In this document: in pieces, positions 1 to 64,000 of the stretch
How the letters are laid out: each line of letters opens with the position of its first letter
Position numbering within the stretch: the stretch's first letter is position 1
DNA from: Minisyncoccota bacterium
Lineage (GTDB): Bacteria; Patescibacteriota; Minisyncoccia; Phycocordibacterales; UBA9973
NCBI GenBank assembly: GCA_017991395.1
Contig: JAGOQQ010000006.1
Coordinates: forward strand, 66 to 64,065
Direction: 5' to 3'
Length of the DNA stretch: 64,000 nucleotides
Translations under genes and position numbers: made by a program
The notes under the pieces: generated by a model
Databases searched by the model: none
What the model was told of the DNA's origin: nothing
What the model saw: the letters and a program-made list of their open reading frames with translations, nothing else

Positions 1-70
1 GAGCTATGCGCGCATATTATTTAAAACTAACAGAATAGACTTTACCATAGTATTTGAAAAAAATCCATAG

Positions 71-93
71 AAAAAACCCACTTTCGTGGGCCT
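71..93 (-). terminator. Rho-independent terminator (GC hairpin cccac/gtggg + T-run on minus strand) downstream of RRM gene
   Basis: Read on the minus strand as ggcccacgaaagtgggttttttt, immediately 3' of the minus-strand ORF ending ~106. Confidence 0.55.
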
Positions 94-105
94 TTTCTAA
101 TAGGA

Positions 106-366
106 CTATCGTCGTGGTTCTAGAGGTCGTGCAACGTTCACTGTAAGTGTTCGTCCACCGAAATCTTTACCATTGAATTGGTTGATAGCTTCATCAGCTT
201 TCGCTTCATCTGTCATTTCAACGAATCCAAAGCCTTTTGATCGGCCTGTCATCTTGTCCTTGATAATAGCTACTGAATCCACAGATCCAATAGTTTCGAA
301 GTGAGCTTTGAGGTCATCTTCTGTTGTTGTGTAAGGGAATCCCCCTACGTAGAGCTTTGTTGACAT
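106..366 (-). CDS. RNA-binding protein with RRM domain (glycine-free short RRM protein)
   Basis: Translation has RNP motifs (LYVGGFPY... KGFGFVEM). The likely start is the internal Met (MSTKLYVGG), so the first 22 codons of the ORF-track frame are probably not coding. Confidence 0.8.
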   Translation of the reverse strand: MSTKLYVGGFPYTTTEDDLKAHFETIGSVDSVAIIKDKMTGRSKGFGFVEMTDEAKADEAINQFNGKDFGGRTLTVNVARPLEPRR

Positions 367-500
367 ACTCGTGTGAATGCCGAAACGGCGTAACTTATAA
401 GTGTAATTCCACCGCACGGTATCCACATACACACGCGAGATACGAGAACGTTTGGTAACTACTCTAGCAGTATGGCACAGTTGTCAATAATACGCAAGAC

Positions 501-1472
501 TTACTCTTCGTCTACTTCATCACCCACTTCACCTGCCATTAGTTTCTCAATAATCTTGCCAATATTCCCGGCGAGAATTCCCGGCAAATTTGACCACGAT
601 TGGCGAATTCTGTGATCGGTGATTCGGTCTTGAGGAAAATTGTATGTGCGGATTTTCTCTGAACGGTCTGCGGTACCAATCTGCGCTTTTCTGTCGCCAG
701 AATATTTCTTTGCTTCCTCCTCTTCTTTGAGCTGTTCGAGTTTTGAAATCAAAATAGACAATGCTTTTTCACGATTTTTTAACTGTGTTCTTTCTGAAGT
801 TGATCGTACATCGATACCGGTTGGCTTGTGAATGAGTCTCACTGCTGTTTCAACCTTGTTGACGTTTTGTCCGCCTGCACCACCAGATCGAGAGTATTCC
901 ATTTCGAGATCAGCGGGATTGATTTGAAGTTTTGATTTCTTTCGAATCGGAAGTACCGCTACAGACGCGGTCGATGTGTGAATACGTCCATTCTTTTCGG
1001 TTGAGGGAACACGCTGAACACGATGTACACCTGTTTCAAAACGAAGCTCTTTGTACACATCCTTTCCTCGAATTTCAATTGCTGTTTCTTTGTATCCTCC
1101 AACTTCAGACAATGATTCGTGAATTATTGTATACACCCACCCTTTTTGATCAGAGTAAAGTTTGTACATTTCTGCGAGTTGCCATGCAAAGAGTGATGCT
1201 TCATCACCTCCAGCTCCTGCACGTACTTCGAGTACAACTTCATTTGGAAATTCTTCTTCCTCTTTTTCTGAATTCAAAATGTCAGTGATTTGTTTTTCAA
1301 TTGCGTCTTTTTGAACTCGAGTTGCTGAAAGTTCTTCTTCTGCGAGATCTTTCATTGCAGGATCAGCCTCAATCATACTTAGTGTCTCATTTTCTGATTC
1401 ACAAAGTCGCTCGTACATTTCTGCGAGATATGAAGTCTTGTGATTCTTTTTTAGTTCTTGAATATCAATCAT
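501..1472 (-). CDS. prfA: Peptide chain release factor 1
   Basis: GGQ motif ([11 protein letters not shown]) and a PST tripeptide (RVPSTE) of PxT type, diagnostic of RF1 rather than the SPF of RF2. It is adjacent to rpmE, as in Firmicutes-like gene orders. Confidence 0.85.
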
Positions 1473-1560
1473 TGAGTTCTATGTGAATAGTATACCAAAC
1501 AAAAATCACCCTGCACGTTCTGTTTTGATATCAAAACAGACATACAGAGTGACATGTGAG

Positions 1561-1782
1561 TTATTTCTTTGCTTTCTTTGTTGCAGATGATGAAAGTCGC
1601 TTGAATCGCTCTACTCGTCCTGCGTTGTCCAGAACTTTGTCATTTCCAGTATAAAATGGGTGACACATACTGCAGATTTCTACAGAAAGTGAGTCTTTTG
1701 TTGATCCCACAGCAAACTTTTGTCCACATGCGCATGTGGCGTCTGACTTAATATTGTATGTTGGGTGAATATCTTTTTTCAT
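1561..1782 (-). CDS. rpmE: 50S ribosomal protein L31
   Basis: MKKDIHPTY...C.C...C..FYTG signature and 73 aa length. Confidence 0.9.
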
Positions 1783-1884
1783 ATTTGTGAGGTTATAATA
1801 CTATATTTTCTCTCTGTATGCAAGCCTGGGATTTGAGCTCGCTTTCCCACTATTCCCTATAGGCTATCCCATATTCCCTAGCAT

Positions 1885-3264
1885 TTACAGCCCTTCAAGT
1901 GGATCAATTTGGTTTGTTTGGATTGAAGCTGCTTTGCCCATTACCGAGTTTCCGTACGTCATCGCTTGAGCAAGAGCAGTACACGGTTTACCTGAGTAGT
2001 ATCTACATGCGGCATTTCGTTCTGCTGAGTAAGTTTTTGCGTTTGCACCAAGGTCAGATAGATATGTAGCTGATGCCATAAATGCGTGTTCAGGATTCCA
2101 TGGATCCGGAGCGCTTGTCTCAAGAGACACTTTAAGTCGAGCATTGTACATCATCCACGTTGAAGGGATGAATTGTGCTGGTCCCATCGCTCCTCCCCAT
2201 CCAATAGATTGAGGACATGAGATGAGAGTCTTGTATGGATCACGTCCCACTGCTTTTGTAATTGAAAGAAATGGTGACACATCTCGGTCTGGCTTCATCA
2301 CTTTTAGAAGTGCTGCCCCCGATCGTACAGATGTTCCTGCTCCTGTCAGTGGATCCGACAAGTAACACGATCCGGTGTTTTGCCCGAGGTTAGATTCTTG
2401 AGTCAAAATAGCGAGCAAAAATGCTGGGCGCACTCCGGTTCGTCTTTCGGCCTCAATCGCATACTCAAGTGCTTTTCCAAACGGAATTGCGGCTGAGTCT
2501 CGCACAGAGAAAAGTGCTGCTCGAATCTGTGCTGCTTTTGCACGTCGTTCTTTGAGAATTTGTTCATATTCTTTCTCACGTCCTTTACTCACAGATACAA
2601 GCTTCTTTTTCTCAGCTTCACTCACCTCCACTTTCTTCTTTGCTGATTCAAGTTCTGCTTTTGCATCAAGTTCTTCATCTTGCTTCTTTTCAAGTCCTTT
2701 TTTCTCTTCAAGTGTTTCAGTTTTGACACTCTTTATCTGGTCGACAGAAGATTTCACTGATTGCTTGATAGATGCGAATGTATCAACATCACCATAAAAT
2801 TCTGAGATTTCTTCACTTGAAAGAATAAGATGGACCACGTTTGAATCGTCAATTTCATCTGTCTTACGGATAAGCTGAGCAAGTGACTCTTTTTGCCGAG
2901 TCATTTTTTCTTCCAATGTCTCAATCTTTTCATTTTTCTTTCCAATTTCAGAATTGATTTTTGTAATTGAAATAGTGCGGGCTTTTATTTTGAGCTTTGC
3001 CTGATCTATTTGATTTGTAAGAATACTTACATCTCTTTGAAGTGATCCAGTTTGCTTTTTTTGCTCCGCGAGAATTTTCTCTTTTTCAGCGATTTCTCTT
3101 TCGTACTGTGCGAGCTCTGCCTCAAGTCGTGAACGTCGTTGTTCCGGAGTTTCTTGTGCATGAAGCAACACACTTGGTGCAATAAGTGAGAACACAAAAA
3201 ACACTATAAAAAAATACTTAAGTCGGGTCATGATTGAAATGGCCATATATGTATATTGTATCAA
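1885..3264 (-). CDS. Secreted/membrane coiled-coil protein with C-terminal MltB-like lytic transglycosylase domain
   Basis: N-terminal hydrophobic segment, ~250 aa of E/K-rich heptad-like coiled coil, then LLAILTQESN...GWGGAMGPAQFIPSTW (MltB/SLT-type motifs). The true start may be an internal Met (MTRLKYFF...). Confidence 0.65.
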   Translation of the reverse strand: MIQYTYMAISIMTRLKYFFIVFFVFSLIAPSVLLHAQETPEQRRSRLEAELAQYEREIAEKEKILAEQKKQTGSLQRDVSILTNQIDQAKLKIKARTISITKINSEIGKKNEKIETLEEKMTRQKESLAQLIRKTDEIDDSNVVHLILSSEEISEFYGDVDTFASIKQSVKSSVDQIKSVKTETLEEKKGLEKKQDEELDAKAELESAKKKVEVSEAEKKKLVSVSKGREKEYEQILKERRAKAAQIRAALFSVRDSAAIPFGKALEYAIEAERRTGVRPAFLLAILTQESNLGQNTGSCYLSDPLTGAGTSVRSGAALLKVMKPDRDVSPFLSITKAVGRDPYKTLISCPQSIGWGGAMGPAQFIPSTWMMYNARLKVSLETSAPDPWNPEHAFMASATYLSDLGANAKTYSAERNAACRYYSGKPCTALAQAMTYGNSVMGKAASIQTNQIDPLEGL

Positions 3265-3333
3265 ATATAACGCAAATACAAAGTGTCTGTGACAATATTT
3301 TAGATTGAGATAAAAGAAAAACAGAGTAGATTT

Positions 3334-3975
3334 CTACTCTGTTGTTTCTGCTGTTTCTTCTTCTTGTTTTCCTTTCTTTTCAACTTCGATTGCTGAGAGA
3401 TCTGCAACTGGTGCTTCTTCTTCTTTTTCTTCTTTGATACCAGTGACTGATGCAACCACTTCATCCGCTTCACTTACGAGTGCAACTCCCTTTGGAAGTT
3501 TGATGTCTTTGAGTGTGATTTGATCATCAACATTTTCAAGTGGTGACAAATCTACTTCGAGTGTATGAGGAAGATCTTTTGGAAGCGCTTTTACTTGTAC
3601 TTCATGAAGTGCTTTTACCAATACGCCACGTCCACCTTTCTCAGCTGGTGATTCACCTGTAAACTCAATAGTTACAGAAACTTCAATTTCTTTGTTCATA
3701 TCCACCACAATAAAGTCTGCGTGCATAGGAGTCCCTGTAATCGGGTTTTTGTGGATATCATGAATCAATACATCAAAGTTTCCATCTGGAGTCTTGAGTG
3801 TGATTGTTGAAGATTCTCCTGCTTCTTTGAGCACTTTGATAAAGTCTTTTGTCGATACTGAAATAGATGTCGTTGGTTTGTTGTTACCATAAAAAACCGC
3901 CGGAATCTTCCCTGTCTGACGAATATTATCGAGAGAATCTTTTTTCTCTCTTTTTTCTGCAATAAGTGTAAACAT
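3334..3975 (-). CDS. rplY: 50S ribosomal protein L25 / general stress protein Ctc (long form)
   Basis: L25 N-domain (GKIPAVFYG...) plus Ctc-type C-terminal extension with an acidic tail. Start set at the internal Met (MFTLIAEK); the ORF track extends to 4062. Confidence 0.8.
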   Translation of the reverse strand: MFTLIAEKREKKDSLDNIRQTGKIPAVFYGNNKPTTSISVSTKDFIKVLKEAGESSTITLKTPDGNFDVLIHDIHKNPITGTPMHADFIVVDMNKEIEVSVTIEFTGESPAEKGGRGVLVKALHEVQVKALPKDLPHTLEVDLSPLENVDDQITLKDIKLPKGVALVSEADEVVASVTGIKEEKEEEAPVADLSAIEVEKKGKQEEETAETTE

Positions 3976-4116
3976 AGAGACTATAATAATATATTTTGAT
4001 TCATAAGTAAAGGGACAGGAATTCTCCATCAAAAAAACACGTATACCCCCCTTTATTGCCAATTCTTATACCCTAACAACAAAATAAGCATTTCTTTCCA
4101 ATCCTCCTCATTTGGA

Positions 4117-4140
4117 GCTTTGCATAAGTGTTCCCTTAAC
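4117..4140 (+). repeat. Conserved 24-mer GCTTTGCATAAGTGTTCCCTTAAC (copy 1 of 3 near-identical, plus one degenerate copy)
   Basis: Near-identical copies at 40929-40952 and 56949-56970, and a degenerate copy at 43851-43868. All lie on the plus strand in intergenic DNA. Confidence 0.7.
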
Positions 4141-4276
4141 ACGGATATTTGCCTGCTGGCAAATTCCTATACTCAGACCGTCGTCTTCCGTAATGTTCCA
4201 AATAAAGGAGGATTCTGGTTTTGGAAACCAGATGAATTATACAAACCCATTCCTTCGGCGATTGTTCCAAGAATTT

Positions 4277-4315
4277 TCCGCGTCTTGTCCGCGTTAAGTC
4301 CGCATCTGTCCGCGT
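4277..4315. repeat. 11-bp-periodic TCCGCGT box array in the 3' UTR of the FAD-oxidase gene
   Basis: tccgcgtcttg tccgcgttaag tccgcatctg tccgcgtctaa; the same type of array recurs at four other gene 3' ends. Confidence 0.65.
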
Positions 4316-6061
4316 CTAACTCGAGTGAACCTGACTTGGATGATCCGGCTTTATAAGATACTTCTTGATATCCTCCTTGGTTCCTCCAACTTTCTTTTTT
4401 GGATTGAAGATATTTTTTGGATCAAACACTTGTTTTGTAGATTTGAACAAGTCTACGATGTGTTCACCAAACATCTGTGTCAGAAATGGTGTTCGAATAA
4501 TTCCGTCATTGTGCTCGGCGTCTATTGAACCTTCGTATTTGATAACAAGCTCGTACACTTTTTCAGATAGTGTGAGAATTGTCTCAGTTGTTTTCGGATT
4601 ATTGAAATCCATCAATGGAATGACATGAAAATTTCCATTTCCCGCATGTCCTGCGATCGTATACACAAGCTCTGGGTATTGCTCAAATAGTGTGTATAGT
4701 TTTGGTAAAAACTCTGGAAGAAATTCTGGGCGAACAATAATATCATCAATAAATGGTGCAGTGCGCTTCCCTTTCACGTGTTTGCGAAGAAGTGCAAAGC
4801 TATCACGTCGCATATCCCAATACTTTTTTGCCTCAGTTTCGTCTTCAGTCACACGCACTGTGTGTCCAAATTTGCTTACAAGTGGCACAAGCTCTCTTCC
4901 TCTTTTTTTCGCATTCGCTTCATTGTCTGCCCAGTATTCCACGAGAAGTATTAGTTTTGGTACACCGCCCGTAATCATCATGAAAAATTCTGGAATAAAC
5001 TGAGTTCCAAATTTAAGTGTTCCAAAAAATCCTTTTGCTTTTACAAAATCCTTGAAAAATTTCATCGCAAGCTTAAATGTCTTGTCGTCATATGACTCCA
5101 TACTTTCTGGATGAGTTTTTGAAATCTCATGTACAAGCTCGCCAAGATTGTCGAGTGATTTCATCATAATCACCACGAGTGATGATGCCTTGCGTGGTTC
5201 CACGAGTGCAATTTTCATTTCAGTCACAAGTCCGAGTGTACCCTGCGCGCCGATTATTAGTTGAGACATATCAAACACATCTTCATTTTCTTTGTCTTTT
5301 GAAATTGTGTTCCAAAGATTGTATCCTGATGAATTTTTTGAAACTCTTGGTTTTGCGGCGCGAATCAATTGTTCATTGTCTTTGATGAGATTGTAGATAG
5401 TCTTATAGAGTTCACCTTCAAAATCTATTTGAGCAATTTTTGAATACAATTCTCGTCGTGTGAGTGGCCGTACAATATATTCGTGTCCATCTTTCAATAT
5501 TACTTTAAGCTCTCTCACATAGTCCTCCATTTTTCCGTATCGAAGTGTGAGTTCTCCACCAGAATTGTTTCCCACCATTCCACCAAGTGCATTGATTGAT
5601 TTTGAGGCGGTATAGCAAGGCAAAAGTAACCCTGCTTCCTGGGCTTGTTTTTCAAAATCCCGATACATCACACCAGGCTGAACTATCGCCTCGCCTGTAC
5701 ACACCACCTCTTTTGCACCATAAAAATGCGGGAGAATTGTGAATGGTAAAGATTTCCGAATAGACACAATCTGATTCATAAACTTTGTCGTATCAACAAT
5801 AATTGAGTCGTTGATTGATCCACCAGACATACACGTACCCGCAGCCCGCATAGTGATTGAAAGCTCGGGATCTTCTTTTTTGTGATCATTTACCCATTTG
5901 ACTAGATTTGAAATATCTTCTGCATCTCTCGGAAAAACCACAACCTGTGGTCGAATTTCAAAAACACTTGCGTCGTGCGAGTACGCATCTTTTGTTGCCT
6001 CGGATACATCTACTTCACCTTTTATAAACGCAAGATCTTTTTTGAAATCAATCATGTGCAA
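4316..6061 (-). CDS. FAD-binding oxidoreductase (FAD-linked oxidase / GlcD-D-lactate dehydrogenase superfamily)
   Basis: N-terminal FAD-binding PCMH-type domain (FPRDAEDISNLVKW... RAAGTCMSGGS) and a long C-terminal oxidase domain; 581 aa. Confidence 0.7.
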   Translation of the reverse strand: MHMIDFKKDLAFIKGEVDVSEATKDAYSHDASVFEIRPQVVVFPRDAEDISNLVKWVNDHKKEDPELSITMRAAGTCMSGGSINDSIIVDTTKFMNQIVSIRKSLPFTILPHFYGAKEVVCTGEAIVQPGVMYRDFEKQAQEAGLLLPCYTASKSINALGGMVGNNSGGELTLRYGKMEDYVRELKVILKDGHEYIVRPLTRRELYSKIAQIDFEGELYKTIYNLIKDNEQLIRAAKPRVSKNSSGYNLWNTISKDKENEDVFDMSQLIIGAQGTLGLVTEMKIALVEPRKASSLVVIMMKSLDNLGELVHEISKTHPESMESYDDKTFKLAMKFFKDFVKAKGFFGTLKFGTQFIPEFFMMITGGVPKLILLVEYWADNEANAKKRGRELVPLVSKFGHTVRVTEDETEAKKYWDMRRDSFALLRKHVKGKRTAPFIDDIIVRPEFLPEFLPKLYTLFEQYPELVYTIAGHAGNGNFHVIPLMDFNNPKTTETILTLSEKVYELVIKYEGSIDAEHNDGIIRTPFLTQMFGEHIVDLFKSTKQVFDPKNIFNPKKKVGGTKEDIKKYLIKPDHPSQVHSS

Positions 6062-6076
6062 GTGGTTAAATTAATA

Positions 6077-6946
6077 TTATATATTTGCAAAAAGCTTCAT
6101 TCGCTCTTCGACTACTTTTTGTACTGCAAGCATTCCTGGTTTCAAGAATTTGTATGGTGCTACTTCATCAGGATTTTCGATAAGTGATTGCTTGATTCCA
6201 TCGCGGTATGCAACACGAATCTCAGTATTGATATGCACGATATCCACGCCATTTTTTATACACTCCAAAAAATCTTCGTTCATTGTTCCTGAGCCACCAT
6301 GAAGCACAAGTGGTACTCCACACGCATCACGAATAGCTTTGACTCTCTCTGGGTGAAGTCGCGGATTGCCGCCTTTGACCATTCCGTGAATATTTCCCAC
6401 AGACGGTGCGAGCATGTCTACACCTGTCGCTTCAACAAAAGCTTTTGCATCCTCGGGAGTTGTCATTGATTCATCACTTACACCTTCTGGAATTTCATCA
6501 AGAATTTTTGATGATTGTCCAATAAATCCAAGTTCTGCTTCAACAAGAATATCTCGTCCTGTCGCCTTTGTGACTTCTCGAGCATAGTCAACACATTTTT
6601 TGGTGAGTGCAATATTTTCATCAAGTGGAAGTTTTACTGCATCAATAATCACTGCATCAAATCCAGCGTCTATAGCTTTTTTGACGCGTTCAAAACTATA
6701 GTGATGATCTGCGTTTATAAAAATTGGAAAATTATATGTCTCTCTCATACTTCGCACAAGTGCGACAGCCTGTTCTGTGCCCACAAAGTCTTCTTCGCCT
6801 TCTGATACACCAATAATCACTGGTAGGTCCAGATTTCGCGCTGCATTAAAAATACCCCACAGCACATCGAGACTAGAAATGTTGAAGTGTCCGATCGCCT
6901 TACCGTCTTTATCAAAATCTGAAATATATTCTCGCAATGTTTTCAT
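6077..6946 (-). CDS. fba: Fructose-bisphosphate aldolase, class II
   Basis: HFNISSLD..., VIIGVSEGE, VLHGGSG motifs of class II ketose-bisphosphate aldolases; 289 aa. Confidence 0.85.
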   Translation of the reverse strand: MKTLREYISDFDKDGKAIGHFNISSLDVLWGIFNAARNLDLPVIIGVSEGEEDFVGTEQAVALVRSMRETYNFPIFINADHHYSFERVKKAIDAGFDAVIIDAVKLPLDENIALTKKCVDYAREVTKATGRDILVEAELGFIGQSSKILDEIPEGVSDESMTTPEDAKAFVEATGVDMLAPSVGNIHGMVKGGNPRLHPERVKAIRDACGVPLVLHGGSGTMNEDFLECIKNGVDIVHINTEIRVAYRDGIKQSLIENPDEVAPYKFLKPGMLAVQKVVEERMKLFANI

Positions 6947-7082
6947 CCCGTTAGAAATAGGAAATCAAGATTTCCGTTTAAGTAACTAATAATTTATAGC
7001 ACGCTTTCCATTACACAATTTCTACCAAATAATCCCTCCTCTATTTCACACGGGATTCATATAGTTTTAGTATATCAAACTA

Positions 7083-7091
7083 TGTTACAAT
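7083..7091 (+). promoter_or_regulatory. Candidate extended -10 element (TGnTACAAT) for the PfkB kinase gene in the divergent fba/pfkB intergenic region
   Basis: tgttacaat sits ~70 nt upstream of the ATG at 7161; there is no convincing -35. Confidence 0.3.
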
Positions 7092-7160
7092 CAATGTGAA
7101 AAACATGTGGGTTTTTCGTCTCGATACTTTTCGAGCAATTAGTCAAGCTAACTATATATC

Positions 7161-8177
7161 ATGAGTCTATTCAATTTATTTTCTTCGAACAAAAAGTATG
7201 ACGTAGTTGCTATCGGTGATATTGTCACAGATGCATTTATCAAACTCAAAGATGCAAATGTCCACTGCAAAATCAATCAGGAGGATTGTGAGCTTTGCGT
7301 ACGATTTGGTGACAAGGTACCATTTGAATCTGTCGAAATTGTCAAAGCTGTGGGAAACTGCGCAAACGCCGCAGTGAGTGCATCACGACTTGGACTTTCT
7401 TCTGCCCTCATGTCCACTGTCGGAAATGATCAAAATGGTACAGAGTGTCTCGAAGAGCTCACAAAAAACGGTGTTGCAATAGACTACATGTCTACCAACA
7501 ATGATTACCCAACAAACTACCACTATGTACTTTGGTATGACGTCGAACGAACAATTCTCGTAAATCACGCGCCATTTCCCTATTCACTTCCAAAAAACTT
7601 TGTCGCACCAAAATGGATATATCTCACTTCAATGGGAGAAAACTCAAAGGACTTTCACAAAGTGATTGCCGATTTCGTCAAAGCTCATCCCGAAACAAAA
7701 CTCGCATTTCAGCCTGGAACATTTCAAATGAAGCTTGGCGTAGATGCATTAAAACCAATATACGAATGCGCAGAAATATTTTTCTGCAATATTGAAGAAG
7801 CGAAGCGAATTCTCAAAGTTGAAACACGTGAACCACTCGAGCTCATGAAAGCACTCATGGCACTCGGACCAAAAAACATTGTCCTTACTGATGGAATCAA
7901 CGGCGCATACGCATACGACGGAACTCACGCATGGTTTATGCCAATTTATCCTCACACACCATTTGAGCGTACAGGTGCGGGAGATGCATATGCTTCTACT
8001 ATTGTGTCTGTGCTTGCACTTGGAAAATCACTTGATGAAGCTCTTCGCTGGGCACCAATCAACTCTATGTCTGTTGTGCAACAAGTCGGTGCACAAAAAG
8101 GACTTCTATCTCGTCAAAAACTTGAAGAGTATCTATCGAAAGCACCAGAGGATTATAAGATTAAGCAGATTGCATAA
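7161..8177 (+). CDS. Carbohydrate kinase, PfkB/ribokinase family
   Basis: PfkB signature GAGDAYASTIV near the C-terminus and a ribokinase-like fold pattern. It is divergently adjacent to fba, so a sugar-phosphate kinase role is plausible. Confidence 0.8.
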   Translation: MSLFNLFSSNKKYDVVAIGDIVTDAFIKLKDANVHCKINQEDCELCVRFGDKVPFESVEIVKAVGNCANAAVSASRLGLSSALMSTVGNDQNGTECLEELTKNGVAIDYMSTNNDYPTNYHYVLWYDVERTILVNHAPFPYSLPKNFVAPKWIYLTSMGENSKDFHKVIADFVKAHPETKLAFQPGTFQMKLGVDALKPIYECAEIFFCNIEEAKRILKVETREPLELMKALMALGPKNIVLTDGINGAYAYDGTHAWFMPIYPHTPFERTGAGDAYASTIVSVLALGKSLDEALRWAPINSMSVVQQVGAQKGLLSRQKLEEYLSKAPEDYKIKQIA

Positions 8178-8184
8178 TATATTT

Positions 8185-8655
8185 ATGAAAGAATCTTTTG
8201 AACATGACCCGAATAGAAATTTCGACTGGAAAGAAAACACACCTCTTGACGAAAAAGACAGGATCGTAAATCACATTGAGGGTGATGGATTTTACTCAAT
8301 CAAAGCTGATGAAAGTGTGGAAGATGCAAACACTGCAGACAAAGCACTTCGAAAGAGCAGGATGTCTCTAAATGAAGAAGAGACCAACGCAGTCAAGCAG
8401 CAACTTGAAGCACACAAGATGCATTTCAAAGATGAATACGATGAATTCGTGAAAAATGACGAAGAATTGACCGAGATTAAAAAGGAGTTACATCGAATGA
8501 ATTTAAATATTGAAAGTTTTGATAAAGATATAATATTTAATAACCCTGTTGCCAGAGATCAATTTGAAGAAATGGCACAGACATACAGACATCTCGCTCA
8601 AAGAAACATTGAAATAAAAGATAAAATTAAAACACTCATCAATACTCTAAATTAA
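8185..8655 (+). CDS. Hypothetical coiled-coil protein
   Basis: ATG at 8185 directly after the kinase stop. The ORF-track frame 7879-8655 overlaps the kinase; only the part from MKESFEHD is likely real. No recognisable domain. Confidence 0.45.
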   Translation: MKESFEHDPNRNFDWKENTPLDEKDRIVNHIEGDGFYSIKADESVEDANTADKALRKSRMSLNEEETNAVKQQLEAHKMHFKDEYDEFVKNDEELTEIKKELHRMNLNIESFDKDIIFNNPVARDQFEEMAQTYRHLAQRNIEIKDKIKTLINTLN

Positions 8656-8686
8656 ATAATACCGGACACACGTGTCCGGTATTATT
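8655..8686. terminator. Bidirectional terminator: perfect palindrome AATAATACCGGACACACGTGTCCGGTATTATT between convergent genes
   Basis: Perfect 32-nt palindrome flanked by A/T runs on both sides, between the ends of the 8185-8655 (+) and 8685-9722 (-) genes. Confidence 0.7.
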
Positions 8687-9722
8687 ATATTTTTGAATTC
8701 CCTTTTCTTCCTAACACTTTTTTTACCGCCTCTTTAATATCCTTTTCACCCATTCCATAGTGCTCAATGAGCTCAGCTGGTGTGCCTGATTGGCCAAACG
8801 TATCCTTTACCCCCACAAATTCAATCGGCACAGGATACACACTTGCGAGACATTCTGCCACAGCACTTCCGAGTCCACCTGCGACCTGATGTTCTTCCAC
8901 CACCACTATTGCTTTTGCTTCTCGAGCTAGTTTTTCTACTGCATCAACATCAAGAGGTTTGATTGTGTGAACATTGAGAATTTTTACTTTTATATGATTT
9001 GCAGGTTCTTTTGCAGCAATTAGCTGATATGCCACCATGAGTGCTTTGTGCACCAATGCACCAGTGGCGATAATTCCAACTTGTGCAATTCCTGCTTCTG
9101 GTTGCCACACAAGATTTGCTTTTCCGATTTCAAATGGTGTTTCTTCTGTTGTGATGATGGGAGTTTTTTCTCGTGCGAGACGAAGGTATGCGGGCTTTGC
9201 GATCTTTGCGAGCGCTAGTGTGGCTTTTTTGGCTTCAATAGCATCACACGGAGAAATCACTATCATATTTGGAAGTACACGCATAAGTGCAATGTCCTCG
9301 ACCGCTTGATGTGTTCCGCCGTCTGGTCCCACAGAAATTCCTGCATGACTTCCCACAACAATCACACCTCTATCGTTGTAGCAAATAGTGGTGCGAATTT
9401 GTTCCCAGTTTCGTCCAGGTGAAAACATTGCGTACGACGAACAAAATGGAATTTTTCCCATCGCAGACATTCCACTTGCGACAGTCACGAGATTTTGTTC
9501 AGCCACTCCAATCTCCACAAATCTTTCAGGAAATCGCTCCTTGAATAAGTGCATTTGGGTAGATTCGGTGAGATCAGCACACAGTGCCACCACATTCTTA
9601 TCTTGCTCACCTGCCACAACCAACCCTTGTCCGAAACCTTTTCGGATAGGTACTTGTTCAACATCCTTGCTGAAAACTTGAGTATTAAGTTTTTGGTCTG
9701 GATTGAGCATGAAATAATTCAC
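8685..9722 (-). CDS. tkt: Transketolase, C-terminal (pyrimidine-binding/C-terminal domain) subunit
   Basis: Homology pattern of the transketolase Pyr and C-terminal domains; it pairs with the separate N-terminal subunit at 9920-10813. Confidence 0.9.
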   Translation of the reverse strand: MNYFMLNPDQKLNTQVFSKDVEQVPIRKGFGQGLVVAGEQDKNVVALCADLTESTQMHLFKERFPERFVEIGVAEQNLVTVASGMSAMGKIPFCSSYAMFSPGRNWEQIRTTICYNDRGVIVVGSHAGISVGPDGGTHQAVEDIALMRVLPNMIVISPCDAIEAKKATLALAKIAKPAYLRLAREKTPIITTEETPFEIGKANLVWQPEAGIAQVGIIATGALVHKALMVAYQLIAAKEPANHIKVKILNVHTIKPLDVDAVEKLAREAKAIVVVEEHQVAGGLGSAVAECLASVYPVPIEFVGVKDTFGQSGTPAELIEHYGMGEKDIKEAVKKVLGRKGNSKI

Positions 9723-9916
9723 TAATTATCGCCCTTTAAACAATTTTGATAAAAATCATTTCGAGCTTGTTCGCTTTCAAATCGCATGAGTGCGAGTTTT
9801 TCGTTGCACGAAAATTGTACGTCGGGATCCACGACATCACTTTTTGCAGATTGTATAAAATAATACAATCCGATGACAATACCTATTACCAACAATGTGA
9901 CTAAAAAATTTTTCAT
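9722..9916 (-). CDS. Small membrane protein (64 aa) between the two transketolase subunit genes
   Basis: Single N-terminal TM helix (LVTLLVIGIVIGLYYFI) and two Cys; no homology recognised. Confidence 0.4.
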   Translation of the reverse strand: MKNFLVTLLVIGIVIGLYYFIQSAKSDVVDPDVQFSCNEKLALMRFESEQARNDFYQNCLKGDN

Positions 9917-9919
9917 TCG

Positions 9920-10813
9920 TTATTGATGTTCGCTTGTAATTTGCCCACCGAGTGTTCGAAGTTCTTTGAGTGCCATATCAGCTTCTTCTTTGTTTGGTGG
10001 CTTTCCGTGCCATGTATAATCCCTTTCAAATTCTCTTACACCTTTTCCTGGAATTGTGCGGGCAATAATGACTGAAGGTTTTTCAAAAATTGCTTTTGCT
10101 TGCATGATTGCAGTGTTTACCGCTTCAAAATTGTGTCCATCTACTTCTTGTACATGCCAGTTAAACGCTTCCCATTTTTCTTTGAGTGATTCAAGAGGCA
10201 TTATGTTTTCGGTGTATCCATCGATTTGAATATTGTTTCGGTCGACAATCGCGATGACATTTCTGAGTTTTTCTTTTGATGCAAGCATTATGGCTTCCCA
10301 ATTGTTTCCTTCATCAAGTTCTCCATCTCCGAGCATGCAATACACATATTTGTCAGACTGTAGTCCTTCGTCCATACGTAGGGCAAGCGCCATTCCTACC
10401 GCCTGTGAAAGTCCTGACCCCAGTGGTCCGGAACTTGTCTCAAGCCACGGCATAAATTCGCGGTGTGGATGACCCTGGAGTCGTGATCCAAATTTTCTTA
10501 GAGTCTTCAATTCTTCTATTGGCATATACCCAGCGTGTGCCATTGTCGCGTACATCACAGGGCAAATATGTCCATTCGATAGCACAAGTCTGTCGCGTTC
10601 TGCCCAAGAAGGATTTTTTGGATCATGTCGAAGAATATGAAAATAGAGGAGCGCAAAAATATCTGCCATTCCCAAAGGTCCTGCGGTGTGTCCACTCCCT
10701 GCTTCCACAAGCATAGAAATAATAGACTCACGAATATCGTTTGCCTTCTTTCGAAGTTCAATAATTTTTGAATCAGTAAGTGTCGACATATCTATACATC
10801 TATTATCGCACAC
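9920..10813 (-). CDS. tkt: Transketolase, N-terminal (thiamine-diphosphate-binding) subunit
   Basis: GSGHTAGPLGMADI..., GDGELDEGNNWEA TPP-binding motifs. The likely start is the internal Met (MSTLTDSK). Confidence 0.9.
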   Translation of the reverse strand: MCDNRCIDMSTLTDSKIIELRKKANDIRESIISMLVEAGSGHTAGPLGMADIFALLYFHILRHDPKNPSWAERDRLVLSNGHICPVMYATMAHAGYMPIEELKTLRKFGSRLQGHPHREFMPWLETSSGPLGSGLSQAVGMALALRMDEGLQSDKYVYCMLGDGELDEGNNWEAIMLASKEKLRNVIAIVDRNNIQIDGYTENIMPLESLKEKWEAFNWHVQEVDGHNFEAVNTAIMQAKAIFEKPSVIIARTIPGKGVREFERDYTWHGKPPNKEEADMALKELRTLGGQITSEHQ

Positions 10814-10824
10814 TTTAAAAATAT

Positions 10825-11505
10825 CTAAAGTGATTTAAAGAAATCGAGTTCACCAATTGGATTATCAGAATTGTATATCGCTGATCCAATAACGAGTCTA
10901 TCTGCACCTGCATCAAGAAGTCTTCCTGCTGTTTCTTGATTTACAGAACCATCTACAGAAATCATGAGTTCAGGATATTTTTCTCGAAGTACCGAAATGT
11001 GGTCAAACACACGCTCGTCAAATGGATTTCCTTGATATCCTATTTTTTCGATTCCCATACATTGTACAAACTTCACATGTCCTACATCTACGAGTGGAAA
11101 TACTGAACTAATGTCTGTCGTAGTATTGAGCGCGATTCCAAATTCGATTGTGTCTTTGTAATACTGATCAAGTGATTCAAAAAAAGATACTGGGTTTGCA
11201 AGTGATTCAATATGAAAAATAATTCTTGCGGGACCAATTTGAACAAGTCTCTTAAACTTTTCTTCAGGATCAGAAATCATAAGATCAAGCTCATAGTCCA
11301 CTTTGTCCCAAAATGGCATTCCTTCTTCTTCGTTTTCAATTGCATCAAAAGATACATCTTCGGCAATATATGGCCATGTTGTGCGTTTGGTAAAGACACC
11401 ATCCATAATATCTAGCTGGATAGTATCAACACGCCCCACCATAGGTGTGACTTTTTGTTCTATTTCGTATATTGATTGTGGCATTATTGCGGGAATTATT
11501 TCCAT
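10825..11505 (-). CDS. rpe: Ribulose-phosphate 3-epimerase-like TIM-barrel protein (divergent, with insertions)
   Basis: LDIMDGVF... and ...DGSVNQETAGRLLDAGADRLVIGSAI resemble the Rpe N- and C-terminal motifs. It sits in an operon with the tkt subunits and rpiB. Confidence 0.6.
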   Translation of the reverse strand: MEIIPAIMPQSIYEIEQKVTPMVGRVDTIQLDIMDGVFTKRTTWPYIAEDVSFDAIENEEEGMPFWDKVDYELDLMISDPEEKFKRLVQIGPARIIFHIESLANPVSFFESLDQYYKDTIEFGIALNTTTDISSVFPLVDVGHVKFVQCMGIEKIGYQGNPFDERVFDHISVLREKYPELMISVDGSVNQETAGRLLDAGADRLVIGSAIYNSDNPIGELDFFKSL

Positions 11506-11548
11506 TGGGGTAGTGAGTAGTAAGTAGGTAGTAATAAGTAGGGATTTT

Positions 11549-12214
11549 TTAAGCAAATACGTTGAAATGCTTTAGAGATTCAGATACGGTTAAAACCTTT
11601 ACATTCTTCTGGTGAATATACTCGCAGATTTTCTCAAACATTTCTGGAGTACACCCCCACTTTTGAGGATTGTTTTCAACTTGATGAAATGACAAAATTG
11701 TCCACGTATCATCTTTTTCACAAGTATCAACCCAATCTCTAATTTCTTCAATACTTGTGTCATTATACACATTTTTTGTACTTAATGCGTATGTAAAAAT
11801 ATTCGGCGAAGTAAATTTGCCATCATACACTCTTGCGCTTTTATATCCAGCTTTTCTTAAAAACAAATTTGTAAGAATACTTATGCCTTTCCGCCCGTAT
11901 GGATATGCAAATGTTTCCACTTTTATACCCAATTTTTCTAAATCTTTTTTTGATTCTACAATCTCTTTTTTAACCCTAAGTGGAAATGTCGAATTGAAAT
12001 TTGGATGCGTTTGTGAATGTGAACCGATTTCATGACCTTGGTTATACAAATTCACCCAGTCTTCTTTTGACATTCTTCCCTCTCCTTCTTCGAGCATAAA
12101 CTTTGGCATTTGGGTTATCACATAAAAAGTTGCCTTGAAATTGTACTTATCAAGTGTGGGAAGTGCACGTGTGTATTGATTTTTCCATCCATCATCAAAT
12201 GCAAATGAAATCAT
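11549..12214 (-). CDS. Polysaccharide deacetylase (NodB homology / CE4 family)
   Basis: FAFDDGW... N-terminal motif and His-containing motifs typical of the NodB domain. Confidence 0.7.
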   Translation of the reverse strand: MISFAFDDGWKNQYTRALPTLDKYNFKATFYVITQMPKFMLEEGEGRMSKEDWVNLYNQGHEIGSHSQTHPNFNSTFPLRVKKEIVESKKDLEKLGIKVETFAYPYGRKGISILTNLFLRKAGYKSARVYDGKFTSPNIFTYALSTKNVYNDTSIEEIRDWVDTCEKDDTWTILSFHQVENNPQKWGCTPEMFEKICEYIHQKNVKVLTVSESLKHFNVFA

Positions 12215-12231
12215 AGTTTAAATAAGGAAAA

Positions 12232-12672
12232 TTACAAATCGATCTTGCCAAGTCTACGGACATGTCGTTCCTCTTCAGAAAAAGGTGTCTCAAGCCACAT
12301 TTTGATCGCATACAATGCTTCATCTTCGGGCATCATTCGTGCACCGAGAGAGAGGATGTTTGCGTCGTTGTGTTCACGCGAAAGACGAATGATGTCGATA
12401 TTTCCACCGTAGTAGACTACAGCGCGCGCTTTGGGAGTTCTATTTGCAACAATTGCTTCGCCTTGCCCACTCGCCCCAAAAATAATTCCTTTTGATTCAA
12501 AATCACCTGCCACAGCCTCCGCAACCGGTCTGATAAAATCCGGATAGTCATCATCCATATCAAGTGTAGTCGCCCCAAGATCAACAACTTCATACCCATC
12601 AAGAATGAGTTGGTCTTTTACTTTCTCTTTGAGGTCAAAACCTGCATGATCTGTGCCTAAATATATTTTCAT
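12232..12672 (-). CDS. rpiB: Ribose-5-phosphate isomerase B
   Basis: MKIYLGTDHAGFDLK... RpiB/LacAB family N-terminus; 146 aa. Confidence 0.85.
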   Translation of the reverse strand: MKIYLGTDHAGFDLKEKVKDQLILDGYEVVDLGATTLDMDDDYPDFIRPVAEAVAGDFESKGIIFGASGQGEAIVANRTPKARAVVYYGGNIDIIRLSREHNDANILSLGARMMPEDEALYAIKMWLETPFSEEERHVRRLGKIDL

Positions 12673-12692
12673 AAAATATGTATAAAAAACTT

Positions 12693-12953
12693 TTAACTAG
12701 AGTGTTTAATGTCTTCGTAGCTTAGTGTCGCATTGACTCCATAAGAAAATGTACCGTTGTCTGCTTCTTCTTTTAACACCTTGATGTCATTTATCGAATT
12801 AATCTCCACAATTTTCCCTATGAATACTTTCCCATCCTGCACAAATTCAACAGTGTTTCCAACTTGAAGTTTTTCAAAATCTTGAATTTCAAAATCAGTA
12901 AATGGGTACCCATTTTTCTTTTCCAATACATCTATTTCAGGCATTTTTTCCAT
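12693..12953 (-). CDS. Hypothetical small protein (86 aa)
   Basis: ORF with plausible spacing; no recognisable domain. Confidence 0.4.
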   Translation of the reverse strand: MEKMPEIDVLEKKNGYPFTDFEIQDFEKLQVGNTVEFVQDGKVFIGKIVEINSINDIKVLKEEADNGTFSYGVNATLSYEDIKHSS

Positions 12954-12974
12954 GTCTATATTTTACCTCAAAAC

Positions 12975-13000
12975 AAAAAATACCCGAAATCGGGTATTTT
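12975..13000 (-). terminator. Rho-independent terminator downstream of gap
   Basis: atacccgaaatcgggtat hairpin with flanking A/T runs, just 3' of the minus-strand gap gene. Confidence 0.6.
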
Positions 13001-13004
13001 AATT

Positions 13005-14063
13005 CTAAATTGTCTTCCCTGTCTTAATCACATGATCCACGAGTGTATACGTATATCCCATTTCATTATCATACCAACCCATTACTTTGACCAAGTTACC
13101 ATCTACTACACGAGTCATTTCGAGATCTGCGATTGATGCATGAGATTCACCGAGAATATCAGATGACACGAGAGGTTCTTCGGTGATTGCAAATATCTTT
13201 GACCACTTCGGATCTTGCGCTGCTTTTTTGAGAATTGCATTCACCTCTTGTGCAGTTGTATTTTTCTTTGAAATAAATGTGATGTCCACAATTGATCCCG
13301 CAGGTACAGGCACGCGAATAGAAATACCATCAAATTTGTCTGTGAGTTCTGGAAATGCTTTGGTCACGGCAATCGCTGCACCTGTAGATGAAGGAACAAT
13401 GTTTTGTGCTGCTGCACGTCCTTCACGTAAATCTTTTTTACTTGGACCATCAACAAGAGCTTGCGATGCCGTATATCCGTGGACAGTGTTTAGAATTGCT
13501 TTTTCGATACCGAGAGCTTCGTGGAGAATTGCAATCAAAGGTGACGCCGCGTTTGTAGTACACGATGCGTTTGAAGTGATATCACAAGTACCAAATTTGT
13601 CTTCATTTACACCAAGTAAAATTGTCTCACCTTGGACACTTCCGTCACTACCCTTTGCAGGCGCAGAAATAACAACTTTCTTCGCACCTTGATCGAGATG
13701 GAATTTTGCTTTATCAAATGCAGTGAAAAGTCCTGTTGACTCCACCACTACATCCACACCAAGCTCTTTCCATGGAAGTTTTGTAGAATCTTTTTCAGAT
13801 ACGAAGCGTACTTTTTTGCCATCGATTACGAGATAGTGTTCTGCACTGTCGGGATTGCTCGGATCTGTCGATGTACCGTGGACTTCAACTTTGCGGTGCC
13901 AGTTTCGGTAGACAGTGTCATGACGCAAAAGATACGCCAGGCTTTCGATTGAACCAAGATCATTGATTGCGACAATTTCAATTTCAGGTCGCTCCCATGC
14001 GATCTTAAGAAACGCGCGCCCTATTCGACCAAAACCGTTGATTGCTACTTTGATTGTGTTCAT
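13005..14063 (-). CDS. gap: Glyceraldehyde-3-phosphate dehydrogenase, type I
   Basis: INGFGRIGR Rossmann motif and the SNASCTTN catalytic Cys motif. Start set at MNTIKVAINGFG. Confidence 0.9.
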   Translation of the reverse strand: MNTIKVAINGFGRIGRAFLKIAWERPEIEIVAINDLGSIESLAYLLRHDTVYRNWHRKVEVHGTSTDPSNPDSAEHYLVIDGKKVRFVSEKDSTKLPWKELGVDVVVESTGLFTAFDKAKFHLDQGAKKVVISAPAKGSDGSVQGETILLGVNEDKFGTCDITSNASCTTNAASPLIAILHEALGIEKAILNTVHGYTASQALVDGPSKKDLREGRAAAQNIVPSSTGAAIAVTKAFPELTDKFDGISIRVPVPAGSIVDITFISKKNTTAQEVNAILKKAAQDPKWSKIFAITEEPLVSSDILGESHASIADLEMTRVVDGNLVKVMGWYDNEMGYTYTLVDHVIKTGKTI

Positions 14064-14120
14064 ATTGATATATTGTAGCAAAAAAAATTCCACGCACTAA
14101 ATTTCCGTATAGAATGAATC

Positions 14121-14575
14121 TTTCCCCGCCTGCCAAGGAGGGGCGACGCAAGGCGACGGGGGTGGTTTATTGCCTTTCTTCAAGTACCCTTCTAATATTC
14201 TCCAAAACCGACTCAAGGTTTGTATTTATTTCAGCATTTGTAAAACGAACCACAGAGATACCTTGCGATTGAAAAAATTCACTTCTTACCCTGTCATGCT
14301 CCATTGCTTCTTTGTCAAAATGTTGGACGCCATCAATCTCAACGACTACTCTTTTTTCTGAACAATAAAAATCAGCAATATATCTTCCAATACTGTGCTG
14401 TCTTCTAAGCTTGTAGCCAATTTTTGAATTTTTAATTCTACTCCACATTATCAATTCTTGTGGAGTCATACTATTTCTGAGATTCTTTCTTTGTTCTTTT
14501 AATTTTGTAAGATTATTTATTCTCATACACCACCCCGTCACTTCGTGACACCCCTCCTTGGCAGGTGGGGAAAAA
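14121..14575. mobile_element. DUF559 nuclease gene bracketed by ~46-nt imperfect terminal inverted repeats (candidate miniature selfish element)
   Basis: The upstream arm 14121-14166 and the reverse complement of the downstream arm 14527-14575 are ~85% identical (TTTCCCCnCCTGCCAAGGAGGGG...GACGGGGTGGT). The arms share tcacttcgtg + CCTCC hairpin motifs with other repeats in the window. Confidence 0.35.
14167..14526 (-). CDS. DUF559 domain protein (Vsr/restriction-endonuclease-like fold)
   Basis: LRRQ..IGRYIADF...VVVEIDG.QH......D..R...L...G..V.RF.N.E pattern of DUF559. Start set at the internal Met so the gene does not overlap the inverted repeat. Confidence 0.7.
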   Translation of the reverse strand: MRINNLTKLKEQRKNLRNSMTPQELIMWSRIKNSKIGYKLRRQHSIGRYIADFYCSEKRVVVEIDGVQHFDKEAMEHDRVRSEFFQSQGISVVRFTNAEINTNLESVLENIRRVLEERQ

Positions 14576-14584
14576 ATCAAAAAC

Positions 14585-16072
14585 CTACCCTATCAATTCT
14601 TTCAAAATTTTCTGAGCCAGCTGAGGATTTGCACTTCCCTTTGTCTCTTTCATCACTTGTCCCACAAGCGACATCAGTGCATTTTCTTTTCCGCTCTTGT
14701 ACGTAGCCACAACTGCAGGATTCGCATCAATAATTCTCTGTGCGATTTCTTTGAGGGCGCCTTCGTCGTTTTTCTGAATAAGATCATTCTTTTTTGCATA
14801 CTCAAGTGGATCAACATCATCAGAATAACAACCATTTATAATCTCCTTCATTTGAGGGGCAGAACATTGTCCATCTTTTTTCAAGTTTTGAATGATTTGC
14901 AACTTTGATGGACTTAAAAATCCATACCAATAATTCTGATCTATACTATTATTCTTTTGCTCTGAGATTGGGATTAACACATTTACAACCATGTTTATTG
15001 CAGAAATTAAATCCTCATTAACATTTGAAATTCCATATAGTTCAATTAACTCATCAAGGTACTTACTTTTTTTAATATCAAATACAAAAATATCAATTAT
15101 TTTTTCGATTTCTGCTTTGTCCCATCCAGCTTCATCTTTGTTGTCAAAATAATGACTCCAAATTTTCTGATATCTTGTTCTTATTTGTGATGGCAATTCT
15201 GGCAAGCTTGCTTTAAGTGCATCCATATCAAACACTTCTTTCAAAACAAGCTTTGGCAAATCTGGATCTGGGAAATACCGATAGTCGTGACTATCTTCTT
15301 TTTTTCGCTGAGAAAATGTAGTTTGTTTTGATTCGTCCCATCCGCGAGTTTCCTGAACAATTTCACTTTGTCGTCCCGCCTCATACAAATCTTGCATTCG
15401 AGCAAGTTCGTATTTTATTGCGCGTTCTACGCTTCGAAATGAATTGAGGTTTTTTACTTCTACTTTTGTGCCAAATTTGTCAGGATTGTCAGACAAAGAA
15501 ATATTTGCCTCCACGCGCATTTCACCTTTTTCCATATTTGCTTCTGACACACCGAGATACTGAAGAAGAAGCTGAAGTTCTCGTCCAAAGTTTGCCGCCT
15601 GCTCTGCACTGTGAATCACAGGCTCAGTCACAAGCTCCATGAGTGGCACGCCTGCGCGATTGTAGTCTACAAGTGAATAGTCACCTCTATCGTGTTTTGA
15701 ATTTCCAGTATCTTCTTCGAGGTGTACACGTGTAATTTGCACGCCAGCAAGCTCACCACCACTTACGATGGGAAATTTGTACTGCGAAATCTGATACCCT
15801 TTTGGAATATCTGGGTAGAAATAATTTTTTCGATCAAATTCTGTAAAATCTGTGGCAATAGTTGCATTGACTGCAAGACCTACCTTGATTACATTTTCTA
15901 CCGCTTGTTTGTTGATCACAGGCAGAGTCCCTGGATGCGCCATACATACCGGACAAATATTCACGTTTGGTCGCTCTTCGTTGGGATCATTTTTGCATCC
16001 ACAAAACATCTTTGAGCGAGTACTCATCTCTGCGTGGATTTCAAGACCAATTGTTGGATAGTAGTTTTTCAT
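14585..16072 (-). CDS. gatB: Asp-tRNA(Asn)/Glu-tRNA(Gln) amidotransferase subunit B
   Basis: IGLEIHAEM..SKMFCGC... N-terminus and a YqeY-like C-terminal domain. At 495 aa it is somewhat longer than typical because of an internal insertion. Confidence 0.9.
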   Translation of the reverse strand: MKNYYPTIGLEIHAEMSTRSKMFCGCKNDPNEERPNVNICPVCMAHPGTLPVINKQAVENVIKVGLAVNATIATDFTEFDRKNYFYPDIPKGYQISQYKFPIVSGGELAGVQITRVHLEEDTGNSKHDRGDYSLVDYNRAGVPLMELVTEPVIHSAEQAANFGRELQLLLQYLGVSEANMEKGEMRVEANISLSDNPDKFGTKVEVKNLNSFRSVERAIKYELARMQDLYEAGRQSEIVQETRGWDESKQTTFSQRKKEDSHDYRYFPDPDLPKLVLKEVFDMDALKASLPELPSQIRTRYQKIWSHYFDNKDEAGWDKAEIEKIIDIFVFDIKKSKYLDELIELYGISNVNEDLISAINMVVNVLIPISEQKNNSIDQNYWYGFLSPSKLQIIQNLKKDGQCSAPQMKEIINGCYSDDVDPLEYAKKNDLIQKNDEGALKEIAQRIIDANPAVVATYKSGKENALMSLVGQVMKETKGSANPQLAQKILKELIG

Positions 16073-16122
16073 AATTAAAATTTTGTGTCTTTTGAATATA
16101 TTTCAATCTCTCTCGGTGTGTC

Positions 16123-16182
16123 GTGCTGAATTTATTTCAGCACCTCACAAATCAAGATCCTGAAACAAGTTCAGGATGACAC
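16123..16182 (+). repeat. Hairpin repeat pair: GTGCTGAATTTATTTCAGCAC + GATCCTGAAACAAGTTCAGGATGACAC (family D copy)
   Basis: The same GATCCTGAAAC..AGGATGACAC module occurs at 40766-40790 (and inverted at 40623-40647) and at 55609-55658. Confidence 0.65.
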
Positions 16183-16280
16183 AAAATACGAATATCAGTA
16201 TATCAAAAATAAGGCTTTTTTCTATACTTGACAATAAATTAATAATAGTATTTAATTCATTCAAATATAAAAAACAAAAA

Positions 16281-16580
16281 ATGATAGAAAATGAAATTAT
16301 TGCTTATGTTTGGGTAGGAACGACTTCTGCGAGTCCTACGACTCAATTCTATTTTGAATGCTCTGGTGCAGGAGGGATAATCTCTCCTGGTAAATTTTCA
16401 TTATCAGCAATTGCCACGATAGTCAACCAGATTAAAGAGAATCAGCCAGAAACTATTATTCGAATTAAAACTGTTCCGCAAGAAAGTATTATGTGGATTC
16501 CCTATGAAAAGCAAATTATTGCGTGCAGTGAATTAAGTGCTGACAAAGTTCAAGAATTACTTAAATTACTCAATAGGTAA
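16281..16580 (+). CDS. Hypothetical protein (100 aa)
   Basis: The ORF-track start at 16176 lies inside the AGGATGACAC repeat; ATG 16281 (MIENEII...) is more plausible. No homology recognised. Confidence 0.35.
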   Translation: MIENEIIAYVWVGTTSASPTTQFYFECSGAGGIISPGKFSLSAIATIVNQIKENQPETIIRIKTVPQESIMWIPYEKQIIACSELSADKVQELLKLLNR

Positions 16581-16606
16581 TTTTTGCAAGTTACCGCATT
16601 TTATTA

Positions 16607-16645
16607 AAAACCACCGAAGCTGTTTACTCAGCTTCGGTGTTTTCT
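16607..16645. terminator. Bidirectional terminator between convergent genes (hairpin caccgaagctg/cagcttcggtg)
   Basis: 11-bp stem, 6-nt loop, T-run on the plus strand; overlaps the obg stop. Confidence 0.65.
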
Positions 16646-17709
16646 TTTTCTTCATTTTCAATTTTTTCTGCTTTCTCTTTCTCTTCTTTTTCTCTCAAAA
16701 TTTTTATGAGTTCATCTTGCAATCCTTTGACAGATTCGTCATCAAAAAGAGAGACGCTGAATACTTGTTTGCCGAGTTTTTTAAATTCTTTTGTAGCAGA
16801 GTCTATTTTTGATTTGTCCGTAACATCAGTCTTTGTCAGTACAATCACTTCATCTTTTTCATCCAAGCCATTTCCATAATTTTCAAGTTCTTTGCGAATT
16901 TGCTCATATGTCTTCATCATCCCATTGCAAATTGCAGGATTCTTTGAATCCTGATTTTCAACGGGACTGGTTTCTTCACAGTTTTCAAAAGATATCAGGT
17001 GCGCGAGCATTTTTGTGCGTTTGATGTGTCGGAGAAATTTTGTACCAAGGCCCTTTCCTTCTGATGCGCCTTCGATGATTCCGGGTATGTCGGCAATCAC
17101 ATATCCATAAAACGCTCCAAGGTTTGGATCAAGTGTTGTAAAGGCATAGTCGCCCACTTTTGCTTTTGCGTTTGTAAGAGAATTCAGTAGTGATGATTTC
17201 CCTGCATTTGGTAGTCCTACAAGTCCGACATCCGCAAATAGTTCGAGCTCCACTCTAAATTCGCCTTTGTCGCCTTCACGTCCATCTTTTTGTTCTTGAG
17301 GTGAGACATTGATTGAAGATTTAAAATGTTCATTTCCGTATCCACCAGAACCTCCACGAAGGATTTGAATTTTTTCACCCTCACTATCTAGTCGTACCAC
17401 ATGACCTGTTTCTTTGTTTGTAATCACAGAACCGATTGGCAACTGAATCACCACATCTTCTCCATTTGCTCCATGCTCACTTGAACCACGTCCATCCTCA
17501 CCACGTTCTGCATGAAATTTGTTGTTTCCTTTGTATTTCGCAAGTATATAAATATCGCGGACTGCCTCCACAAACACATCTCCGCCACGACCGCCGTTTC
17601 CACCAGCTGGTCCACCTTTTGGGACAAATTTTTCCTGACGCCAACGAACAACGCCGTTTCCACCAGCGCCTGCTTCTGCATATATAGTTAGTTCGTCTAC
17701 GAAAGCCAT
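16624..17709 (-). CDS. obg: GTPase Obg/CgtA
   Basis: Obg-fold glycine-rich N-terminal domain (AGAGGNGVVRWRQEKF...GGNGGRGGDV), G1-G4 GTPase motifs and an E/K-rich C-terminal tail. Confidence 0.9.
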   Translation of the reverse strand: MAFVDELTIYAEAGAGGNGVVRWRQEKFVPKGGPAGGNGGRGGDVFVEAVRDIYILAKYKGNNKFHAERGEDGRGSSEHGANGEDVVIQLPIGSVITNKETGHVVRLDSEGEKIQILRGGSGGYGNEHFKSSINVSPQEQKDGREGDKGEFRVELELFADVGLVGLPNAGKSSLLNSLTNAKAKVGDYAFTTLDPNLGAFYGYVIADIPGIIEGASEGKGLGTKFLRHIKRTKMLAHLISFENCEETSPVENQDSKNPAICNGMMKTYEQIRKELENYGNGLDEKDEVIVLTKTDVTDKSKIDSATKEFKKLGKQVFSVSLFDDESVKGLQDELIKILREKEEKEKAEKIENEEKENTEAE

Positions 17710-17877
17710 ATAAAAAGTATAAGTATTAAGTATAAGTAGTAAGGTAAATCACGAAATCAAGGGCTTGTTGTTTCTCATGAATTCCTTTATCGCATCTACA
17801 CAGGCACTAACACTACCATATCCGTCGGTTTTTTAAAAATGCTTGACCATAATTTCGCACTGGCTAGCTGCTAGTCG

Positions 17878-18783
17878 CTAGTCGCGAGCAGCCAGCCTCG
17901 CCATCTCTATCGCCCCCTCCTTTGTTTTCGCAACACACAAGAAGCACGCTCTATGACAAAAAACGGCATCATGCACTCCAGAAACTTTTGCGAGTTCTTC
18001 ATCGCGAAGCCCAGACCATTCTTTTGGTAAGTTCTTTCGTATTTCAAATCCTACTTTATTTTTTAGAACGCCTTTAACATTCCAACTTCCATCACTTCGT
18101 GGATACACAACAAAAAGCGGCTCACTGTGAGATTGCATTACCTCTTGCCATGCATAACTTTCTGGTAAGACGATAATTTGTTTGTCTGTCGATTCTTGAT
18201 ATATCTTTTCAACTTTTGAAAGACTATCGACAAACTCTGTAGTCCGCTTAATTTCACGTGCGATAATTTTCTTTGCAAAAGAAACCATTTCCAAAAAGTT
18301 TACATCGTTGACTTCTTCGGATTCTGAAAAGCTCGACGTGAATACTCCTGTCATATCAGAGATCAAATATGGTCGCACACCAAATGAAGTAAGTTCAAAT
18401 GTTGAGACACCATTATCGCCTGCATCGATAGGTTGGACAAGTCTTTCGTCGATACGTTTCCAGACTTCAGCATTCTCGCCAATTAGTTTTTTTCCATATT
18501 CCATCCAGACGAGTCCAAATGATGCGTACGGTATTTTGTTTTCGCGAGTTCCTGCACCTTCTATCTGGTGATGATCAAATCGTCCTTTGCCAGAATCGTA
18601 CATGCCACCAACATCAATTACTATGTCAGATTTACTCAACAATTCTTCGTCACGAGTCCGAATAATTTTATAAGGAATTCCCTGAATATCAAAATATAGT
18701 GTGAGTGTCGCACATGCAAATACATCATCTGAGTGAAAATCACCATTGTGTACTGCTATGGTTTTCTTGTTGAATCCGAGCAT
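17878..18783 (-). CDS. UPF0160 / MYG1-family metal-dependent hydrolase
   Basis: IAVHNGDFHSDDVFACATL N-terminal motif characteristic of the MYG1 family. Confidence 0.65.
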   Translation of the reverse strand: MLGFNKKTIAVHNGDFHSDDVFACATLTLYFDIQGIPYKIIRTRDEELLSKSDIVIDVGGMYDSGKGRFDHHQIEGAGTRENKIPYASFGLVWMEYGKKLIGENAEVWKRIDERLVQPIDAGDNGVSTFELTSFGVRPYLISDMTGVFTSSFSESEEVNDVNFLEMVSFAKKIIAREIKRTTEFVDSLSKVEKIYQESTDKQIIVLPESYAWQEVMQSHSEPLFVVYPRSDGSWNVKGVLKNKVGFEIRKNLPKEWSGLRDEELAKVSGVHDAVFCHRACFLCVAKTKEGAIEMARLAARD

Positions 18784-19127
18784 TAGTCGTCTTTTTTAAG
18801 AATCTTTGATCCTAGCCAGTTTATAACAGATACCACAAGCGCTCCGAGAAACGCTGCTTTGAATCCACTTACATTGAATCCTGTAATCACACTCGCCACG
18901 AGCCAAAAGAATAGTCCGTTTAATATGAGCGAGAAAAGTCCAAGAGTGAGAACATTGAGAGGAAGTGTGAGAATGGTGAGAATTGGTTTGATGATTGTAT
19001 TTATAAAACCCAAAATCGCCGCCACGATAAGCGCGGTGACAAACGATGTAACACTAATCCCGTCTATCACATACGGAGTTGCGAGTACTGCACCTGTGAT
19101 AATGAGCCAATGTAAAATGATTTTCAT
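18783..19127 (-). CDS. Four-TM membrane protein of the YvlD/DUF360 (phage-holin-4 superfamily) type
   Basis: 114 aa with four predicted TM segments and GxxxG-rich helices. Confidence 0.5.
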   Translation of the reverse strand: MKIILHWLIITGAVLATPYVIDGISVTSFVTALIVAAILGFINTIIKPILTILTLPLNVLTLGLFSLILNGLFFWLVASVITGFNVSGFKAAFLGALVVSVINWLGSKILKKDD

Positions 19128-19154
19128 ACTCTTAAATATTAGTTACTAAAAATA

Positions 19155-19472
19155 CTAAATAGCTTTTCTAAATCGATTTGAATCTTCATCTTCGTTCTCT
19201 GGGTTCATCTCTATCACTTTGGCTTCTTGTGTTTTTGAATTAATTGAAGATTGAAATTGTTTGTACATTCTGATTTTTTGACCACTTTCAAGCAACACTT
19301 TACGCAATGCTTCTCGTTGTTCATCATTGAGAGTTGACTGTTCTGGATCGTCATTCTCACGCTCAAGAAGTCTCTTCTGAGCATACTCTAATTGTGCAGA
19401 GTTTATTTCAATCTTTGATTGAATATCGTTATCATTATCATTATTCCCTTCTGGTGAAAATTTTTCAAACAT
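19155..19472 (-). CDS. Hypothetical acidic protein (105 aa)
   Basis: Contiguous ORF with plausible operon spacing; no domain recognised. Confidence 0.4.
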   Translation of the reverse strand: MFEKFSPEGNNDNDNDIQSKIEINSAQLEYAQKRLLERENDDPEQSTLNDEQREALRKVLLESGQKIRMYKQFQSSINSKTQEAKVIEMNPENEDEDSNRFRKAI

Positions 19473-19475
19473 AGT

Positions 19476-19934
19476 TTATGAAAATAGTGAATCGACAACC
19501 TCTTTTACAAGAGTGCCGTCTGCTTTACCTTTTAATTCCTTCATGACATTTGACATAAGCATCCCTGCCTTTGACTTGTCGTCAATACCGAGTTCAGTCT
19601 TTTTGGCCTGTGCAATAGTCATTACTTCTTCACGAGACATCATTTGTGGAAGAAATTGCTGAAGAAACACAAGCTGTGACTCTTCTTCTGCTGCAAGATC
19701 GGGACGTCCACCCTTTGTGAATTGTTCAATAGAATCTTTTCGTTGTTTTGCAAGTCGTACAATCACTGCGAGAGCTTCATCATCTGTCAGTTCTTCTGTA
19801 GGCTTGCGGCCTTTTGCCACTAGTTCATTGGTGAATGCAGATTTGACACCACGAAGTGTATCGAGCCGTACTTGCTCTTTTGCCATCATTGCCTCTTTGA
19901 TTTGAGTTGAAATTTTTGTCTGTAGAGTTTCCAT
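19476..19934 (-). CDS. GatB/YqeY domain protein
   Basis: YqeY-like helical domain pattern; 152 aa. Confidence 0.75.
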   Translation of the reverse strand: METLQTKISTQIKEAMMAKEQVRLDTLRGVKSAFTNELVAKGRKPTEELTDDEALAVIVRLAKQRKDSIEQFTKGGRPDLAAEEESQLVFLQQFLPQMMSREEVMTIAQAKKTELGIDDKSKAGMLMSNVMKELKGKADGTLVKEVVDSLFS

Positions 19935-20008
19935 GACAAAATTATACCATTTATACTTTAAAAATTGAACAGTATACTATTTGCCGAAATACTATTATAC
20001 TAACTTGT

Positions 20009-20731
20009 ATGAGCAAACGATTTATTTTTATTGATACCGAAACTACCGGAAATGGTCCCGACGACGTGTTGTGTCAAATCGCATACAAATACGACGATGC
20101 TGTCTTTGAAGCACTCTACAATCCAATGCGAAAGATTCCACCTGAGGCAAGTGCAGTAACACACATCACAAACAAAATGGTCGCCGATAAACCTGTGTTT
20201 AAAGAGAGCGAAGAGTATATTTCTGTAAAAAAACTTCTGGAAGATGAAGATTCTATTTTTATTGCACACAATGCACGTTTTGATGTAGGAATGTTTGACA
20301 AAGAAGGTGTTCGTCCAAAGAATGTCATCTGTACTCTTCGACTCGCACGACATCTCGACAAAGAAGCAAAAATCCCTCGATACAACCTTCAGTTTCTACG
20401 TTACTATCTTGAAATTGAAATCGAAGCACAGGCACATGACGCACTTGGAGATGTACTCGTGCTTGAACAGCTCTTTCCTCGACTCAAAGATTCACTCAAA
20501 AAAGAACTCGCAACTGATGATGAGGAAATGATAATAAAAGAGATGCTTGCAATATCGGCTCGTCCTTCCATATTAAATGCCTTTAATTTTGGAAAACACA
20601 ATGGTAAAAAAGTATCCGAAGTCGCAAAAATTGATTCAGGATATCTCGACTGGCTTCTCAAACAAAAACTCCAAAACGAAGGAGATGATGAGGATTGGAT
20701 TTATACGTTGAAACATTATCTTGGAAAGTAA
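20009..20731 (+). CDS. DEDDh 3'-5' exonuclease (DnaQ/epsilon-like) with C-terminal extra domain
   Basis: Exo I FIDTETTG, Exo II AHNARFDVGM and Exo III HDALGDVLV motifs, followed by a ~70-aa C-terminal domain (FGKHNGKKVSEV...GYLDWL). Confidence 0.75.
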   Translation: MSKRFIFIDTETTGNGPDDVLCQIAYKYDDAVFEALYNPMRKIPPEASAVTHITNKMVADKPVFKESEEYISVKKLLEDEDSIFIAHNARFDVGMFDKEGVRPKNVICTLRLARHLDKEAKIPRYNLQFLRYYLEIEIEAQAHDALGDVLVLEQLFPRLKDSLKKELATDDEEMIIKEMLAISARPSILNAFNFGKHNGKKVSEVAKIDSGYLDWLLKQKLQNEGDDEDWIYTLKHYLGK

Positions 20732-20849
20732 GTAATAAGTAGATAGTAGTAAATAGGAAAATCAAGATTTCACAAATCAGAAGAGCGGCGCACGTGTGCG
20801 CCGCTCTTCTGATTTTTAAAAATTCTGCATTTCTTGCTACAATATCTCT

Positions 20850-21908
20850 ATGCAAACAGCACTCATAATACTCTCAATAGTAGTTCTCGGGCTGGGAATT
20901 GGACTTGTTATTGTTATTTCTCGCAAAAACAAGCCTGTGGCACAAGACGACCGCGGGATGCAACTTCTCTTGCAACAATTTGATACTCTCACCCGCACTG
21001 TTGATCAAAAGCTCGGTGAATCTCACAAACAAGTCAATGATTCAATTCGTTATCAATCGGGCGAATCACAAAAAATCATTCGTGATATCACTGAAAAGCT
21101 CGTACGCCTCGACGAAACCAACAAACAAGTTGTGTCCTTTGCAGATCAGCTCAAAAACCTCCAAGATATATTAAAAAATCCAAAACAGCGCGGAATCCTC
21201 GGTGAGTACTATCTGGAAACACTTTTGAAAAATGTTCTGCCTCCGGGACAATTTCAGATGCAGTATGCGTTTTCAAACAATGAGATTGTCGATGCAGTAG
21301 TATTTGTAAAAGATAAAATTATTCCAATTGACTCAAAGTTTTCTCTCGAAAATTACAATCGACTTTCTGAAACTGCCGACCCTACAGAAAAAGAACGTTT
21401 AGAAAAACTTTTCGTGAATGATTTGAAAAATAGAATTGTCGAAACGTCAAAGTATATTCGTCCATCTGAAAATACTATGGATTTTGCATTTATGTTTATT
21501 CCTCATGAAGCAATTTATTACGATCTGCTTATTGGAAAAGTCGGTGCAATCACTGAAGACACTGACAATCTCATTCAGCGTGCTGCGGGCAAGTACAAAG
21601 TGATTATTGTCTCACCCACATCATTCCTCGCATATTTACAAACTGTCCTCCAAGGATTGAAGGCAATGCAAATCGAGGAGTCTGCAAAAGAAATTGTGAA
21701 GCGTGTCGAAGAACTCGGAAAGCATGTCAAAGCATACGAAGAGTACAATACAAAACTCGGCAACGCACTTGGCACTACAGTAAATCAATACAACCTCGCA
21801 AACAAAGAACTTAAAAAAATAGACAAGGATGTGATGCGGATTACTGGAAGCACTCCAGGAATCGAAACGCTCATCTTAGAAAAGCCATCACAGGACGAAA
21901 ACGAATAA
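20850..21908 (+). CDS. rmuC: DNA recombination protein RmuC
   Basis: N-terminal TM helix, long coiled coil, and a C-terminal RmuC nuclease-like region (FAFMFIPHEAIYYDLL). Confidence 0.7.
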   Translation: MQTALIILSIVVLGLGIGLVIVISRKNKPVAQDDRGMQLLLQQFDTLTRTVDQKLGESHKQVNDSIRYQSGESQKIIRDITEKLVRLDETNKQVVSFADQLKNLQDILKNPKQRGILGEYYLETLLKNVLPPGQFQMQYAFSNNEIVDAVVFVKDKIIPIDSKFSLENYNRLSETADPTEKERLEKLFVNDLKNRIVETSKYIRPSENTMDFAFMFIPHEAIYYDLLIGKVGAITEDTDNLIQRAAGKYKVIIVSPTSFLAYLQTVLQGLKAMQIEESAKEIVKRVEELGKHVKAYEEYNTKLGNALGTTVNQYNLANKELKKIDKDVMRITGSTPGIETLILEKPSQDENE

Positions 21909-21942
21909 AAAAGCCGGACAAGATTAATTCTTGCCCGGCGTG
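21908..21942. terminator. Bidirectional terminator between rmuC (+) and the sigma-70 gene (-)
   Basis: gccggacaag/cttgcccggc stem (1 mismatch) flanked by A-run and T-run. Confidence 0.55.
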
Positions 21943-21948
21943 TGCGTT

Positions 21949-22821
21949 TTATGATACTGTCAATTTCAAAAGTTTTCTTCCATTGTCTCCTCTTCCGAGT
22001 CTTTTCAAGGATTTCTCCTTAATTTGCCTTACTCTTTCTCTTGTTAGTTCGAAGCGTTCTCCAATCTCTTCCAAATCTAATGGTTCATTGCCGTCCAATC
22101 CAAAGTATAAATTAAGCACCTCAGATTGTCGTGGAGTCAATACTTTCATTGCTTTTTGAATATTAATCTTCTTCGCTTCCTTCATCACAATGTGATCGGT
22201 CGCAGATTCCGGGTGCTGACACGCAAAAGTGTCGACAAAGGAACTACTTTCATCATTTGGCATTGGTGCATCCAATGACACATGGCGTGAACTCATATCT
22301 CGTAGAAACGGAATTTCGTTACTATTGAAATCAACATATTCATTTGCTATTTCTTCCGCCGTCGGCTCTCTCTCAAATTTTTGCTCGAGAACAGAGCTTG
22401 CTTTTTGCATCTTAAGTGCTGTGCTGATCTGATTAAGGGGCAGTCTCACCATTCTTGATTGCTCAGCGAGCGCTTGAAGAATGCTTTGTCTAATCCACCA
22501 CACACCATACGAAATAAATTTGAATCCCCGGGTTTCATCAAATTTTCTTGCAGCTTTGATGAGTCCAAGATTTCCTTCATTGATTAAATCAGAAAGCGGA
22601 AGTCCTTGATTTTGGTATTGTTTTGCAACAGACACCACAAACCTAAGATTTGCTTTTACTAATTTTTCCAAGGCTTGTTCATCGCCTTCTCGTATACGCT
22701 TAGCGAGCTCAATTTCTTCTTTGGGAGTGATCAATTCCACCCTACCTATTTCCTGAAGATACTTGTCGAGAGAACTTACATCTCTGTTTGTTACTTGTTT
22801 TGTGATCTTTAGTTGACGCAT
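21949..22821 (-). CDS. RNA polymerase sigma-70 factor (short RpoD/SigA-like, regions 1.2-4), paralog A
   Basis: MRQLKITK...YLQEIG...[13 protein letters not shown] (region 2), region 3 and a region 4 HTH (LTPRQSEVL...[17 protein letters not shown]). It is ~65% identical to the second copy at 34221-35090. Confidence 0.85.
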   Translation of the reverse strand: MRQLKITKQVTNRDVSSLDKYLQEIGRVELITPKEEIELAKRIREGDEQALEKLVKANLRFVVSVAKQYQNQGLPLSDLINEGNLGLIKAARKFDETRGFKFISYGVWWIRQSILQALAEQSRMVRLPLNQISTALKMQKASSVLEQKFEREPTAEEIANEYVDFNSNEIPFLRDMSSRHVSLDAPMPNDESSSFVDTFACQHPESATDHIVMKEAKKINIQKAMKVLTPRQSEVLNLYFGLDGNEPLDLEEIGERFELTRERVRQIKEKSLKRLGRGDNGRKLLKLTVS

Positions 22822-22880
22822 ATTTATCTTTGTTTAGAACGTTTCCTATATAATAACACATTTTGAATATGAGTCAACTA

Positions 22881-22911
22881 AAAAAGCCGGCTATTTCAAA
22901 TAGCCGGCTTT
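22881..22911 (-). terminator. Rho-independent terminator downstream of the 22925-23551 gene
   Basis: aaaaagccggctatt tcaa atagccggctttt hairpin. Confidence 0.6.
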
Positions 22912-22924
22912 TGGGGGCAGTTTA

Positions 22925-23551
22925 CTAGGTACTTTGTGATACCAAGGTCTTGTCATCCAATTTTGGAGTCGAAACAAGGCCATCAACAGTCGCAAGTAAG
23001 AATGCTTCTTTAATTGAGTCATTAATAGAATTGTGGACTGTAAGGCTCGGACAATTCAAATCTAAATTATTTCGGTAATATCTTTCTTCAGGTGCTCCAT
23101 CTTGGATACAGATTACTACATTCGAATTTTTTAATTTGTAGTTTGTTGAAATCTGTCCAAGTTCAAATGAAGTATGCTTTGCATATCCACGAAGATTATC
23201 GAGTACTTTTCCATGTGATTTTGGAATAATCAGGAGAGTAACTCTTCCTGGGTCTGGTACGCTGTGATATTCGATTTGCCTATTTACCCATTGATCATAT
23301 TCTTTTTCATCCTGTCCTTGCTTGTAGTGCGGATTGAATGTAATTACAAGCTGATCAAGAGATACATGATGTGGAATTCCTTTCATTCTTTCTGCAATTC
23401 CCCTGAGCATATATTCAACATAAGTGTGCAATTCCACGCCTGTGTTCAAAACTGGCCCAAGCAGAAGGATCGATCTGCGTAAAATATCTTCCCTGTTTAA
23501 TTTTTCAGGAAAGTGCACAACTCTGAAGGGTGACTTTTTTTCGTTTTCCAT
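22925..23551 (-). CDS. Hypothetical protein (208 aa), no TM, likely enzymatic
   Basis: Compact, well-spaced ORF with its own terminator; no domain confidently recognised. Confidence 0.45.
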   Translation of the reverse strand: MENEKKSPFRVVHFPEKLNREDILRRSILLLGPVLNTGVELHTYVEYMLRGIAERMKGIPHHVSLDQLVITFNPHYKQGQDEKEYDQWVNRQIEYHSVPDPGRVTLLIIPKSHGKVLDNLRGYAKHTSFELGQISTNYKLKNSNVVICIQDGAPEERYYRNNLDLNCPSLTVHNSINDSIKEAFLLATVDGLVSTPKLDDKTLVSQST

Positions 23552-23597
23552 TGTATTTAGGTGTTTGAGGTTCGTTTGATTTAACCCTACCCTAAAT

Positions 23598-23624
23598 ATA
23601 AATAGAGGTCAAATGACCTCTATT
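23598..23624 (-). terminator. Rho-independent terminator overlapping the stop of the ATP-cone/Mrr gene
   Basis: aaatagaggtc aaat gacctctattt hairpin. Confidence 0.55.
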
Positions 23625-24453
23625 TCATAAGCATTGCTACATCTCGAGCAATCTTCTGTGCACGGTATTCATCTATCATCAAAAGTTTTGAAAGTGCGTG
23701 CGGAGTATATGGGAGCAAGTCTTGTGCGAGAATTATATTTTTTTTCGCCAGCTCCTCAAGCATTGCACCAGAAATTGAAGGCAGTACAGTCACCGGATAG
23801 AGCTTCTTGTATTCAATCATGTTTTCAAGACTATTCCCTGCAGGATAATCCCAACCTGTCAAAATTACGTCTTTGCAATTTGCATATTTGATTGAAGTGT
23901 CGGTAAACTTTGTGTTCGTAATGAGCCACATTTTGTGTTCGTGTGTATCCTTTTCTTTCTTTGCAAGACCATCTGAAATATCAAGCAGACGCGCATATGC
24001 ATACATCACAGTATTGATGTGTGTGCGTATTCCTACTTGATTATGATACTTCATTTCTAGAAAATAATGCACTCCGTCTTTCATTGCCATCACATCGACT
24101 TCGTGCGTCACACACTGACCTTTCATCATGACGTTTCTCTTTGTGGTGAATCCGTATGCTTGCAAAATTGTCTCAACGTATTGTTCAAATACAAACCCTG
24201 CTGGCCCAAGAGCAGCGACACCACGACGAATACTATAACGTGCTGCAAGCTCACGATTTTCTTTTACCAAATATCTCAACGCTTCTCGATAAATTTTACT
24301 TGTAGACGCACCGGGGTTGATATGATCTTCCACTCGCTTACAAATAGTGTCTGCGAGTTTTTTTGGTGCACCTGCATGTTCGAGCGACGCACACAATTTT
24401 TTCTTACTAAATGATTGTTCCTCTCCTGTAGATTTAATAATGGGTATAGACAT
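23620..24453 (-). CDS. ATP-cone domain protein fused to an Mrr-like restriction-endonuclease catalytic domain
   Basis: N-terminal ATP-cone pattern (IIKSTGEEQSFSKKKL...ICKRVEDHI...SKIYREALRYL), then GFVFEQYVETILQAYGF...VDVMAMKDG..YFLEMKYH resembling Mrr_cat. Confidence 0.6.
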   Translation of the reverse strand: MSIPIIKSTGEEQSFSKKKLCASLEHAGAPKKLADTICKRVEDHINPGASTSKIYREALRYLVKENRELAARYSIRRGVAALGPAGFVFEQYVETILQAYGFTTKRNVMMKGQCVTHEVDVMAMKDGVHYFLEMKYHNQVGIRTHINTVMYAYARLLDISDGLAKKEKDTHEHKMWLITNTKFTDTSIKYANCKDVILTGWDYPAGNSLENMIEYKKLYPVTVLPSISGAMLEELAKKNIILAQDLLPYTPHALSKLLMIDEYRAQKIARDVAMLMK

Positions 24454-24589
24454 AGTAGGATTGTAGCATTAAATATAGGGGATGATAAAGTTGCCTTCGG
24501 GTGAAGAGGAATTTCCAATTAATTAGAATTGGAGAATAAACAGTGCTTGAATTTATTGTATAATTAAAGTATTCTACTAGTAGCAAAAA

Positions 24590-24661
24590 GGCCCTATCGT
24601 CTAACGGTTAGGACATCGCCTTCTCAAGGCGGTAATCAGGGTTCGATTCCCTGTAGGGTCA
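24590..24661 (+). tRNA. tRNA-Glu (anticodon CTC)
   Basis: Cloverleaf: acceptor GGCCCTA/TAGGGTC, D arm GTCT..GGAC, anticodon arm TCGCC-TTCTCAA-GGCGG, T arm CAGGG-TTCGATT-CCCTG, discriminator A. CCA is not encoded. Confidence 0.85.
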
Positions 24662-24748
24662 CAACGCTTTTAACCTTATTTATTAAGGTATATTTTTGTA
24701 CCCTTTTAAGAGTTCAGAACTTTTGATAATTTCTGGTATAATCTGAAA

Positions 24749-25273
24749 ATGAATAAAACTTTTATTTGTCTTATCACTGGACCATCTGGTTCTGGTAAAT
24801 CGTCAACATCAAAAGCGTTAGCTAATAAATTTGAACGAAGTGCTGTAATAGAAGTAGATACTCTTCGCCATATGATAAAAGGCGGTTATGTGAGACCTTG
24901 GCCTTATAACGAAGAAGTGGAATTGCAACTTTCACTTAGCGTAAAAAATGCCTGTGATATGGCTAATAATTTTCTAGAAAAAGGTTTTAATGTTTTTATT
25001 GATGATGTTGTAGGTAAAAAAATATTAGAACAATATTCAAATTTCTTTAATGATAAAAATTTCAAAGTATTTATATTAATACCTTCCGTAGATGCTCTCT
25101 TAAAGCGCTTTGATGATAGAGGTGAGGATAAAGAACTTCGTGAGAGAACCATAGAACTTCATAAAATGTTTTTAGAGAAACAAGACCAGCTAAACGGACA
25201 AATAATAAATTCTAGCGACCAGACACTAGAGGAAACTGTAGATGAGGTTTATAAATCAATAGTTTCATTATAA
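24749..25273 (+). CDS. P-loop NTPase / predicted small-molecule kinase (AAA_33 / zeta-toxin / chloramphenicol-phosphotransferase-like fold)
   Basis: Walker A ITGPSGSGKSST at the N-terminus and a Walker B-like hhhhDD motif; 174 aa. Codon usage is more A/T-biased than its neighbours, and it lies directly 3' of tRNA-Glu. Confidence 0.55.
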   Translation: MNKTFICLITGPSGSGKSSTSKALANKFERSAVIEVDTLRHMIKGGYVRPWPYNEEVELQLSLSVKNACDMANNFLEKGFNVFIDDVVGKKILEQYSNFFNDKNFKVFILIPSVDALLKRFDDRGEDKELRERTIELHKMFLEKQDQLNGQIINSSDQTLEETVDEVYKSIVSL

Positions 25274-25366
25274 GAAATCTCAACAATAGCTTTTCAAACT
25301 TCATCCCACATTCTAAACACATTGTGAACTTCGTGAACCTTATCCGAGTATCAAACCCAATTCTTT

Positions 25367-25434
25367 AATCCCTAATTCTATCCATTCTCTATCTCTACTT
25401 AGTTCTGAAAGCCACGCTATGGGTTCACAAAATA
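25367..25434 (+). repeat. Direct repeat DR1 (~65 nt); pairs with DR2 at 26067-26130
   Basis: DR1 ..ATCCCTAATTCTATCCATTCTCTATCTCTACTTAGTTCTGAAAGCCACGCTATGGGTTCACAAAA vs DR2 ATCCCTAATCCATTCCCTATCCTTAGTTAATTCTGAAAGCCACGGGAGTGGGTCGCAAACAAAA, about 80% identity. Confidence 0.6.
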
Positions 25435-25473
25435 AAAAGCCTGTCGCAAGACAGGCTTTTTATTTTGTGAACC
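25422..25473. terminator. Perfect 24/24-bp palindrome (GGTTCACAAAATAAAAAGCCTGTC gcaa GACAGGCTTTTTATTTTGTGAACC); likely bidirectional terminator
   Basis: Perfect inverted arms with an AAAAA/TTTTT-flanked GC core. Confidence 0.5.
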
Positions 25474-25686
25474 TAAGCAAGCAAACTGCTTTGCTTGCGT
25501 CAGGGAATCGAAAAGCTTTTCCATGTTTTGAGGATTTACTAATCCGACAAAACAGGAAAAGGTGTACTGAAACTGTAAGTTTCGATAAGGCTTGCCGGTC
25601 CCTGTAATGAAGTACACCCAATTTGACAAATATGGTTTACATAGTAATATAAATAAAAACTGAACTAACAAAAAAACTAAATAAAC

Positions 25687-25986
25687 ATGAAAAAAAAGAA
25701 GATCAAACAATACGAAAAATCAATAATGTATCGAACTGTTATTGGTTCAATTTGCGATGGAAAAATTGCCGAAGCATTCTCTTTTCTAGCCATCCCCACA
25801 ACAAAAAAAGAGAGTACTACTGTTTCGCTTATTGAAATACTAAAACAAGCTTTTGAGCAGGGGGCGGTATCAGATGAGTTTACAGAAACATTACAAGGAG
25901 TAGTTCGTATGTATTTCCAAGAACTGTGCGATGAAGGATTAATCAATCAATTTAAATTTGGGAATATTACTGAGATTAAACCATAA
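25687..25986 (+). CDS. Hypothetical protein (99 aa) inside the DR1-DR2 segment
   Basis: ORF followed by its own hairpin terminator (aaagcaatca tttt gattgcttt at ~25999-26025). No homology recognised. Confidence 0.3.
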   Translation: MKKKKIKQYEKSIMYRTVIGSICDGKIAEAFSFLAIPTTKKESTTVSLIEILKQAFEQGAVSDEFTETLQGVVRMYFQELCDEGLINQFKFGNITEIKP

Positions 25987-26066
25987 ACTTCTAAAATTAA
26001 GAGAAAGCAATCATTTTGATTGCTTTTTTATTTAACCTTAACAACCAATCCTAACTCTTCAATTCC

Positions 26067-26130
26067 ATCCCTAATCCATTCCCTATCCTTAGTTAATTCT
26101 GAAAGCCACGGGAGTGGGTCGCAAACAAAA
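26067..26130 (+). repeat. Direct repeat DR2 (partner of DR1)
   Basis: See DR1; followed by an AACAAAACAAC/GTTGTTTTTGTT hairpin. Confidence 0.6.
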
Positions 26131-26191
26131 CAACTCCGTTTGGCGTTGTTTTTGTTTGTGATGCCGGAGCGCGCCGGGATCGCGAAATTTT

Positions 26192-26233
26192 TCCGCGTCA
26201 TCATCCGCGTAAGTTCCGCGTTTATCCGCGTCC
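26192..26233. repeat. 11-bp-periodic TCCGCGT box array in the 3' UTR of ftsI
   Basis: tccgcgtcatca tccgcgtaagt tccgcgtttat ccgcgtcctg immediately after the stop of the minus-strand PBP gene. Confidence 0.65.
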
Positions 26234-26235
26234 TG

Positions 26236-27948
26236 TTAGCGATCAGGCGCAACATCATAATAACTCAGCAAGTACTTAGAGAGGTCAAAAAATGGTTCGG
26301 CGAGTGTGGCAGTGGCGTATTGAACACCACGAGGATTTTTTACATACATCAAGACGAGAAATTGTGGGTTGTATGCAGGATAGTATCCAAACAGTGAGTG
26401 GAGGTATTGGTCGGCATGATACCCACGTCCATTTTCAAGTGCAATCTGTGCCGTACCAGTTTTGGCAGCGACACTATAATGCTCGTTTTTGTATTGCCCT
26501 GCACCCAGACCTTTGTCTACCACAGTTACGAGCATTTTTGTGATATCCTCGGAAGCTTTGGCTGATATTACTTGCGTACCACCTCCAAATTCCAGTGGAG
26601 TGATTTCGCCATCTTTTGTTTTTACTGCTTTTGCCACATGTGGGGTGACCGTCATACCACCATTTGCAAGTGCTGAAAACGCACGTATTACTTCCACGGG
26701 CGTCATTGCTATTCCCTGTCCGAATGCCGCGTTTGCATACTCAATTTCTCGATTACTTTTTAGGTTTGAAGTAATTCCCGAAACTTCACCCGGCAAGTCT
26801 ATTCCTGTTTTTTCTCCAATCCCATATGCAAGCATATAATTTTTGAAGTTTTCCTTTCCCATTTGTTGCATTACAAATACCATTCCGGTATTGAGTGATT
26901 GAGTAAGTACGTCTTGCATCGTTGCTTTACCACGAGCTTTTTTGTCGAAGTTGTGGATTTTTTCGGTGTTTATCGTGAGTTCACCTTTGTCGATATATGT
27001 CGTATCTGGACGAACCGCATTTGTATCAAGACCAGCCGCCATCACAAGTGGCTTCACAATAGACCCAAACTCGTACACACTTTCTACAAGTGGATTGTTG
27101 TAGGTAGAAACAGAATCAACATCGGAAAAATTGTTCAGATCAAATGTGGGCAAATATGTCATTGCATATATTTCACCATTTCTTGGATTCATGATTATAG
27201 CCCCTGCTCCTTCTGCACTATACTTGTCTAATGTTTTTGATAAAAGCTTTTCAACGTATTGAGTCACCGATGGTTCAAGTGAAGTGATGACATCTCCATT
27301 TGTACTATTTTCATTGAACACTGAATCATGCAACGTTGAAAATACTTCTGTGAAGAAGTTGCTGTACAGAGGATTTTTGTTCAATGTCAAAGTATCATTA
27401 TAAAAACGTTCAAGTCCATATCTTCCCACAATTTCATTGCCTTTAAACGCCACAAAACCAATTGTGCGTGCTGACATCTGTCCGCCTGGATAAAACCTCC
27501 AATGATCCTTTTTGAATGCTAAACCACTGTTTTTGAGTGCATTGATAGCTTCATATTCGGATTGTGTGACATGCATCACTGCATCTACGTGTGTACCGCC
27601 TTTTTGTACTCTGTTGTTATAAAAATCTACATCCATGTCAGGAATAATTTCTTTGAGCTTTTGAAGTAACTCTGCTGTGTCACCAGCCTTATCCTTGTTT
27701 ATAGTGAGCATGTACCCAGATACACTTGTACCGGCACTCACAAGAGTCCCGTCCTTTTTTTGAGAAAATATTGTTCCACGTTCAAATTTTTGAAATTCGG
27801 AACTTGTCAGCTTACTACTCACCTGCTGGCTAAATTCATCTCCACGGAGCACTTGCAGATAAAAAAGTCTTGCAATAAGCACTCCTGTAACAATGCACAA
27901 GATTAGTGAAATTCCTGTAATTCGTGTAAAAGATTTGTTAGAGCTCAT
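26236..27948 (-). CDS. ftsI: Peptidoglycan D,D-transpeptidase, class B PBP (FtsI-type, in dcw cluster)
   Basis: N-terminal TM, PBP dimerisation region and transpeptidase domain (SxxK, SxN, KTG motifs); downstream of mraZ-rsmH-ftsL. Confidence 0.85.
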   Translation of the reverse strand: MSSNKSFTRITGISLILCIVTGVLIARLFYLQVLRGDEFSQQVSSKLTSSEFQKFERGTIFSQKKDGTLVSAGTSVSGYMLTINKDKAGDTAELLQKLKEIIPDMDVDFYNNRVQKGGTHVDAVMHVTQSEYEAINALKNSGLAFKKDHWRFYPGGQMSARTIGFVAFKGNEIVGRYGLERFYNDTLTLNKNPLYSNFFTEVFSTLHDSVFNENSTNGDVITSLEPSVTQYVEKLLSKTLDKYSAEGAGAIIMNPRNGEIYAMTYLPTFDLNNFSDVDSVSTYNNPLVESVYEFGSIVKPLVMAAGLDTNAVRPDTTYIDKGELTINTEKIHNFDKKARGKATMQDVLTQSLNTGMVFVMQQMGKENFKNYMLAYGIGEKTGIDLPGEVSGITSNLKSNREIEYANAAFGQGIAMTPVEVIRAFSALANGGMTVTPHVAKAVKTKDGEITPLEFGGGTQVISAKASEDITKMLVTVVDKGLGAGQYKNEHYSVAAKTGTAQIALENGRGYHADQYLHSLFGYYPAYNPQFLVLMYVKNPRGVQYATATLAEPFFDLSKYLLSYYDVAPDR

Positions 27949-28282
27949 TGTTCAATAGCATTGCCTGTGTGACACTTGCATCTTTGTTCACATAGAAGAC
28001 TTCTGATGCATTGTCAAAACCAGACGCACGTGCAACATCCATTGTAACATTACCAGAGAGTGCGAGATATTCTACTTCGATTTCTCCGATTCTTGAAAGT
28101 AAATGATTCTTTTCTTGAGTATATGTTTTTCGAGCAACAACATTGAAAGTAATGTTGCCAATAATATACACATACAGTGCACACAACATAACAAATGCAA
28201 TAACAACAACTTTAAACACTTTTTTGTTGAGTGTTGAGTCTTGCATTGTATTTTTTGATTGTGAAAAGTATGTTGCGTACAT
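27938..28282 (-). CDS. ftsL: Cell division protein FtsL-like (small bitopic membrane protein)
   Basis: Single TM and a short coiled-coil periplasmic part; positioned between rsmH and ftsI. Confidence 0.55.
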   Translation of the reverse strand: MYATYFSQSKNTMQDSTLNKKVFKVVVIAFVMLCALYVYIIGNITFNVVARKTYTQEKNHLLSRIGEIEVEYLALSGNVTMDVARASGFDNASEVFYVNKDASVTQAMLLNNEL

Positions 28283-28293
28283 AATATTTATTG

Positions 28294-29184
28294 TTAAAGT
28301 TTTTGAATTACTCTTAATTTTGAACTTCGAGAGCGAGGATTTGATTTGATTTCCTCTTCGGTTGGTATAAGTGGTTTTTTGTTCACAAGAACGGCATTTG
28401 ATTCTTTGACGAGCTTTTGGAAATAGTGCTTTGCGATTCTATCTTCGAGACTATGAAATGTGATGACCGCTATTCTTCCATGTGGTGACAAAATTTTCCA
28501 CGCACCTTCTAGCCCTTCCTTGATTGCGTCGAGTTCACCGTTGACTGCAATGCGGATTGCTTGAAAAGTTCGTGTCGCTGGGTGAATCTTTCCGTGTACG
28601 TATGACATTGGAACTGATTTCTTGATCACATCCACAAGTTCAAATGTCGTCTTGATCGGCTGTACTTCGCGTGATGCGACAATTCCTTTTGCAATTCGAT
28701 ACGCATACTTTTCTTCTCCAAAGCCGCGGATTATGTCTGTGAGACTCTGTAGTGACCATGTGTTGACCACATCGTATGCAGTAACATCATCGTCAGTCAG
28801 ATTTTTCTTCATTGTCATCAGAAGAGGTTCGTCCCTTTGAAATGAAAATCCTCGTTCAGAATCATCGATCTGAAATGAACTCACTCCAAAATCAAACAGG
28901 ACTCTGTCAGCTTGAGCAAATGGAAGTCGCGCAAATAATGTATCAATCTCTCGGAAGTTTCCATGGACAAGGTGCGGTTCGCATCCTGCAGACTCGAGGC
29001 GAAGAAGTGATCGAGTGAGTGCGTCTTCATCTCTATCGATACCAATCAATGTGATTGTTCTACCGAATCGAGAACAGAGCGCTTCACTATGTCCACCTCC
29101 ACCAAGAGTTCCATCAATCACAACATCACCCTGCTTTACATCGAGCAATTCAAGCGTTTCTTTAAGTAGTACGGGAATATGCAT
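28294..29184 (-). CDS. rsmH: 16S rRNA (cytosine1402-N4)-methyltransferase RsmH (MraW)
   Basis: MHIPVLLKE...DGTLGGGGHS SAM-binding N-terminus. Confidence 0.9.
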   Translation of the reverse strand: MHIPVLLKETLELLDVKQGDVVIDGTLGGGGHSEALCSRFGRTITLIGIDRDEDALTRSLLRLESAGCEPHLVHGNFREIDTLFARLPFAQADRVLFDFGVSSFQIDDSERGFSFQRDEPLLMTMKKNLTDDDVTAYDVVNTWSLQSLTDIIRGFGEEKYAYRIAKGIVASREVQPIKTTFELVDVIKKSVPMSYVHGKIHPATRTFQAIRIAVNGELDAIKEGLEGAWKILSPHGRIAVITFHSLEDRIAKHYFQKLVKESNAVLVNKKPLIPTEEEIKSNPRSRSSKLRVIQKL

Positions 29185-29189
29185 ACAAA

Positions 29190-29624
29190 TTACATCAATC
29201 CGATATGACCAAGCTTTTCAGCGAGACTATCAGCTTCTTTGTCGACAGATTTCTTGTAATTTGCCCATACTTTGTCATTCCATACTTCAAGGTGATCTTG
29301 AACTCCGATAACAACTGTTTTGACCGCAAGCTTTGCTCTTTCTTTGAGAAAATCTGGAATCAAAATTCTTCCGAGCGAATCGACTTCTACCTCTGTAGCT
29401 TGTCCGTACATAAATCGCTGGAAACTACGATTGTCAGCTTTGAATGTTGAAAATTCTGAAAGCTTTGTTGATACACGTTGCCATTCTTTTTCTGTGAAGA
29501 TCGATATACATCCATCAAGCCCTGGAGCCACCACAACTGTCTTCCCCATTTCTTTTCGAAATTTGGCCGGGAGTGACAAACGATTTTTGTCGTCCAATGT
29601 ATGTGTGTACTCTCCGATAAGCAT
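29190..29624 (-). CDS. mraZ: Transcriptional regulator MraZ
   Basis: Duplicated DxxxR motifs (TLDDKNRLSLP...). Confidence 0.9.
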   Translation of the reverse strand: MLIGEYTHTLDDKNRLSLPAKFRKEMGKTVVVAPGLDGCISIFTEKEWQRVSTKLSEFSTFKADNRSFQRFMYGQATEVEVDSLGRILIPDFLKERAKLAVKTVVIGVQDHLEVWNDKVWANYKKSVDKEADSLAEKLGHIGLM

Positions 29625-29788
29625 GGTGTGTTCCGTGATCTGATAAATGTTTTTTGTGAGATTTTATAATTTACCACTTCATCCCACTTGAATAAAGTAT
29701 ACCCCACTTTATCCCACTATCAAAACAAAAATCCCACTTTAACTGTGGAAATCTTTTTTGGCTTTACATATTATTTTTTTGATGTATT

Positions 29789-30025
29789 ATGAAGAAAAAC
29801 AAGCACATGAAAGAATCGACAGAATCAGGCAAAAAGCCTTTGAAACCAAGAAATATTGATATCCCAAAAGAACCAGGGAGACCACTTGACCACCCTGCGT
29901 GGGACACATCAGTAATCAAGCCGGGCATTACACAGTATTCAGAAAATGAAGACACGCTTCAAGTGTCTACATTGTTACTAGGCGAAATGGCGTTAGTAAA
30001 AAATTTGAATAGTACAATTAAATAA
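29789..30025 (+). CDS. Hypothetical small basic protein (78 aa)
   Basis: ORF between mraZ and lysS with a terminator immediately after it; no homology. Confidence 0.3.
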   Translation: MKKNKHMKESTESGKKPLKPRNIDIPKEPGRPLDHPAWDTSVIKPGITQYSENEDTLQVSTLLLGEMALVKNLNSTIK

Positions 30026-30051
30026 TGATTGCACTTAAAATGTTCACGAAC

Positions 30052-30084
30052 AAAAATCCCGTCGCTTTAAAGCGACGGGATTTC
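30052..30084. terminator. Bidirectional terminator (aaatcccgtcgc tttaaa gcgacgggattt)
   Basis: 12-bp stem between convergent genes; overlaps the lysS stop. Confidence 0.65.
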
Positions 30085-31563
30085 TTATTCAACTATATGT
30101 TCATCATGCTTTGGTCTCATGAGTGGAAACAATTGTGTTTCGCGAACTGGCTTATCTACAAGAAAAGCAAACAATCTTTCTCCGAATCCAAATCCACACG
30201 TTGGAGGCATTCCATGTTCGAGCATTTCGACAAATTCCCATTCAGGCATCATTGCTTCTTCGTCGCCACGCTCAATGAGCTTTTGTTGGAGTTCAAATCG
30301 CGCACGCTGGTCAATAGGATCGTTCAATTCCGAAAATCCATTCCCTACTTCACTTCCTGCAATGAGTGGCTGAAAACGTTCTGTCTTTCGTGGATCAGAT
30401 TTCAATACCTTAGAAAGTGGTGACACGAGCAATGGATGGTGTACGAGAAATACTGGACCACTGATTTGCTTTCGACAATGTTTCCAGAGTGTGTCAGTAA
30501 GTCGTTCACGATTTGCACCCACATATTCTACGCCGAGTTCTTCGAGCTTCTTTTTCATTTCGTCTTCAGTCGCTTCGAGCACATCGACACCAGTGACCCG
30601 CTTTACTTCATCAACATAATCAACTCGTGGCCATGGTCTCTTTGAAAAATCAAATGTATGCCCGCGAGTAGTAAACTCAGTTTTTCCAAATACTTCTTTC
30701 GCAATTTTTTCATAAAGTTCTTCAACAAGCGTCATTCCGTCTTCGTAGTTTGCAAATGACCAATAAAATTCCATATTGGTAAATTCTTGCAAATGATCAG
30801 GACTTGTACCCTCATTTCGATACACACGTCCAATTTCAAATGTCTTATCAAATCCAGCTGACATCAATCTTTTTTGCCATAGCTCGCCCACTGAAATACG
30901 TAGGAATACATCAATATCAAAATCCTTGTGATGAGTCTTAAATGGATTTGCTTCTGCGCCACCAGTAGTGACTTCAAGTGTAGGAGTCTCCACGTCAGTA
31001 AACCCTTTTTCTTTCATAAATGTTCGTGTGACATCCCAAAACTTTGCCTTCAGTTCAAACATTGCGCGAAGTTCGGGATTCATCAAGATATCAAGATAGC
31101 GTTTTCGAAATCGCTCATCTGGGTCAGTGATGCCGTGCCATTTTTCTGGAAGCGGTGACAAAGATTTTGTGGCGAGAACCCATTCTTTTGCCAAAAGACT
31201 TTTTTCTCCTCTTTGTGTTTCAAACACTTTTCCAGTGACCGAAATAAAATCCCCAATATCGATTCCGTCAACAAAAAGTCCAAATAGAGTTTCGTCCATA
31301 TCATCTTTTTTGAACACGATTTGAAAAGTATCAGTACCGTCATACAGCGGGACAAAAAGTATTGCACCTTGTCCTCGGACCGACATAACTCTTCCCGCAA
31401 CAGAAATATTCTCTTCTTTTTTTACAAGTACATCAAAATCCTCACGCGCGTTTTTTAGTGAGTGAGTTTTTGGAACTTTTGATGGAAATGCTTCCATTCC
31501 TGCATCACGCAGGATGTTCATTTTTTTGAGACGTGAATCTCGTAATTCTTCAAGTGATGCCAT
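30085..31563 (-). CDS. lysS: Lysine--tRNA ligase, class II
   Basis: N-terminal OB anticodon-binding domain and class II motifs (FRNEGTSPDHLQEFTNMEFYWSFANYEDGM). Confidence 0.9.
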   Translation of the reverse strand: MASLEELRDSRLKKMNILRDAGMEAFPSKVPKTHSLKNAREDFDVLVKKEENISVAGRVMSVRGQGAILFVPLYDGTDTFQIVFKKDDMDETLFGLFVDGIDIGDFISVTGKVFETQRGEKSLLAKEWVLATKSLSPLPEKWHGITDPDERFRKRYLDILMNPELRAMFELKAKFWDVTRTFMKEKGFTDVETPTLEVTTGGAEANPFKTHHKDFDIDVFLRISVGELWQKRLMSAGFDKTFEIGRVYRNEGTSPDHLQEFTNMEFYWSFANYEDGMTLVEELYEKIAKEVFGKTEFTTRGHTFDFSKRPWPRVDYVDEVKRVTGVDVLEATEDEMKKKLEELGVEYVGANRERLTDTLWKHCRKQISGPVFLVHHPLLVSPLSKVLKSDPRKTERFQPLIAGSEVGNGFSELNDPIDQRARFELQQKLIERGDEEAMMPEWEFVEMLEHGMPPTCGFGFGERLFAFLVDKPVRETQLFPLMRPKHDEHIVE

Positions 31564-31641
31564 AAAAGAAGTATAAATTAAAAAGGTTAAAGTTGAAAGT
31601 TAAAAGGCCCACACCGTAGGCGCAGACCTTTCACCGAGATA

Positions 31642-32109
31642 CTATTCAATATCTACAATTGTGTAGCTGAATGTTGCTTTTGGTGTTGTAAATGAGACAG
31701 TGTCTCCTTTTTTGTGACCAAAAAGTGCTTCTCCGAGCGGAGATTTGTGTGAAATTTTTCCAGTTGCCATATCGGCTTCTTCTTGTCCAACGATTTGATA
31801 TGTCTGTGTCTCTTTTGCGCCTTCTTTTTTTACTTTGACAGTAGATCCAACTTCAACATTTGTACTGTGGTGCTTTTTCATTACAACAGAGTCCTTCAAA
31901 ATTTGTTCAATTTTCAAAATTCTTTCTTCAAGCTTTCCCTGTTCTTCGCGTGCCTGGTGATACTCTGCATTTTCAGAAAGATCTCCAAGTGATTTCGCGT
32001 ATTCAAGTGCGTCAAGAATTTCTTTTCGCTTAACTGACTTGAGTTCAAGAAGCTCTTGCTCGAGTGCAATTTTCTTCTCTTGTGTTATATATGTTGCTTC
32101 TTTATCCAT
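31642..32109 (-). CDS. greA: Transcription elongation factor GreA
   Basis: Coiled-coil N-domain with GDLSENAEYHQAREEQ and an FKBP-like C-domain. Start set at an internal Met (MDKEATY). Confidence 0.85.
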   Translation of the reverse strand: MDKEATYITQEKKIALEQELLELKSVKRKEILDALEYAKSLGDLSENAEYHQAREEQGKLEERILKIEQILKDSVVMKKHHSTNVEVGSTVKVKKEGAKETQTYQIVGQEEADMATGKISHKSPLGEALFGHKKGDTVSFTTPKATFSYTIVDIE

Positions 32110-32150
32110 GACGCCCATTATACTTGATTTTAAGGCTAGGGTCAACGAAG

Positions 32151-33854
32151 CTATTCGAAGTACTCTGGCGCATACAATGCCATCCAGCGGGCTAATTCCC
32201 CCATTGCCTGTGCGGCTCCAATCTTGTTTGAAGATGGTGAATTCTCCATTAAGACGGTAAATGCATACCGTGGCTTATCATACGGAAAAAATCCGATGAC
32301 CCAGGAATTTATTGCTTTCTTTGACAATCCAACTTGAGCAGTACCAGTTTTTGCAGCAATCTCAACATTTGAAATATTTAGTGCCCCACCTGTACCACTT
32401 GTTACCACCATACGCATTCCTTCATGTATTATTGAATAATTTGAATCTTTAATTTGAAGTGATTCGTTTGATAATTTTGATGGATCAATATCTTTGTATA
32501 CATGTGGTGTAACCAACCTACCCCTAGAAGCAACTGCACCAACTGCTCTGACCATCTGTACAGGTGTAACCTGAAAACCATACTGACCAATAGCTGTATG
32601 ATACGTATCTCCGAGTCGCCATGGATCACCAGGAAATTTTTTTGATTTCCATTCCACGCTAGGAATATTTCCAATCTTCTCACCTTCTATATCTATTCCT
32701 GTTTTTGATGCAATACCAAACATTCTTGTGTACTTTTCTATGTTAGCAATACCTATTCCTTTTTGATCCTGATATCCTCCACTAATAATATAAAAGTACG
32801 TGTTCACTGATTCAGATAGTGCTTTCTTCATATCGGTGTATCCATGTCCTTCTTCTTTCCAATCTTTAAAAACAGACTTTAACTCTGGGTGATATGGGTT
32901 TGGAATAATCAGCGCACCTGAGCTGTAAAAATTTCTATATGGATCAACAACACTTTCCTGTAACGCACCAATTGCAACAAAAGGTTTAACAATAGATCCT
33001 GGAGTATAAACTCCAGATATAGCACGATTAATAAAAGGTTTTTTGAAAGTATCAAGCAAATATGATTGTATTGCCTCTTTATCTTCTCCTGTTGCCAAAA
33101 TATTTGGATCATACTCAGGATAGCTAGTCATTGCAATCAATTCTCCATTTTGAATATCCATAATTAACCCTGCTCCTCCTCGATATCCAGCACGTTCAGC
33201 TAATCCTACAATCGCTTCATATAATTTCGACTGAATTCTTGAATCAACAGTGAGGGTTAGGTTTGCTCCATGAACAGGTGGGTTAAGTGCACTTCCTGCT
33301 TTTGTGTTACCCAGAGCATCTGTTTCAAATAACCTCGCTCCATTTTTTCCGGCAATAATTTCATCATACTCATCCTCAACTCCGTCTTTTCCAATGTATT
33401 CAGTTTGCCAATAATGTCCGTCGCTATCTTTTTCTGGATAACTTACATAACCAAGTAAATGCGCAAATCCTGGACTATTGATATACCTACGGAGTAGGTA
33501 TGGTTCACCTTTATCATGTACAACATTCCAAGCGAGCTCTATACCGTTTCTATCATAAATAACACCTCTGTCTGCAAAAAGCGGCTCTGATTTTAAACTG
33601 TTCTTTTCACTTATTTCAAAATAGGCACTACCTTTATTTAACTGCAACACTGCAAGTCTTGAAATAAATACTATGCCGGCAAAAAGAAAAACCACTCCTA
33701 AAAAAACCACACTCCCTTTACCGATTGGCTTTTCGAGTCTGCCTTCAAACTGCTGTGTATCAAACTCAGGAATATTCTGAGCATCCATAAATATTTCATC
33801 CGGTTCAATCTCAGCGTTAAATCTATTTTTCTTGAATCTTCTACGAATGATCAT
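32151..33854 (-). CDS. mrdA: Peptidoglycan D,D-transpeptidase, class B PBP (PBP2/MrdA-type, elongasome)
   Basis: N-terminal TM, PBP dimer domain and a transpeptidase domain with GSIVKP (SxxK). It is preceded by a small polytopic membrane gene, as in mreD-mrdA arrangements. Confidence 0.8.
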   Translation of the reverse strand: MIIRRRFKKNRFNAEIEPDEIFMDAQNIPEFDTQQFEGRLEKPIGKGSVVFLGVVFLFAGIVFISRLAVLQLNKGSAYFEISEKNSLKSEPLFADRGVIYDRNGIELAWNVVHDKGEPYLLRRYINSPGFAHLLGYVSYPEKDSDGHYWQTEYIGKDGVEDEYDEIIAGKNGARLFETDALGNTKAGSALNPPVHGANLTLTVDSRIQSKLYEAIVGLAERAGYRGGAGLIMDIQNGELIAMTSYPEYDPNILATGEDKEAIQSYLLDTFKKPFINRAISGVYTPGSIVKPFVAIGALQESVVDPYRNFYSSGALIIPNPYHPELKSVFKDWKEEGHGYTDMKKALSESVNTYFYIISGGYQDQKGIGIANIEKYTRMFGIASKTGIDIEGEKIGNIPSVEWKSKKFPGDPWRLGDTYHTAIGQYGFQVTPVQMVRAVGAVASRGRLVTPHVYKDIDPSKLSNESLQIKDSNYSIIHEGMRMVVTSGTGGALNISNVEIAAKTGTAQVGLSKKAINSWVIGFFPYDKPRYAFTVLMENSPSSNKIGAAQAMGELARWMALYAPEYFE

Positions 33855-34218
33855 ATATAAATCTTAATTTGTCTCGAAGCACCAAACTTACCATAAAAAA
33901 ACATCCCGTAATCAGTGTTGTCGAATAGCTTAAGTGCATGAATCCACCACTTTTATATCCAAACAACATATCAGAAATTACAGCAAGAATAACTCCTTCA
34001 GTGTACTTTTTAAAAACAAACATAGACAGCACTATCAAACCAACATAGTAATACCAAGGCAAAAAAATCACACATAAAAAAATAAAAAATGTTGTGAGAT
34101 TTCTTTTGGCTTGGTTCGACATAATCTCATTATAAAGGAAAAGTTCTACTTTTGTAAGTGTTTGACCTTTTTGTATAAAAGTGGTATTATTTTTTAAATC
34201 GAACATAAACAACTTCAT
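33841..34218 (-). CDS. Small polytopic membrane protein, possibly MreD-like
   Basis: Three hydrophobic segments and a position directly upstream of the PBP2 gene; no sequence motif confirmed. Confidence 0.35.
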
Positions 34219-34220
34219 AT

Positions 34221-35090
34221 ATGAGACAGCTCAAGATAGTCAAATCAATTACAAACCGCGAATCAGCGAGTTTTGAAAAATATCTCCAAGAGATTGGAAA
34301 GGAAGAACTAATAACCGCACAACAAGAAATTGATCTTGCACGAAGAATTAGAGCCAACGATCAACAAGCACTAGAAAAGCTGACCAGAGCAAATCTTCGA
34401 TTTGTTGTATCTGTAGCAAAGCAGTATCAAAATCAAGGACTCGCACTTCCTGATTTAATCAATGAAGGAAACATTGGTCTGATAAAAGCCGCAAAACGCT
34501 TTGATGAAACGCGTGGGTTCAAATTTATTTCATACGCCGTGTGGTGGATTCGCCAATCAATCTTGCAAGCAATTGCAGAACAAGCACGCATTGTGCGATT
34601 GCCATTAAATCAACTCGGCTTTAAAAACAAGGTAAAAAAAGCACTTCTCGATCTTGAGCAAAAACTTGAGAGAGAACCTTCTGGTGACGAAATTGCAGAA
34701 GTGCTCGACACGACACGTGATGCGATTAGTGATACTCTACGTGTATCAATTAAGCATACATCGCTTGATGCACCGTTGTCTGACCATGAAGAATCAACTC
34801 TTTATGACTTAATCCAAGACACGGAATCACCATCCCCAATGGATCTGCTTGATATTGAATCATTACAAAAGGAAGTGGAGCGTTGCCTTTCAATTCTAGA
34901 AAACAGAGAAAAGGATGTAATCAAGATGTCATTTGGATTAACAGAAGATGGATATTCAATGACACTGGAAGAGATTGGAGAACGTTTTGATCTTACAAGA
35001 GAAAGAGTGAGGCAAATAAGAGAGAAAGCGCTGAGAAGACTTCGACACAGTCACGGAAGTCGACTTCTCAAAAAATTTCTCCTGCAGTAA
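34221..35090 (+). CDS. RNA polymerase sigma-70 factor (short RpoD/SigA-like), paralog B
   Basis: Same architecture as 21949-22821: MRQLKIVK...YLQEIG...[13 protein letters not shown], region 4 [18 protein letters not shown]. Confidence 0.85.
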
Positions 35091-35094
35091 TGCA

Positions 35095-35124
35095 CAATGG
35101 TGCCCCGTCAGGGGCACCATTTTT
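35095..35124. terminator. Bidirectional terminator (atggtgcccc gtca ggggcaccat + T7)
   Basis: Perfect 10-bp GC-rich stem with a T-run, between convergent genes. Confidence 0.75.
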
Positions 35125-36009
35125 TTAATTTCTCACACTTCTATAAATTGTACGCAGTATCAAAAATACAATCAGAATTCCAAGACCGTAAAACACAAAC
35201 ATATTTCCTAGAATAAATGCGAGGAGTGAGTAGAAAAAAATTGAAATATAATGTAATGGCTTTTTCAATATATTTTCACCACTTGAATCAACATATGTTT
35301 GTTTTACATAATTGTCGACATCAGCTTCTTCTTTTGCGCGAAGTCTGTTTTCATAATACTCATTGAGTGCGTCGAGCAACACCTTTTCGTCTTCTTTCTT
35401 TTCTTCAAAATGTTCTTCCCACGTTTCTCTAAAATTTTCAATTCCTACTGTAGTACTTGAAATCTTTTCTTCGATATTGTCAGGCGTTTTATCTTTGAGA
35501 AAATCAGTAGCTTTTGAAACTTCGGCGCCCAAAGAATCCTTATTTACTGAAACATCAGAGACAAGAATGGTGTTATCCTCACTTGATTCATCTGCTTTCA
35601 CTACAGCTTTTTTTACATACACATTGTCTTTTTTTGTCTCCGGACTCGTAGGAACTACGCTTATCTTTTTGCCACCAGCTTCGACTTGCGACACCTGTGA
35701 AAATCGTGCTGAAAACTGATGCTCACCTTCGGTAACTTTCCAATCTAGTGATACGACTTTTGCGTCGTTTTTTTCTATAGTGACCTTTTTTTCTCCCAGC
35801 ACTACATCTCTGTCCAAAAATTGCACTACTCCGGATAGTGTCACATTTTCGCTGTTTAAGACAAGAGTTGAAATTGTGACAACTTCACCAGCAACGAATT
35901 CATTTTTTGAATACCACATTTCCTTTTCTGGAAATCCAATCTGCTCTGCACCGACAATGTGCGGAGCAGAGAAAATAAACAACATCACAAAAAATACAAT
36001 ACACTTTTT
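35125..36009 (-). CDS. Hypothetical exported protein with N-terminal signal peptide and C-terminal TM anchor
   Basis: MKKCIVFFVMLFIFSAPHIVGA signal-like N-terminus and a C-terminal hydrophobic stretch (LLAFILGNMFVFYGLGILIVFLIL). Confidence 0.5.
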   Translation of the reverse strand, partial: KKCIVFFVMLFIFSAPHIVGAEQIGFPEKEMWYSKNEFVAGEVVTISTLVLNSENVTLSGVVQFLDRDVVLGEKKVTIEKNDAKVVSLDWKVTEGEHQFSARFSQVSQVEAGGKKISVVPTSPETKKDNVYVKKAVVKADESSEDNTILVSDVSVNKDSLGAEVSKATDFLKDKTPDNIEEKISSTTVGIENFRETWEEHFEEKKEDEKVLLDALNEYYENRLRAKEEADVDNYVKQTYVDSSGENILKKPLHYISIFFYSLLAFILGNMFVFYGLGILIVFLILRTIYRSVRN

Positions 36010-36070
36010 CATATACTTAAAGAATAGCACACCACCGCACAGTTTCCTGTGCGGTGGTGTGAATTTTGAA

Positions 36071-36805
36071 CTATTTTACAGAAAATGTGGCTTTGACTGT
36101 CACCATAATTTCCTTTTGAATTTTTGAGGTGTCGTATGAACCATAATCAGAAACTTCTGTTGAGTTTGGAGTGAGTACCTGCACTACACCAGAAGATGCT
36201 GATTTGAGTGTTCCAACCTTTCCACCGGTAGATTCTGCAAGCTTAGCTGCACGATTCTTTGCATCAACCAAGGCATCTGAAAGCAATTCGACGCGCATTT
36301 CAGGAAGTTTTGAATAATAATATTCTGGAGAATTACTCTGGAATATTATTCCTTTGTTGATAACAGTTTGAATGTTTTTTGATACATCAGTAATCTTGAC
36401 CACGTCGTCAGACTGAATCTCAAACGTTTGAGTAAGGTTGTACTCTTTTGTTTCGGCTGTAGCGTATTGCTGCCAATTTTCATTCATGAAAACCGGTGAT
36501 GTAATAATTGCCTCAGCTGGAATACCTTTCTCTTTGAAAAATGCTTGAACTTCCTCCAGATCTCGAGAAAGCTGTGCGTACCCTCCTTTGAGTGCAGAAA
36601 TCTTTACAGTACGAGTAATGCTTGATGTCCATTTCACTCTGTCTGATGTGACTTCTCGCTTTGCTGATCCAGTCACCGAGAGATCATTGTCGTAAGACTT
36701 AATTTTGTACAAAATACCCGCTCCAATCAATGCGCTCGTTATCATACTTGCGCCTAGAATGATTCCAAATATAGTCAATGCTCTTGTTCGTGTATCTGTT
36801 TCCAT
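36071..36805 (-). CDS. SIMPL/DUF541-family periplasmic protein
   Basis: N-terminal TM and a C-terminal ...KIQKEIMVTVKATFSVK pattern typical of SIMPL domain proteins. Confidence 0.55.
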   Translation of the reverse strand: METDTRTRALTIFGIILGASMITSALIGAGILYKIKSYDNDLSVTGSAKREVTSDRVKWTSSITRTVKISALKGGYAQLSRDLEEVQAFFKEKGIPAEAIITSPVFMNENWQQYATAETKEYNLTQTFEIQSDDVVKITDVSKNIQTVINKGIIFQSNSPEYYYSKLPEMRVELLSDALVDAKNRAAKLAESTGGKVGTLKSASSGVVQVLTPNSTEVSDYGSYDTSKIQKEIMVTVKATFSVK

Positions 36806-36860
36806 AAAAAATAGGTTGATGAGTAATACTCAAAGTATACCACAAATTACTGTCTAATTT

Positions 36861-37352
36861 TTATCCAAAAAGATACGTTGCAAAAATTCCTATAAACACA
36901 AATGCGAGTGCAAAATTTACCATAATTCCAACCACCACGCCGAGCACTGCACCTGTTGCGGCACGAATCGCTTTGTGATGGTCTTTGTAGGTAAGAATCT
37001 CAGAGAGCACTACTCCTGCAAAAAGCCCAAGGAGTGAGCCAAACGGTGGCATAATCAAAGTTCCAAGAAGCATACCAACAAATCCGTAGATGAGTGATTT
37101 CTTCCCTGCACCTCCATATTTTGCTCCAATAATTCCTGCAAGAAAATCAACAAAAATTGAAACTATCATTATGACCGCAAACACCAACAAATTCTCTACA
37201 GAAAGTGTTGTGAATTTTGTCACCACTGCATAGCCAAATACTGTGAGAAACATAAACGGAATTGCAGGCAACGCCGGTATGAGCGTCATAAACATACTTC
37301 CAACTAGAAGTAAAAATGTCACAAATAGTAATGCAAATTCTCCCATTCCCAT
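36861..37352 (-). CDS. DUF456-like small polytopic membrane protein
   Basis: Four TM segments with GxxGAxxGG-type glycine motifs. Confidence 0.5.
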   Translation of the reverse strand: MGMGEFALLFVTFLLLVGSMFMTLIPALPAIPFMFLTVFGYAVVTKFTTLSVENLLVFAVIMIVSIFVDFLAGIIGAKYGGAGKKSLIYGFVGMLLGTLIMPPFGSLLGLFAGVVLSEILTYKDHHKAIRAATGAVLGVVVGIMVNFALAFVFIGIFATYLFG

Positions 37353-37364
37353 AATAATTTTAGA

Positions 37365-38024
37365 TTAGCGTAATAAATTTGGTACAACAAAAAATCCATA
37401 GAGTACCGCCGTAAAATTGAAGATTGCGTGAGCAATCGAAATCAAAATCAAATTTGGGTATCTTAAGTACATCATAGCAAACGCAAGCCCACCCAAAAAC
37501 GCGAGTGGCAAACTGATTAATGCATCAGGATAAATTATGTGCATGAATGCAAACAAGAGTGCAGTAATAAATACAATTCGCACAGGAGACTTGTACACCC
37601 TGTGTAGTACTGGAATCAAGAAACCTTGGTATGCAAATTGTTGAAATGCTGAAACTGGTATAAACAAGAGGAACAAATGGAGCGCGTTGTCTGTTGAAAT
37701 TTTTGGCGACATTCCATTGAGTCCCGCAGAGCCTATAATAAAAAATATTCCAATGAGTGCAAATATAATATACGGCTTGAGTTCTTTTTCTGTATGAAAT
37801 TCTCGAATACCAAGCATTTCCATATTCCATTTTTCTTTTCGCACAATTCCATAAATCATCAGTGCACAGAAAGCGAGTACAAAAAATCTCGCTTCAATCG
37901 GTATAATATTGAAATAGAGTAATGTAACAGGAGCAACAAAAAGCATAAATACCTGATACAACCCAAAAGGCAAATTTTTTAGGGATGATGATTTAAATGA
38001 AAGATCGAAGTGTGTTTTATTCAT
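37365..38024 (-). CDS. CPBP-family intramembrane metalloprotease (CAAX protease / Abi)
   Basis: FAFMH and IAHAIFN motifs (CPBP motifs 2 and 3) in a polytopic membrane protein. Confidence 0.7.
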   Translation of the reverse strand: MNKTHFDLSFKSSSLKNLPFGLYQVFMLFVAPVTLLYFNIIPIEARFFVLAFCALMIYGIVRKEKWNMEMLGIREFHTEKELKPYIIFALIGIFFIIGSAGLNGMSPKISTDNALHLFLLFIPVSAFQQFAYQGFLIPVLHRVYKSPVRIVFITALLFAFMHIIYPDALISLPLAFLGGLAFAMMYLRYPNLILISIAHAIFNFTAVLYGFFVVPNLLR

Positions 38025-38027
38025 AGA

Positions 38028-38687
38028 TTATTTTTCCTCATCTGACACACCGAGAGTGCGGTCGATTACCTCTTGTACAATTTGGGTGCTTGTATGAGAT
38101 AGATTAAAAATAATTGCAAACGTATAGAACGCGAGTGAAATTTTGACACTGTAAAAGCTCACAAGTATCGCAACAAGTGCTGAAAAAAGCGGCAAAAGCG
38201 TGCGCAATGTACCATTTCGAAGCTCCTTCTTGGTGACACGCGGATTTTTGATTTCTGGTGAGTGTATAACATAACTTCGCATCCACAACACACAAAGACT
38301 AATCAGTATCATATGCACACCAAAAATCACTACAGCTGCCTGAGTCTCACTGTATTGCCCCAAAAGCTGACTTGAAAACGGGACCAGCCCTATCAACAAA
38401 AAGAATAGTGCATTGATATTTGTCAGTTTTGAATCTATATTCTTTGCGTACACAGACACAATATAATGATGCGCGCGCCAATACGTAAAAAGAAGTGCGA
38501 ACGAAAGTAGATAACTTAGAAAATTTGGAATTACTTCAAACAGCGCCACAATCAAATCAACGTTCTCTGGAATTCCACTAAGCTGTGGCACTCTGATCTC
38601 CAACACCAAAAGTGTCATTACGATTGCAAAAATACCATCAGACAATTCGTCAAGACGTGATTGCTTAATTGTATTTGAAGTTGCCAT
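38028..38687 (-). CDS. DUF1211 / TMEM175-family putative potassium channel
   Basis: RLDELSDGIFAIVMTLLVLEI signature in TM1 and six predicted TMs. Confidence 0.7.
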   Translation of the reverse strand: MATSNTIKQSRLDELSDGIFAIVMTLLVLEIRVPQLSGIPENVDLIVALFEVIPNFLSYLLSFALLFTYWRAHHYIVSVYAKNIDSKLTNINALFFLLIGLVPFSSQLLGQYSETQAAVVIFGVHMILISLCVLWMRSYVIHSPEIKNPRVTKKELRNGTLRTLLPLFSALVAILVSFYSVKISLAFYTFAIIFNLSHTSTQIVQEVIDRTLGVSDEEK

Positions 38688-38771
38688 ACTTATTTCAGTA
38701 TATAAGAAATTTTAAAATTGTACTGTGCAAAAAAATTGTTACGAGATTTATTTCAAAATCATCACGATGTA

Positions 38772-39785
38772 TTACAGCTTGAAATGTTCTTTGTAGATTG
38801 TAAGTAGAGTGTATAGAAGTGACACGAGGAGTGGCCCGATAAGGACACCAACAGCACCCATCAAAGAAATTCCTCCGAGAACAGAGAATAGTATGATCAG
38901 CGGATGCAGATCAATCTTTTTCCCAACCACCACTGGATTAAGAATGTTGTCGATAGTTCCGACAAGTACAAGTGCCCAAAGTGACAAACCAACCATACCA
39001 AATGTGTCACCGACTAGCGCAAGATACCCGATCGCAGGCAACGCAACGAGTGCGGTACCAACAGAGGGCACCATTGATGCAATACCTGCAAAAATTCCCC
39101 ACAGTGCTGGATTTGGTACACCAAAAATCCACAGCCCGACTCCCATCAACAACCCCTGGACGAGCGCAATGAGCAAATACCCTTTCATCACACCGTTTAC
39201 TGCACGTGAAAGCTTGGTGAGGATTTTCTCATCATACTCGTCTGAAAGTGGTGAGATTTCCATTAATGTTCCTCTCCAGTGATGTCCGTCTTTTAAAAAG
39301 TAAAAAAGTGAAAGAAGCACAAGAAGGAATCCTAGAAGCGTGCTAATTGTTGAAGTGAAAATTGTTGCGACGTTTTTTGAAAGTGAGGTGACTGCGTTTG
39401 CCAACTTTTCTTCAAGCCCAGATACCATTTCGATTGGAACAACTTTTGAAAGAGTGGTAGACAATTGAGCAATGTACGGTTGTGAGCCTCCGTGAGAAGT
39501 AAATGTCGCGTACAATTCTTGAGCTTGGTCAAACACCATTCCACCAATAAAAAATGCGGGCACTCCGAGTACTATTACAAAACATACAATAGTAAGAAGT
39601 GACGAGAGCCACGGAGTGTTATTTGTAACTTTGTTATTGAAAAAAGTATATATAGGATAGAGAACCACAGACAGAGAGATACTCACTATAAGAGTAGTGA
39701 GAAATGGCCAAAAAACCACACTGCACAAAATTCCCACCAAAATGAGTAGTGAATAAAAAAAGTTTTTCTCCATTACGCGTGCTTT
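38772..39785 (-). CDS. AI-2E family transporter (UPF0118/PerM)
   Basis: Eight TMs with a conserved C-terminal half (GIFAGIASMVPSVGTALVALP). The likely start is an internal Met (MKARVMEKNFF). Confidence 0.7.
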   Translation of the reverse strand, partial: KARVMEKNFFYSLLILVGILCSVVFWPFLTTLIVSISLSVVLYPIYTFFNNKVTNNTPWLSSLLTIVCFVIVLGVPAFFIGGMVFDQAQELYATFTSHGGSQPYIAQLSTTLSKVVPIEMVSGLEEKLANAVTSLSKNVATIFTSTISTLLGFLLVLLSLFYFLKDGHHWRGTLMEISPLSDEYDEKILTKLSRAVNGVMKGYLLIALVQGLLMGVGLWIFGVPNPALWGIFAGIASMVPSVGTALVALPAIGYLALVGDTFGMVGLSLWALVLVGTIDNILNPVVVGKKIDLHPLIILFSVLGGISLMGAVGVLIGPLLVSLLYTLLTIYKEHFKL

Positions 39786-39865
39786 CATAAAATATATTAT
39801 ACCACAATTTAGTCGACAAAATGTGTAAAATAAAAACACGCACATAGTTGTGCGTGTTTTTATTT

Positions 39866-40120
39866 TTATGAAAGATGCTTAGAAACGAGCTTTGTCATTT
39901 CAAACATTGACACTGTTCCCTTTCCTCCGAAAACTTTGTTAAGAGCTTCGTCTGGAACGATATTTCGCTTGTTTTTTGGATCTTGAAGATCGTGCTTTTT
40001 GATGTACACCCAGAGAGCTTTGACCACTTCACTTCGTGGCATAGGTCCCTTTCCTACTACGGCTTCGAGTTCTGCACTCAATGTCATAGGCTTCATAAAT
40101 GCTGAGTTTGCTGTTGGCAT
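39866..40120 (-). CDS. SWIB/MDM2 domain protein (84 aa)
   Basis: LSAELEAVVGKGPMPRSEVVKALWVYIKKHDLQDPKNKRNIVPDEAL matches the SWIB domain pattern. Confidence 0.8.
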   Translation of the reverse strand: MPTANSAFMKPMTLSAELEAVVGKGPMPRSEVVKALWVYIKKHDLQDPKNKRNIVPDEALNKVFGGKGTVSMFEMTKLVSKHLS

Positions 40121-40266
40121 AATTTAATTATTACTATAGTAATGCCTTATATGGTAGCACATAATCCAATAAATTCCCAGCAAGTCTATACGACAAACGG
40201 GGAAAACGAAAAAACGGCACCCGAAGGTGCCATTTATATATCTAGTCAACATATGACATATTTCTG

Positions 40267-40515
40267 CTATTTTATACTCTTTATTAGCTCCAATTTTTCT
40301 GACCGTGACATTGATTTTATCCTTGCTTCTGCTTTTGACGAAGTTGATCGATTTTTGAATTTTTTAGAATATACCAACGCGACTGGACGACGAACTCGAG
40401 TATACTTTGCTCCCTTTGAAGAAGAATTGTGCTCGTTTACTCGACGATTAATATCGGTGGTGATTCCGGTATAGAGTGTGCCGTCTTTGCACTTGAGGAT
40501 GTAGAGGAAATACAT
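40267..40515 (-). CDS. GIY-YIG nuclease-domain protein (UPF0213/YhbQ-like), copy 1
   Basis: YFLYILKCKDGTLYTGITTDINRRVNEHN GIY-YIG motifs; 82 aa. Confidence 0.75.
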   Translation of the reverse strand: MYFLYILKCKDGTLYTGITTDINRRVNEHNSSSKGAKYTRVRRPVALVYSKKFKNRSTSSKAEARIKSMSRSEKLELIKSIK

Positions 40516-40622
40516 AAATTAACTATAACAGAAGAAGGTAGTACGTGGATCGTAGAACGCGGAACGTTAAACGCAAAAGTACTAAACACAGGAACACTAA
40601 AACACGACATCATAGCATTCGC

Positions 40623-40790
40623 GTCATCCTGAACTCGTTTCAGGATCTCAAGAATTTTTTCCCCTCCTTGTTGAGGAGGGGTGCCTGAAAGGCGGGGTGG
40701 TGTGCCTCCCCTTGAGGGGAGGTGTCCGAAGGACGGAGGGGTAAGAATGAATTGAATGAATTTTAGATCCTGAAACGAGTTCAGGATGAC
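40623..40790. mobile_element. MITE-like 168-bp element with perfect 25-bp terminal inverted repeats (GTCATCCTGAACTCGTTTCAGGATC ... GATCCTGAAACGAGTTCAGGATGAC)
   Basis: The TIRs are exact reverse complements. The interior carries two GC-rich hairpins (CCCCTCCTtgttgAGGAGGGG; CCTCCCCttgaGGGGAGG) in an otherwise AT-rich context, with no ORF. TIR-like half-sites recur at 16156-16182 and 55609-55658. Confidence 0.45.
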
Positions 40791-40846
40791 ACGGGATTCT
40801 GCATTTCACTATCGCCTATAAACTATTCGCCATCACCTTTATTCTT

Positions 40847-40907
40847 TTACCCCTCCTCACATTCACTTCGTGTAATGTCGTCCTCCCCTCTAGGAGAGGC
40901 TTGAATT
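40847..40907 (+). repeat. 60-nt repeat (family C) copy 1: TTACCCCTCCTCACATTCACTTCGTGTAATGTCGTCCTCCCCTCTAGGAGAGGCTTGAAT
   Basis: 58/60 identical to 57921-57980. It shares the TCACTTCGTG + CCTCC hairpin architecture with 14541-14575 and 40976-41020. Confidence 0.7.
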
Positions 40908-40928
40908 CTGAATTCCCTACCCGCTATA

Positions 40929-40952
40929 GCTTTTCATAAGTGTTCCCTTAAC
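40929..40952 (+). repeat. Conserved 24-mer GCTTTTCATAAGTGTTCCCTTAAC (copy 2)
   Basis: See 4117-4140. Confidence 0.7.
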
Positions 40953-41020
40953 CTATCACCTATTTCAACCTCACCAGTCACTTCGTGTCCTCCTCTCCTG
41001 TCTGGGAGAGGAGGGATTCT

Positions 41021-41062
41021 TTCGGCGTTTGTCCGCGTTAAGTCTGCGCACAGTCAGCGTCT
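41021..41062. repeat. TCCGCGT-type box array in the 3' UTR of the ABC-F gene
   Basis: ttcggcgtttg tccgcgttaag tctgcgcacag tcagcgtct directly after the ABC-F stop. Confidence 0.55.
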
Positions 41063-42574
41063 CTACCCTTTCATTTCCTCCAACAATTCCCCAAGCTCCT
41101 TGTGTCTCGGAAGCACTGTCTGATTGTGAACCACCCAAAACATAGTTGGTGCAAATGCTTCGATAAATTCGTAATCATGACTCACAAGTAGAATTGTACT
41201 TTTTGATGTCTTACACGCTTCAAGTAGGATTTCCCAAGTAACTTCATCAATATGGTTTGTAGGCTCGTCGAGAATTATCAAATCTGGTCGCTGTCCAAAC
41301 ACAATCGCAAATCGAAGTCGCATTCTCTCCCCTCCTGAAAGATTTTTAATCGGTGAAATCATTCTTGGTGTATCAAATTTCATCATACCTAGAACTGAGC
41401 GCGCTTCTTGATCAATCATATTGAGCTTCTGACACACAATATCCACCGCGCGAAGTTCTGGATCAAATTGTGCATGCTGATCAAAGTAGGCATAGCTGAT
41501 TCCATTTCCAAATGTCGCCTCTCCTTTTGTAAATGGAAGTTCTCCTGTGAGACATTTTAGGAATGTTGATTTACCTGAACCATTTCGTCCAAGAAGTACC
41601 ACCTTGTCACCTGTACGAATTTCCAAATCCACATTATCAAAAATCCTTTTCTTCGGCTCTGGAAATTCAAACATTCCCTTCACTACTTTCAATACGAGCT
41701 TTCCTCCGTGCAAGCCTTGTTCTGTACTTGCGATTTTGATTTTGTTTTGAGCTTCATCTGGTCTACCGTTTTCTTTTGCTTCTTTCTTAAGTTGTGCGAG
41801 TTCTTCCTTTGCACGTTTGTAAGCCGATACTTCTTTTCCACGAAATGCTTTCTGTTGCAAAATTACAATCGCCGAAGAAAGCTGTTTGATTCTTTTTGAA
41901 CGCACATCATGATCACGCTGTAGTCCAGCAATTCTCTCTACTTTCGTTTGAATATAATCATCGTAGTCACCTTCAGAAATAAATATTTTTCCTTGCACTA
42001 TTTCGCCAATTTTTGTCGCAACACCATCGATAAGCAATCTATCGTGAGAAATAAAAATAATAGCCCCACGAAATTCTTCTAGAAGTCGCACGAGTTCCAC
42101 ACGACTCACAATGTCGAGATGGTTTTCTGGTTCATCGAGAAGTAGGAAGTCCGGCGCGAGTGCAAACGCACACGAAAGCGCAAGAATCTTTTGTTGTCCT
42201 CCTGAGAGTCTCCCACACTTTGTATCTTTGTGCTTTTCAACATGAAATCCGAGCATCTTGGCAAACATATGTACTTTTTTTGAAAGTGTTTCTCCTGCTT
42301 TTTCTTTGATGAATTCTTCAATCAAAAGATCCTGATGTGAGTGGTCAAACTCCTGAGGAACAAACACAAATCGTATATGTCCTTGCTTTTCTACTCTTCC
42401 TGAATCTGGCTCAAGTTCACCACAGATAATTTTCAACAGCGTTGATTTCCCTGCTCCGTTTTCTCCGAAGATACAAATTCGCTCATCTTCCGCACAACGA
42501 AAAGAAACGCCCTGTAAAATGGGCTTTTCATTGACTGCGTATTCAACATTTTTGACTGATATAGTCTTTTGCAT
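41063..42574 (-). CDS. ABC-F family ATPase (two ABC domains, no TMD; translation-associated EttA/Uup-like)
   Basis: Two Walker A (GENGAGKST; GRNGSGKST) and two LSGG signature motifs with an inter-domain linker; 503 aa. Confidence 0.85.
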   Translation of the reverse strand: MQKTISVKNVEYAVNEKPILQGVSFRCAEDERICIFGENGAGKSTLLKIICGELEPDSGRVEKQGHIRFVFVPQEFDHSHQDLLIEEFIKEKAGETLSKKVHMFAKMLGFHVEKHKDTKCGRLSGGQQKILALSCAFALAPDFLLLDEPENHLDIVSRVELVRLLEEFRGAIIFISHDRLLIDGVATKIGEIVQGKIFISEGDYDDYIQTKVERIAGLQRDHDVRSKRIKQLSSAIVILQQKAFRGKEVSAYKRAKEELAQLKKEAKENGRPDEAQNKIKIASTEQGLHGGKLVLKVVKGMFEFPEPKKRIFDNVDLEIRTGDKVVLLGRNGSGKSTFLKCLTGELPFTKGEATFGNGISYAYFDQHAQFDPELRAVDIVCQKLNMIDQEARSVLGMMKFDTPRMISPIKNLSGGERMRLRFAIVFGQRPDLIILDEPTNHIDEVTWEILLEACKTSKSTILLVSHDYEFIEAFAPTMFWVVHNQTVLPRHKELGELLEEMKG

Positions 42575-42652
42575 TTAGAAACACACTTTAACACGGAATA
42601 GCGGTTTTGGCGAAAAATGGCACTGCGCTGGATTGAATTAAAAATTTCTCTT

Positions 42653-43282
42653 TTACCCAGAAATTACCGGTAGCTTACCAACGTATTGTTTGTTATCAAT
42701 CAAATCAACTAAAACTTTTGCAACCTTCTTTCTACTTGTGTGCAACTCTGCCGGACCTCCGTCAGAAAGTCTATAGTCGCTCACTTCGCCGACACTATTA
42801 CTTAATTTAAGCACCCTTACCACTGTCCAATCTAAGTTTGAATTTTTGAGTACATTCACGTGTTCTATTCCATCGTTAATCCGATCCGGATCAATGAGCT
42901 TTACAAAAAAATTCAACACACTGTCTATCACCGAAGGATGATCATTTTTTTCACGTGCTCCAGTCCCGGTCATACTAAGTACTCTTTTGACATTCAATTC
43001 ATTCATCGCCTTGGTGATATTAATCATTCCTTTTGTTTGCATAAGTGGATCAGAACCTTTGATGTGGCCGAGTGCACTAATCACTGCATCCGATCCCCTA
43101 ATAGCATCTATTACAGATGTATAGTCAATAACATTTCCGACCTTGATTTCTACACCGCTTGGAAAGTATTTATTCGAATTGGGACTAAAGACAGATGCCA
43201 CGACATCAAGACCACGCATTTTTGCATAGCGCACAATTTCAACACCAGTTCTTCCATCGGCACCAAAGATAGTTACTTTCAT
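42653..43282 (-). CDS. NAD(P)H-binding protein, NmrA/atypical-SDR-like
   Basis: MKVTIFGADGRTG Rossmann N-terminus; 209 aa. Confidence 0.65.
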   Translation of the reverse strand: MKVTIFGADGRTGVEIVRYAKMRGLDVVASVFSPNSNKYFPSGVEIKVGNVIDYTSVIDAIRGSDAVISALGHIKGSDPLMQTKGMINITKAMNELNVKRVLSMTGTGAREKNDHPSVIDSVLNFFVKLIDPDRINDGIEHVNVLKNSNLDWTVVRVLKLSNSVGEVSDYRLSDGGPAELHTSRKKVAKVLVDLIDNKQYVGKLPVISG

Positions 43283-43314
43283 ACTTATTTATACATTTTC
43301 ATATTACTTATAAA

Positions 43315-43719
43315 TTACATATTGAGATACGTTATTCGGAGCTGTAGCACAGTCGCAAATGTGACCCACAACAAATACGGAATGTTTATATATACAATCC
43401 AATGCAAGCTGGGTGAAGTTTTCCATAAAAGTACTAGTGCCCAAATGAGAGTTCCGAGAACAAGGACAATATCAATAGATGCAAGCAAATTATTTTTGAG
43501 TCCAAATTGAAGTGGTGTAAACAAAAAATTAAACACTAGATTAAGAACAAAAGGCAATGCAACAATTGAAGGAATTTGCTTGTTGAAGGCTTTATAAAAT
43601 ACGATTGTAAAAGTAACCGCGATTATCGCATACAGAAATGTCCATACTGGACCAAAAATCCAACTTGGTGGTGCCCATGTGGGTTTGATTATTTGAGAGT
43701 ACCAATTGTATGTGTTCAT
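43315..43719 (-). CDS. TspO/MBR-family (tryptophan-rich sensory protein)-like membrane protein
   Basis: W-rich TM helices (KPTWAPPSWIFGPVWTFLY); shorter than canonical TspO (134 aa). Confidence 0.55.
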   Translation of the reverse strand: MNTYNWYSQIIKPTWAPPSWIFGPVWTFLYAIIAVTFTIVFYKAFNKQIPSIVALPFVLNLVFNFLFTPLQFGLKNNLLASIDIVLVLGTLIWALVLLWKTSPSLHWIVYINIPYLLWVTFATVLQLRITYLNM

Positions 43720-43850
43720 ATAAAAAGTATAGCATTGCTACGTATCATTTATGTTCTTTGTATTTCATAAAAAGATCTTTTGTTAATATTACTCTGTGTT
43801 TACAGCGTCAATAATAAAATATATAGTGAATGAAATGCTCCCCAAAAACC

Positions 43851-43868
43851 CATAAGTGTCCCCTCACC
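43851..43868 (+). repeat. Degenerate copy of the CATAAGTGTTCCCTTA motif (CATAAGTGTCCCCTCACC) 20 nt upstream of the ECF sigma start
   Basis: 13/16 match to the core of the 24-mer family, directly upstream of ATG 43888. Confidence 0.4.
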
Positions 43869-43887
43869 AAATCAAATCATTGTCAAA

Positions 43888-44526
43888 ATGAAAAACAAAC
43901 AATTAGTTTCCCGAAAAGAAACCCAAACTGAGTCTAAGTACATTTTGGCATTTGAGAATTTGATTAAAAAAGATTACTGCAAGTTCAAACATTTTCTAAA
44001 TCAAAAGACGCACTGCGATCAGCTCTCAGATGACATATTGCAAGAAGCAAGTATAAAAGCACTCAAGGCACTGAGAGAGCCTGGAAAGTATGATGAAACC
44101 GGAAATATGAAAAGTTGGTTTTTAAGAATAGTTAATAATGCATTTATTGATTATTTAAGATTTAGCAAAAATATTCCCACACACAATGCGATCAACATTT
44201 CACCAACAGACAAGAGCGCAGAAGATGGGTGGACTACAGCAGTTGCTGACACAAGTGAAATCTTTATGGATTTCCCTGATGATACATCTGACAAATTAGA
44301 TGAAATTATGCAGGATGAACTTTCCAACAAAGTATTGACTGCGATTTCAAAACTACCGAAAGCTCAGCGAGAAGTCATATTCTATCGACACGTGAGACAG
44401 CTTAGTTTCAAAGAAATTGCCGAAATAACGGGAGTTTCAATTAACACATGTTTAGGCAGAATGCGATATGCGCTGATAAACATCAGAAAGACACTTGGGC
44501 TTGATAGGATACTTATAAAAGAATAG
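43888..44526 (+). CDS. ECF-type RNA polymerase sigma factor (sigma-70 regions 2 and 4)
   Basis: Region 2 (...FLRIVNNAFIDYLR) and a region 4 HTH (LPKAQREVIFYRHVRQLSFKEIAEITGVSINTCLGRMRYAL). Confidence 0.75.
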   Translation: MKNKQLVSRKETQTESKYILAFENLIKKDYCKFKHFLNQKTHCDQLSDDILQEASIKALKALREPGKYDETGNMKSWFLRIVNNAFIDYLRFSKNIPTHNAINISPTDKSAEDGWTTAVADTSEIFMDFPDDTSDKLDEIMQDELSNKVLTAISKLPKAQREVIFYRHVRQLSFKEIAEITGVSINTCLGRMRYALINIRKTLGLDRILIKE

Positions 44527-44538
44527 AAATTTAAAGCA

Positions 44539-44567
44539 AAAAGACTGCGGTGTACGCAGTCTTTTTT
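44539..44567 (+). terminator. Rho-independent terminator after the ECF sigma gene
   Basis: aagactgcg gtgta cgcagtctt + T7. Confidence 0.75.
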
Positions 44568-44595
44568 TGTTACTTGCAAAACACTATTATAAAAC

Positions 44596-44656
44596 TTCCG
44601 CGTGATGTCCGCGTCTGTCTGCGACTATTGCTGGGGTCTTTGAGCTAGAACCGTGG
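44596..44656. repeat. TCCGCGT boxes followed by the block TTGCTGGGGT-CTTTGAGCTAG-AACCGTGG shared with the tRNA-Gln 3' flank
   Basis: TTGCTGGGGT (10 nt) and CTTTGAGCTAG (11 nt) also occur within 30 nt of each other at 53389-53417, where TTGCTGGGGT is the 3' end of tRNA-Gln. Confidence 0.55.
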
Positions 44657-44776
44657 ACAACCAAGCCCTGTAAGATTAATTACCAAGGTTCGTATATTAA
44701 ATTATGAGAAGCGGGATTTATTGCTCTGTTTGAAGAGTAAAATTTTATTGAAGAATAAAATTATATTATTGACGAA

Positions 44777-45358
44777 TTAGTACTGATCAAATTGTGAAAG
44801 ATCAACATCACTTGCACTCGCAGTACCGCCAGTCACTTCATTCAATGTTACTTCCCATCCTGCTGACTGCGTAGCTGTCGTCTCAAACTCAAATGTCTCA
44901 TCGAATGCAGAGGCGTGAGCATTTCGATTGAATTTCTGCGTAGATGCATTCCAATCTGTACCTTGTGCAAATGCAAGCCAATATGTACCGTCATCTATAT
45001 TTTCCATCGTGTAAGTACTGTTAGCTTTGATATATACAGTAAGTACTGAGGCGCCGTCACGAATCAATTTTGCCACCGCGTCATAGCTAGTTCCATTACT
45101 AATTTGCAATTGTCCCTCACCTTGCAAGTACGCACTTTGTTTCTTCAAGACAGTACCAGTCGGAAGCGAATTTCCTGGCGTAAGATCTGGAACCTGTACT
45201 GTCTCTTGTTGTGATTGTGTTACTGTCGAAGGAGTTGGCAAAGGTGATGATATGTCGGTGTCTTCCATGGCACCCCAAATAATCAAACCAACAACAATTA
45301 GCCAGAACCACCAGCGAGCCACAAACCGTAGAACGTCTTTTATTGATAAGTTTTGCAT
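44777..45358 (-). CDS. Hypothetical exported/membrane-anchored protein (193 aa)
   Basis: N-terminal TM (WWFWLIVVGLIIWGA), then a S/T/Q-rich linker and a beta-rich domain; no homology. Confidence 0.45.
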   Translation of the reverse strand: MQNLSIKDVLRFVARWWFWLIVVGLIIWGAMEDTDISSPLPTPSTVTQSQQETVQVPDLTPGNSLPTGTVLKKQSAYLQGEGQLQISNGTSYDAVAKLIRDGASVLTVYIKANSTYTMENIDDGTYWLAFAQGTDWNASTQKFNRNAHASAFDETFEFETTATQSAGWEVTLNEVTGGTASASDVDLSQFDQY

Positions 45359-45364
45359 AAAATA

Positions 45365-45685
45365 TTAATCATTATTCTTATAATGTTTTGGCGACCTAAA
45401 AAACAGAACAGCCGCTACGATATCTACAACGGACCAAAGGAAATAACCAAAATATAGTGGATTGATTGGATTAAAAACAATAGCAATACCGATCATAATC
45501 AACATCCATCTCTTATTCTTTTCTTTATGATAAAGATACACAGAGAATACAGCCGATCCAAAAACCACAAGCTTCAACGCTTGGTAAAAGAAATAAGGCC
45601 AGATTGGAATTACAGCAACAAGCAAAACAATAGCCGCAATTTTTGAGAATAATATTCGATATTCGCTTTGCTCCTTAGTTACCAT
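45365..45685 (-). CDS. Small three-TM membrane protein (106 aa)
   Basis: Three hydrophobic helices; no homology. Confidence 0.4.
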   Translation of the reverse strand: MVTKEQSEYRILFSKIAAIVLLVAVIPIWPYFFYQALKLVVFGSAVFSVYLYHKEKNKRWMLIMIGIAIVFNPINPLYFGYFLWSVVDIVAAVLFFRSPKHYKNND

Positions 45686-45690
45686 ATAAT

Positions 45691-46770
45691 TTACGATCGT
45701 TCTAAATCACCAAATTGACTATAGTAGGCAATTTCCTCGATTGAAATCGAAGGAGTAAACTTTTTGATTGCATTAATCAACATTTTTTCATTGACCATTT
45801 GCTCATCCTCTAATACTGCCGCACGAGCCGCTTCGGTTACGATAAGCTCAATATCTGACCCTACGTAGTTATCAGACATCTTAGCGAGCTTTTCAAAATC
45901 AATTTTTTTATCATACGGTCGACCTGAAAGACAGATTTTAAACAAGTCTCTCCTTGCTTCTAGATCTGGTGGTCCAACAAATATACGCTTGTCCATTCGT
46001 CCAGATCGTAAGATTGCCGTGTCGATCATGTGAGGACGGTTTGTAGCTCCCACAACTAAGATTTTACTACTACCAGCATTGTTAAGCTGAAGGAGAAACT
46101 CGTTGATTTCTTCTTTCTTAATATCTGCGGATGAACTGAGTTCTTCTCGCTTTGGGATAAGACCCTCGATCTCATCAATAAAGACAATGGATGGTGCCTG
46201 CAGTCTTGCCATCTCAAAGACTTTGCCAATATTTCCAACGGCACCGTGCACATATGATGTGGCGACCGAAGATGGGTTCATTTCTATAAAACTGTACCCA
46301 AGTTGTTCAGCCAACTTTTTAACAATAAAGGTCTTTCCACATCCAGGAGGTCCGAACAACAAGATACCGTTAGGGATACCTAGCTTAAATTTCTTATACT
46401 TCTCTGGATTCATGAGTGGTTCAATTACATCATTCATAAGCATTGCTTTGAGGGGTCTCATTCCAGCAACACAATCAAAACCCCGCAAGACAGTAAGGTC
46501 ATCGATGATTGCGGTAATCTTGTCGTGAGAATGTTCGTCAGTTATAACACCAAGGTATTTTTTACCGCTTATTTCGAGATGTACGAGATCGTACTTTTGA
46601 CTACGATCAATAATCTCATCCTGTTGGATGTTGGTAAATAAATAGAGGAACTTATCATTTGAAAGCGAATACACCTCAGTGAAAAAAATCTTTTCTACAC
46701 GAGCAACCACACTCAATTTATCTTTGAGTTTGTAACCTGGGTGTAAAAGTGGTTTTGTTGTATTTGTCAT
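45691..46770 (-). CDS. Classic-clade AAA ATPase (single AAA domain, Cdc48/FtsH-ATPase-like) with ~150-aa N-terminal domain
   Basis: Walker A LLFGPPGCGKTF, Walker B IVFIDEIE, SRH ILVVGATNRPHMIDTAILRSGRMDKRIF. Start set at MTNTT so that the 46781-47650 gene is not overlapped. Confidence 0.8.
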   Translation of the reverse strand: MTNTTKPLLHPGYKLKDKLSVVARVEKIFFTEVYSLSNDKFLYLFTNIQQDEIIDRSQKYDLVHLEISGKKYLGVITDEHSHDKITAIIDDLTVLRGFDCVAGMRPLKAMLMNDVIEPLMNPEKYKKFKLGIPNGILLFGPPGCGKTFIVKKLAEQLGYSFIEMNPSSVATSYVHGAVGNIGKVFEMARLQAPSIVFIDEIEGLIPKREELSSSADIKKEEINEFLLQLNNAGSSKILVVGATNRPHMIDTAILRSGRMDKRIFVGPPDLEARRDLFKICLSGRPYDKKIDFEKLAKMSDNYVGSDIELIVTEAARAAVLEDEQMVNEKMLINAIKKFTPSISIEEIAYYSQFGDLERS

Positions 46771-46780
46771 ATATTTATAT

Positions 46781-47650
46781 TTAATAAGGTTCTGTACATA
46801 TGTATTTACCGCCCTCGACGTAACCGGCATATCTACTATTTCGACCCACATCCTTTTCGCATATTGCATTTATTGATGCTGTACTAACACACGAGTTTCC
46901 CTCAATGTCCCAGTCATATCCATATCCACAATCGCACACTCGTTTTCCATCTTCCGTAGTCGAATAAGCACCAGTTCCGTAACTATTCACACACGACTGA
47001 TTGAACGAGCTAAGGGAATAACATGCAGTTCGCCCGTTATCCCAATAAGAACCAACTTCACAATCACATATGTTTTTTCCTTCAGTAAGATCTACTTTAA
47101 GGAAACTTGTCCCTGGCCACTGTGAAGCACAGCTTTCATCACGTGCAACTGTAAATTTTACGCACTGTTGCGAGGTAGCACCTAAAGAATATCCAGCTGC
47201 ACAACCGCAAGAGTTCGTGGCACTATCATATGTTGCGTTGTATCCATTACGCTCCTGGCAAATTTCTAGAGGAGTTTGAACCGCGGGAGTTGTTTGTGTC
47301 TTTTCGGCTACTGGAACGTAGGAATTTGTATTTGTATCTGTCTCTACTTCGACATCTGTTTCTGAAGTATCAAAAATATCATTCAATGATTCGCTATTTG
47401 AGGGTGGAGGCAAAGTATTAGTCGTTGCTGTGCTATTACTATCTCCACTACTGGCGCTTACAGCAATAATAATTATTAAAACTCCAAGAGCAATCGCTCC
47501 TTGTGTCCATTTAACACCATCTGACATTGTTGACTCATCAACCGTCGATTTATGTGACGGTTGATGAGACCACTTCTTTTCTGATTTTTTAGGAGCACCT
47601 TCCCCAAGGAAGTCCAAATCAAGTTTTAGTTTTTTATCTTTATGCTCCAT
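46781..47650 (-). CDS. Single-pass membrane protein with extracytoplasmic Cys-rich repeats (C-x-C-x2-GY-x-W motif x3)
   Basis: N-terminal cytoplasmic K..L.LDFLGEG motif, TM (AIALGVLIIIIAV), S/T-rich linker, then repeats CGCAAGYSL.., CDCEVGSYWDNGRTAC, CDCGYGYDWDIEGNSC. Confidence 0.5.
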   Translation of the reverse strand: MEHKDKKLKLDLDFLGEGAPKKSEKKWSHQPSHKSTVDESTMSDGVKWTQGAIALGVLIIIIAVSASSGDSNSTATTNTLPPPSNSESLNDIFDTSETDVEVETDTNTNSYVPVAEKTQTTPAVQTPLEICQERNGYNATYDSATNSCGCAAGYSLGATSQQCVKFTVARDESCASQWPGTSFLKVDLTEGKNICDCEVGSYWDNGRTACYSLSSFNQSCVNSYGTGAYSTTEDGKRVCDCGYGYDWDIEGNSCVSTASINAICEKDVGRNSRYAGYVEGGKYICTEPY

Positions 47651-47655
47651 AGTTT

Positions 47656-48369
47656 TTATTCAAATAATCCACTGGCAATGACCAATACGTAGAAAATTGC
47701 AGGCGCAACAACGAACCAGAATATACCCCGACCATTCTGCACATGCATGACTTTTTTCACACCCTGATAACTAATATAAATTGAGTAGATGATTGCCAAG
47801 AGAGAAAGAATTCCAAAGATAACATCCACACTGGATGCTTCTGAATAATAGAAATAAAAATAATCACTGCCGTAAGCAATGTGATTAAGGAGTAGAGAAC
47901 CAATAGCTGTCACTGAAATTGGGAGAGAAGAAAAAGTATAGATATTTCGGGCTGTGTCGATAGTGCCAGATCCTTTTGACCATCCAACTCGAACATGATA
48001 GAACCAACCACCGATGTAATAAGCAATTGCTCCAGATAAGATACCTCCAAATAGAGCAATCGCCCAAACTTCACCCCAACTAGAGGATTCAGAGCTAGTA
48101 AATCGATCCGCTGCACTTCCAATACCGAGAATCCAAATCGCCAAAAGTAGGTATTTTGGATTAGACGTAACCAGATGTTTCTGTGCGAATTCGCTAAAGT
48201 TTGTAAAGCAGTCTTTAAAATACTCAAAGAATTTAACTCTATCTGAACGAGGAACAGGCATATGCTTTGGGGTTACGATTGGAATACTAGTTTGCTCCCC
48301 AGCTTTTTGTGGACTTTTGTCTAAGAAATCAAAATTTAAAGATTTTTTCTCGTTCATATATTTATCCAA
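47656..48369 (-). CDS. Polytopic membrane protein (5 predicted TMs) with N-terminal SLNFDFLDKS motif
   Basis: Hydrophobicity pattern; the N-terminal motif resembles that of the neighbouring 46781-47650 protein. Confidence 0.45.
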   Translation of the reverse strand: MDKYMNEKKSLNFDFLDKSPQKAGEQTSIPIVTPKHMPVPRSDRVKFFEYFKDCFTNFSEFAQKHLVTSNPKYLLLAIWILGIGSAADRFTSSESSSWGEVWAIALFGGILSGAIAYYIGGWFYHVRVGWSKGSGTIDTARNIYTFSSLPISVTAIGSLLLNHIAYGSDYFYFYYSEASSVDVIFGILSLLAIIYSIYISYQGVKKVMHVQNGRGIFWFVVAPAIFYVLVIASGLFE

Positions 48370-49957
48370 AGATTGCTCCTAAAACAATTATAATAATGAT
48401 CCGTACAACCCAGCCGATTACACTCGACCTTGTGTTCTCTGCTTTTTTATTTTTGATCACTTCACCAAGCCCTACGTAATAGTAGGAATTGAGAAGGATC
48501 TTAATTGCCATCTGCTCCCAGCGTTCATCGAATGCCTCATCGATTTTCTTCAACATCTTATTTTGAACCTCATCCACTTCACTTGCATTATCCGCAGTAA
48601 GAACCTTAACGTTGTTTTTAATCAAATCTAGCCAGGAGTCGATTACGCTCTTGTCTACATCATAAATTTCAATGTGTTCATACACAATCGATGCTGATTT
48701 TTGAAGTCCAGGTCGAGCCTCGTCGTATTTATCAGCTTCAAATAGCTTCTTCGCCTCAACGAACTCGACCACAGCATACATCGTAACAGCTTCCTTTTTC
48801 TTGCTATCCATCGCATTTTTAAATTCTGAATCTTTGCTCTCAGCCTTCTTTTGGTCTATCAGTGCTATCGCTTCTTGGAACTTCTTCTCATTCATGAGTT
48901 CCATGATTGGAGCTGTTGCACTCAAAAACTTTTTATTTTCTTCAAATTGGTCGAGATCCTGCTTAAGCTTGTTTTCCATCCCAGATGTACCAACAAACTG
49001 CATGGCAATCTTTAGAAGTTGCTCAGCTTTGGGCATATCGTCCAAATTATTGTGGATATCAAGAACAACAGAACGTATCGCACCCGCCGCTCGGTCACGT
49101 ATCGTTTTTGATTGACTGTCATCATATAGACCCAGATCGATCAGCTTGTTGCAACAATCTTGGATTTTTCCGATATGTTCTTTGATATCTGAAGCTTCTT
49201 GTGCATCAAGGTCACCATCCTCTGAAACCTTCATTGCCTCGAGCTTCTCGACTGCTTCTGTAATCTCCTGAAATATAGGAGCCATTACAACTTTCTCAGT
49301 CTTTTCTCCACGAAGATCAAATACTTTAGTAAATTCAGCTATGTAACTTCCATCCTCTCGAGAATGGCTAATCTCTGTATAAAGATCAGATAGAAATGAG
49401 GGCACCTGTTTATGAAAATCAGAGATGACTTCTTGATCGGTATCAAGCTCATCGTTATGTTTATATACTTTTGTGAAAGCTGTCCAGAATTTTGATGAGT
49501 TAGTAAGCTCATGCCAGATTTTTAAAGACTCTTTTAGATATCGCTTATTGTCTTCTTTGAAAAGTAGGATGCAATACAAAAGCGCTAGATTCTTTTTATA
49601 AAACATCGCCTTTGTAGTATCACTTTCGGAATTATGTTCCCAAACCCTTATAGCTCCTTCTGGATCTTTCTTACGAAGAATACCAACCGCCTGTTCGTCT
49701 ATGTCATCAGAAATATGAAACCAGAAGAAATAATCCTTAATCTGCTTCTTTGGTGAAGAGAGTTTTTGAACAGCGTCCTTTATCGCACCTTCCGTTCGAA
49801 AGTTATCGAACACGCACATATCTAGGTCGTATTCTGGAGTATCATCAATTTGGAGAAACTTTACAATTTCCTTTGCCCGTTTCTGCGTATCTCGTTGTGA
49901 GGCCGACGTGTCGAGACCGAGAATGTGATATGCATTATTTTTTAGTAGGTTTGACAT
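48362..49957 (-). CDS. Tail-anchored protein with degenerate J-like N-terminus (no HPD) and a large helical domain
   Basis: NAYHILGLDTSASQRDTQKRAKEI resembles J-domain helices I-II, but the HPD tripeptide is absent. C-terminal TM VVRIIIIIVLGAIFG; 531 aa. Confidence 0.45.
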   Translation of the reverse strand: MSNLLKNNAYHILGLDTSASQRDTQKRAKEIVKFLQIDDTPEYDLDMCVFDNFRTEGAIKDAVQKLSSPKKQIKDYFFWFHISDDIDEQAVGILRKKDPEGAIRVWEHNSESDTTKAMFYKKNLALLYCILLFKEDNKRYLKESLKIWHELTNSSKFWTAFTKVYKHNDELDTDQEVISDFHKQVPSFLSDLYTEISHSREDGSYIAEFTKVFDLRGEKTEKVVMAPIFQEITEAVEKLEAMKVSEDGDLDAQEASDIKEHIGKIQDCCNKLIDLGLYDDSQSKTIRDRAAGAIRSVVLDIHNNLDDMPKAEQLLKIAMQFVGTSGMENKLKQDLDQFEENKKFLSATAPIMELMNEKKFQEAIALIDQKKAESKDSEFKNAMDSKKKEAVTMYAVVEFVEAKKLFEADKYDEARPGLQKSASIVYEHIEIYDVDKSVIDSWLDLIKNNVKVLTADNASEVDEVQNKMLKKIDEAFDERWEQMAIKILLNSYYYVGLGEVIKNKKAENTRSSVIGWVVRIIIIIVLGAIFG

Positions 49958-49960
49958 AAA

Positions 49961-52474
49961 TTATTTAGTAATACCAGACATGTTACCTTGTATCATTTTC
50001 TGCTCGCTCGGTGGAAGAAGGAGCATCAGGTTGTGTACCGACCTTTTAAGTTCTTCAACATCGCCAAGCTCAAGGGCACGCTGTCCTTTATTCATGTAGT
50101 ATTCAGCCTCTTTCGGACTTGTCCAAGTATGACTTGTTTCCTTTATCTTATTGAACATATAGACCCATGATGCAGGATTTGAGAAAAGTGCCTTGTGATT
50201 GAGTTCTTGAAGCTGTTCCAATGAACGGCTGAGCATTACCTTATCCTCTTTACCAATAGCTAGATCAGCTTCATCCTTGATCACACGTAACTGGTCTTCG
50301 TACATTGTTTTTTCTGTCTGTTCACTCCATTCACTAATAATTCCTTCTACACTTTTTACCTTCTCTTCGTATTCTGATTTAAGCTGTGGAAACTCTTTCA
50401 TCTTTTCGAGACCATCAAGCCGGATTTTAAGATCTTTAAGTTGCTTATCAGCCTTTCGTTTTTCATCCTCATCCACTTTTGCAGTTGATAGACTTCCTTC
50501 AAGAGATTGCACTAGATTCTGAATTTTACCTTTCTCTTCTGGAGTACATGATTGCTCGACTTTTTTCGCGCGCTCGCTCTGCTCCTTGAGCTGTGTCTCC
50601 ATTTCTTCGACACTCAAATTTTCTGCATGGATTGTCGCACGTGCACTAAATGTGAGATCAATCGACGGAATAAACGCCTCTGCCCTAACTTCACGAGATT
50701 CGTTCACCTCGATTGTAAGTGCAATTTCTGTACCTTCTGGTAGATCATATGGGAGTTTTTCTCCTGTCACTTTGAGGTCACAAATGAATTGATTCTGATC
50801 TGGCACAGCTGATTCACCTTCACGGATTTTGATTGGGAGCGCGTTCTCCTTTTCACCCTTGGCAAGCGGTTTAAGTGTCTTATATGTATGTGTAGCTTTG
50901 AGGGGAAGAATACTATTTTTCTCAAAAATCACTTCAAACTCCTCGGTCATAGCAAAGCTAGCACCACTGAATCCACGCTTTACAACTCCCACTCCTATGG
51001 AGTGTGGTATCGGTGCACCAGATACTGAAAGACCGTGCGTTATAGAGAACGCCTCTGGTTCGGTTTTGATCGGGTTCCCTTCTGCGTCAAACATATAAAT
51101 CCAAAAGAGAGTAGTTTTGTTTTTATCGAGATTTACAGTTTCAATAAATTTACCGTTCTTGAGTTTAATTTTCTTTCCGCTAAAGAGTCCTCCTTCGCTC
51201 TGTATTTGAATAAAGTATTCTTCTTCTGTATCCTTAAGCTCTTCTACGACTCCGGTTATAGTCTCTTCGGTTTCAGAAGTTAGTGATTCATAGTTGAGAC
51301 GCAAGGTTTTAATTGAGGAATCAGTTAACTTTTTTGACTCAAGAAATTCCTTTGGAATCTTCTGACTCACGGCATAGATACATGCACCACGCGCAACAAC
51401 TGTTAATGGATCAGACGAAGTGTCTACTTCTATCTTCAAGTCTTTTTCCAAACGATCTTTTACGTACGGAATCATAGTAGGTCCGCCAACAAGTACAATC
51501 CTTGAGATGGATGATTGCTTCACTCCAGCCTCCTTAATGGTCTCCTTACTCAATTCAACAGTTTTATCGACAAACGGTTTAATCAGCTTTTCGAAATCTT
51601 TACGGGTAAAAGGTATAGTAAGATATATTTCCTTGCCATTGTCATCATCACCAATCTTTTCAACCTCGATAATTATTTCATCAGTTTGAGAAAGTGAAAT
51701 CTTTGCCGTCTCTGCATAGTATTTTAGCTTTGCAAACACACTACGATATTTTTTACTACTACGAGTAAAGTCTTCGATTTCATACTTTTCTAGAATAGCT
51801 GGTACGATGACCTTATCCACAACAGTCCAATCGAAATCTTTACCACCAAGAAAGTTGTCTCCATTATGTCCTAGTACAGAAAGTGCACCGTCTTTTGACG
51901 AAATGAGGGCCACATCAAACGTACCACCTCCTAAGTCATACACGAGCCAGTTTTCATTCTGAGAATTCATAAAACCGTAAGCTATCGCCGCCGCTATCGG
52001 TTCTTGTATCAAAACCACATGCTTGAAACCTGCGACATTACCCGCACGCTTAGTGGCTTCCGCCTGAAGGGTTGAGAAATATGCAGGTATTGTAATAACG
52101 ACACCAGTAGTTGGTGTGCCAGGATATTTCCGCAAAACATCCTCCTTGAGACTCTTTAAAATCTCCCCGGAGATTTCTTCTGGGGACATATCTTCGCCAA
52201 GGCGATCGAAATGAACAGTGTCCGAAGTTCCCATCAAGCGCTTTACCTCTGCCTTGTTATTTGAAAATTCTTCTTCCGATGCGTCCTTATAGAGACGCTC
52301 ATAAGATCGTTTACCAACGATCTTGTTTTTTGCTTTGTCTACGCCAAAAACCGATGGTGTGTACTCGTCATTAAAAATATTTTTAACAACCTCCACATGG
52401 TCTTTATTGTTTGCTGCAACTTCGGAATTTGTTGTTCCTAAGTCGATGCCAATCTGTATGTTTTGGTTGTTCAT
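49961..52474 (-). CDS. Atypical Hsp70-family ATPase (837 aa): canonical NBD, ~100-aa insertion, SBD-beta-like domain, extended helical/coiled-coil C-terminus
   Basis: Phosphate-1 IGIDLGTTNSEVA, phosphate-2 VYDLGGGTFDVALIS and adenosine IVLVGGPTMIPYV motifs. The SBD-beta-like segment (IPHSIGVGVV...ILPLKATHTYKT...EIALTIEVNESREVRAEAF) follows an insertion after ARGACIYAVSQ. There is no EEVD tail. Confidence 0.8.
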   Translation of the reverse strand: MNNQNIQIGIDLGTTNSEVAANNKDHVEVVKNIFNDEYTPSVFGVDKAKNKIVGKRSYERLYKDASEEEFSNNKAEVKRLMGTSDTVHFDRLGEDMSPEEISGEILKSLKEDVLRKYPGTPTTGVVITIPAYFSTLQAEATKRAGNVAGFKHVVLIQEPIAAAIAYGFMNSQNENWLVYDLGGGTFDVALISSKDGALSVLGHNGDNFLGGKDFDWTVVDKVIVPAILEKYEIEDFTRSSKKYRSVFAKLKYYAETAKISLSQTDEIIIEVEKIGDDDNGKEIYLTIPFTRKDFEKLIKPFVDKTVELSKETIKEAGVKQSSISRIVLVGGPTMIPYVKDRLEKDLKIEVDTSSDPLTVVARGACIYAVSQKIPKEFLESKKLTDSSIKTLRLNYESLTSETEETITGVVEELKDTEEEYFIQIQSEGGLFSGKKIKLKNGKFIETVNLDKNKTTLFWIYMFDAEGNPIKTEPEAFSITHGLSVSGAPIPHSIGVGVVKRGFSGASFAMTEEFEVIFEKNSILPLKATHTYKTLKPLAKGEKENALPIKIREGESAVPDQNQFICDLKVTGEKLPYDLPEGTEIALTIEVNESREVRAEAFIPSIDLTFSARATIHAENLSVEEMETQLKEQSERAKKVEQSCTPEEKGKIQNLVQSLEGSLSTAKVDEDEKRKADKQLKDLKIRLDGLEKMKEFPQLKSEYEEKVKSVEGIISEWSEQTEKTMYEDQLRVIKDEADLAIGKEDKVMLSRSLEQLQELNHKALFSNPASWVYMFNKIKETSHTWTSPKEAEYYMNKGQRALELGDVEELKRSVHNLMLLLPPSEQKMIQGNMSGITK

Positions 52475-52486
52475 AAAATATATTTC

Positions 52487-53008
52487 TTAGTTACTTAATA
52501 ATATAATCTTGGCCTTTTTTACGACCTGACCTTTAACCAAAATCGTTGGCTCAACAGTTTCCTTTACCATAGGCATTGTCACAGCAGTGTCTTTCTCCAC
52601 CGAGAGAACATCAAGATTCAATCCGTCATTGAATTTCTGATTGGTATAATCAACAATCTCAATGTCATAATTAGAGATATACCGTCTAAACTTGAGAACG
52701 GAATTCTCTAGACCTTTTCGTTGGTTTTCTTGAAGACTGTCGGCAATTTTTAATAATCGTTGTTCAACGCGCCATACTTCTGTTGCGAGTTCAACAAGCT
52801 CAGTAACACTTGTTGAAAGATTTATAGACTTGGGAGCTACTGCATATTTAATTTCATCGCTAATCTTTTTGTAAAGTTCATCAAATTTATCTGAACCTTC
52901 TGTACTCTTACCTGATTTACGGCTAAGTACATAGAGAAATGCAAAAAGAAAAAAGATCGCAATTACGAGGACGAGTATAAATATTGGATTTAAAAATATG
53001 GTATTCAT
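52487..53008 (-). CDS. Membrane-anchored GrpE-like protein
   Basis: N-terminal TM (ILVLVIAIFFLFAFLYVL), helical segment ELATEVWRVEQRLLKIADSLQEN (cf. GrpE ...LLPVIDSLERAL) and a C-terminal beta-domain-like DIEIVDYTNQKFNDGLNLDVLSVE...VKGQVVKKAKIIL. Weaker than a canonical GrpE match. Confidence 0.45.
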   Translation of the reverse strand: MNTIFLNPIFILVLVIAIFFLFAFLYVLSRKSGKSTEGSDKFDELYKKISDEIKYAVAPKSINLSTSVTELVELATEVWRVEQRLLKIADSLQENQRKGLENSVLKFRRYISNYDIEIVDYTNQKFNDGLNLDVLSVEKDTAVTMPMVKETVEPTILVKGQVVKKAKIILLSN

Positions 53009-53009
53009 T

Positions 53010-53282
53010 TTATTTCATCAACTCGTCAGTAGGAACATCTACCACTTTAGCTAATTTAGCAATGGTTGCGAGAGTGGTATTTGTCTTACCATTCTCAATA
53101 TTACTTATGAAGCTTCGACTAACCTCAAGTTCCCGAGCAATATCACCCTGAGAGATATTCTTTGCTATTCGGATATGCTTAAGGTTATTACCTAATTTTT
53201 CTGAATCACTTTTCATGATCTCACTATACGCTCTGTTATAGTTTAACACAACAGTATCGTATAGTGTACTACTGTCTATCAA
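53010..53282 (-). CDS. XRE-family helix-turn-helix transcriptional regulator
   Basis: HTH_XRE pattern LKHIRIAKNISQGDIARELEVSRSFISNIENGK; first gene of the co-directional block. Confidence 0.8.
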   Translation of the reverse strand: MIDSSTLYDTVVLNYNRAYSEIMKSDSEKLGNNLKHIRIAKNISQGDIARELEVSRSFISNIENGKTNTTLATIAKLAKVVDVPTDELMK

Positions 53283-53299
53283 TCAATATAGACACGAAC

Positions 53300-53328
53300 A
53301 AAAACGCACCCAATCGGGTGCGTTTTTG
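53300..53328 (-). terminator. Hairpin terminator between tRNA-Gln and the XRE gene (aaaacgcaccc aatc gggtgcgtttt)
   Basis: 10-bp stem with T/A runs on both sides; it could end the tRNA-Gln transcript. Confidence 0.55.
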
Positions 53329-53388
53329 TTCTGGATACTGCTCTCAGCAGGTATGCAATTTCAGTATGGATTTTCCTGATTAGTTCTA

Positions 53389-53417
53389 TCTTTGAGCTAG
53401 CTCAACTTTGCTGGGGT
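53389..53417. repeat. Block TCTTTGAGCTAG..TTTGCTGGGGT at the tRNA-Gln 3' end (partner of 44628-44656)
   Basis: See 44596-44656; TTGCTGGGGT forms the acceptor 3' strand plus flank of tRNA-Gln. Confidence 0.55.
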
Positions 53418-53481
53418 ACATGGATTCGAACCACGATTAAAGGCTTCAAAGGCCTCTGTCCTACCATTAGACGATACCCCA
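53411..53481 (-). tRNA. tRNA-Gln (anticodon TTG)
   Basis: The reverse complement gives TGGGGTATCGTCTAATGGTAGGACAGAGGCCTTTGAAGCCTTTAATCGTGGTTCGAATCCATGTACCCCAG. U1-A72 acceptor pair, anticodon loop CTTTGAA. Closely resembles E. coli tRNA-Gln. CCA is not encoded. Confidence 0.85.
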
Positions 53482-53532
53482 ATAAACACGAGAAAACTAT
53501 AGCAAATATTTAGGAATTTTTCCAGTCATAAA

Positions 53533-53557
53533 CAAAAGCCTGAGGATACGGGCTTTT
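53533..53557. repeat. Hairpin ACAAAAGCCTGAGGATACGGGCTTTT, directly repeated (25/26 nt) at 54086-54110; the two copies flank the transglutaminase-like gene
   Basis: Both copies are terminator-like hairpins (AAAGCC..GGCTTT). One lies 25 nt upstream of the start and one immediately after the stop of the 53583-54086 gene. Confidence 0.6.
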
Positions 53558-53582
53558 GTTTTCTTTTGTTATAATTACAATT

Positions 53583-54086
53583 ATGGAAAAAACACCTTTA
53601 GAAAATGATTCTATCGTAACACTCAACGACGCAATCAGGTCACTTCAAAATAAAAACCTTGAGATGTATGATGCGGTCAACGAAACACGAAATCTTATTT
53701 ATTCTCACCGTCAATCACTCGGGCACACTGTTCAACCAAAATCGATCATGGAATCACGCTTCATGCCAGCCAAAGAAGCATTTGAAAAAGGAATGGCAAG
53801 CTGTGGTGTAACTGCAAATATCTCAGCAACGATTCTTCGAGAACTCGGGTTTCAAGTAAAATTGATTCATGGTGAATCAGAGGATTCTGTTGATCACGCA
53901 TGGATTGCTGTACTCAACAAAGACACAAACGAGTGGGACCAATTTGATCTGACACGAGAAGACCTCAGTATTCCAGAAACTCACAAAGTAAAAGAAATGG
54001 TTTACTCATTCGAAGATATCAGAGAACAAATTGAAAACGACCACAAAACTCTTCGTCAAAGAAGAAAAGAAAGAGGTTTTGAATAA
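53583..54086 (+). CDS. Transglutaminase-like (papain-fold Cys-His-Asp) protein
   Basis: GMASCGVTANISATILRELGF (Cys), DHAWIAV (His) and WDQFDLT (Asp) in the order and spacing of transglutaminase-like domains. Start set at ATG 53583; the track uses an upstream alternative start. Confidence 0.5.
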   Translation: MEKTPLENDSIVTLNDAIRSLQNKNLEMYDAVNETRNLIYSHRQSLGHTVQPKSIMESRFMPAKEAFEKGMASCGVTANISATILRELGFQVKLIHGESEDSVDHAWIAVLNKDTNEWDQFDLTREDLSIPETHKVKEMVYSFEDIREQIENDHKTLRQRRKERGFE

Positions 54087-54110
54087 CAAAAGCCCGAGGA
54101 TACGGGCTTT
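54086..54110. terminator. Bidirectional hairpin terminator (second copy of the 53533 hairpin) between the transglutaminase-like gene and dnaX
   Basis: aaagcccg aggata cgggcttt. Confidence 0.6.
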
Positions 54111-54111
54111 A

Positions 54112-55149
54112 CTATTCTTCCCTGCTCGAAATCTTGAGTGCGAGGATTTCGAGTGGGAGCGTGGGGATGAATGCATCAGAAAATTCTTCATACACACGAA
54201 GCATTGTGACGAGAGTTTTTGAGGCGAGAATTCCCTCTTTCTCTTTTGCGATTCCTTCGAGAAAGATTTTGTCACTTTCAGACAGCACACTTTCGATTTC
54301 CTTTTTCATTGTTGGTGCAAATCGTACGAGAAGACCTTGGCGAAATGTATGCATTACGAGTTTCAAAAAAAGCTTCATATCTACTTGTGCATCGTGTGCT
54401 TTGTGAACTACTTTCAAACATTTTTCTGCATCACGAAGTACCAATCCTTGGATATATTCATTGACCAACGTAGATTTAGGCGCTCCTGTTACTTTTTCGA
54501 TTTCATCCGCAGAAATTTTCTTGTCCGTCGAATAATTGAGTACTTTTTGCAAAATTCCAAGCGTATCGCGAAATGATCCATCGCCAGCGATAGCAATTAT
54601 TTCCGCACCCATTGGCTCAAGCACTATTCCCTCCTTCTTTGCAATATCAATCACCACATCTTTTAAAATATGTTCTGATGGTTTTTTGAATGTAAACACC
54701 TGACAGCGTGAGACGATAGTTTCTGGAAGTTTTTCTGGGTCGGTGGTCGCGAGTATAAAAATCACATGCTTTGGTGGTTCTTCGAGAGTTTTGAGAAATG
54801 CATTTGCGGCAGATTTTGAAAGCATGTGCACTTCGTCGAGAATATATACTTTGAATTTTGAAGAGAAAGGAAGTGAGTGTACACCTTCGGTGAGTTCGCG
54901 AATATCGTCAACGCCATTGTTTGACGCGGCGTCGAGTTCATAAATATCTTCTGGTGCACATCCGAGATTGCGTGAAAAAATTCTCGCCACAGAAGTCTTA
55001 CCAGTACCACGTGTACCTACAAAAAGGTACGCGTGTCCTACTGCACCTTTTTTCAGTGCCCCTTCAAGTACGGAAACAACATGGTCTTGCCCGACCACTT
55101 CTTTGAAATCCTTTGGTCTGTATTTTCGATAAAGTGAAAGCTCTGACAT
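54112..55149 (-). CDS. dnaX: DNA polymerase III subunit gamma/tau (short form)
   Basis: YRPKDFKEVVGQ..., Walker A GTRGTGKTS, ...ILDEVHML; start set at MSELSLYRKYRP. Confidence 0.8.
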   Translation of the reverse strand: MSELSLYRKYRPKDFKEVVGQDHVVSVLEGALKKGAVGHAYLFVGTRGTGKTSVARIFSRNLGCAPEDIYELDAASNNGVDDIRELTEGVHSLPFSSKFKVYILDEVHMLSKSAANAFLKTLEEPPKHVIFILATTDPEKLPETIVSRCQVFTFKKPSEHILKDVVIDIAKKEGIVLEPMGAEIIAIAGDGSFRDTLGILQKVLNYSTDKKISADEIEKVTGAPKSTLVNEYIQGLVLRDAEKCLKVVHKAHDAQVDMKLFLKLVMHTFRQGLLVRFAPTMKKEIESVLSESDKIFLEGIAKEKEGILASKTLVTMLRVYEEFSDAFIPTLPLEILALKISSREE

Positions 55150-55292
55150 AAAATAGTATGAGTATAAGAAGTTAGTATAAGTGGGGGAAAAGTATAAGTT
55201 GTTAGTATAAGCACAATACAAGAATCAATACGAAAAAAATACTAACTTTAGTTAGTATATCACAGTGAACTTATAGGAAAATGAGGAATTCA

Positions 55293-55323
55293 AAAGGGCG
55301 ACGGCATAGCCGTCGCCCTTTTG
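55293..55323 (-). terminator. Rho-independent terminator (aaaagggcgacgg cata gccgtcgcccttttg)
   Basis: Perfect 13-bp stem; downstream of the small acidic ORF on the minus strand. Confidence 0.7.
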
Positions 55324-55332
55324 AATTGTAGC

Positions 55333-55482
55333 TTATTCAGCTGAAGATTCTTCAGTCGCTTCTTCAGTAGCCATTTCAGCTTCTTCAGCAGCAACTTCTT
55401 CTGCCTTTACTGTCGCTTCTTCTGTAGCTTGTACTTCTACAGTTGCATCATCAGTCTTGATGATTGTGTCGTCGTTGTTCAT
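55333..55482 (-). CDS. Small highly acidic peptide (~49 aa; MNNDDTIIKTDDATVEVQATEEA...)
   Basis: Hand-translated ORF below the 60-aa cutoff of the ORF track. It has its own strong terminator, but its low complexity makes it uncertain. Confidence 0.3.
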   Translation of the reverse strand: MNNDDTIIKTDDATVEVQATEEATVKAEEVAAEEAEMATEEATEESSAE

Positions 55483-55608
55483 AGTATTTTTTGTTTAAGA
55501 TTTAAAAATGCGACCAGGAGTTCAACCATAACACACTTTTTATAAAATACCTACTACGCGGAACTATGCAGACTAGACGCTGACAAATTTCGCGGAAAGA
55601 ATGCAAGA

Positions 55609-55658
55609 GATCCTGAAACAATACTGAAATAAATTCAGCACAAGGCACAGGATGACAC
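55609..55658 (+). repeat. Family D repeat copy (GATCCTGAAACA..CTGAAATAAATTCAGCAC..AGGATGACAC)
   Basis: Same modules as 16123-16182 but arranged with the small hairpin nested inside. Confidence 0.6.
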
Positions 55659-55696
55659 AACACAAAACCGGGACAACACGGAATTCTGTATTTTAC

Positions 55697-55724
55697 GTTC
55701 TGCGTTCTACGCTCTACGTTTTCT
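55697..55724. repeat. GTTCTAC-type heptad tandem repeat (x4) straddling the dus stop codon, followed by 11-nt-periodic GTTCGCGTA boxes inside the dus 3' end
   Basis: gttctgc gttctac gctctac gttttct; the same heptad family occurs at 57985-58041. Confidence 0.55.
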
Positions 55725-56832
55725 TTGTTTGCGTCTGTTCGCGTAAAGTTCGCATATGTTCGCGTATGGCTTTTTCTACTTTTTGCGCATTATCCCCTTC
55801 CTCCATCAATCTCACTCGAAGTTCCTTTGATCCGCGAAATCCGTGCACATACGCCTTGAAATGTTTTTTCATTATCGCAAAGTGCTTTACATCACCAAGA
55901 AGTTTTTCAAAAAGTTCTGAGTGTTCAACAAGCACATTCAATCTGTCTTGTATTGGTACATCCATTTGAGTATATCGCTTGTCACCGACAATTCGCTTTG
56001 CCAAATCTTTCGGCAAAAGCCATGTGAGAAATCGATGCCACGAAGAAGGTTTGGACACTACATTTCGATGTGTATCAAAAAGCCACGGATTCCCAAAAAG
56101 CGCTCGCCCTATCATCACTCCATCACATCCAGATTCTTTTGCCTTGCTCAACCCATCAGAAATATCGGTGACATCACCATTTCCAATAATCACAGTATCA
56201 ACTCCAAGTGTGTTGCGAATACCTACCACCTCCTTTATATGCTCCCATCGTGCAGGAACTTTTGACATTTCTTTGCGAGTTCGTGCGTGAATCGTAAGTG
56301 CAGAAATATTTTGCTTCAACAAAAGCGGAATCCACGCATCAATTTCATTTGTGTTGTATCCAATACGAGTTTTCACTGATACAGGAATATCCTTTCCTGC
56401 GAGTGCGATACCATCTTTCACTGCTTGGATTATTTCCACTGCTTTATCTGGTGTCTTGATCATCGCTGAGCCACATCCTTGCTTTTCGATTGCCCTGTCC
56501 GGACAACCCATATTGATATCAATCCCATCAAATCCCATCTCTGCACACATTCGTGATGCTTCTTTCATATTATCTCTATTCGAAGAAAAAAGTTGCGCCA
56601 CAATTGGTCTCTCATTTTCTGAAAACATCAAATCCTTCATTAGTGCCTCACGCCCACGTGACACCAGTCCATCAGCCGACACAAACTCTGTCCACACTAC
56701 ATCTGGGCCACCACCAACTTGTCCATGACGAGAATATTTACAAATGATTTGACGAAAAGCAGCGTCGGTGACATCTGCCATTGGAGCTATTGCAAAAAAA
56801 GGTTTTGGTAATTGTTTCCAAAAATTAGACAT
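55714..56832 (-). CDS. dus: tRNA-dihydrouridine synthase (Dus family) with C-terminal extension
   Basis: FMN-binding TIM barrel motifs (FAIAPMADVTD..., DINMGCP, catalytic Cys region); 372 aa. Confidence 0.85.
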   Translation of the reverse strand: MSNFWKQLPKPFFAIAPMADVTDAAFRQIICKYSRHGQVGGGPDVVWTEFVSADGLVSRGREALMKDLMFSENERPIVAQLFSSNRDNMKEASRMCAEMGFDGIDINMGCPDRAIEKQGCGSAMIKTPDKAVEIIQAVKDGIALAGKDIPVSVKTRIGYNTNEIDAWIPLLLKQNISALTIHARTRKEMSKVPARWEHIKEVVGIRNTLGVDTVIIGNGDVTDISDGLSKAKESGCDGVMIGRALFGNPWLFDTHRNVVSKPSSWHRFLTWLLPKDLAKRIVGDKRYTQMDVPIQDRLNVLVEHSELFEKLLGDVKHFAIMKKHFKAYVHGFRGSKELRVRLMEEGDNAQKVEKAIREHMRTLREQTQTKKT

Positions 56833-56937
56833 AAATAAATAGTGAGTAGGTAGTAGTAAGTAAATAGTAGGAAAGTAAAGTTGAAAGTTAAAAGCTTAAA
56901 GCTAAAAGAAGAAAAGGTGCAGTCTTTAAATTACACA

Positions 56938-57000
56938 TCCGCGTCTAAGCTTTGCATAAGTGTTCCCTTATCCGCGACTGTCCGCGTTTATTCCGCGTTC
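56938..57000. repeat. Composite: TCCGCGT box + 24-mer GCTTTGCATAAGTGTTCCCTTA (copy 3, 56949-56970) + three further TCCGCGT boxes at 10-11-nt spacing
   Basis: catccgcgtctaa GCTTTGCATAAGTGTTCCCTTA tccgcgactg tccgcgtttat tccgcgttc; lies between the ftsQ-like 3' end and the dus 5' end. Confidence 0.65.
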
Positions 57001-57884
57001 TCTGACTCTTTAAACTTAAAAAATACTTTGTTATCAAATCGTGCATCAAGATACAAAAGTGATGAATATTTTTCCTTGAAGTCAGTTTTGAGTGGTTCAT
57101 TTTCAAGTGCTGAAATCAGATTGCTTGCGATTTCAGAAAAATCACTCTTCTTTGAAAAGAATATTTTTGGCCTATCAGAGCTTTCATTGCTCGGACGTGA
57201 GAGCCAAAATTCATAATCACCGTCTTCTTTCAAATAGAGAATGGTTGCGTGCATATCGTTTTCATAAAGTATCGCTCTTAGATTTACCACGTTCTTAAAA
57301 TCTTCTTCAGAAAGAATTTTGCTCCCAATAATTTCCTCAATACTCGACACTCGCGTACCATATATTTTCAAATATACATTGTCAGAGAAGTATGGTGCTT
57401 TGTCAAAAATGTATCCTCTTCCATCGGTAAAATAACACTGCTCATCTACATCTTTATCAGTCGGCACATCTCCACACCAAAGGAATCTCCCTCCGCGTTC
57501 TTTCATTTCAATCACAAGTTTCTGCCCTTCGAGTTTTGGATTTATATATTCAGCTCGCGGAAATGTTGTCTCAAGAATACCAAGCAACTCACGACTTGGA
57601 TAAATAAGAAAATTGTCTTTCGGAAATACAAAAAAATATTTTCCAGAGAGTGTCTGTGTGACTGTATCTTTGACATCATTTGAATCAATCACCTTGTTTC
57701 CCTCTACTTCAATTGATGAAATTTTTAAAGATGGAATTCTTGATACATATACCACACCTCCAACCACTAAAAGAAGAGTAAGAAAAACAAAAAATGCCAT
57801 ACGCTTTGCTTTCTTGCGTTTCCTTTCAACAATATGTGTTGGACGAAAGTCGTCCCGCATAAGTCTTCTTCCTTGTGGAGGCAT
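56988..57884 (-). CDS. ftsQ: Cell division protein FtsQ/DivIB-like (bitopic, POTRA-containing)
   Basis: Basic cytoplasmic N-terminus, single TM (FFVFLTLLLVVGGVVYV), then a POTRA-like SSIEVEGNKVIDSNDV segment. Located apart from the dcw cluster. Confidence 0.55.
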   Translation of the reverse strand: MPPQGRRLMRDDFRPTHIVERKRKKAKRMAFFVFLTLLLVVGGVVYVSRIPSLKISSIEVEGNKVIDSNDVKDTVTQTLSGKYFFVFPKDNFLIYPSRELLGILETTFPRAEYINPKLEGQKLVIEMKERGGRFLWCGDVPTDKDVDEQCYFTDGRGYIFDKAPYFSDNVYLKIYGTRVSSIEEIIGSKILSEEDFKNVVNLRAILYENDMHATILYLKEDGDYEFWLSRPSNESSDRPKIFFSKKSDFSEIASNLISALENEPLKTDFKEKYSSLLYLDARFDNKVFFKFKESENAE

Positions 57885-57920
57885 ATAAATGAGCTGAAAG
57901 TATAAACTTATAATTAAAAC

Positions 57921-57980
57921 TTACCCCTCCTCGCATTCACTTCGTGTAATGTCGTCCTCCCCTCTAGGGGAGGCTTGAAT
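57921..57980 (+). repeat. 60-nt repeat (family C) copy 2
   Basis: 58/60 identical to 40847-40907. Confidence 0.7.
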
Positions 57981-57984
57981 CAAT

Positions 57985-58041
57985 GTTCTAGTGTTCTACG
58001 TTCTACGCTTTACGATCTACGTTCTACGTTATACGTCTTAC
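57985..58041. repeat. GTTCTAC heptad tandem repeat (x8, degenerate) running into the serS stop codon
   Basis: gttctag t gttctac gttctac gctttac gatctac gttctac gttatac gtcttac. Confidence 0.65.
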
Positions 58042-59303
58042 CGTATTACTTCTTTCCCTCCCATATACGGACGGAGGACTTCAGGAATTTTGATTGTGCC
58101 GTCTTCTTGCTGGAAATTTTCTACAAGTGATACGAGAATACGCGGAGTCGGAATCGCAGTTGCATTTAGTGAGTGTGCATAATGTATCTTGCCTTGTTCG
58201 TCACGATAACGAATATTAAAACGACGAGTCTGGAAATCATGATAATATGACGTTGATCCAATTTCACGATATTTACCTTCTTTAGGAACCCACAACTCTG
58301 TATCATAGGATTTAACATGAGCATTTTTCAAATCACCCCCACAGATTGATAGTTGTCGATATGGAAGACCAAATGATTCAATAAACTCCTCAATATTTCG
58401 ATTGAGCTCCTCGTGATACTTTACAGATTCTTCATGACTAGCTCGACAGAGAATAAGCTGTTCCCATTTATAGAATTCATGAACTCGAATTAAACCTTTC
58501 ATATCTTTACCATGAGAACCAGCCTCACGACGATAACATGGCGAAAATGCCAAGTAACGTTTTGGTAACTCTTCAGCAGACAATATTTCGTTTGAATGGT
58601 ATGCCATCATTGGAACTTCAGCGGTTCCTGCTAAGTATTGGTCATCTTGTGTTTGAAAAATATCTTCAGCATCTCCGGGTAAATGCCCTGTTCCTATAAA
58701 ATACTCTTTGTTGACAATTGAAGGAGCAACGAAAGGATTAAAATTTTTGTCTGAAAAAAAATTTAGCGCATAATTCCAAATTGCCATTGAGAGACGAGCC
58801 CCATCCCCCATTAAAAAATATCCTCGAAATCCATGTACTTTTGTTCCTCTCTCGAAATCTGCCATTTTAAGATTTGTCATGAGTTCAATATGGTCTTTTG
58901 GCTCAAAAGAAAATTCTGGTTTTTCTCCCCACGTTTTTACCTCCTGATTGTCGTTTTCACTCTCACCCTCTGGCACAGAAATATCTGGAACATTTGGAAC
59001 TTGAAGCATTAGAGCTTGCCATTCGTGCATGACTTCTTTCAAATCTTCTTCAAGTTTTTTTAAGTCTTCTTTGAGTTCCCCCATGTCAGCAAGAATTTGT
59101 GCGCGCTTTTCTGGGGCGAGTGTGCCACCAAGATCAACAGATGCTTTATTTTGTTCAAAACGAAGATTTTCAACAGTTTTCAAAAGCCCCATTCTTTTGT
59201 CGTCTACTTCGATAAGTTTTGACACATCAAAAGTCATGTGCTTTTTAAGAACACCGGCTTCAATAATTTCTTTATTTTCTCGGATGAATTTTATGTCCAA
59301 CAT
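58038..59303 (-). CDS. serS: Serine--tRNA ligase
   Basis: N-terminal coiled-coil tRNA-binding arm (MLDIKFIREN...) and class II core motifs; 421 aa. Confidence 0.9.
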   Translation of the reverse strand: MLDIKFIRENKEIIEAGVLKKHMTFDVSKLIEVDDKRMGLLKTVENLRFEQNKASVDLGGTLAPEKRAQILADMGELKEDLKKLEEDLKEVMHEWQALMLQVPNVPDISVPEGESENDNQEVKTWGEKPEFSFEPKDHIELMTNLKMADFERGTKVHGFRGYFLMGDGARLSMAIWNYALNFFSDKNFNPFVAPSIVNKEYFIGTGHLPGDAEDIFQTQDDQYLAGTAEVPMMAYHSNEILSAEELPKRYLAFSPCYRREAGSHGKDMKGLIRVHEFYKWEQLILCRASHEESVKYHEELNRNIEEFIESFGLPYRQLSICGGDLKNAHVKSYDTELWVPKEGKYREIGSTSYYHDFQTRRFNIRYRDEQGKIHYAHSLNATAIPTPRILVSLVENFQQEDGTIKIPEVLRPYMGGKEVIR

Positions 59304-59436
59304 ATAAATATAACGCTAGGAGTTAGTAGCTAGCAATAAAACAATATTACCAAATTTGAGTTTGTTTTCAAAATTACATAAAACTCAAATATACTTTCCC
59401 CTTTTAGCTTTAGACTTTCAGCTTTAGACTTAGCAT

Positions 59437-60300
59437 ATGCGTATTCTTCATCAAGACGAATTCCCTCCACAGCTTCTTGAAATCCCTCAAGTCCCTGATC
59501 ATCTTTACATCAAGGGTGAACTACCTTCACCAGATGACTATATATATGTATCAGTAGTCGGATCACGAAAGCACACAAGCTACGGCAAGGACGCGTGTGA
59601 AAAAATAATTCGTGGACTCAAGGGCTATCCGTTTGTGATTGTATCTGGACTGGCACTTGGTATCGACAGTATTGCACACAAGACTGCGCTCGAAGTCGGC
59701 CTTCCTACTATCGCTATTCCGGGATCAGGACTGGATGACAAAGTACTTTATCCTTCGGCAAATCGCGGACTCGCTGATCTGATCTTGAGAAAAGGCGGGT
59801 GTATACTTTCTGAATTTGAACCAGACTTCCGTGCAACACTGTGGAGCTTCCCAAAGCGCAACAGGATTGTTGCAGGAATTTCTCGCGCAGTGATTGTGAT
59901 TGAAGCACCCGAGAAATCTGGTGCACTCATTACGGTACGAATGGCGGTGGATTACAATCGTGATGTCTTTGCAGTTCCCGGATCAATATTTTCAGATACA
60001 TCAAAAGGTACGAATAAATTTATAAAACTTGGCGCCACGCCTTTGACCTGTGCAGAAGATATTTTGAATGCATTTGGATTGATTGATCCACTCATACCCA
60101 CTCAGCAAACATTTGCCGAACTTGAAGATATAAGTGAGGACGAGAAAAAACTCCTCGAACTTCTTGATGAGCCACTTTCTCGCGATGAACTCATTGGACT
60201 CTCACAAATGTCTTCGTCAAATGCGAATGCAATTATTTCCCTTCTTGAAATAAAAGGACTCATCTCCGAATCACTCGGAAAAATACGAAAGATTATGTAA
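59437..60300 (+). CDS. dprA: DNA-processing protein DprA (Smf)
   Basis: Rossmann-like DprA core (VVGSRKHTSYG...VSGLALGIDSIAH...AVPGSIFS) and a C-terminal winged-helix-like tail. Confidence 0.85.
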   Translation: MRILHQDEFPPQLLEIPQVPDHLYIKGELPSPDDYIYVSVVGSRKHTSYGKDACEKIIRGLKGYPFVIVSGLALGIDSIAHKTALEVGLPTIAIPGSGLDDKVLYPSANRGLADLILRKGGCILSEFEPDFRATLWSFPKRNRIVAGISRAVIVIEAPEKSGALITVRMAVDYNRDVFAVPGSIFSDTSKGTNKFIKLGATPLTCAEDILNAFGLIDPLIPTQQTFAELEDISEDEKKLLELLDEPLSRDELIGLSQMSSSNANAIISLLEIKGLISESLGKIRKIM

Positions 60301-60407
60301 TCTTTTATCTTCTAAGTTTGCAAAAAATTTCTAACTATAGTATTACTTAGCAAGTAATTGCGAACTCACAGATATATTTCGTACGAGCTCGTGTATACTA
60401 TTTGTGT

Positions 60408-60692
60408 ATGAATCCCGTTAGAGACAACAAGTATTACTATGTCTATGTGTTAAGAAGTATTACTCTTAAGTTGTTTTATACTGGCTATACAAGTGATTTA
60501 CGGAAGCGCTTGAAAGAGCATAACGACAAAAAGTCTACATGGACAAAAAGTCGTGGTCCGTTTGCCTTAATTTATTATGAAGCGTGCATTAATGAAAAAG
60601 ACGCAAGGTCTAGAGAATTATATTTAAAAACAGGAATGGGCAAACGGTATATAAAAAATCGTTTAAAGCGCTTCCTGTCTCTAACGGGATGA
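60408..60692 (+). CDS. GIY-YIG nuclease-domain protein (UPF0213/YhbQ-like), copy 2
   Basis: YYVYVLRS...LFYTGYTSDLRKRLKEHN motifs; start set at ATG 60408. Confidence 0.7.
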   Translation: MNPVRDNKYYYVYVLRSITLKLFYTGYTSDLRKRLKEHNDKKSTWTKSRGPFALIYYEACINEKDARSRELYLKTGMGKRYIKNRLKRFLSLTG

Positions 60693-62944
60693 AACTTTTA
60701 ATTGTAGAATCACCATCAAAAGCAAAAACAATCGAGAAATATCTCGATGGAAAATATACTGTCCGCGCATCTGTCGGGCATGTTCGTGATTTGCCAAAGT
60801 CCAACAAAAAAGCCATTGATATCCCTGCGGGATTTGTTCCTCACTATGAAATTTCAAAAGGTAAAGAAAAAGTTGTAGATGAGCTTCGAGCACTTGGACA
60901 CAAGGCGACTGAAATCCTTCTTGCAACTGACCCCGACCGCGAAGGAGAAGCTATCTCGTGGCACCTCGAGCAAATCCTTGAAGAGGATAAAAAAATCAAA
61001 GCGCCAATCAAGCGTGTGACTTTTCATGAAATCACAAAGGAAGCGGTGGAAGAAGCATTGAAGTCACCCCGAGATATTGATAACAAGCTCGTCAAAGCCC
61101 AAGAAGCGAGACGTGTTCTCGACAGACTTGTGGGATACGATCTCTCAGGACTTATCTGGAAAAAAGTTCGCTATGGACTTTCTGCGGGACGAGTACAATC
61201 TCCTGCACTACGAATCATCATGGAACGTGAGCGAGAAATCCGAGCGTTTGTTCCTGAAAAATATTGGGTGCTTGAAGGAATGTTTCAAACTCCAAAAAAA
61301 GTAGACATAAAACTCACCGCAAACGAAGAACCTCGCGACAAAGATTTTGTCGATGAAGTAATTTCATTTGGAAAGAAAAATCCTTGGGAAGTGGTTGAAG
61401 TAAAAACTGGTGAACAAAAGCGATCGCCTCGCGCACCGTTTACCACCTCAACACTCCAACAAGTCGCAAGTACACGACTCGGTTTTTCACCGTCTCGCAC
61501 AATGCAAGTCGCACAAAAACTCTACGAATCTGGACATATCACCTATATGCGTACGGACTCTACAAATCTCTCAGCAGTTTCTGTGACTCAAATTTTGGCA
61601 CTCATACAAAAAAAGTATGGTAAGGAATACGCAGAAGCTCACACCTATAAAACAAAATCAAAAAATGCTCAAGAAGCACACGAAGCTATTCGTCCGACAC
61701 ATTTCGAGGTACTTTCAGTTGGTTCTACAGACGAACAGAAAAAATTGTACAAACTGATTTGGGAGCGAGCTGTATCATCACAAATGACTGATGCAAAATT
61801 GATGAAGACCAAAATCTCTGCTCTTCCTACCAAAACTTCCCTTTCAAACTGGAAGCACAAAAATGAATATCCTGCATTTTCTACAAATGGTTCACGGATG
61901 CTTTTCCCTGGATGGCTCCTTGTGGACAGTGATGCACGCGGTGAAGACGTAGAACTTCCAGAAATAAGTGAAGGTGATGTACTCAAAGTCCTTGAGCTTG
62001 GGAGTCTTGAAAAAGAAACTCAGCCACCATTTCGATATTCTGAAGCGGGACTCGTCAAAGAACTTGAAGCACGAGGAATTGGACGTCCGTCTACATATGC
62101 GTCTATTATGCGAACAATCGAAGAACGTGGCTATGTGACAAAAGAAGGTCGCACACTCTTCCCCACAGACACAGGTGATGTAGTGTCTACATTTCTTGAA
62201 AACAATTTCATGGAATATATTTCTGATACATTTACTGCGGAAATGGAAGATGAGCTCGATGATATTGCAGATGGAAAACGTGAATACGTAAAAACACTTA
62301 AAGATTTTTATGGACCGTTTTCAAAAGATGTAAAAGCAAAAGACAAAATCGACAAGATCACAAATCTCGGTGATGCACCTGCCGAATTCAAATGTCCAAC
62401 ATGTGGCAAAGATATGATTGTGAAGCTTGGAAAAAATGGGAAATTTCTCTCATGTAGTACATATCCAGAATGTACTGGTGGACGAACAATCGATGGCAAA
62501 GTCATGGAAGGTCCAAAAGAAATCGGCGAAATGTGCCCACTGTGCGGAGTCGACAAAGACGGAAACCCAAAAGAATTGACCAAAAGTGGTGGCGGAAAAC
62601 TCGTACTGCGTGAAGGAAAATTTGGAGTATTTATTTCTTGTTCGCGATATCCAAAATGTAAATTCATAAAGGAAGACGAAGAAGAGAAGAAAAAGAAAAT
62701 GACTGGTGTGAAATGTCCAATGTGCAACAATGGCGAAATGATGGAACGACGTGGACGATTTGGAATATTCTATTCGTGTTCAAATTATCCGGATTGTAAA
62801 AATGCAATCAAGGCAAAGCCAACTGGAAATATTTGTAAAATGTGCGGAAGTCTAATGATGGAAGGCACCAAGACGATACCTGAACGATGTAGTAACACAA
62901 AGTGTCCCAACCATCGCCCAGATAAATTGAATAAGATGCAATAA
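60689..62944 (+). CDS. topA: DNA topoisomerase I
   Basis: TOPRIM N-terminus (LLIVESPSKAKTIEKYLDGKYTVRASVGHVRDLP), catalytic Tyr region and C-terminal C4 zinc-ribbon repeats; 751 aa. Confidence 0.9.
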   Translation: MKLLIVESPSKAKTIEKYLDGKYTVRASVGHVRDLPKSNKKAIDIPAGFVPHYEISKGKEKVVDELRALGHKATEILLATDPDREGEAISWHLEQILEEDKKIKAPIKRVTFHEITKEAVEEALKSPRDIDNKLVKAQEARRVLDRLVGYDLSGLIWKKVRYGLSAGRVQSPALRIIMEREREIRAFVPEKYWVLEGMFQTPKKVDIKLTANEEPRDKDFVDEVISFGKKNPWEVVEVKTGEQKRSPRAPFTTSTLQQVASTRLGFSPSRTMQVAQKLYESGHITYMRTDSTNLSAVSVTQILALIQKKYGKEYAEAHTYKTKSKNAQEAHEAIRPTHFEVLSVGSTDEQKKLYKLIWERAVSSQMTDAKLMKTKISALPTKTSLSNWKHKNEYPAFSTNGSRMLFPGWLLVDSDARGEDVELPEISEGDVLKVLELGSLEKETQPPFRYSEAGLVKELEARGIGRPSTYASIMRTIEERGYVTKEGRTLFPTDTGDVVSTFLENNFMEYISDTFTAEMEDELDDIADGKREYVKTLKDFYGPFSKDVKAKDKIDKITNLGDAPAEFKCPTCGKDMIVKLGKNGKFLSCSTYPECTGGRTIDGKVMEGPKEIGEMCPLCGVDKDGNPKELTKSGGGKLVLREGKFGVFISCSRYPKCKFIKEDEEEKKKKMTGVKCPMCNNGEMMERRGRFGIFYSCSNYPDCKNAIKAKPTGNICKMCGSLMMEGTKTIPERCSNTKCPNHRPDKLNKMQ

Positions 62945-62945
62945 A

Positions 62946-62980
62946 AAAGCACTGCTAAACTTGCAGTGCTTTGTGCTATT
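62946..62980. terminator. Bidirectional terminator (aagcactgc taaactt gcagtgctt)
   Basis: 9-bp stem with A-run/T-run flanks, between topA and the convergent 62987-63355 gene. Confidence 0.65.
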
Positions 62981-62986
62981 TTGAAC

Positions 62987-63355
62987 CTATCCCGCGTTGT
63001 TTCGTACAACATGTCGCTCAATATTCAAACCTTTTCCTTGTGCTAAATATTCTCCTTCATTTAAAAAATCTTCATCTGGAGAGACTAATAGTATTCTCAC
63101 TTTGGGCACAGCGAGTCTTGAAAGAACAGGAAGGATATTGTAAGGAATATAATATGTTCTTTCTACTTCCCTCATATCCACACTTTCACCGATAATAATT
63201 ATTTGCTGGAATGCTTTTTTTCGTAGCCACGTTTCAGCTGCCTCAACTGACTCGGCAAAATCACACTCCAATAAATCAAAGTCAAAGTCAGGTGCAAAAT
63301 TCTTTAGACAATCCAGAGTTCTTTTGGTCCCATCGTGAATAATTAAGATTTTCAT
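62987..63355 (-). CDS. Receiver-domain-like (CheY-fold?) protein, divergent
   Basis: MKILIIHDG... start and an alternating beta/alpha pattern, but the canonical acidic pocket and Lys are not clearly present. Confidence 0.35.
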   Translation of the reverse strand: MKILIIHDGTKRTLDCLKNFAPDFDFDLLECDFAESVEAAETWLRKKAFQQIIIIGESVDMREVERTYYIPYNILPVLSRLAVPKVRILLVSPDEDFLNEGEYLAQGKGLNIERHVVRNNAG

Positions 63356-63399
63356 ATGAATATTTTTTTAAGTTTCCCCCAGTCTACTTTTCTGTGAGG

Positions 63400-64000
63400 T
63401 TTTGTCAAATGACACTCAATTTCCTTGAGCTTTCAGCTTTGGGCGTTTGGCTTTATACTGTGTATATGAATATCGATGAAATCTATACCCTTATGAACGG
63501 CACACCTAAAACGGAATCCGACAAAGCCCTTATACAAAAGGCTTATCTTTTCGCGCAAAAAGCTCATGAAGGTCAAAAACGCGCGTCAGGCGATCCATAT
63601 TTCCTTCATGTGTTTGAGACTGCAAAGAATCTCGCACGCTTTGGCATGGACGCAACCACAATCTCTGCGGGACTCCTTCACGACACCATAGAAGACACTG
63701 AGGTGACCGAAGAAGACATTGAGCGTGAATTTGGTAAAGATATTCTATTTCTTGTGAATGGCGTAACCAAACTCGGAAAACTAAAGTACCAGGGACGAGA
63801 ACGACATGTGGAATCTCTCCGAAAATTTTTCCTTGCAGTCGCAGAAGACTTCAGGGTGTTTATCATCAAACTCGCTGACAGACTTCACAATCTTCGCACA
63901 CTCGAGTACGTTAAACCAGAAAAACAAAAGCGAATTGCAATTGAAGCGATTGAAGTCTACGCACCACTTGCAAACAGACTTGGTATTGGAAAAGTGAAAG
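63400..64000 (+). CDS. (p)ppGpp synthetase/hydrolase RelA/SpoT family, N-terminal HD domain (partial; continues beyond the window)
   Basis: Hand translation gives ...LIQKAYLFAQKAHEGQKRASGDPYFLHVFETAKNL...LLHDTIEDT...FIIKLADRLHNLRTL, the HD hydrolase motif set. The open frame runs off the 3' end of the window. Confidence 0.8.

Follow-up and report, generated by a model that had tools for sequence, protein, structure and literature searches.

Helically phased heptamer arrays behind stop codons of a Candidatus Paceibacterota genome: probable solo arms of a nuclease-associated insertion element

The stretch of DNA considered here, called the window, is 64,000 nucleotides long and comes from a metagenome-assembled genome (MAG) of Candidatus Paceibacterota (Patescibacteria/CPR). 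In a curated map of the ORFs, coding sequence accounts for 88.6% (56.7 kb) of the window, and the remaining 7.3 kb is intergenic. The heptamer TCCGCGT occurs 18 times when both strands are counted, against 2.78 ± 1.76 copies expected from 100 shuffles of the window, none of which reached 18. The plus strand carries 14 of the 18 copies. With 14 copies in the intergenic part and 4 in the coding part, the heptamer is ~27-fold denser between genes than within them.

Many of these copies had been noticed as periodic arrays at the 3' ends of five minus-strand genes, and all five arrays are present (A-E). They consist of three or four boxes each of the form ACGCNGA on the minus strand, at a spacing of 10-12 nt. 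The minus strand is the gene-bearing strand at the arrays, and the boxes read ACGCGGA there. Below, arrays reading ACGCGGA are called A arms and those reading TCCGCGT T arms. Four of the five arrays (A, B, C, and E) begin 0-4 nt past, or across, a stop codon, as had been noted, but the fifth (D) lies at some distance. Array A (4277-4315, minus strand) reads ACGCGGA cag ATGCGGA ctta ACGCGGA caag ACGCGGA, with spacings of 10, 11, and 11 nt, and is located directly behind the TAG stop codon (4316-4318) of a gene for an FAD-linked oxidase (4316-6061). It is a single A arm without a partner arm. Array B (26192-26231, minus strand) contains four exact ACGCGGA boxes, spaced by 10, 11, and 12 nt, 4 nt past the TAA stop codon (26236-26238) of ftsI (26236-27948), with convergent genes on either side. 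The left arm of array C (41022-41060, minus strand), which reads ACGCTGA ctgt GCGCAGA ctta ACGCGGA caa ACGCCGA, lies 2 nt past the TAG stop codon (41063-41065) of an ABC-F gene (41063-42574). Array D (44597-44624, minus strand) comprises the three boxes ACGCGGA, ACGCGGA, and TCGCAGA. It is found between convergent genes, with the stop codon at 44777 ~150 nt before it and a bidirectional terminator (44538-44566) shortly behind it. Array E (56971-56998, minus strand) also has three boxes; a spacer between them holds the TAA stop codon (56988-56990) of a gene for a 298-aa, FtsQ-like protein, of which the first box encodes the last residues.

The description of the arrays as TCCGCGT heptamers is exact for array B, but array C contains only one exact copy, and position 5 of its boxes is T, A, G, and C, i.e., free. 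Similarly, the near-helical phasing that had been proposed is real, but the spacing ranges from 10 to 12 nt and is not strictly 11 nt. When the window was scanned for four ACGCNGA boxes at a spacing of 10-13 nt, only arrays A, B, and C were found, and no such array was encountered in 20 shuffles. The same scan detected no intragenic four-box array in the window.

Several further arrays had been overlooked. Array C has a right arm at 40543-40563 (minus strand), TCCGCGT TCTACGA TCCACGT, with a period of 7 nt. It is located 27 nt upstream of a small gene for a GIY-YIG nuclease (40267-40515, minus strand), and the two arms of array C enclose a 458-nt mosaic of other repeat modules. A T arm of four boxes (TCCGCGA, TCAGCGT, TCTGCAT, and TCCGCGT; 55556-55596, minus strand) in the spacer downstream of dusB is the partner of a period-7 left array (ACGTAGA GCGTAGA ACGCAGA ACGTAAA; 55692-55719, minus strand) on the other side of a ~95-nt hairpin module, and the TAG stop codon of dusB (55714-55716) is inside the first box of this left array. 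Another period-7 array, of six CGTAGAN-type units (57995-58036, minus strand), is located 1 nt past the TAA stop codon (58038-58040) of serS. Finally, a lone ACGCGGA box (56938-56944, minus strand) is present behind array E, on the far side of a 25-mer module. In six of the seven arrays of the window that directly follow a gene, the stop codon is at most 4 nt away from the array or overlapped by it, with the array in the sense orientation.

The spacers that contain the arrays are mosaics of small repeats, including a 25-mer, a 60-mer, and a GTGTCATCCTGAAC...GTTTCAGGATCT hairpin. The 25-mer, AGCTTTGCATAAGTGTTCCCTTAAC, is present at 4116-4140, 40928-40952, and 56948-56972, with no strand assigned, and each copy is near a box array. 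Two copies of the 60-nt repeat (40847-40906 and 57921-57980), which are 97% identical, share spacers with box arrays. The hairpin repeats constitute a family separate from the boxes, with members at 16155-16185, 40618-40651, 40762-40793, and ~55600-55650 in the window; they are also found in loci of related genomes (4286-4312 in L122 and 11555-11582 in L123), and the loci occupied differ between the genomes. Besides these repeats, the window contains a gene for a DUF559 protein, a Vsr-like endonuclease (14167-14580, minus strand), bounded by a 47-nt inverted repeat (14115-14161 and 14533-14579) that is 81% complementary. This gene with its inverted repeat is a second kind of nuclease cassette, the ends of which are unrelated to the box arrays. 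In addition to the GIY-YIG gene behind array C, which was assigned through the relative L123, a second small gene of this type (60402-60692, plus strand) is squeezed in between dprA and topA, with an overlap at the topA start. A small, very acidic ORF (55332-55481, minus strand; MNNDDTIIKTDDATVEVQATEEATVKAEE...) between dusB and the next gene has a terminator-like hairpin behind it and is conserved in the relative L245.

Comparison with close relatives revealed turnover. Array A is absent behind the same stop codon of the FAD-oxidase gene in a locus (L246) of the MAG GCA_030916695.1, the ftsI contig of which is ~96% identical to the window. L123 lacks array C; there, the ABC-F gene shows 91% identity, and homology ends at the stop codon. 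Array B has four boxes in the window and three in a relative with 96% identity (L122); in the latter, the boxes have been preserved, one spacer differs, a G-to-T substitution is found at box position 5, and the sequence beyond is unrelated. Array E is identical in L245, and the period-7 repeat behind serS has four units in L245 vs. six in the window. A clean pair of an empty and a filled site was not found among the loci of the relatives, the whole spacer being different where an array is absent. Since close relatives lack or vary them, the arrays are not fixed features of the genes that they follow.

The arrays of the window belong to a much wider family. When one genome of each species was scanned for three boxes, most matches were coding repeats of high-G+C genomes with periods of 9 and 12 nt, and the low-G+C and period-10 matches were the informative ones. 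Non-coding arrays with a period of 10 nt were found in Chloroflexota, Planctomycetota, Acidobacteriota, Gemmatimonadota, and Xanthomonadales; the scan of the ORFs beside the period-10 arrays of high-G+C genomes was too noisy for use. Within the CPR, arrays with periods of 10 or 11 nt were found in Saccharibacteria and in Wolfe-, Jorgensen-, Moran-, Lipton-, and Doudnabacteria. The CPR arrays are stereotyped, with typically four boxes spaced by 10, 11-12, and 10 nt, whereas the spacing in the window is 10, 11, and 11-12 nt. A pattern of 27 specified bases for the four-box layout retrieved at least 120 metagenome loci (694 kb in total, with a median G+C content of 0.44). It matched a single one of 2.9 million viral contigs, and a viral origin is considered unlikely. 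Neither the arrays of the window nor those of six loci with the element matched any Rfam family, and no description of the element was found in the searchable literature on the heptamer, on palindromic elements or MITEs of the CPR, or on GxxExxY proteins (discussed below).

Among the matches listed, where two arms are at most 40 nt apart, an A arm is followed by a T arm in 16 cases, vs. one in the reversed order. These complete elements have a loop of 1-30 nt and a total length of 72-106 bp and contain no ORF. The terminal boxes vary freely in their outermost base, so that the ends of the element are CGCGGA and TCCGCG. The flanks of 25 listed elements show no direct repeat that could represent a target-site duplication. 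Any base is allowed at position 5 of the box, and the two arms often disagree there. When the arms of 22 complete elements were compared, the box cores were complementary at 95% of the positions, vs. 46% for position 5 and 34% for the spacers. Thus, it is the set of phased boxes that is conserved and not a stem or hairpin. Consistently, the arrays alone fold no better than shuffled sequences and form only 4-bp CGCG mini-stems; significant z-scores are due to neighboring hairpin modules. The claim that the arrays are not hairpin terminators is therewith borne out. That they bind a protein, as was also predicted, is still the best reading of helically phased boxes with preserved cores and spacers that are barely complementary, and this pattern points to recognition of duplex DNA on one face, presumably by a protein.

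Where members of the family are inserted was determined for 142 evaluable elements among the matches listed, an insertion being counted as in frame when at least 100 stop-free codons are present on each side. One frame reads through 49 of the 142 elements, and in another 10, both sides are coding but in different frames. Furthermore, 52 elements abut one long ORF within 6 nt, and 31 abut none. Hosts that were confirmed with Pfam include TopA, RecG, UvrB (twice, at the same site), PPDK, IF-2, class I aminoacyl-tRNA synthetases, a LepA-like GTPase, and a Mur ligase, and conceptual translation of the in-frame inserts gives peptides such as TRTNADYTRTNAD or SPRESALSPR. Copies are also located inside 23S (L174, L156, L214, and L226) and 16S rRNA genes (L183 and L148). 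Because the arrays are found in frame in essential genes and in rRNA genes and vary between nearly identical genomes, they are hardly a signal for gene ends. What had been named as a refutation, namely occurrence inside coding regions and without restriction to 3' ends, applies to the family as a whole, though not to the window itself.

Some of these host genes deserve separate mention. One 23S rRNA gene in L156 (11100-12948) contains three complete elements or arrays, and another complete element immediately precedes its 5' end. Two of these copies were judged by eye to be ~85% identical, spacers included, which suggests a recent duplication within the genome. In the uvrB genes of two CPR lineages (L033, 525-603; L061, 4082-4181), the element is positioned between the GEPPxxLLxYF and DESH motifs. 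This shared position may reflect either site-specific homing or an old insert of which the boxes were kept by selection. Two genes for class I aminoacyl-tRNA synthetases (L098, 526-3441; L127, 3338-7084) have a histidine-phosphatase (His_Phos_1) domain inside the catalytic domain, and the ORF in L127 holds five box arrays.

The arms also flank a particular type of gene. In at least seven loci (L104, L007, L221, L162, L158, L131, and L212), an ORF for a protein of the GxxExxY family (PF13366) is located between two arms. In L104, this ORF (TIGR04256, E = 3e-37; PF13366) is in frame inside a gene for a LepA-like protein, flanked by an ACGCGGA arm and a TCCGCGT arm of four boxes each. The locus in L007 belongs to a member of the Chloroflexota. 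An HMM search of the loci that had been selected for their arrays yielded 13 GxxExxY ORFs, of which eight were judged to be flanked directly by arrays. The reciprocal approach, in which six GxxExxY loci were picked by protein homology alone and their flanks inspected, showed inverted arrays of short direct repeats in all six, with ACGCNGA-like boxes in four and other boxes in two. In an Amesbacteria locus (L260, 1080-1700), the inverted arrays are of GATTAGCACRTGA boxes, and in an isolate of Mucilaginibacter (L274, 500-1100), they are of (T)AACAGAAT boxes. The different boxes suggest that specificity classes exist within the family, and co-evolving pairs of a protein and its site would look like this.

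In the GxxExxY family, residues G26, E31, Y34, D70, E80, and K82 are invariant. A structural model with a pLDDT of 92 matches only PD-(D/E)XK nucleases, and these weakly (TM ~0.45); no sequence relative was found in the PDB. The ORF is ~125 codons long and encodes a PD-(D/E)XK core without an obvious DNA-reading domain. An HMM search detected no GxxExxY gene in the 64-kb window, and therefore, a partner acting in trans is assumed in the genome from which the window derives.

Taken together, the arrays of the window probably belong to a multi-copy family of small, palindromic, nuclease-associated insertion elements and are, for the most part, single arms. A complete element would consist of two inverted arms (5'-CGCGGA ... 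TCCGCG-3') with approximately four ACGCNGA boxes each, one per helical turn, which enclose either a short loop of 1-30 nt or a GxxExxY PD-(D/E)XK nuclease gene of ~125 codons. The copies in the window would then be ORF-less, non-autonomous arms just behind stop codons, where they would be of little cost to the cell and be transcribed passively as 3' UTR. The boxes would serve as binding sites for the element's own nuclease, probably a GxxExxY protein provided in trans, which would mobilize or maintain the element in a manner comparable to the use of subterminal repeats by transposons. The vicinity of stop codons would represent tolerated or preferred insertion sites and not a host function. 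The successive steps from a position beside the GxxExxY ORF to binding by its product, and from there to mobilization, are conjectural. Homing endonucleases recognize empty target sites and not their own flanks. Against an insertion element speak the lack of a visible target-site duplication and of a clean pair of an empty and a filled site, the tiny nuclease core, the absence of a GxxExxY gene from the window, and the non-canonical spacing of the window arrays, none of which is intragenic.

The strand and position of the solo arms require additional explanation. Among the metagenome loci listed, 29 ORF ends face an A arm and 5 a T arm, mostly with the stop codon 0-4 nt before the first box. 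For solo arrays at ORF ends, these numbers are 16 and 2. Also inside ORFs, the sense strand reads ACGCGGA more often than TCCGCGT (30 vs. 13), the frame being ACG-CGG-A in most cases. Selfish insertion at random does not on its own account for this adjacency to stop codons and the strand bias of the solo arms. The idea that arms are anchored, i.e., kept by the gene that they abut, predicts T arms at gene starts, but 7 A arms and 3 T arms were seen there, and the idea was abandoned. The bias could be due to strand-specific insertion, to tolerance at the level of the peptide or RNA, or to co-option of the arms. Strand-specific insertion could generate it because, as deduced from the G+C skew, genes and replication are co-oriented in the window.

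Co-option would mean that the element is of selfish origin and that the sense-oriented solo arms next to stop codons now act like E. coli REP elements, as 3'-UTR stabilizers or as modulators of translation termination, and are kept for that purpose. Besides the orientation and position bias, for which random insertion offers no explanation, the identity of array E in L245 and the retention of the boxes of array B in L122, where a spacer and box position 5 have changed, would fit such a role. However, the arrays by themselves form no structure as RNA, turnover by presence or absence is seen at two of the five sites, no partner protein was identified, and the bias could equally be an effect of the replication strand. 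Co-option is, therefore, considered rather unlikely.

The original prediction sees in the arrays a signal of the host that marks gene ends and to which a factor for termination or antitermination, or an RNA-binding protein acting on the 3' UTR, would bind. The preference for stop codons and the sense orientation, both in the window and among the metagenome loci listed, are in its favor. So is the scarcity of hairpin terminators behind the array-bearing genes, a claim that holds in part: on the transcribed strand, no terminator-like site is present behind arrays A, C, and E or overlaps any array, but such sites are found on the minus strand behind arrays B (26026-26004) and D (44566-44538). Array D is located just upstream of what is a canonical terminator and array B ~165 nt upstream of its terminator-like site, and many genes in the window have ordinary intrinsic terminators at their ends. 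Moreover, relatives with 91-96% identity have no counterpart of arrays A and C behind the corresponding stop codons, a third of the family members are in frame inside ORFs and others are inside rRNA genes, and the arms flank nuclease ORFs. A host signal of this kind at gene 3' ends is thus quite improbable, and this part of the prediction is not supported. The specific candidates fared no better. Intrinsic (Rho-independent) terminators were rejected on account of the 4-bp mini-stems and the absence of terminator-like sites that overlap the arrays. Rejected as well was a rut site, for which ~80 nt of C-rich, G-poor, unstructured RNA would be expected in the transcript: the arrays are 28-40 nt long, the transcript reads ACGCGGA with more G than C, and YC dimers recur every 11 nt on the antisense strand only. 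Readings as DnaA boxes, as CsrA sites (GGA), or as TRAP-like sites were dropped; the intragenic, rRNA-located, and polymorphic distribution speaks against any fixed host site.

Formation of the arrays in place by replication slippage, as local tandem repeats without mobility or a shared origin, would explain why copy numbers vary between close relatives, i.e., six vs. four units behind serS and four vs. three boxes in array B. It would not explain that the same box with the same four-box spacing is found in many CPR lineages, and the same box with a period of 10 nt in other phyla, nor that spacers differ within a single array and that the arrays form defined inverted pairs flanking the same ORF family; bursts within a genome with shared ends were seen in part, in L156. 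Slippage is accordingly deemed highly improbable. The possibility that the arrays are operators of an OmpR/PhoB-type response regulator (pho-box-like, with 7-bp direct repeats and 4-bp spacers) that control a downstream gene is hardly credible, for although three to four tandem heptamers with spacers of 3-5 nt, one per helical turn, have the period of such operators, convergent genes flank arrays B and D, the transcribed (minus) strand beside the arrays is free of promoter-like sites, arrays A and C are missing from the orthologous spacers of close relatives, and copies exist inside ORFs and rRNA genes. The arrays of the window should not be annotated as terminators or operators.

If the window arrays are indeed copies of a nuclease-associated insertion element, the GxxExxY/PDDEXK_3 family would obtain its first biological context, and the nuclease with its four-box array would constitute a testable pair of a protein and its DNA. 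The element would explain odd, short peptide inserts in CPR core proteins and at least a portion of the short, unclassified inserts in rRNA genes of the CPR. GC-rich box arrays in these AT-rich genomes would represent mobile DNA and not regulatory sites, which would be a warning to annotators, and streamlined genomes of ~1 Mb would still tolerate a prolific selfish element. A more far-reaching proposal, which is possible but put forward only tentatively, is that the proteins of the widespread GxxExxY family (PF13366) are the nucleases of undescribed, cross-phylum mobile cassettes that end in helically phased heptamer arrays, with the box co-varying with the nuclease. ORF-less derivatives of these cassettes would have spread across the CPR into essential genes, in frame, into rRNA genes, and into stop-proximal sites, and the strand-biased solo arms of the window would result from insertion specific for a single strand or from co-option at 3' ends.

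Among known systems, the Rickettsia palindromic elements (RPEs) share with the box-array element the capacity to reside in genes. RPEs are short palindromic repeats that are found in frame in many protein-coding genes of a bacterium with a small genome, including essential ones, and also in its RNA genes and spacers, and they add short peptides to surface loops. They were reportedly described by Ogata et al. in 2000. The box-array element is likewise present in frame without disrupting its host genes, with 49 one-frame insertions vs. 10 with different frames among the matches listed, none of them in the window. However, the arms of RPEs are continuous complementary stems, whereas the box-array element retains only phased 7-nt boxes. 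Furthermore, its arms flank GxxExxY genes, and it spans many CPR lineages, with period-10 arrays in other phyla too; we know of no nuclease ORF that is linked to RPEs. In view of the different phylum and anatomy, no sequence relationship is expected, and the likeness is one of analogy only.

Like REPs and BIMEs, the copies in the window are extragenic and near stop codons, vary between strains, and are linked, as a family, to a dedicated enzyme, and their mosaic arrangement with small intergenic modules is reminiscent of BIMEs. REPs of E. coli and Pseudomonas are single hairpins of 20-40 nt with a GTAG head, which are mobilized by an HUH Y1 transposase (RAYT). In contrast, the units of the box-array element are arrays of direct repeats without a conserved stem and with spacers that are not complementary, the linked ORF encodes a PD-(D/E)XK protein, and the family invades ORFs. 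MITEs, such as Correia, Nezha, and the Coxiella QMITEs, resemble the element in being small, ORF-less, and multi-copy, in having inverted ends in common with an ORF-bearing form, and in differing by presence or absence between genomes. Complete elements, at 72-106 bp, are short in the same way, and equal arms are found around GxxExxY ORFs; the window copies are mostly single arms. Target-site duplications were not seen in the flanks of the 25 elements mentioned above, and the ends are repeat arrays instead of simple terminal inverted repeats. To our knowledge, GxxExxY is not a transposase family.

The intervening sequences of rRNA genes, which are cut out of the precursor rRNA by RNase III, are also inserts that are bounded by inverted repeats in 16S and 23S rRNA genes and in some cases carry a small selfish ORF (23S_rRNA_IVP). 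The box elements in the rRNA genes listed above (L156, L174, L214, L226, L183, and L148) are similar in this respect. The box-array element, however, also occurs in protein-coding genes and spacers, and its copies in the window are outside rRNA genes. A survey from 2024 of inserts in CPR rRNA genes reported that short, unclassified, ORF-less inserts are common, and it makes no mention of repeats or of these boxes (PMC11270868).

Short direct repeats in helical phase, inverted between the two ends, are further known from the TnsB sites of Tn7, the L1-3 and R1-3 sites of Mu, the hexamers of Ac/Ds, and repeats of the pho-box type. Such phased repeats with inversion between the ends are a classic layout for cooperative binding of a protein. 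The box-array element differs from Tn7, Mu, and Ac/Ds in having no DDE or HUH transposase, and a protein that binds its boxes is presumed. Thus, RPEs, REP/BIME-RAYT systems, MITEs, and the intervening sequences of rRNA genes are the closest analogues; the box-array element lacks defining features of each of them and, by analogy, would work like them without being a member of any.

Follow-up and report, generated by a model that had tools for sequence, protein, structure and literature searches.

What is a lone nuclease gene, framed by inverted repeats, doing between gatB and gap? In the window (the whole 64-kb stretch of DNA analysed here), a DUF559 gene is the sole ORF of substance in the gatB-gap interval, and two inverted arms, at 14115-14170 and 14525-14579, bracket it from start to stop codon:

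13005-14063/14093, minus strand: gap (glyceraldehyde-3-phosphate dehydrogenase), flanking the insertion downstream; the ortholog in the related locus L081 matches Pfam Gp_dh_N and Gp_dh_C
14115-14170, plus strand: 3′ arm, the second triplex-motif unit, inverted; an inverted repeat with a three-strand scan match at 14124-14166(+)
14167-14526, minus strand: gene for a DUF559 (YcjD-family, Vsr-fold) nuclease; ATG at 14526, TAA at 14167-14169, 119 codons plus stop
14527-14579, minus strand: 5′ arm, one triplex-motif unit; an inverted repeat with a three-strand scan match at 14529-14570(-)
14585-16072, minus strand: gatB, flanking the insertion on its upstream side; the L081 ortholog matches Pfam GatB_N and GatB_Yqey

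A nuclease gene alone between gatB and gap

A preliminary description of this DNA had placed a 360-nt DUF559 ORF alone between gatB and gap, and this is correct: the ORF encodes 119 amino acids plus a stop, and the protein matches Pfam PF04480 at E=3.2e-31 (107.9 bits; gathering cutoff 20.6) over positions 2-108 of 109 in the profile. It aligns with PDB 3HRL, a structural-genomics DUF559 protein (E=1.8e-29), and gives a weak match to the homing endonuclease I-Bth0305I (3R3P; E=0.003); residues D52, E63, D65, H69, and D78 do not vary among 26 aligned homologs. Against NCBIfam PRK09767, the E. coli YcjD equivalog, the protein scores 89.7 bits, below the cutoff of 218; it is thus a member of the DUF559 family and not a YcjD ortholog. 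Its other Pfam and NCBIfam matches are to related nuclease families (MTES_1575 and DUF2726), and no HUH/Y1 transposase family is among them. An identical protein is present in a public collection, where its source is named as a Candidatus Pacebacteria MAG. The annotated start of the gene lies later, giving 100 residues; the N-terminal stretch is conserved in the family, which favours the ATG adjoining the arm.

DUF559, a family of orphan nucleases that is very common and includes E. coli YcjD, has, to our knowledge, no known role; we also know of no biochemical activity for any DUF559 protein of the YcjD type. Vsr itself recognizes a distorted, mismatched duplex, and no dcm-like methylase, the mismatch-repair partner, adjoins the window gene. 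There are no additional DUF559 copies within any of the loci examined or elsewhere in the 64-kb window.

Anatomy of the arms

The gene had been described as sitting between 46-nt inverted arms, and these are real: a repeat search returns 14115-14161 and 14533-14579 (47 nt, 81% complementary), and the contiguous pair 14159-14170 and 14525-14536, 92% complementary, carries the symmetry as far as the stop and start codons. In 100 shuffles, neither the 20-nt nor the 22-nt arm core has a chance match. Read 5′ to 3′ from its C-rich end, an arm has a C-rich block, CCCCNCCT, separated by a 4-nt loop from its complementary G-rich block, AGGAGGGG; then come a spacer that forms a small hairpin and a G/T block, GGGGTGGT, which in both arms is the mirror of AGGAGGGG with A replaced by T. 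On the sense strand of the gene the 5′ arm is TTTTTT-CCCCACCT-GCCA-AGGAGGGG-T-GTCAC-GAAG-GTGAC-GGGGTGGTG-T, with GTCAC-GAAG-GTGAC as the inner hairpin, and runs directly into the ATG. The 3′ arm, CCCCGCCT-GCCA-AGGAGGGG-CGACGCAAGGCGAC-GGGGGTGGT on the plus strand, begins directly after the stop codon, and its inner hairpin is degenerate. The C/G hairpins of the two arms have one mismatch each, at the same position, and single-strand DNA folding of the arms gives two adjacent hairpins followed by a free G-rich tail.

Which part of the element is conserved? Between the window and L081, the arms differ at 3/106 positions (2/54 in the 5′ arm and 1/52 in the 3′ arm), as compared to 43/357 in the coding sequence and 4/21 in the neighbouring spacer; the arms thus show the strongest conservation and are under constraint. 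The G/T third strand of the 5′ arm probably doubles as a ribosome-binding site: in the commonest arrangement among relatives, the third strand lies 3-8 nt before the ATG and resembles such a site, and in the other arrangement the purine strand of the hairpin takes this place. A promoter and terminator scan of 13900-14900 gave counts not above those in shuffles and no terminator at the arms; Rfam, searched with the region (E<=10) and with the whole window (gathering scores), returned two tRNAs and chance matches only.

The arms are units of a triplex-motif repeat family

BoxC, PIT, and triplex-motif repeats have been known since 1992 and are abundant in enterobacteria and cyanobacteria; BoxC was reportedly described by Bergler et al. 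Each arm in the window is a unit of this BoxC/PIT/TMECO intrastrand triplex motif family, for which the published TMECO pattern is CCCTCNCCC-N3-6-GGGNGAGGG-N3-GGGNGAGGG (Holder et al., 2015; PMC4666352). Both arms have (i) a C-rich block, a loop within the 3-6-nt range, and a complementary G-rich block, with one mismatch allowed; and (ii) 3′ of this hairpin, another G-rich block, the mirror image of the first with A read as T or A. Like the published repeats, these units are dispersed and mainly intergenic and include inverted pairs, as seen in the seven units of the window and in doublets at L010, L013, L016, and L018. The second loop differs: it is short in the published motifs (N3 in TMECO; 1-6 nt in the ITxF search) and a 13-14-nt hairpin in the window. 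In related loci, however, loop 2 is bimodal, with 3 nt in 86 units and a 12-22-nt hairpin in many others, so the window units are a variant of the family rather than non-members.

How general is the third strand? In 79 homologous loci plus the window, 211/227 asymmetric C/G hairpins have a mirror G/T strand no more than 45 nt away (exact in 175), whereas a control that asks for the direct-repeat pattern finds 100 within 45 nt and 46 exact. The three strands also covary between variants, e.g., CCCCGCCTT / AAGGCGGGG / GGGGCGGTT in L043, L049, and L068. Triplex formation has been observed in vitro, for the E. coli sequence only, and went undetected in vivo (PMC4666352).

A scan of the whole 64-kb window for the three-strand motif (C-rich, complementary G-rich, mirror G/T) finds exactly seven units, all intergenic, and none in ten shuffles. 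Two are the arms, four lie in one spacer at 40661-41012, and one is at 57924-57974:

40661-40702 and 40705-40741, plus strand: two tandem solo units, found by the three-strand scan and single-strand fold
40850-40899 and 40955-41012, minus strand: two further solo units, which correspond to the repeat earlier called family C and to the repeat at 40976-41020
57924-57974, minus strand: solo unit, 97% identical to that at 40850-40899

Several of the seven units have a CACGAAGTG hairpin core in common, and the unit at 40661-40702 has the T-run prefix and the GGGGTGGTG tail of the DUF559 5′ arm. The preliminary description had likened the arms to repeats at 40847, 57921, and 40976-41020, and the scan places all of these among the seven units; their membership in a known family had been missed. 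It had further proposed that the short repeats derive from a DUF559-carrying element. That arms, gene, and repeats belong together is borne out; the repeats may have come from the element, or the reverse. A GIY-YIG gene adjoins the other unit cluster of the window.

The gene and its units recur across phyla

Do other DUF559 genes keep the same company? A set of 79 loci was collected from species-representative genomes with the DUF559 profile; the set is made up of the closest relatives of the window protein and does not sample DUF559 at random. A unit lies beside the gene in 74/79 of these homologous loci, and on both sides in 57; a few loci have no units at all. This answers the suggestion that relatives might carry the same terminal repeats, and it is the opposite of what had been named as evidence against the pairing, namely DUF559 copies lacking repeats. 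Unit density is 6.64/kb beside DUF559 and 0.219/kb elsewhere in the same loci, a 30-fold difference, and a hairpin is present in 86/128 DUF559-adjacent gaps vs. 21/279 of the remaining gaps (Fisher p=8e-36). Of the loci with units on both sides, 42 have the proximal pair inverted and 15 have it direct (p=5e-4); most commonly (36 loci) both third strands face the gene, as in the window, and in 6 loci they face outward. A locus usually has a single DUF559 copy, and few copies were seen in any one genome. Many annotated homologs have odd P- and G-rich N- or C-terminal tails because their ORFs read into the arms, an annotation artefact.

The association is not confined to one genomic neighbourhood or one branch of bacteria. 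Neighbour genes are diverse, with 103 clusters among 148 neighbour ORFs, and more distant homologs in cultured organisms (39-44% identity) also have units beside the gene: in Deinococcus proteolyticus and Sinorhizobium meliloti, DUF559 is bracketed by inverted units, and two DUF559 copies on cyanobacterial plasmids have units alongside. In Pseudanabaena, the DUF559 module with its units lies in frame inside an open MmeI-family gene. A YcjD-family DUF559 gene nested in mostly inverted units recurs in Patescibacteria, Cyanobacteria, Nitrospirota, Deinococcota, and Alpha- and Gammaproteobacteria, and the association spans at least six phyla. Single or paired units are also scattered in other intergenic regions of the genomes that carry the module.

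Does the transcript, rather than the DNA, explain the arms? If the arms paired in RNA, a long 5′/3′ stem could excise, stabilize, or silence the mRNA of a potentially toxic nuclease, e.g., with RNase III, in line with the earlier proposal that a long stem protects and regulates the gene. Folding does predict a terminal stem of ~50 bp in a 496-nt transcript (MFE -152.6 kcal/mol, z=-6.0); the arms of L081 are complementary at every position of the 20-nt hairpin-1 region, and Shine-Dalgarno-like purine runs in the arms stand right before the ATG. The stem, however, explains neither the occurrence of units in both orientations relative to the gene nor the conserved mirror third strand, which is useless to a duplex. 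The inner hairpins of the two arms are often unrelated yet fold locally (e.g., L002, L012, L015, and L059), units also occur solo in other spacers, and there are zero Rfam family matches; PIT elements, as far as the account cited in PMC4666352 goes, have no promoter or terminator activity. The role of the predicted fold as a protective or regulatory stem is poorly supported, and we regard RNA control as very unlikely to be what the arms are for.

Gene and arms as one insertion

Is the gene an old resident of the gatB-gap junction or a newcomer? In close relatives, with DUF559 90% identical, the gatB-DUF559-gap order is kept. By contrast, among 80 metagenomic loci in which gap is 78-87% identical to that of the window, none has DUF559 within 3 kb of gap. 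In 40/80 of these loci gatB lies upstream of gap, with a 19-160-nt spacer in about 20 of the 40, and triplex-motif units are present in 0/40 gatB-gap spacers. Empty sites, suggested earlier as something to look for, are thus found and hold no unit, although the relatives with an empty junction are fairly distant (gatB about 60% identical); other relatives have unrelated small ORFs at the junction, again without units. Ancestrally, then, the gatB-gap junction was tight or variable, and the ~465-nt module, arms included, is an addition.

The edges of the module are sharp. In L043 and L068, paralogs within one MAG, and in L049 from a second MAG, homology is confined exactly to the sequence between the outer arm ends, ACACAACCGCCCCG...CGGGGCGGTTGTGT, and the flanks are unrelated. 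The gene and its two arms are therefore one discrete ~465-nt module inserted between gatB and gap, and the idea that DUF559 and its arms behave as an insertion gains from both the empty junctions and the shared ends of the three copies. L012 and L015 have the same flanks, with the DUF559 segment inverted between them and the breakpoints in the palindromic first hairpins. Movement must be rare, if it occurs at all, and residence can be long: some syntenic groups hold the gene at one site, as in a group of nine loci.

Sharp termini, inverted arms, and short gene-less relatives are also what an ordinary transposon would leave: the arms would be terminal inverted repeats, as in a TIR element or a MITE, served by a DDE-type transposase encoded elsewhere, with DUF559 a passenger. 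Yet the ends of L043, L068, and L049 have no target-site duplication, no transposase is near any examined locus or, according to Holder et al. (PMC4666352), near TMECO sites, and the arms form a conserved three-strand fold, not a simple protein-binding repeat. This makes the transposon explanation extremely improbable. An integron cassette with attC sites was also considered and dropped: the repeats flank both sides in inverted orientation, and no integrase is among the ORFs listed around the element.

Could the repeats be just a landing site? A free-standing DUF559 endonuclease could home, cutting between two tail-to-tail units and copying itself in, while the repeats spread by other means. 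The gene-less tail-to-tail doublets (GGGGTGGTGA..spacer..TTACCACCCC) in L010, L013, L016, and L018 look like the commonest arrangement minus the gene, and E. coli has five inverted TMECO pairs (PMC4666352). In the commonest arrangement itself, the two third strands directly adjoin the start and stop codons; empty sites exist; the fold is related to that of the EDxHD homing endonuclease I-Bth0305I, as the weak 3R3P match indicates; and the in-frame position within the Pseudanabaena MmeI-family gene would suit a homing element. But homing into a doublet predicts a doublet at the empty site, and the empty gatB-gap junctions of the fairly distant relatives have none, so here the arms probably arrived together with the gene. 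The arms are likewise included in the homology among L043, L068, and L049, which stops at their outer edges; in the six loci of the second arrangement, the third strands point outward; and the low copy number, per locus and per genome, also speaks against homing. We therefore consider homing unlikely.

Alternatively, the association may be indirect: the repeats would destabilize DNA and gather at variable junctions, where DUF559 is one of many accessory genes to land. TMECO sites are indeed more rearranged than control spacers (PMC4666352), various other small ORFs occupy the gatB-gap junction of relatives, the L012/L015 inversion runs through the hairpins, and the other unit cluster of the window has a GIY-YIG gene next to it. 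However, the other small genes inserted at gatB-gap carry no units, and within the same loci only the DUF559 flanks show the 30-fold enrichment. An association across at least six phyla, a strong bias toward inverted orientation, and arms that abut exactly at the start and stop codons are also hard to obtain from chance landings, and an indirect association appears decidedly unlikely.

YcjD and BoxC in E. coli

What does the YcjD locus of E. coli look like? In E. coli K-12, the 3′ end of ycjD lies inside a degenerate unit, and an intact unit comes next, ahead of fabI. The spacer between ycjD and fabI (= envM), on the upstream side of fabI, is presumably the original BoxC site. The ycjD-fabI unit fits the TMECO pattern and is itself a dispersed repeat, matched at a median of 17 places in each E. 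coli genome. Every E. coli genome, also one that lacks ycjD, has at least one BoxC-like place; genomes without the ycjD locus have a median of 8 such places (1-18) and those with ycjD a median of 20 (11-27), a contrast that is suggestive only and not independent evidence, since ycjD presence tracks phylogroup. The gene is found in phylogroups A/B1/C, and the eef island in B2/D/E/F (PMC12817139). Strains without ycjD were considered as a clean empty site and rejected because the eefRABCD efflux island replaces the region (PMC12817139); the E. coli locus is therefore uninformative on excision.

A partner enzyme for orphan repeats?

If gene and units arrive together, what does one do for the other? 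By analogy to the REP/RAYT pair, we propose a partnership in which the Vsr-fold nuclease acts on the folded units inserted with its gene; we consider this an even call. The taste of Vsr for mismatches, set beside the hairpins, the fixed mismatch, and the potential triplex of the units, suggests structure-specific nicking. The nuclease would recognize a folded unit (a hairpin, cruciform, or triplex extruded from the inverted pair) and would nick or cut at the extruded unit; the point of recognition may be the conserved mismatch in the stem. Cutting would then spread or maintain the units, or let the block of gene plus arms move. The gene-carrying copy would be the master, and the solo units at 40661-41012 and 57924-57974 its gene-less relatives. 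Purine-rich strands of the arms would meanwhile supply the ribosome-binding site, and sequestration in the hairpin would probably keep nuclease expression low.

The same package of gene and repeat in many phyla suggests a broader reading, in which DUF559 is the partner enzyme of these repeats wherever they occur. No mobility function has ever been found near them (Holder et al., 2015; PMC4666352), and the words endonuclease, DUF, and ycjD are absent from the text of that paper. A literature search that reached few subscription journals found no link between DUF559 or ycjD and BoxC/PIT repeats. Tentatively, YcjD-family DUF559 proteins may be the missing partner of BoxC/PIT/triplex repeats, a structure-specific Vsr-fold nuclease that drives their spread or upkeep; together they would be the second REPIN-RAYT-like system, with a mechanism of its own and a range from CPR bacteria to E. 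coli. This is a possibility on which we would not yet insist. Solo units match the arms of their own locus best in only 15/61 cases and among the top five in 26/61, and with so mixed a resemblance the picture of one enzyme with one cognate repeat is not clean.

Why would such a pairing matter? It gives two orphans, a repeat family and DUF559, a function that can be tested. If true, these would be the second family of short repeats, after REP/RAYT, with a dedicated single-copy nuclease, here a non-HUH enzyme with a possible non-B-DNA substrate. In vitro, triplex-motif repeats fold into very stable triplexes; in genomes, they mark unstable sites (PMC4666352).

Comparison with known systems

How does the module compare to other systems in which a repeat or a nuclease travels? 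Rickettsia palindromic elements (RPEs) are reported to lie in frame inside protein-coding genes, and we know of no nuclease gene associated with them. They resemble the Pseudanabaena module and its units in lying in frame within an open gene; their sequence is unrelated, and the window units are instead all intergenic. Vsr, I-Bth0305I (3R3P), and 3HRL have the nuclease fold and the E-x-D...H...D motif in common with the window protein. I-Bth0305I is encoded by a mobile intron, whereas the window DUF559 is free-standing, lies outside any intron or intein, and lacks an additional DNA-binding domain.

REP/REPIN-RAYT systems come closer (PMC3116915; PMC5581495). There, as here, (i) a single nuclease-type gene lies between inverted hairpin repeats; (ii) the repeat is scattered genome-wide as singlets and inverted doublets; and (iii) the gene usually has a low copy number and is often inherited vertically at a fixed site. 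Of the two features that define a REPtron, the module has inverted flanking copies of a dispersed repeat and lacks a HUH/Y1 transposase. RAYTs are HUH/Y1 transposases of the IS200/IS605 type, and the window enzyme belongs to DUF559, with a Vsr fold of the PD-(D/E)XK-like kind; the window repeat has a third mirror strand, and REPs do not.

The repeat itself is closest to BoxC/PIT/TMECO. Both place a loop between a C-rich strand and its G-rich complement, and follow this hairpin with a second loop and a mirror G-rich strand in which A becomes T; both are dispersed, mostly intergenic, strand-unbiased, often in inverted pairs, and commonly carry a single mismatched triplet. The window units differ from the published TMECO in the second loop (a 13-14-nt extra hairpin, not 3 nt), in the core (CCCCNCCT/AGGNGGGG vs. 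CCCTCNCCC), and in the host, an AT-rich CPR bacterium unmentioned in the 2015 survey, from which the link to a nuclease gene is likewise absent (PMC4666352). The two parts are known separately; their pairing, seemingly new, is REPtron-like, with a different enzyme and a triplex-type repeat.

DUF559 within and beside methylase genes

The Vsr-fold nuclease gene DUF559 and its flanking triplex-motif units (BoxC/PIT/TMECO-type repeats) can lie within a coding sequence. In Pseudanabaena biceps PCC 7429 (L065, 2435-5941), both have been inserted, in frame and midway through the MmeI_Mtase domain, into an MmeI-family restriction-modification ORF, which remains open at 1168 aa; additional units are translated at other places in this ORF, e.g., as SPPSKEGQGVV. 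Six other DUF559 homologue loci (L044, L046, L058, L070, L074, and L078) carry such an in-frame insertion. On a plasmid of Synechocystis sp. B12 (L174, 834-3312), DUF559 separates a DUF1156 fragment from the remainder of an N6_N4 methylase, as if it had split a DNA methyltransferase gene; on the Picosynechococcus PCC 7002 plasmid pAQ6 (L172), DUF559 adjoins a DUF1156 gene. Together, these plasmids are a second case, besides the MmeI-family ORFs, in which DUF559 is linked to a methylase gene.

An inversion at the arms and a variable gatB-gap junction

In two related genomes that share both flanks, the DUF559 segment lies in opposite orientations (L012, 3955-4451 vs. L015, 3929-4367), and the inversion breakpoints fall inside the first hairpins of the arms, which are palindromic. 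The gatB-gap spacer, which houses DUF559 in the window, is a variable spot in relatives (L092-L171): it is either empty (19-160 nt) or filled with various small ORFs, among them a 74-aa ORF that recurs (M..KLGKYKHYKG..) and others that resemble membrane proteins.

Other repeats and a second nuclease gene in the window

The window has just one cluster of triplex-motif units, and it adjoins a nuclease gene other than DUF559:

40270-40515 (-), GIY-YIG nuclease gene, 82 aa (Pfam E=3.4e-17)
40516-41062, adjoining spacer with four triplex-motif units

Is the placement of a second small nuclease gene by these units significant? It may or may not be due to chance.

A separate hairpin repeat family, ATCCTGAAAC..GTTCAGGAT, is distinct from the triplex-motif units; one inverted pair of its hairpins frames two tandem units (40661-40741). 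The window also contains two stretches of long inverted similarity separated by about 11-13 kb, probably paralogous genes that run in opposite directions, and GC-stem hairpins, which resemble ordinary terminators and have no relation to the triplex-motif units:

16155-16185, 40618-40651, 40762-40793, 55594-55619, ATCCTGAAAC..GTTCAGGAT hairpins
16116-16140/55624-55648, further pair of this family
22423-22767 and 34275-34619, inverted similarity, 345 nt at 72%
21998-22073 and 34966-35041, inverted similarity, 76 nt at 84%
53531-53565 and 54085-54119; 25422-25473; 20768-20821, hairpins with a perfect or nearly perfect GC stem and A/T-rich flanks

The E. coli ycjD-fabI locus

The E. coli DUF559 gene, ycjD, is present in the sapF-fabI region (L090, L091) of 3378 of the 5426 complete genomes; in those lacking it, the site is occupied by the RND efflux island eefRABCD, which has already been described (PMC12817139), and BoxC-like places are fewer in the sampled genomes without the ycjD locus. 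In E. coli K-12, the ycjD-fabI spacer (L080, 7290-7420) contains a second copy of part of the ycjD 3' end followed by a degenerate BoxC-like unit, both placed between ycjD and the intact BoxC unit, which suggests repeated rearrangement at the ycjD 3' end.

Follow-up and report, generated by a model that had tools for sequence, protein, structure and literature searches.

In a genome of the Paceibacteria (Patescibacteria/CPR), an ABC-F ATPase gene and the gene for a small GIY-YIG protein are separated by a gap that holds a 168-bp unit whose 25-bp ends are perfect inverted repeats, and the question that it raises is what such ends signify. NCBI lists the identical ABC-F protein under a metagenome-assembled genome named "Candidatus Pacebacteria bacterium". 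The first-pass annotation of the window, i.e., the whole 64-kb stretch of DNA that was analyzed, likened the unit to a miniature inverted-repeat transposable element (MITE) and suggested a structured noncoding RNA (ncRNA) gene as another possibility. The gap occupies 547 bp (40516-41062) from the stop of the ABC-F gene (41063-42574, minus strand), the 3' end of which borders it, to the start of the gene for an 82-aa, single-domain GIY-YIG protein of the UPF0213/YhbQ type (40267-40515, minus strand). The open reading frames (ORFs) inside it are short and overlapping (47-67 aa), and none represents a credible gene. The description of the gap as gene-free stands, with its coordinates and its content, as does the observation that several repeat families share it, namely the 168-bp unit, a 60-nt repeat designated family C, a 25-mer, TCACTTCGTG units and short boxes.

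The inverted ends are as described. Sequences 40623-40647 and 40766-40790 are complementary at 25 of 25 positions, and the complementarity extends to 32 nt at 94%. The window matches the 25-mer of the arm at three places, of which the third is 16156-16180, whereas 100 shuffled sequences yielded no match. Each arm is, nevertheless, a complete, self-folding palindromic unit of the REP type and not a transposon end. The left unit (40622-40649, plus strand) consists of a CGTC tag, the stem strand ATCCTGAA, a CTCGT loop, the stem strand TTCAGGAT and the tail CTC, while the right unit (40764-40791, minus strand) has a TGTC tag, the same stem and loop, and the tail CTA. Together they form a homodimer with the tags outward (head-head). 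The 114-bp spacer between them (40650-40763) comprises two tandem units of ~42 nt and then an A/T-rich run. Each of these units is built of a GC-rich hairpin, a mini-hairpin (GCCT-GAA-AGGC in one, GTCC-GAA-GGAC in the other) and the sequence GGGGT. The two GC-rich hairpins, which had already been recognized in the first reading of the unit, are CCCCTCCT-TGTTG-AGGAGGGG at 40660-40681 and CCTCCCC-TTGA-GGGGAGG at 40705-40722. Folded as single-stranded DNA in a 182-nt stretch, the unit reaches -49.4 kcal/mol (z = -8.6). The 168-bp unit is, in short, a head-to-head pair of CGTC/TGTC REP hairpins around two lineage-specific GC-rich stem-loops.

The class to which these hairpins correspond was described as the CGTC REPs, which carry a CGTC tag that is often replaced by TGTC (CCTC is tolerated), a stem of 8–9 bp that begins with A,T, a loop of 4–5 nt and a tail of three unpaired nucleotides with the consensus CCA (Di Nocera, De Gregorio & Rocco, 2013, PMC3733652). 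CGTC REPs are multi-copy and occur predominantly as head-head dimers with the tags outside and a usual spacer of 20–100 bp; they are associated with no transposase, include the Neisseria dRS3 and the Rickettsia RPE-4 and RPE-6 elements, and were reported in five phyla (PMC3733652). A scan of the window for GTC followed by a stem-loop revealed four units, each with an 8-bp stem and a 5-nt loop between a YGTC tag and a tail beginning with C. Within the class, their stem and loop lengths suggest sub-family CGTC-2. The tags are CGTC at 40622 and TGTC at 40791, 16119 and 16181; the stem is a perfect 8-bp ATCCTGAA/TTCAGGAT in three units and GTGCTGAA in the fourth; and the loops are CTCGT, CTTGT and TTTAT. 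The four units pair two by two, with tags outward in both pairs. The second doublet (16119-16181), situated upstream of gatB, is a heterodimer with its halves 7 nt apart, TGTC-GTGCTGAA-TTTAT-TTCAGCAC-CTC on the plus strand (16119-16146) and TGTC-ATCCTGAA-CTTGT-TTCAGGAT-CTT on the minus strand (16154-16181). The agreement with the class thus includes tag, AT-initial 8-bp stem, 5-nt loop, unpaired 3-nt tail, the predominance of tags-outward dimers, intergenic location and lack of a linked transposase. Three differences are apparent. The tails (CTC, CTA and CTT) share only their first C with the CCA consensus; the 114-bp spacer is longer than the usual 20–100 bp and longer than that of any of 45 tags-outward pairs sampled elsewhere (maximum 98 nt); and the phylum of the host, Patescibacteria, is not among the five listed in 2013.

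The distribution of the hairpin provides a broader view of these features. With one genome scanned per species, GTCATCCTGAA-N5-TTCAGGAT was found at no fewer than 120 genome loci, compared with a chance expectation, by our own arithmetic, of about four. The loci listed belong to Gracilibacteria, Saccharibacteria, Nomurabacteria and other CPR (Patescibacteria) and, beyond CPR, to Sphingomonadales, Bacteroidota, Treponema, Gastranaerophilales, Elusimicrobiota, Campylobacterota and Firmicutes; the hairpin, nearly identical across phyla, is the only sequence that these loci have in common, and their flanks are unrelated. It is also present in 54 viral contigs and, unannotated, on plasmids of sphingomonads, Treponema and Sulfurovum. 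A census of 221 units among the genome loci listed found T (101 units) or C (96 units) to be the usual base before GTC and AT at the start of the stem in 202 units. The tails begin with C, and CCA ranks third, behind CTC and CTA. Pairs at these loci are oriented tags-outward in 45 cases, with spacings of 4–98 nt, in tandem in 14 and tags-inward in nine, and the partner hairpin often has a different, internally complementary stem. Relative to flanking genes, orientation in genomes shows no bias (29 sense, 31 antisense); viral contigs have 26 antisense and 11 sense hairpins, a figure dominated by a few multi-copy contigs. A full-text literature search with the hairpin sequence and the peptides that it would encode found no papers, and no report of CGTC/NTS-type hairpins in Patescibacteria was found.

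The remainder of the gap is occupied by other modules. The family C repeat that had been placed here (40847-40906, plus strand) is composed of ACCCCTCCTCA, a TCACTTCGTG hairpin and a CGTC-tagged hairpin, CCTCCCC-TCTA-GGAGAGG, and has a copy of 97% identity at 57921-57980 (plus strand), after which seven TTCTACG heptads are arrayed (57994-58040). The 25-mer AGCTTTTCATAAGTGTTCCCTTAAC (40928-40952, plus strand), previously noticed as a conserved 24-mer, is one of three copies of this 24/25-mer in the window, located at 4116, 40928 and 56948. Also confirmed was a second TCACTTCGTG unit, which is followed by a TGTC-tagged hairpin, CTCCTCTCC-TGTCTG-GGAGAGGAG (40975-41016, plus strand), and corresponds to one end of a block that is inverted in a related genome. 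The sequence TCACTTCGTGT occurs exactly at 40863, 40978 and 57937 of the window. The ABC-F stop codon is closely followed, on its 3' side, by three ACGCNGA boxes, members of the TCCGCGT family on the gene strand (41022-41060, minus strand), and upstream of a conserved TATAGT and the GIY-YIG ATG is a heptad array that reads TTCCGCG-TTCTACG-ATCCACG on the gene strand (40544-40564, minus strand). TCCGCGT boxes are enriched in the window (18 versus 2.8 expected); for the gap itself the earlier word array is generous, because the plus strand has a single exact box (41032) with a degenerate box on either side, and one more box (40557) is on the minus strand. Taken as a whole, the gap is patched together from modular hairpin repeats, a mosaic that resembles the NIMEs of Neisseria and the BIMEs of enterobacteria, which are likewise intergenic patchworks in which short palindromes enclose repeat modules of other kinds or take turns with them. 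In Neisseria, too, CGTC-1 units are interspersed among other repeat families (PMC3733652). The modules in the present gap differ from those of NIMEs and BIMEs and are lineage-specific, i.e., family C, the 25-mer, the heptad arrays and the ACGCGGA boxes.

Comparison of orthologous loci, which were gathered by exact-protein look-ups, revealed that the gap is plastic among relatives, with the hairpin block absent, present or inverted and with a break in synteny at a hairpin tag. The ABC-F proteins of these loci are 98% (L236), 97% (L237), 90% (L238) and 90% (L122) identical to that of the window. In L236, L237 and the L238 group, the unit TGTC-ATCCTGAA-CTTGT-TTCAGGAT lies in a gap of 350–420 bp upstream of the GIY-YIG gene; L122 has a gap of 46 bp and no hairpin. 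L237 has the gene-proximal unit only, beside a CCTCC...GGAGGGG-AAAAA hairpin of the window type, and L236 has the distal unit together with a proximal unit that is interrupted by another hairpin. Positions 55-294 of the L237 gap are the reverse complement of positions 53-295 in L238 (87.7% over 244 nt), and the ends of this inverted block are the REP unit and the TGTC-tagged CTCTCC hairpin. The GIY-YIG protein of L242 is identical to that of L238, and the stretch over which the two loci are homologous starts precisely at the hairpin tag, TGTGTCATCC; upstream of the break L242 has a UDG gene in place of ABC-F, and it also shows an internal deletion of 85 bp. The loop is CTCGT in both arms of the window unit and CTTGT in every orthologous unit and in the copy at 16154, indicating that the two arms changed together. 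A recent duplication would account for this joint change, which leaves the pairing between the arms intact, and so would gene conversion in a cruciform or a long hairpin.

Several other readings of the unit have to be weighed against that of a REP doublet in a plastic mosaic. A classical MITE, the non-autonomous derivative of an insertion sequence whose 25-bp terminal inverted repeats are acted upon by a transposase that leaves target-site duplications, would be suggested by a 168-bp noncoding unit with perfect inverted ends. The flanks, ...gcattcg|CGTC and GACA|cgggatt, have no direct repeat in common, and the 168-bp composite occurs once in the 64-kb window. A search of metagenomes for tags-outward pairs of the hairpin with spacers of 105–135 nt yielded 58 loci, and the 114-bp spacer of the window matches none of these long-spacer doublets. 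The arms themselves argue against terminal repeats, since each is a palindrome in its own right that is also found alone (L237 and L238) or with a partner of different stem (16119-16181), and one arm is present at the same site in related genomes. No transposase was enriched near 140 occurrences of the hairpin when ORFs of at least 90 aa were clustered, in agreement with the literature on the class (PMC3733652); the clusters were of housekeeping genes, including ABC transporters, histidine kinases, SSB and Mur ligase. Because that screen took only ORFs of at least 90 aa, small GIY-YIG genes were screened again by tblastn. The metagenomes do provide a point on the other side, in that three of them contain multi-copy families of hairpin-bounded units with conserved spacers and unrelated flanks (Ga0207124, six copies; Ga0172371, two; Ga0224525, two), and such units can therefore spread as units. 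The MITE label thus survives in one respect, the membership of the arms in a dispersed, probably mobile palindromic class with multi-copy tags-outward pairs elsewhere, and fails as an architecture, the arms being self-folding REP hairpins in a composite singleton with neither a target-site duplication nor a transposase; a MITE in the classical sense is very improbable. The unit may also be compared with REPINs, which were reportedly described by Bertels and Rainey in 2011 as REP doublets mobilized by RAYT transposases: in both, two inverted REPs can fold into one long hairpin and the doublet is a replicating unit, and other metagenomes have multi-copy doublets. REPINs differ in their GTAG tag and in their association with a RAYT gene; no RAYT was seen here, and CGTC units are not known to have one. 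The inversion of the ~244-bp block between L237 and L238, with both of its ends within palindromic hairpins, brings to mind an invertible promoter switch, in which the segment bounded by the REP and CTCTCC hairpins would flip to control the GIY-YIG gene. The ends of the block are not inverted repeats of each other, however, all seven hairpin-containing contigs of the L238 type have it in one orientation, and no recombinase gene is adjacent. The block does not include the conserved TATAGT by the ATG, moreover, a motif that even the 46-bp gap of L122 has. A switch of this kind can be given very little credence.

Structured RNA is another reading. Folded as RNA, the gap has a z-score of -5.4 relative to shuffled sequences, and the hairpins are probably transcribed, because no intrinsic terminator follows ABC-F on the gene strand; a promoter and terminator scan of the gap detected nothing on that strand inside it. 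The transcribed hairpins may stabilize or punctuate the transcript. A structured RNA could be an sRNA gene, or a cis-acting 3'-UTR or leader that controls the ABC-F or GIY-YIG transcript through its stability, termination or translation, and this would accord with the paired change in the loops, which preserves arm-arm complementarity, with the general location of REPs 3' of genes and with a weak similarity to the whalefall-1 RNA motif. Rfam searches at gathering and permissive thresholds returned only tRNAs and sub-threshold matches to whalefall-1 (RF01762), three weak ones in the gap, the best of which scores 23.8 bits, below the gathering threshold of 37. The likeness to whalefall-1 consists of a CUCYCC-loop-GGRGAG hairpin followed by a G-rich tail, and it concerns the GC-rich modules, not the inverted ends. 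Against a structured RNA, in addition to the lack of an Rfam family at threshold, are the absence of the block from L122, its inversion relative to the genes in L238, the even split of hairpin orientation in genomes noted above and the finding, from a related system, that the nuclease SsnA takes single-stranded DNA and not RNA as its substrate. A structured RNA is consequently an unlikely reading, and the suggestion of an ncRNA gene, which faces the sub-threshold Rfam scores and the absence and inversion of the block, is not supported. The gap might also be viewed as a chance cluster of palindromic terminators of no common origin or mechanism, given its location at the 3' end of a gene and the high G+C content of several hairpins. 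This is extremely improbable. No hairpin in the gap has a T-tail on the gene strand, and 32 nt past the GIY-YIG stop the organism has a terminator of the canonical kind. The sequence of the arms recurs unchanged in many phyla, and the shuffle test of the 25-mer, the multi-phylum distribution and the unit census all contradict a chance origin.

The REP doublet reading, by comparison, would connect the unit to a known mode of action. In Neisseria and Wolbachia, members of the class are cut by small GIY-YIG nucleases specific for single-stranded DNA. SsnA, which belongs to family cd10448 and consists of a single GIY-YIG domain of 94 aa with signature residues Y6, Y17 and E64, binds and cuts the dRS3-containing NTS (CGTCATTCCCGCGMAVGCGGGAATCYRG) only as single-stranded DNA (Chenal et al., 2025, PMC11893778). 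The NTS has the layout CGTCAT-stem-loop-stem-ATC, and SsnA cleaves beside it; cleavage depends on the GTC and binding on the C that follows the palindrome, and 71% of ssnA homologues have such motifs nearby (PMC11893778). The window units have the tag-stem-loop-stem layout of NTS and the Ssn-related motif (SRM) and retain the critical GTC and post-palindrome C, and the pair in the gap lies 108 nt from a small single-domain GIY-YIG gene. The hairpins are, however, on one side only of that gene, unlike SRM. In addition, the SRM pattern HGTCWYN(0-2)YYVSBRHN(0-5)WNVSBRGN(0-2)RNCYNB has no match in the window; NTS itself matches it and all three unit variants of the window fail it. The window units are not classified as SRM in the operational sense because the published pattern misses them. 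Ssn-like ORFs were found with a consensus rather than with SsnA itself, a consensus that reproduces the published Y6/Y17/E64 numbering. Such genes have hairpins of the same subtype alongside at L048 (on both sides) and L098 (downstream only), and at L203 one lies between tagged half-stems. By tblastn they are present in three of ~230 loci, a frequency not clearly above chance, and the 64-kb window contains no gene of the Ssn type.

The neighboring 82-aa protein is of the UPF0213 type and not of the Ssn (cd10448-like) type. Its best relatives of solved structure are the UPF0213 proteins EF2693 (1ywl, E = 1.4e-19) and BH0048 (1zg2, 1e-17), and it scores 78–83 bits against UPF0213 versus 28–45 bits against the Ssn-like ORFs of the consensus-derived set. 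It is without the C-terminal segment of the Ssn type, and its signature residues are Y5, Y15 and E63, where SsnA has Y6, Y17 and E64, so that the spacing of the tyrosines differs. A search of NCBIfam returned no family for this protein. A second small GIY-YIG gene in the window (60402-60692) is of a third type.

The association between hairpin and gene is local. The hairpin block is located upstream of the GIY-YIG orthologues in four related lineages, while L122 and three more distant CPR homologues (~71–74% identity) have no hairpin near the gene, which confines the linkage to one genus-level clade; a general UPF0213-hairpin linkage in CPR was rejected on the same grounds. In the tblastn screen for small GIY-YIG genes, a homologue of the 82-aa protein was detected only in L122 and, weakly, in L048. 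Shared ancestry accounts most simply for the linkage, and a functional tie between the hairpin block and the GIY-YIG gene is possible. One version of such a tie goes further and takes the UPF0213-type protein, rather than a cd10448 Ssn, to be the single-stranded DNA nuclease for the adjacent hairpins. Gene and block would then behave as one semi-autonomous unit, which nicks at the tag and so causes nearby sequence to invert, duplicate and recombine, perhaps with single-stranded DNA that these scavengers of DNA import as its substrate. This proposal is tentative and, on present evidence, quite doubtful.

The explanation that best accounts for the locus as a whole, and that we consider probable, is that of a CGTC/TGTC REP doublet in a mosaic gap of a Paceibacteria clade, with the hairpins predicted to serve as targets of a single-stranded DNA nuclease. 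The mosaic would have accreted between the ABC-F and small GIY-YIG genes in one genus-level clade of these bacteria. By analogy with NTS, the most likely mode of action is that of single-stranded DNA hairpins read at the tag by a trans-acting nuclease of the Ssn kind. The hairpins would function mainly as single-stranded DNA structures, extruded during replication or DNA uptake, and a hairpin-specific nuclease acting in trans would recognize the hairpin next to its GTC tag, as Ssn does on NTS/SRM. Nicks at the hairpin would seed duplication, inversion and recombination and so produce the mosaic. Transcription of the gap, if it occurs, would also make the same hairpins stable 3'-UTR structures.

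These results correct a tempting misreading, in that perfect 25-bp inverted ends prove to be two self-folding REP units. They extend the CGTC/NTS-type class to Patescibacteria, the Melainabacteria-like Gastranaerophilales, Elusimicrobiota, Firmicutes and viral contigs, with a core that is almost invariant. Two findings go beyond the literature found, namely that the ATCCTGAA variant, which escapes the SRM pattern, is widespread, including in Patescibacteria and viral contigs, and that the block and a GIY-YIG gene of the UPF0213 type are linked in this clade. The comparative series, in which the block is absent, present or inverted or synteny breaks at its tag, offers a test bed for the reshaping of intergenic regions in a reduced genome. 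The locus also draws attention to UPF0213/YhbQ, an uncharacterized protein family; if the UPF0213-type protein does act on the adjacent hairpins, the Ssn principle would reach a second large uncharacterized GIY-YIG family (YhbQ/UPF0213) and the CPR.

The 82-aa UPF0213-type GIY-YIG gene of the window (40267-40515, minus strand) is followed on its 3' side by a canonical intrinsic terminator (40212-40235, minus strand), in which GGCACC-TTCG-GGTGCC precedes a T-run. At two related loci that carry the tagged hairpin in the orthologous gap, L236 and L238, an additional ORF of 124-125 aa separates the GIY-YIG and SWIB genes, an ORF that is absent from the window. At locus L250, a distantly homologous GIY-YIG gene has a tRNA-Ser-like sequence (2395-2490) immediately upstream. 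Tandem heptad arrays, with the sequences TTCTACG repeated seven times and TTCCGCG-TTCTACG-ATCCACG, occur at 57994-58040, 55699-55718, and 40544-40564 in the window, as well as in the L236 and L238 gaps. These arrays adjoin hairpin modules and closely precede the TATAGT-N7-ATG sequence conserved at the GIY-YIG gene. Both L238 and the region at 57.9 kb again show a hairpin followed by a heptad array.

The window contains another small GIY-YIG gene with a single domain, at 60402-60692 on the plus strand (96-aa ORF; Pfam E = 1.3e-17), between ORFs of 287 and 751 aa. Its product differs in type from both the UPF0213 and Ssn-like proteins, and no tagged hairpins flank it. At another locus, L203 (8660-9130), a tagged palindrome is divided into halves, cGTCATTGCGAGAC ... 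GTCTCGCAATGACg, with an Ssn-like GIY-YIG gene between them; a second inverted pair also encloses the gene. This gene in effect occupies the loop of a giant hairpin, a layout resembling that of an insertion sequence.

In several phyla, the 5' half of the hairpin (tag and left arm, e.g., GTCATCCTGAAC) is directly repeated at least once before the full hairpin, with a period of ~16-26 nt (loci L025, L036, L038, L079, L083, L110, and L117), as if half-sites had been reiterated via slippage or abortive copying. Some viral contigs (L143/L132, L140, L159, L157, and L142) carry three to nine hairpin copies each on one strand only, including the 29.8-kb contig IMGVR_UViG_3300028845_000195 (L143 and L132 combined), all nine of whose hairpins are on the plus strand; no such strand bias was found in genomes.

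In a separate short-read assembly of the organism from which the window comes (L121; Logan SRR11088448, 2525-2723), the sequence breaks inside the 60-nt family C repeat, consistent with repetition of family C within the genome. A further inverted-repeat element at 4096-4222, with arms CCAATCCTCCTCATTTGGA and TCCAAATAAAGGAGGATTCTGG, contains the conserved 25-mer in its loop; a relative with another loop is placed between the two hairpins of the L236 gap (3680-3800). TCCGCGT boxes number 18 over the 64-kb window versus 2.8 expected, and are grouped as short arrays with a spacing of 10-12 nt (4277-4315, 26192-26231, 41032-41038, 44597-44614, and 56938-56998). Most of these arrays lie immediately beyond the stop codon, on the 3' side, of a gene on the minus strand, with one ~160 nt downstream. 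Read on the gene strand as ACGCGGA, approximately once per helical turn, the box could be a lineage-specific motif of 3' ends or of protein binding.
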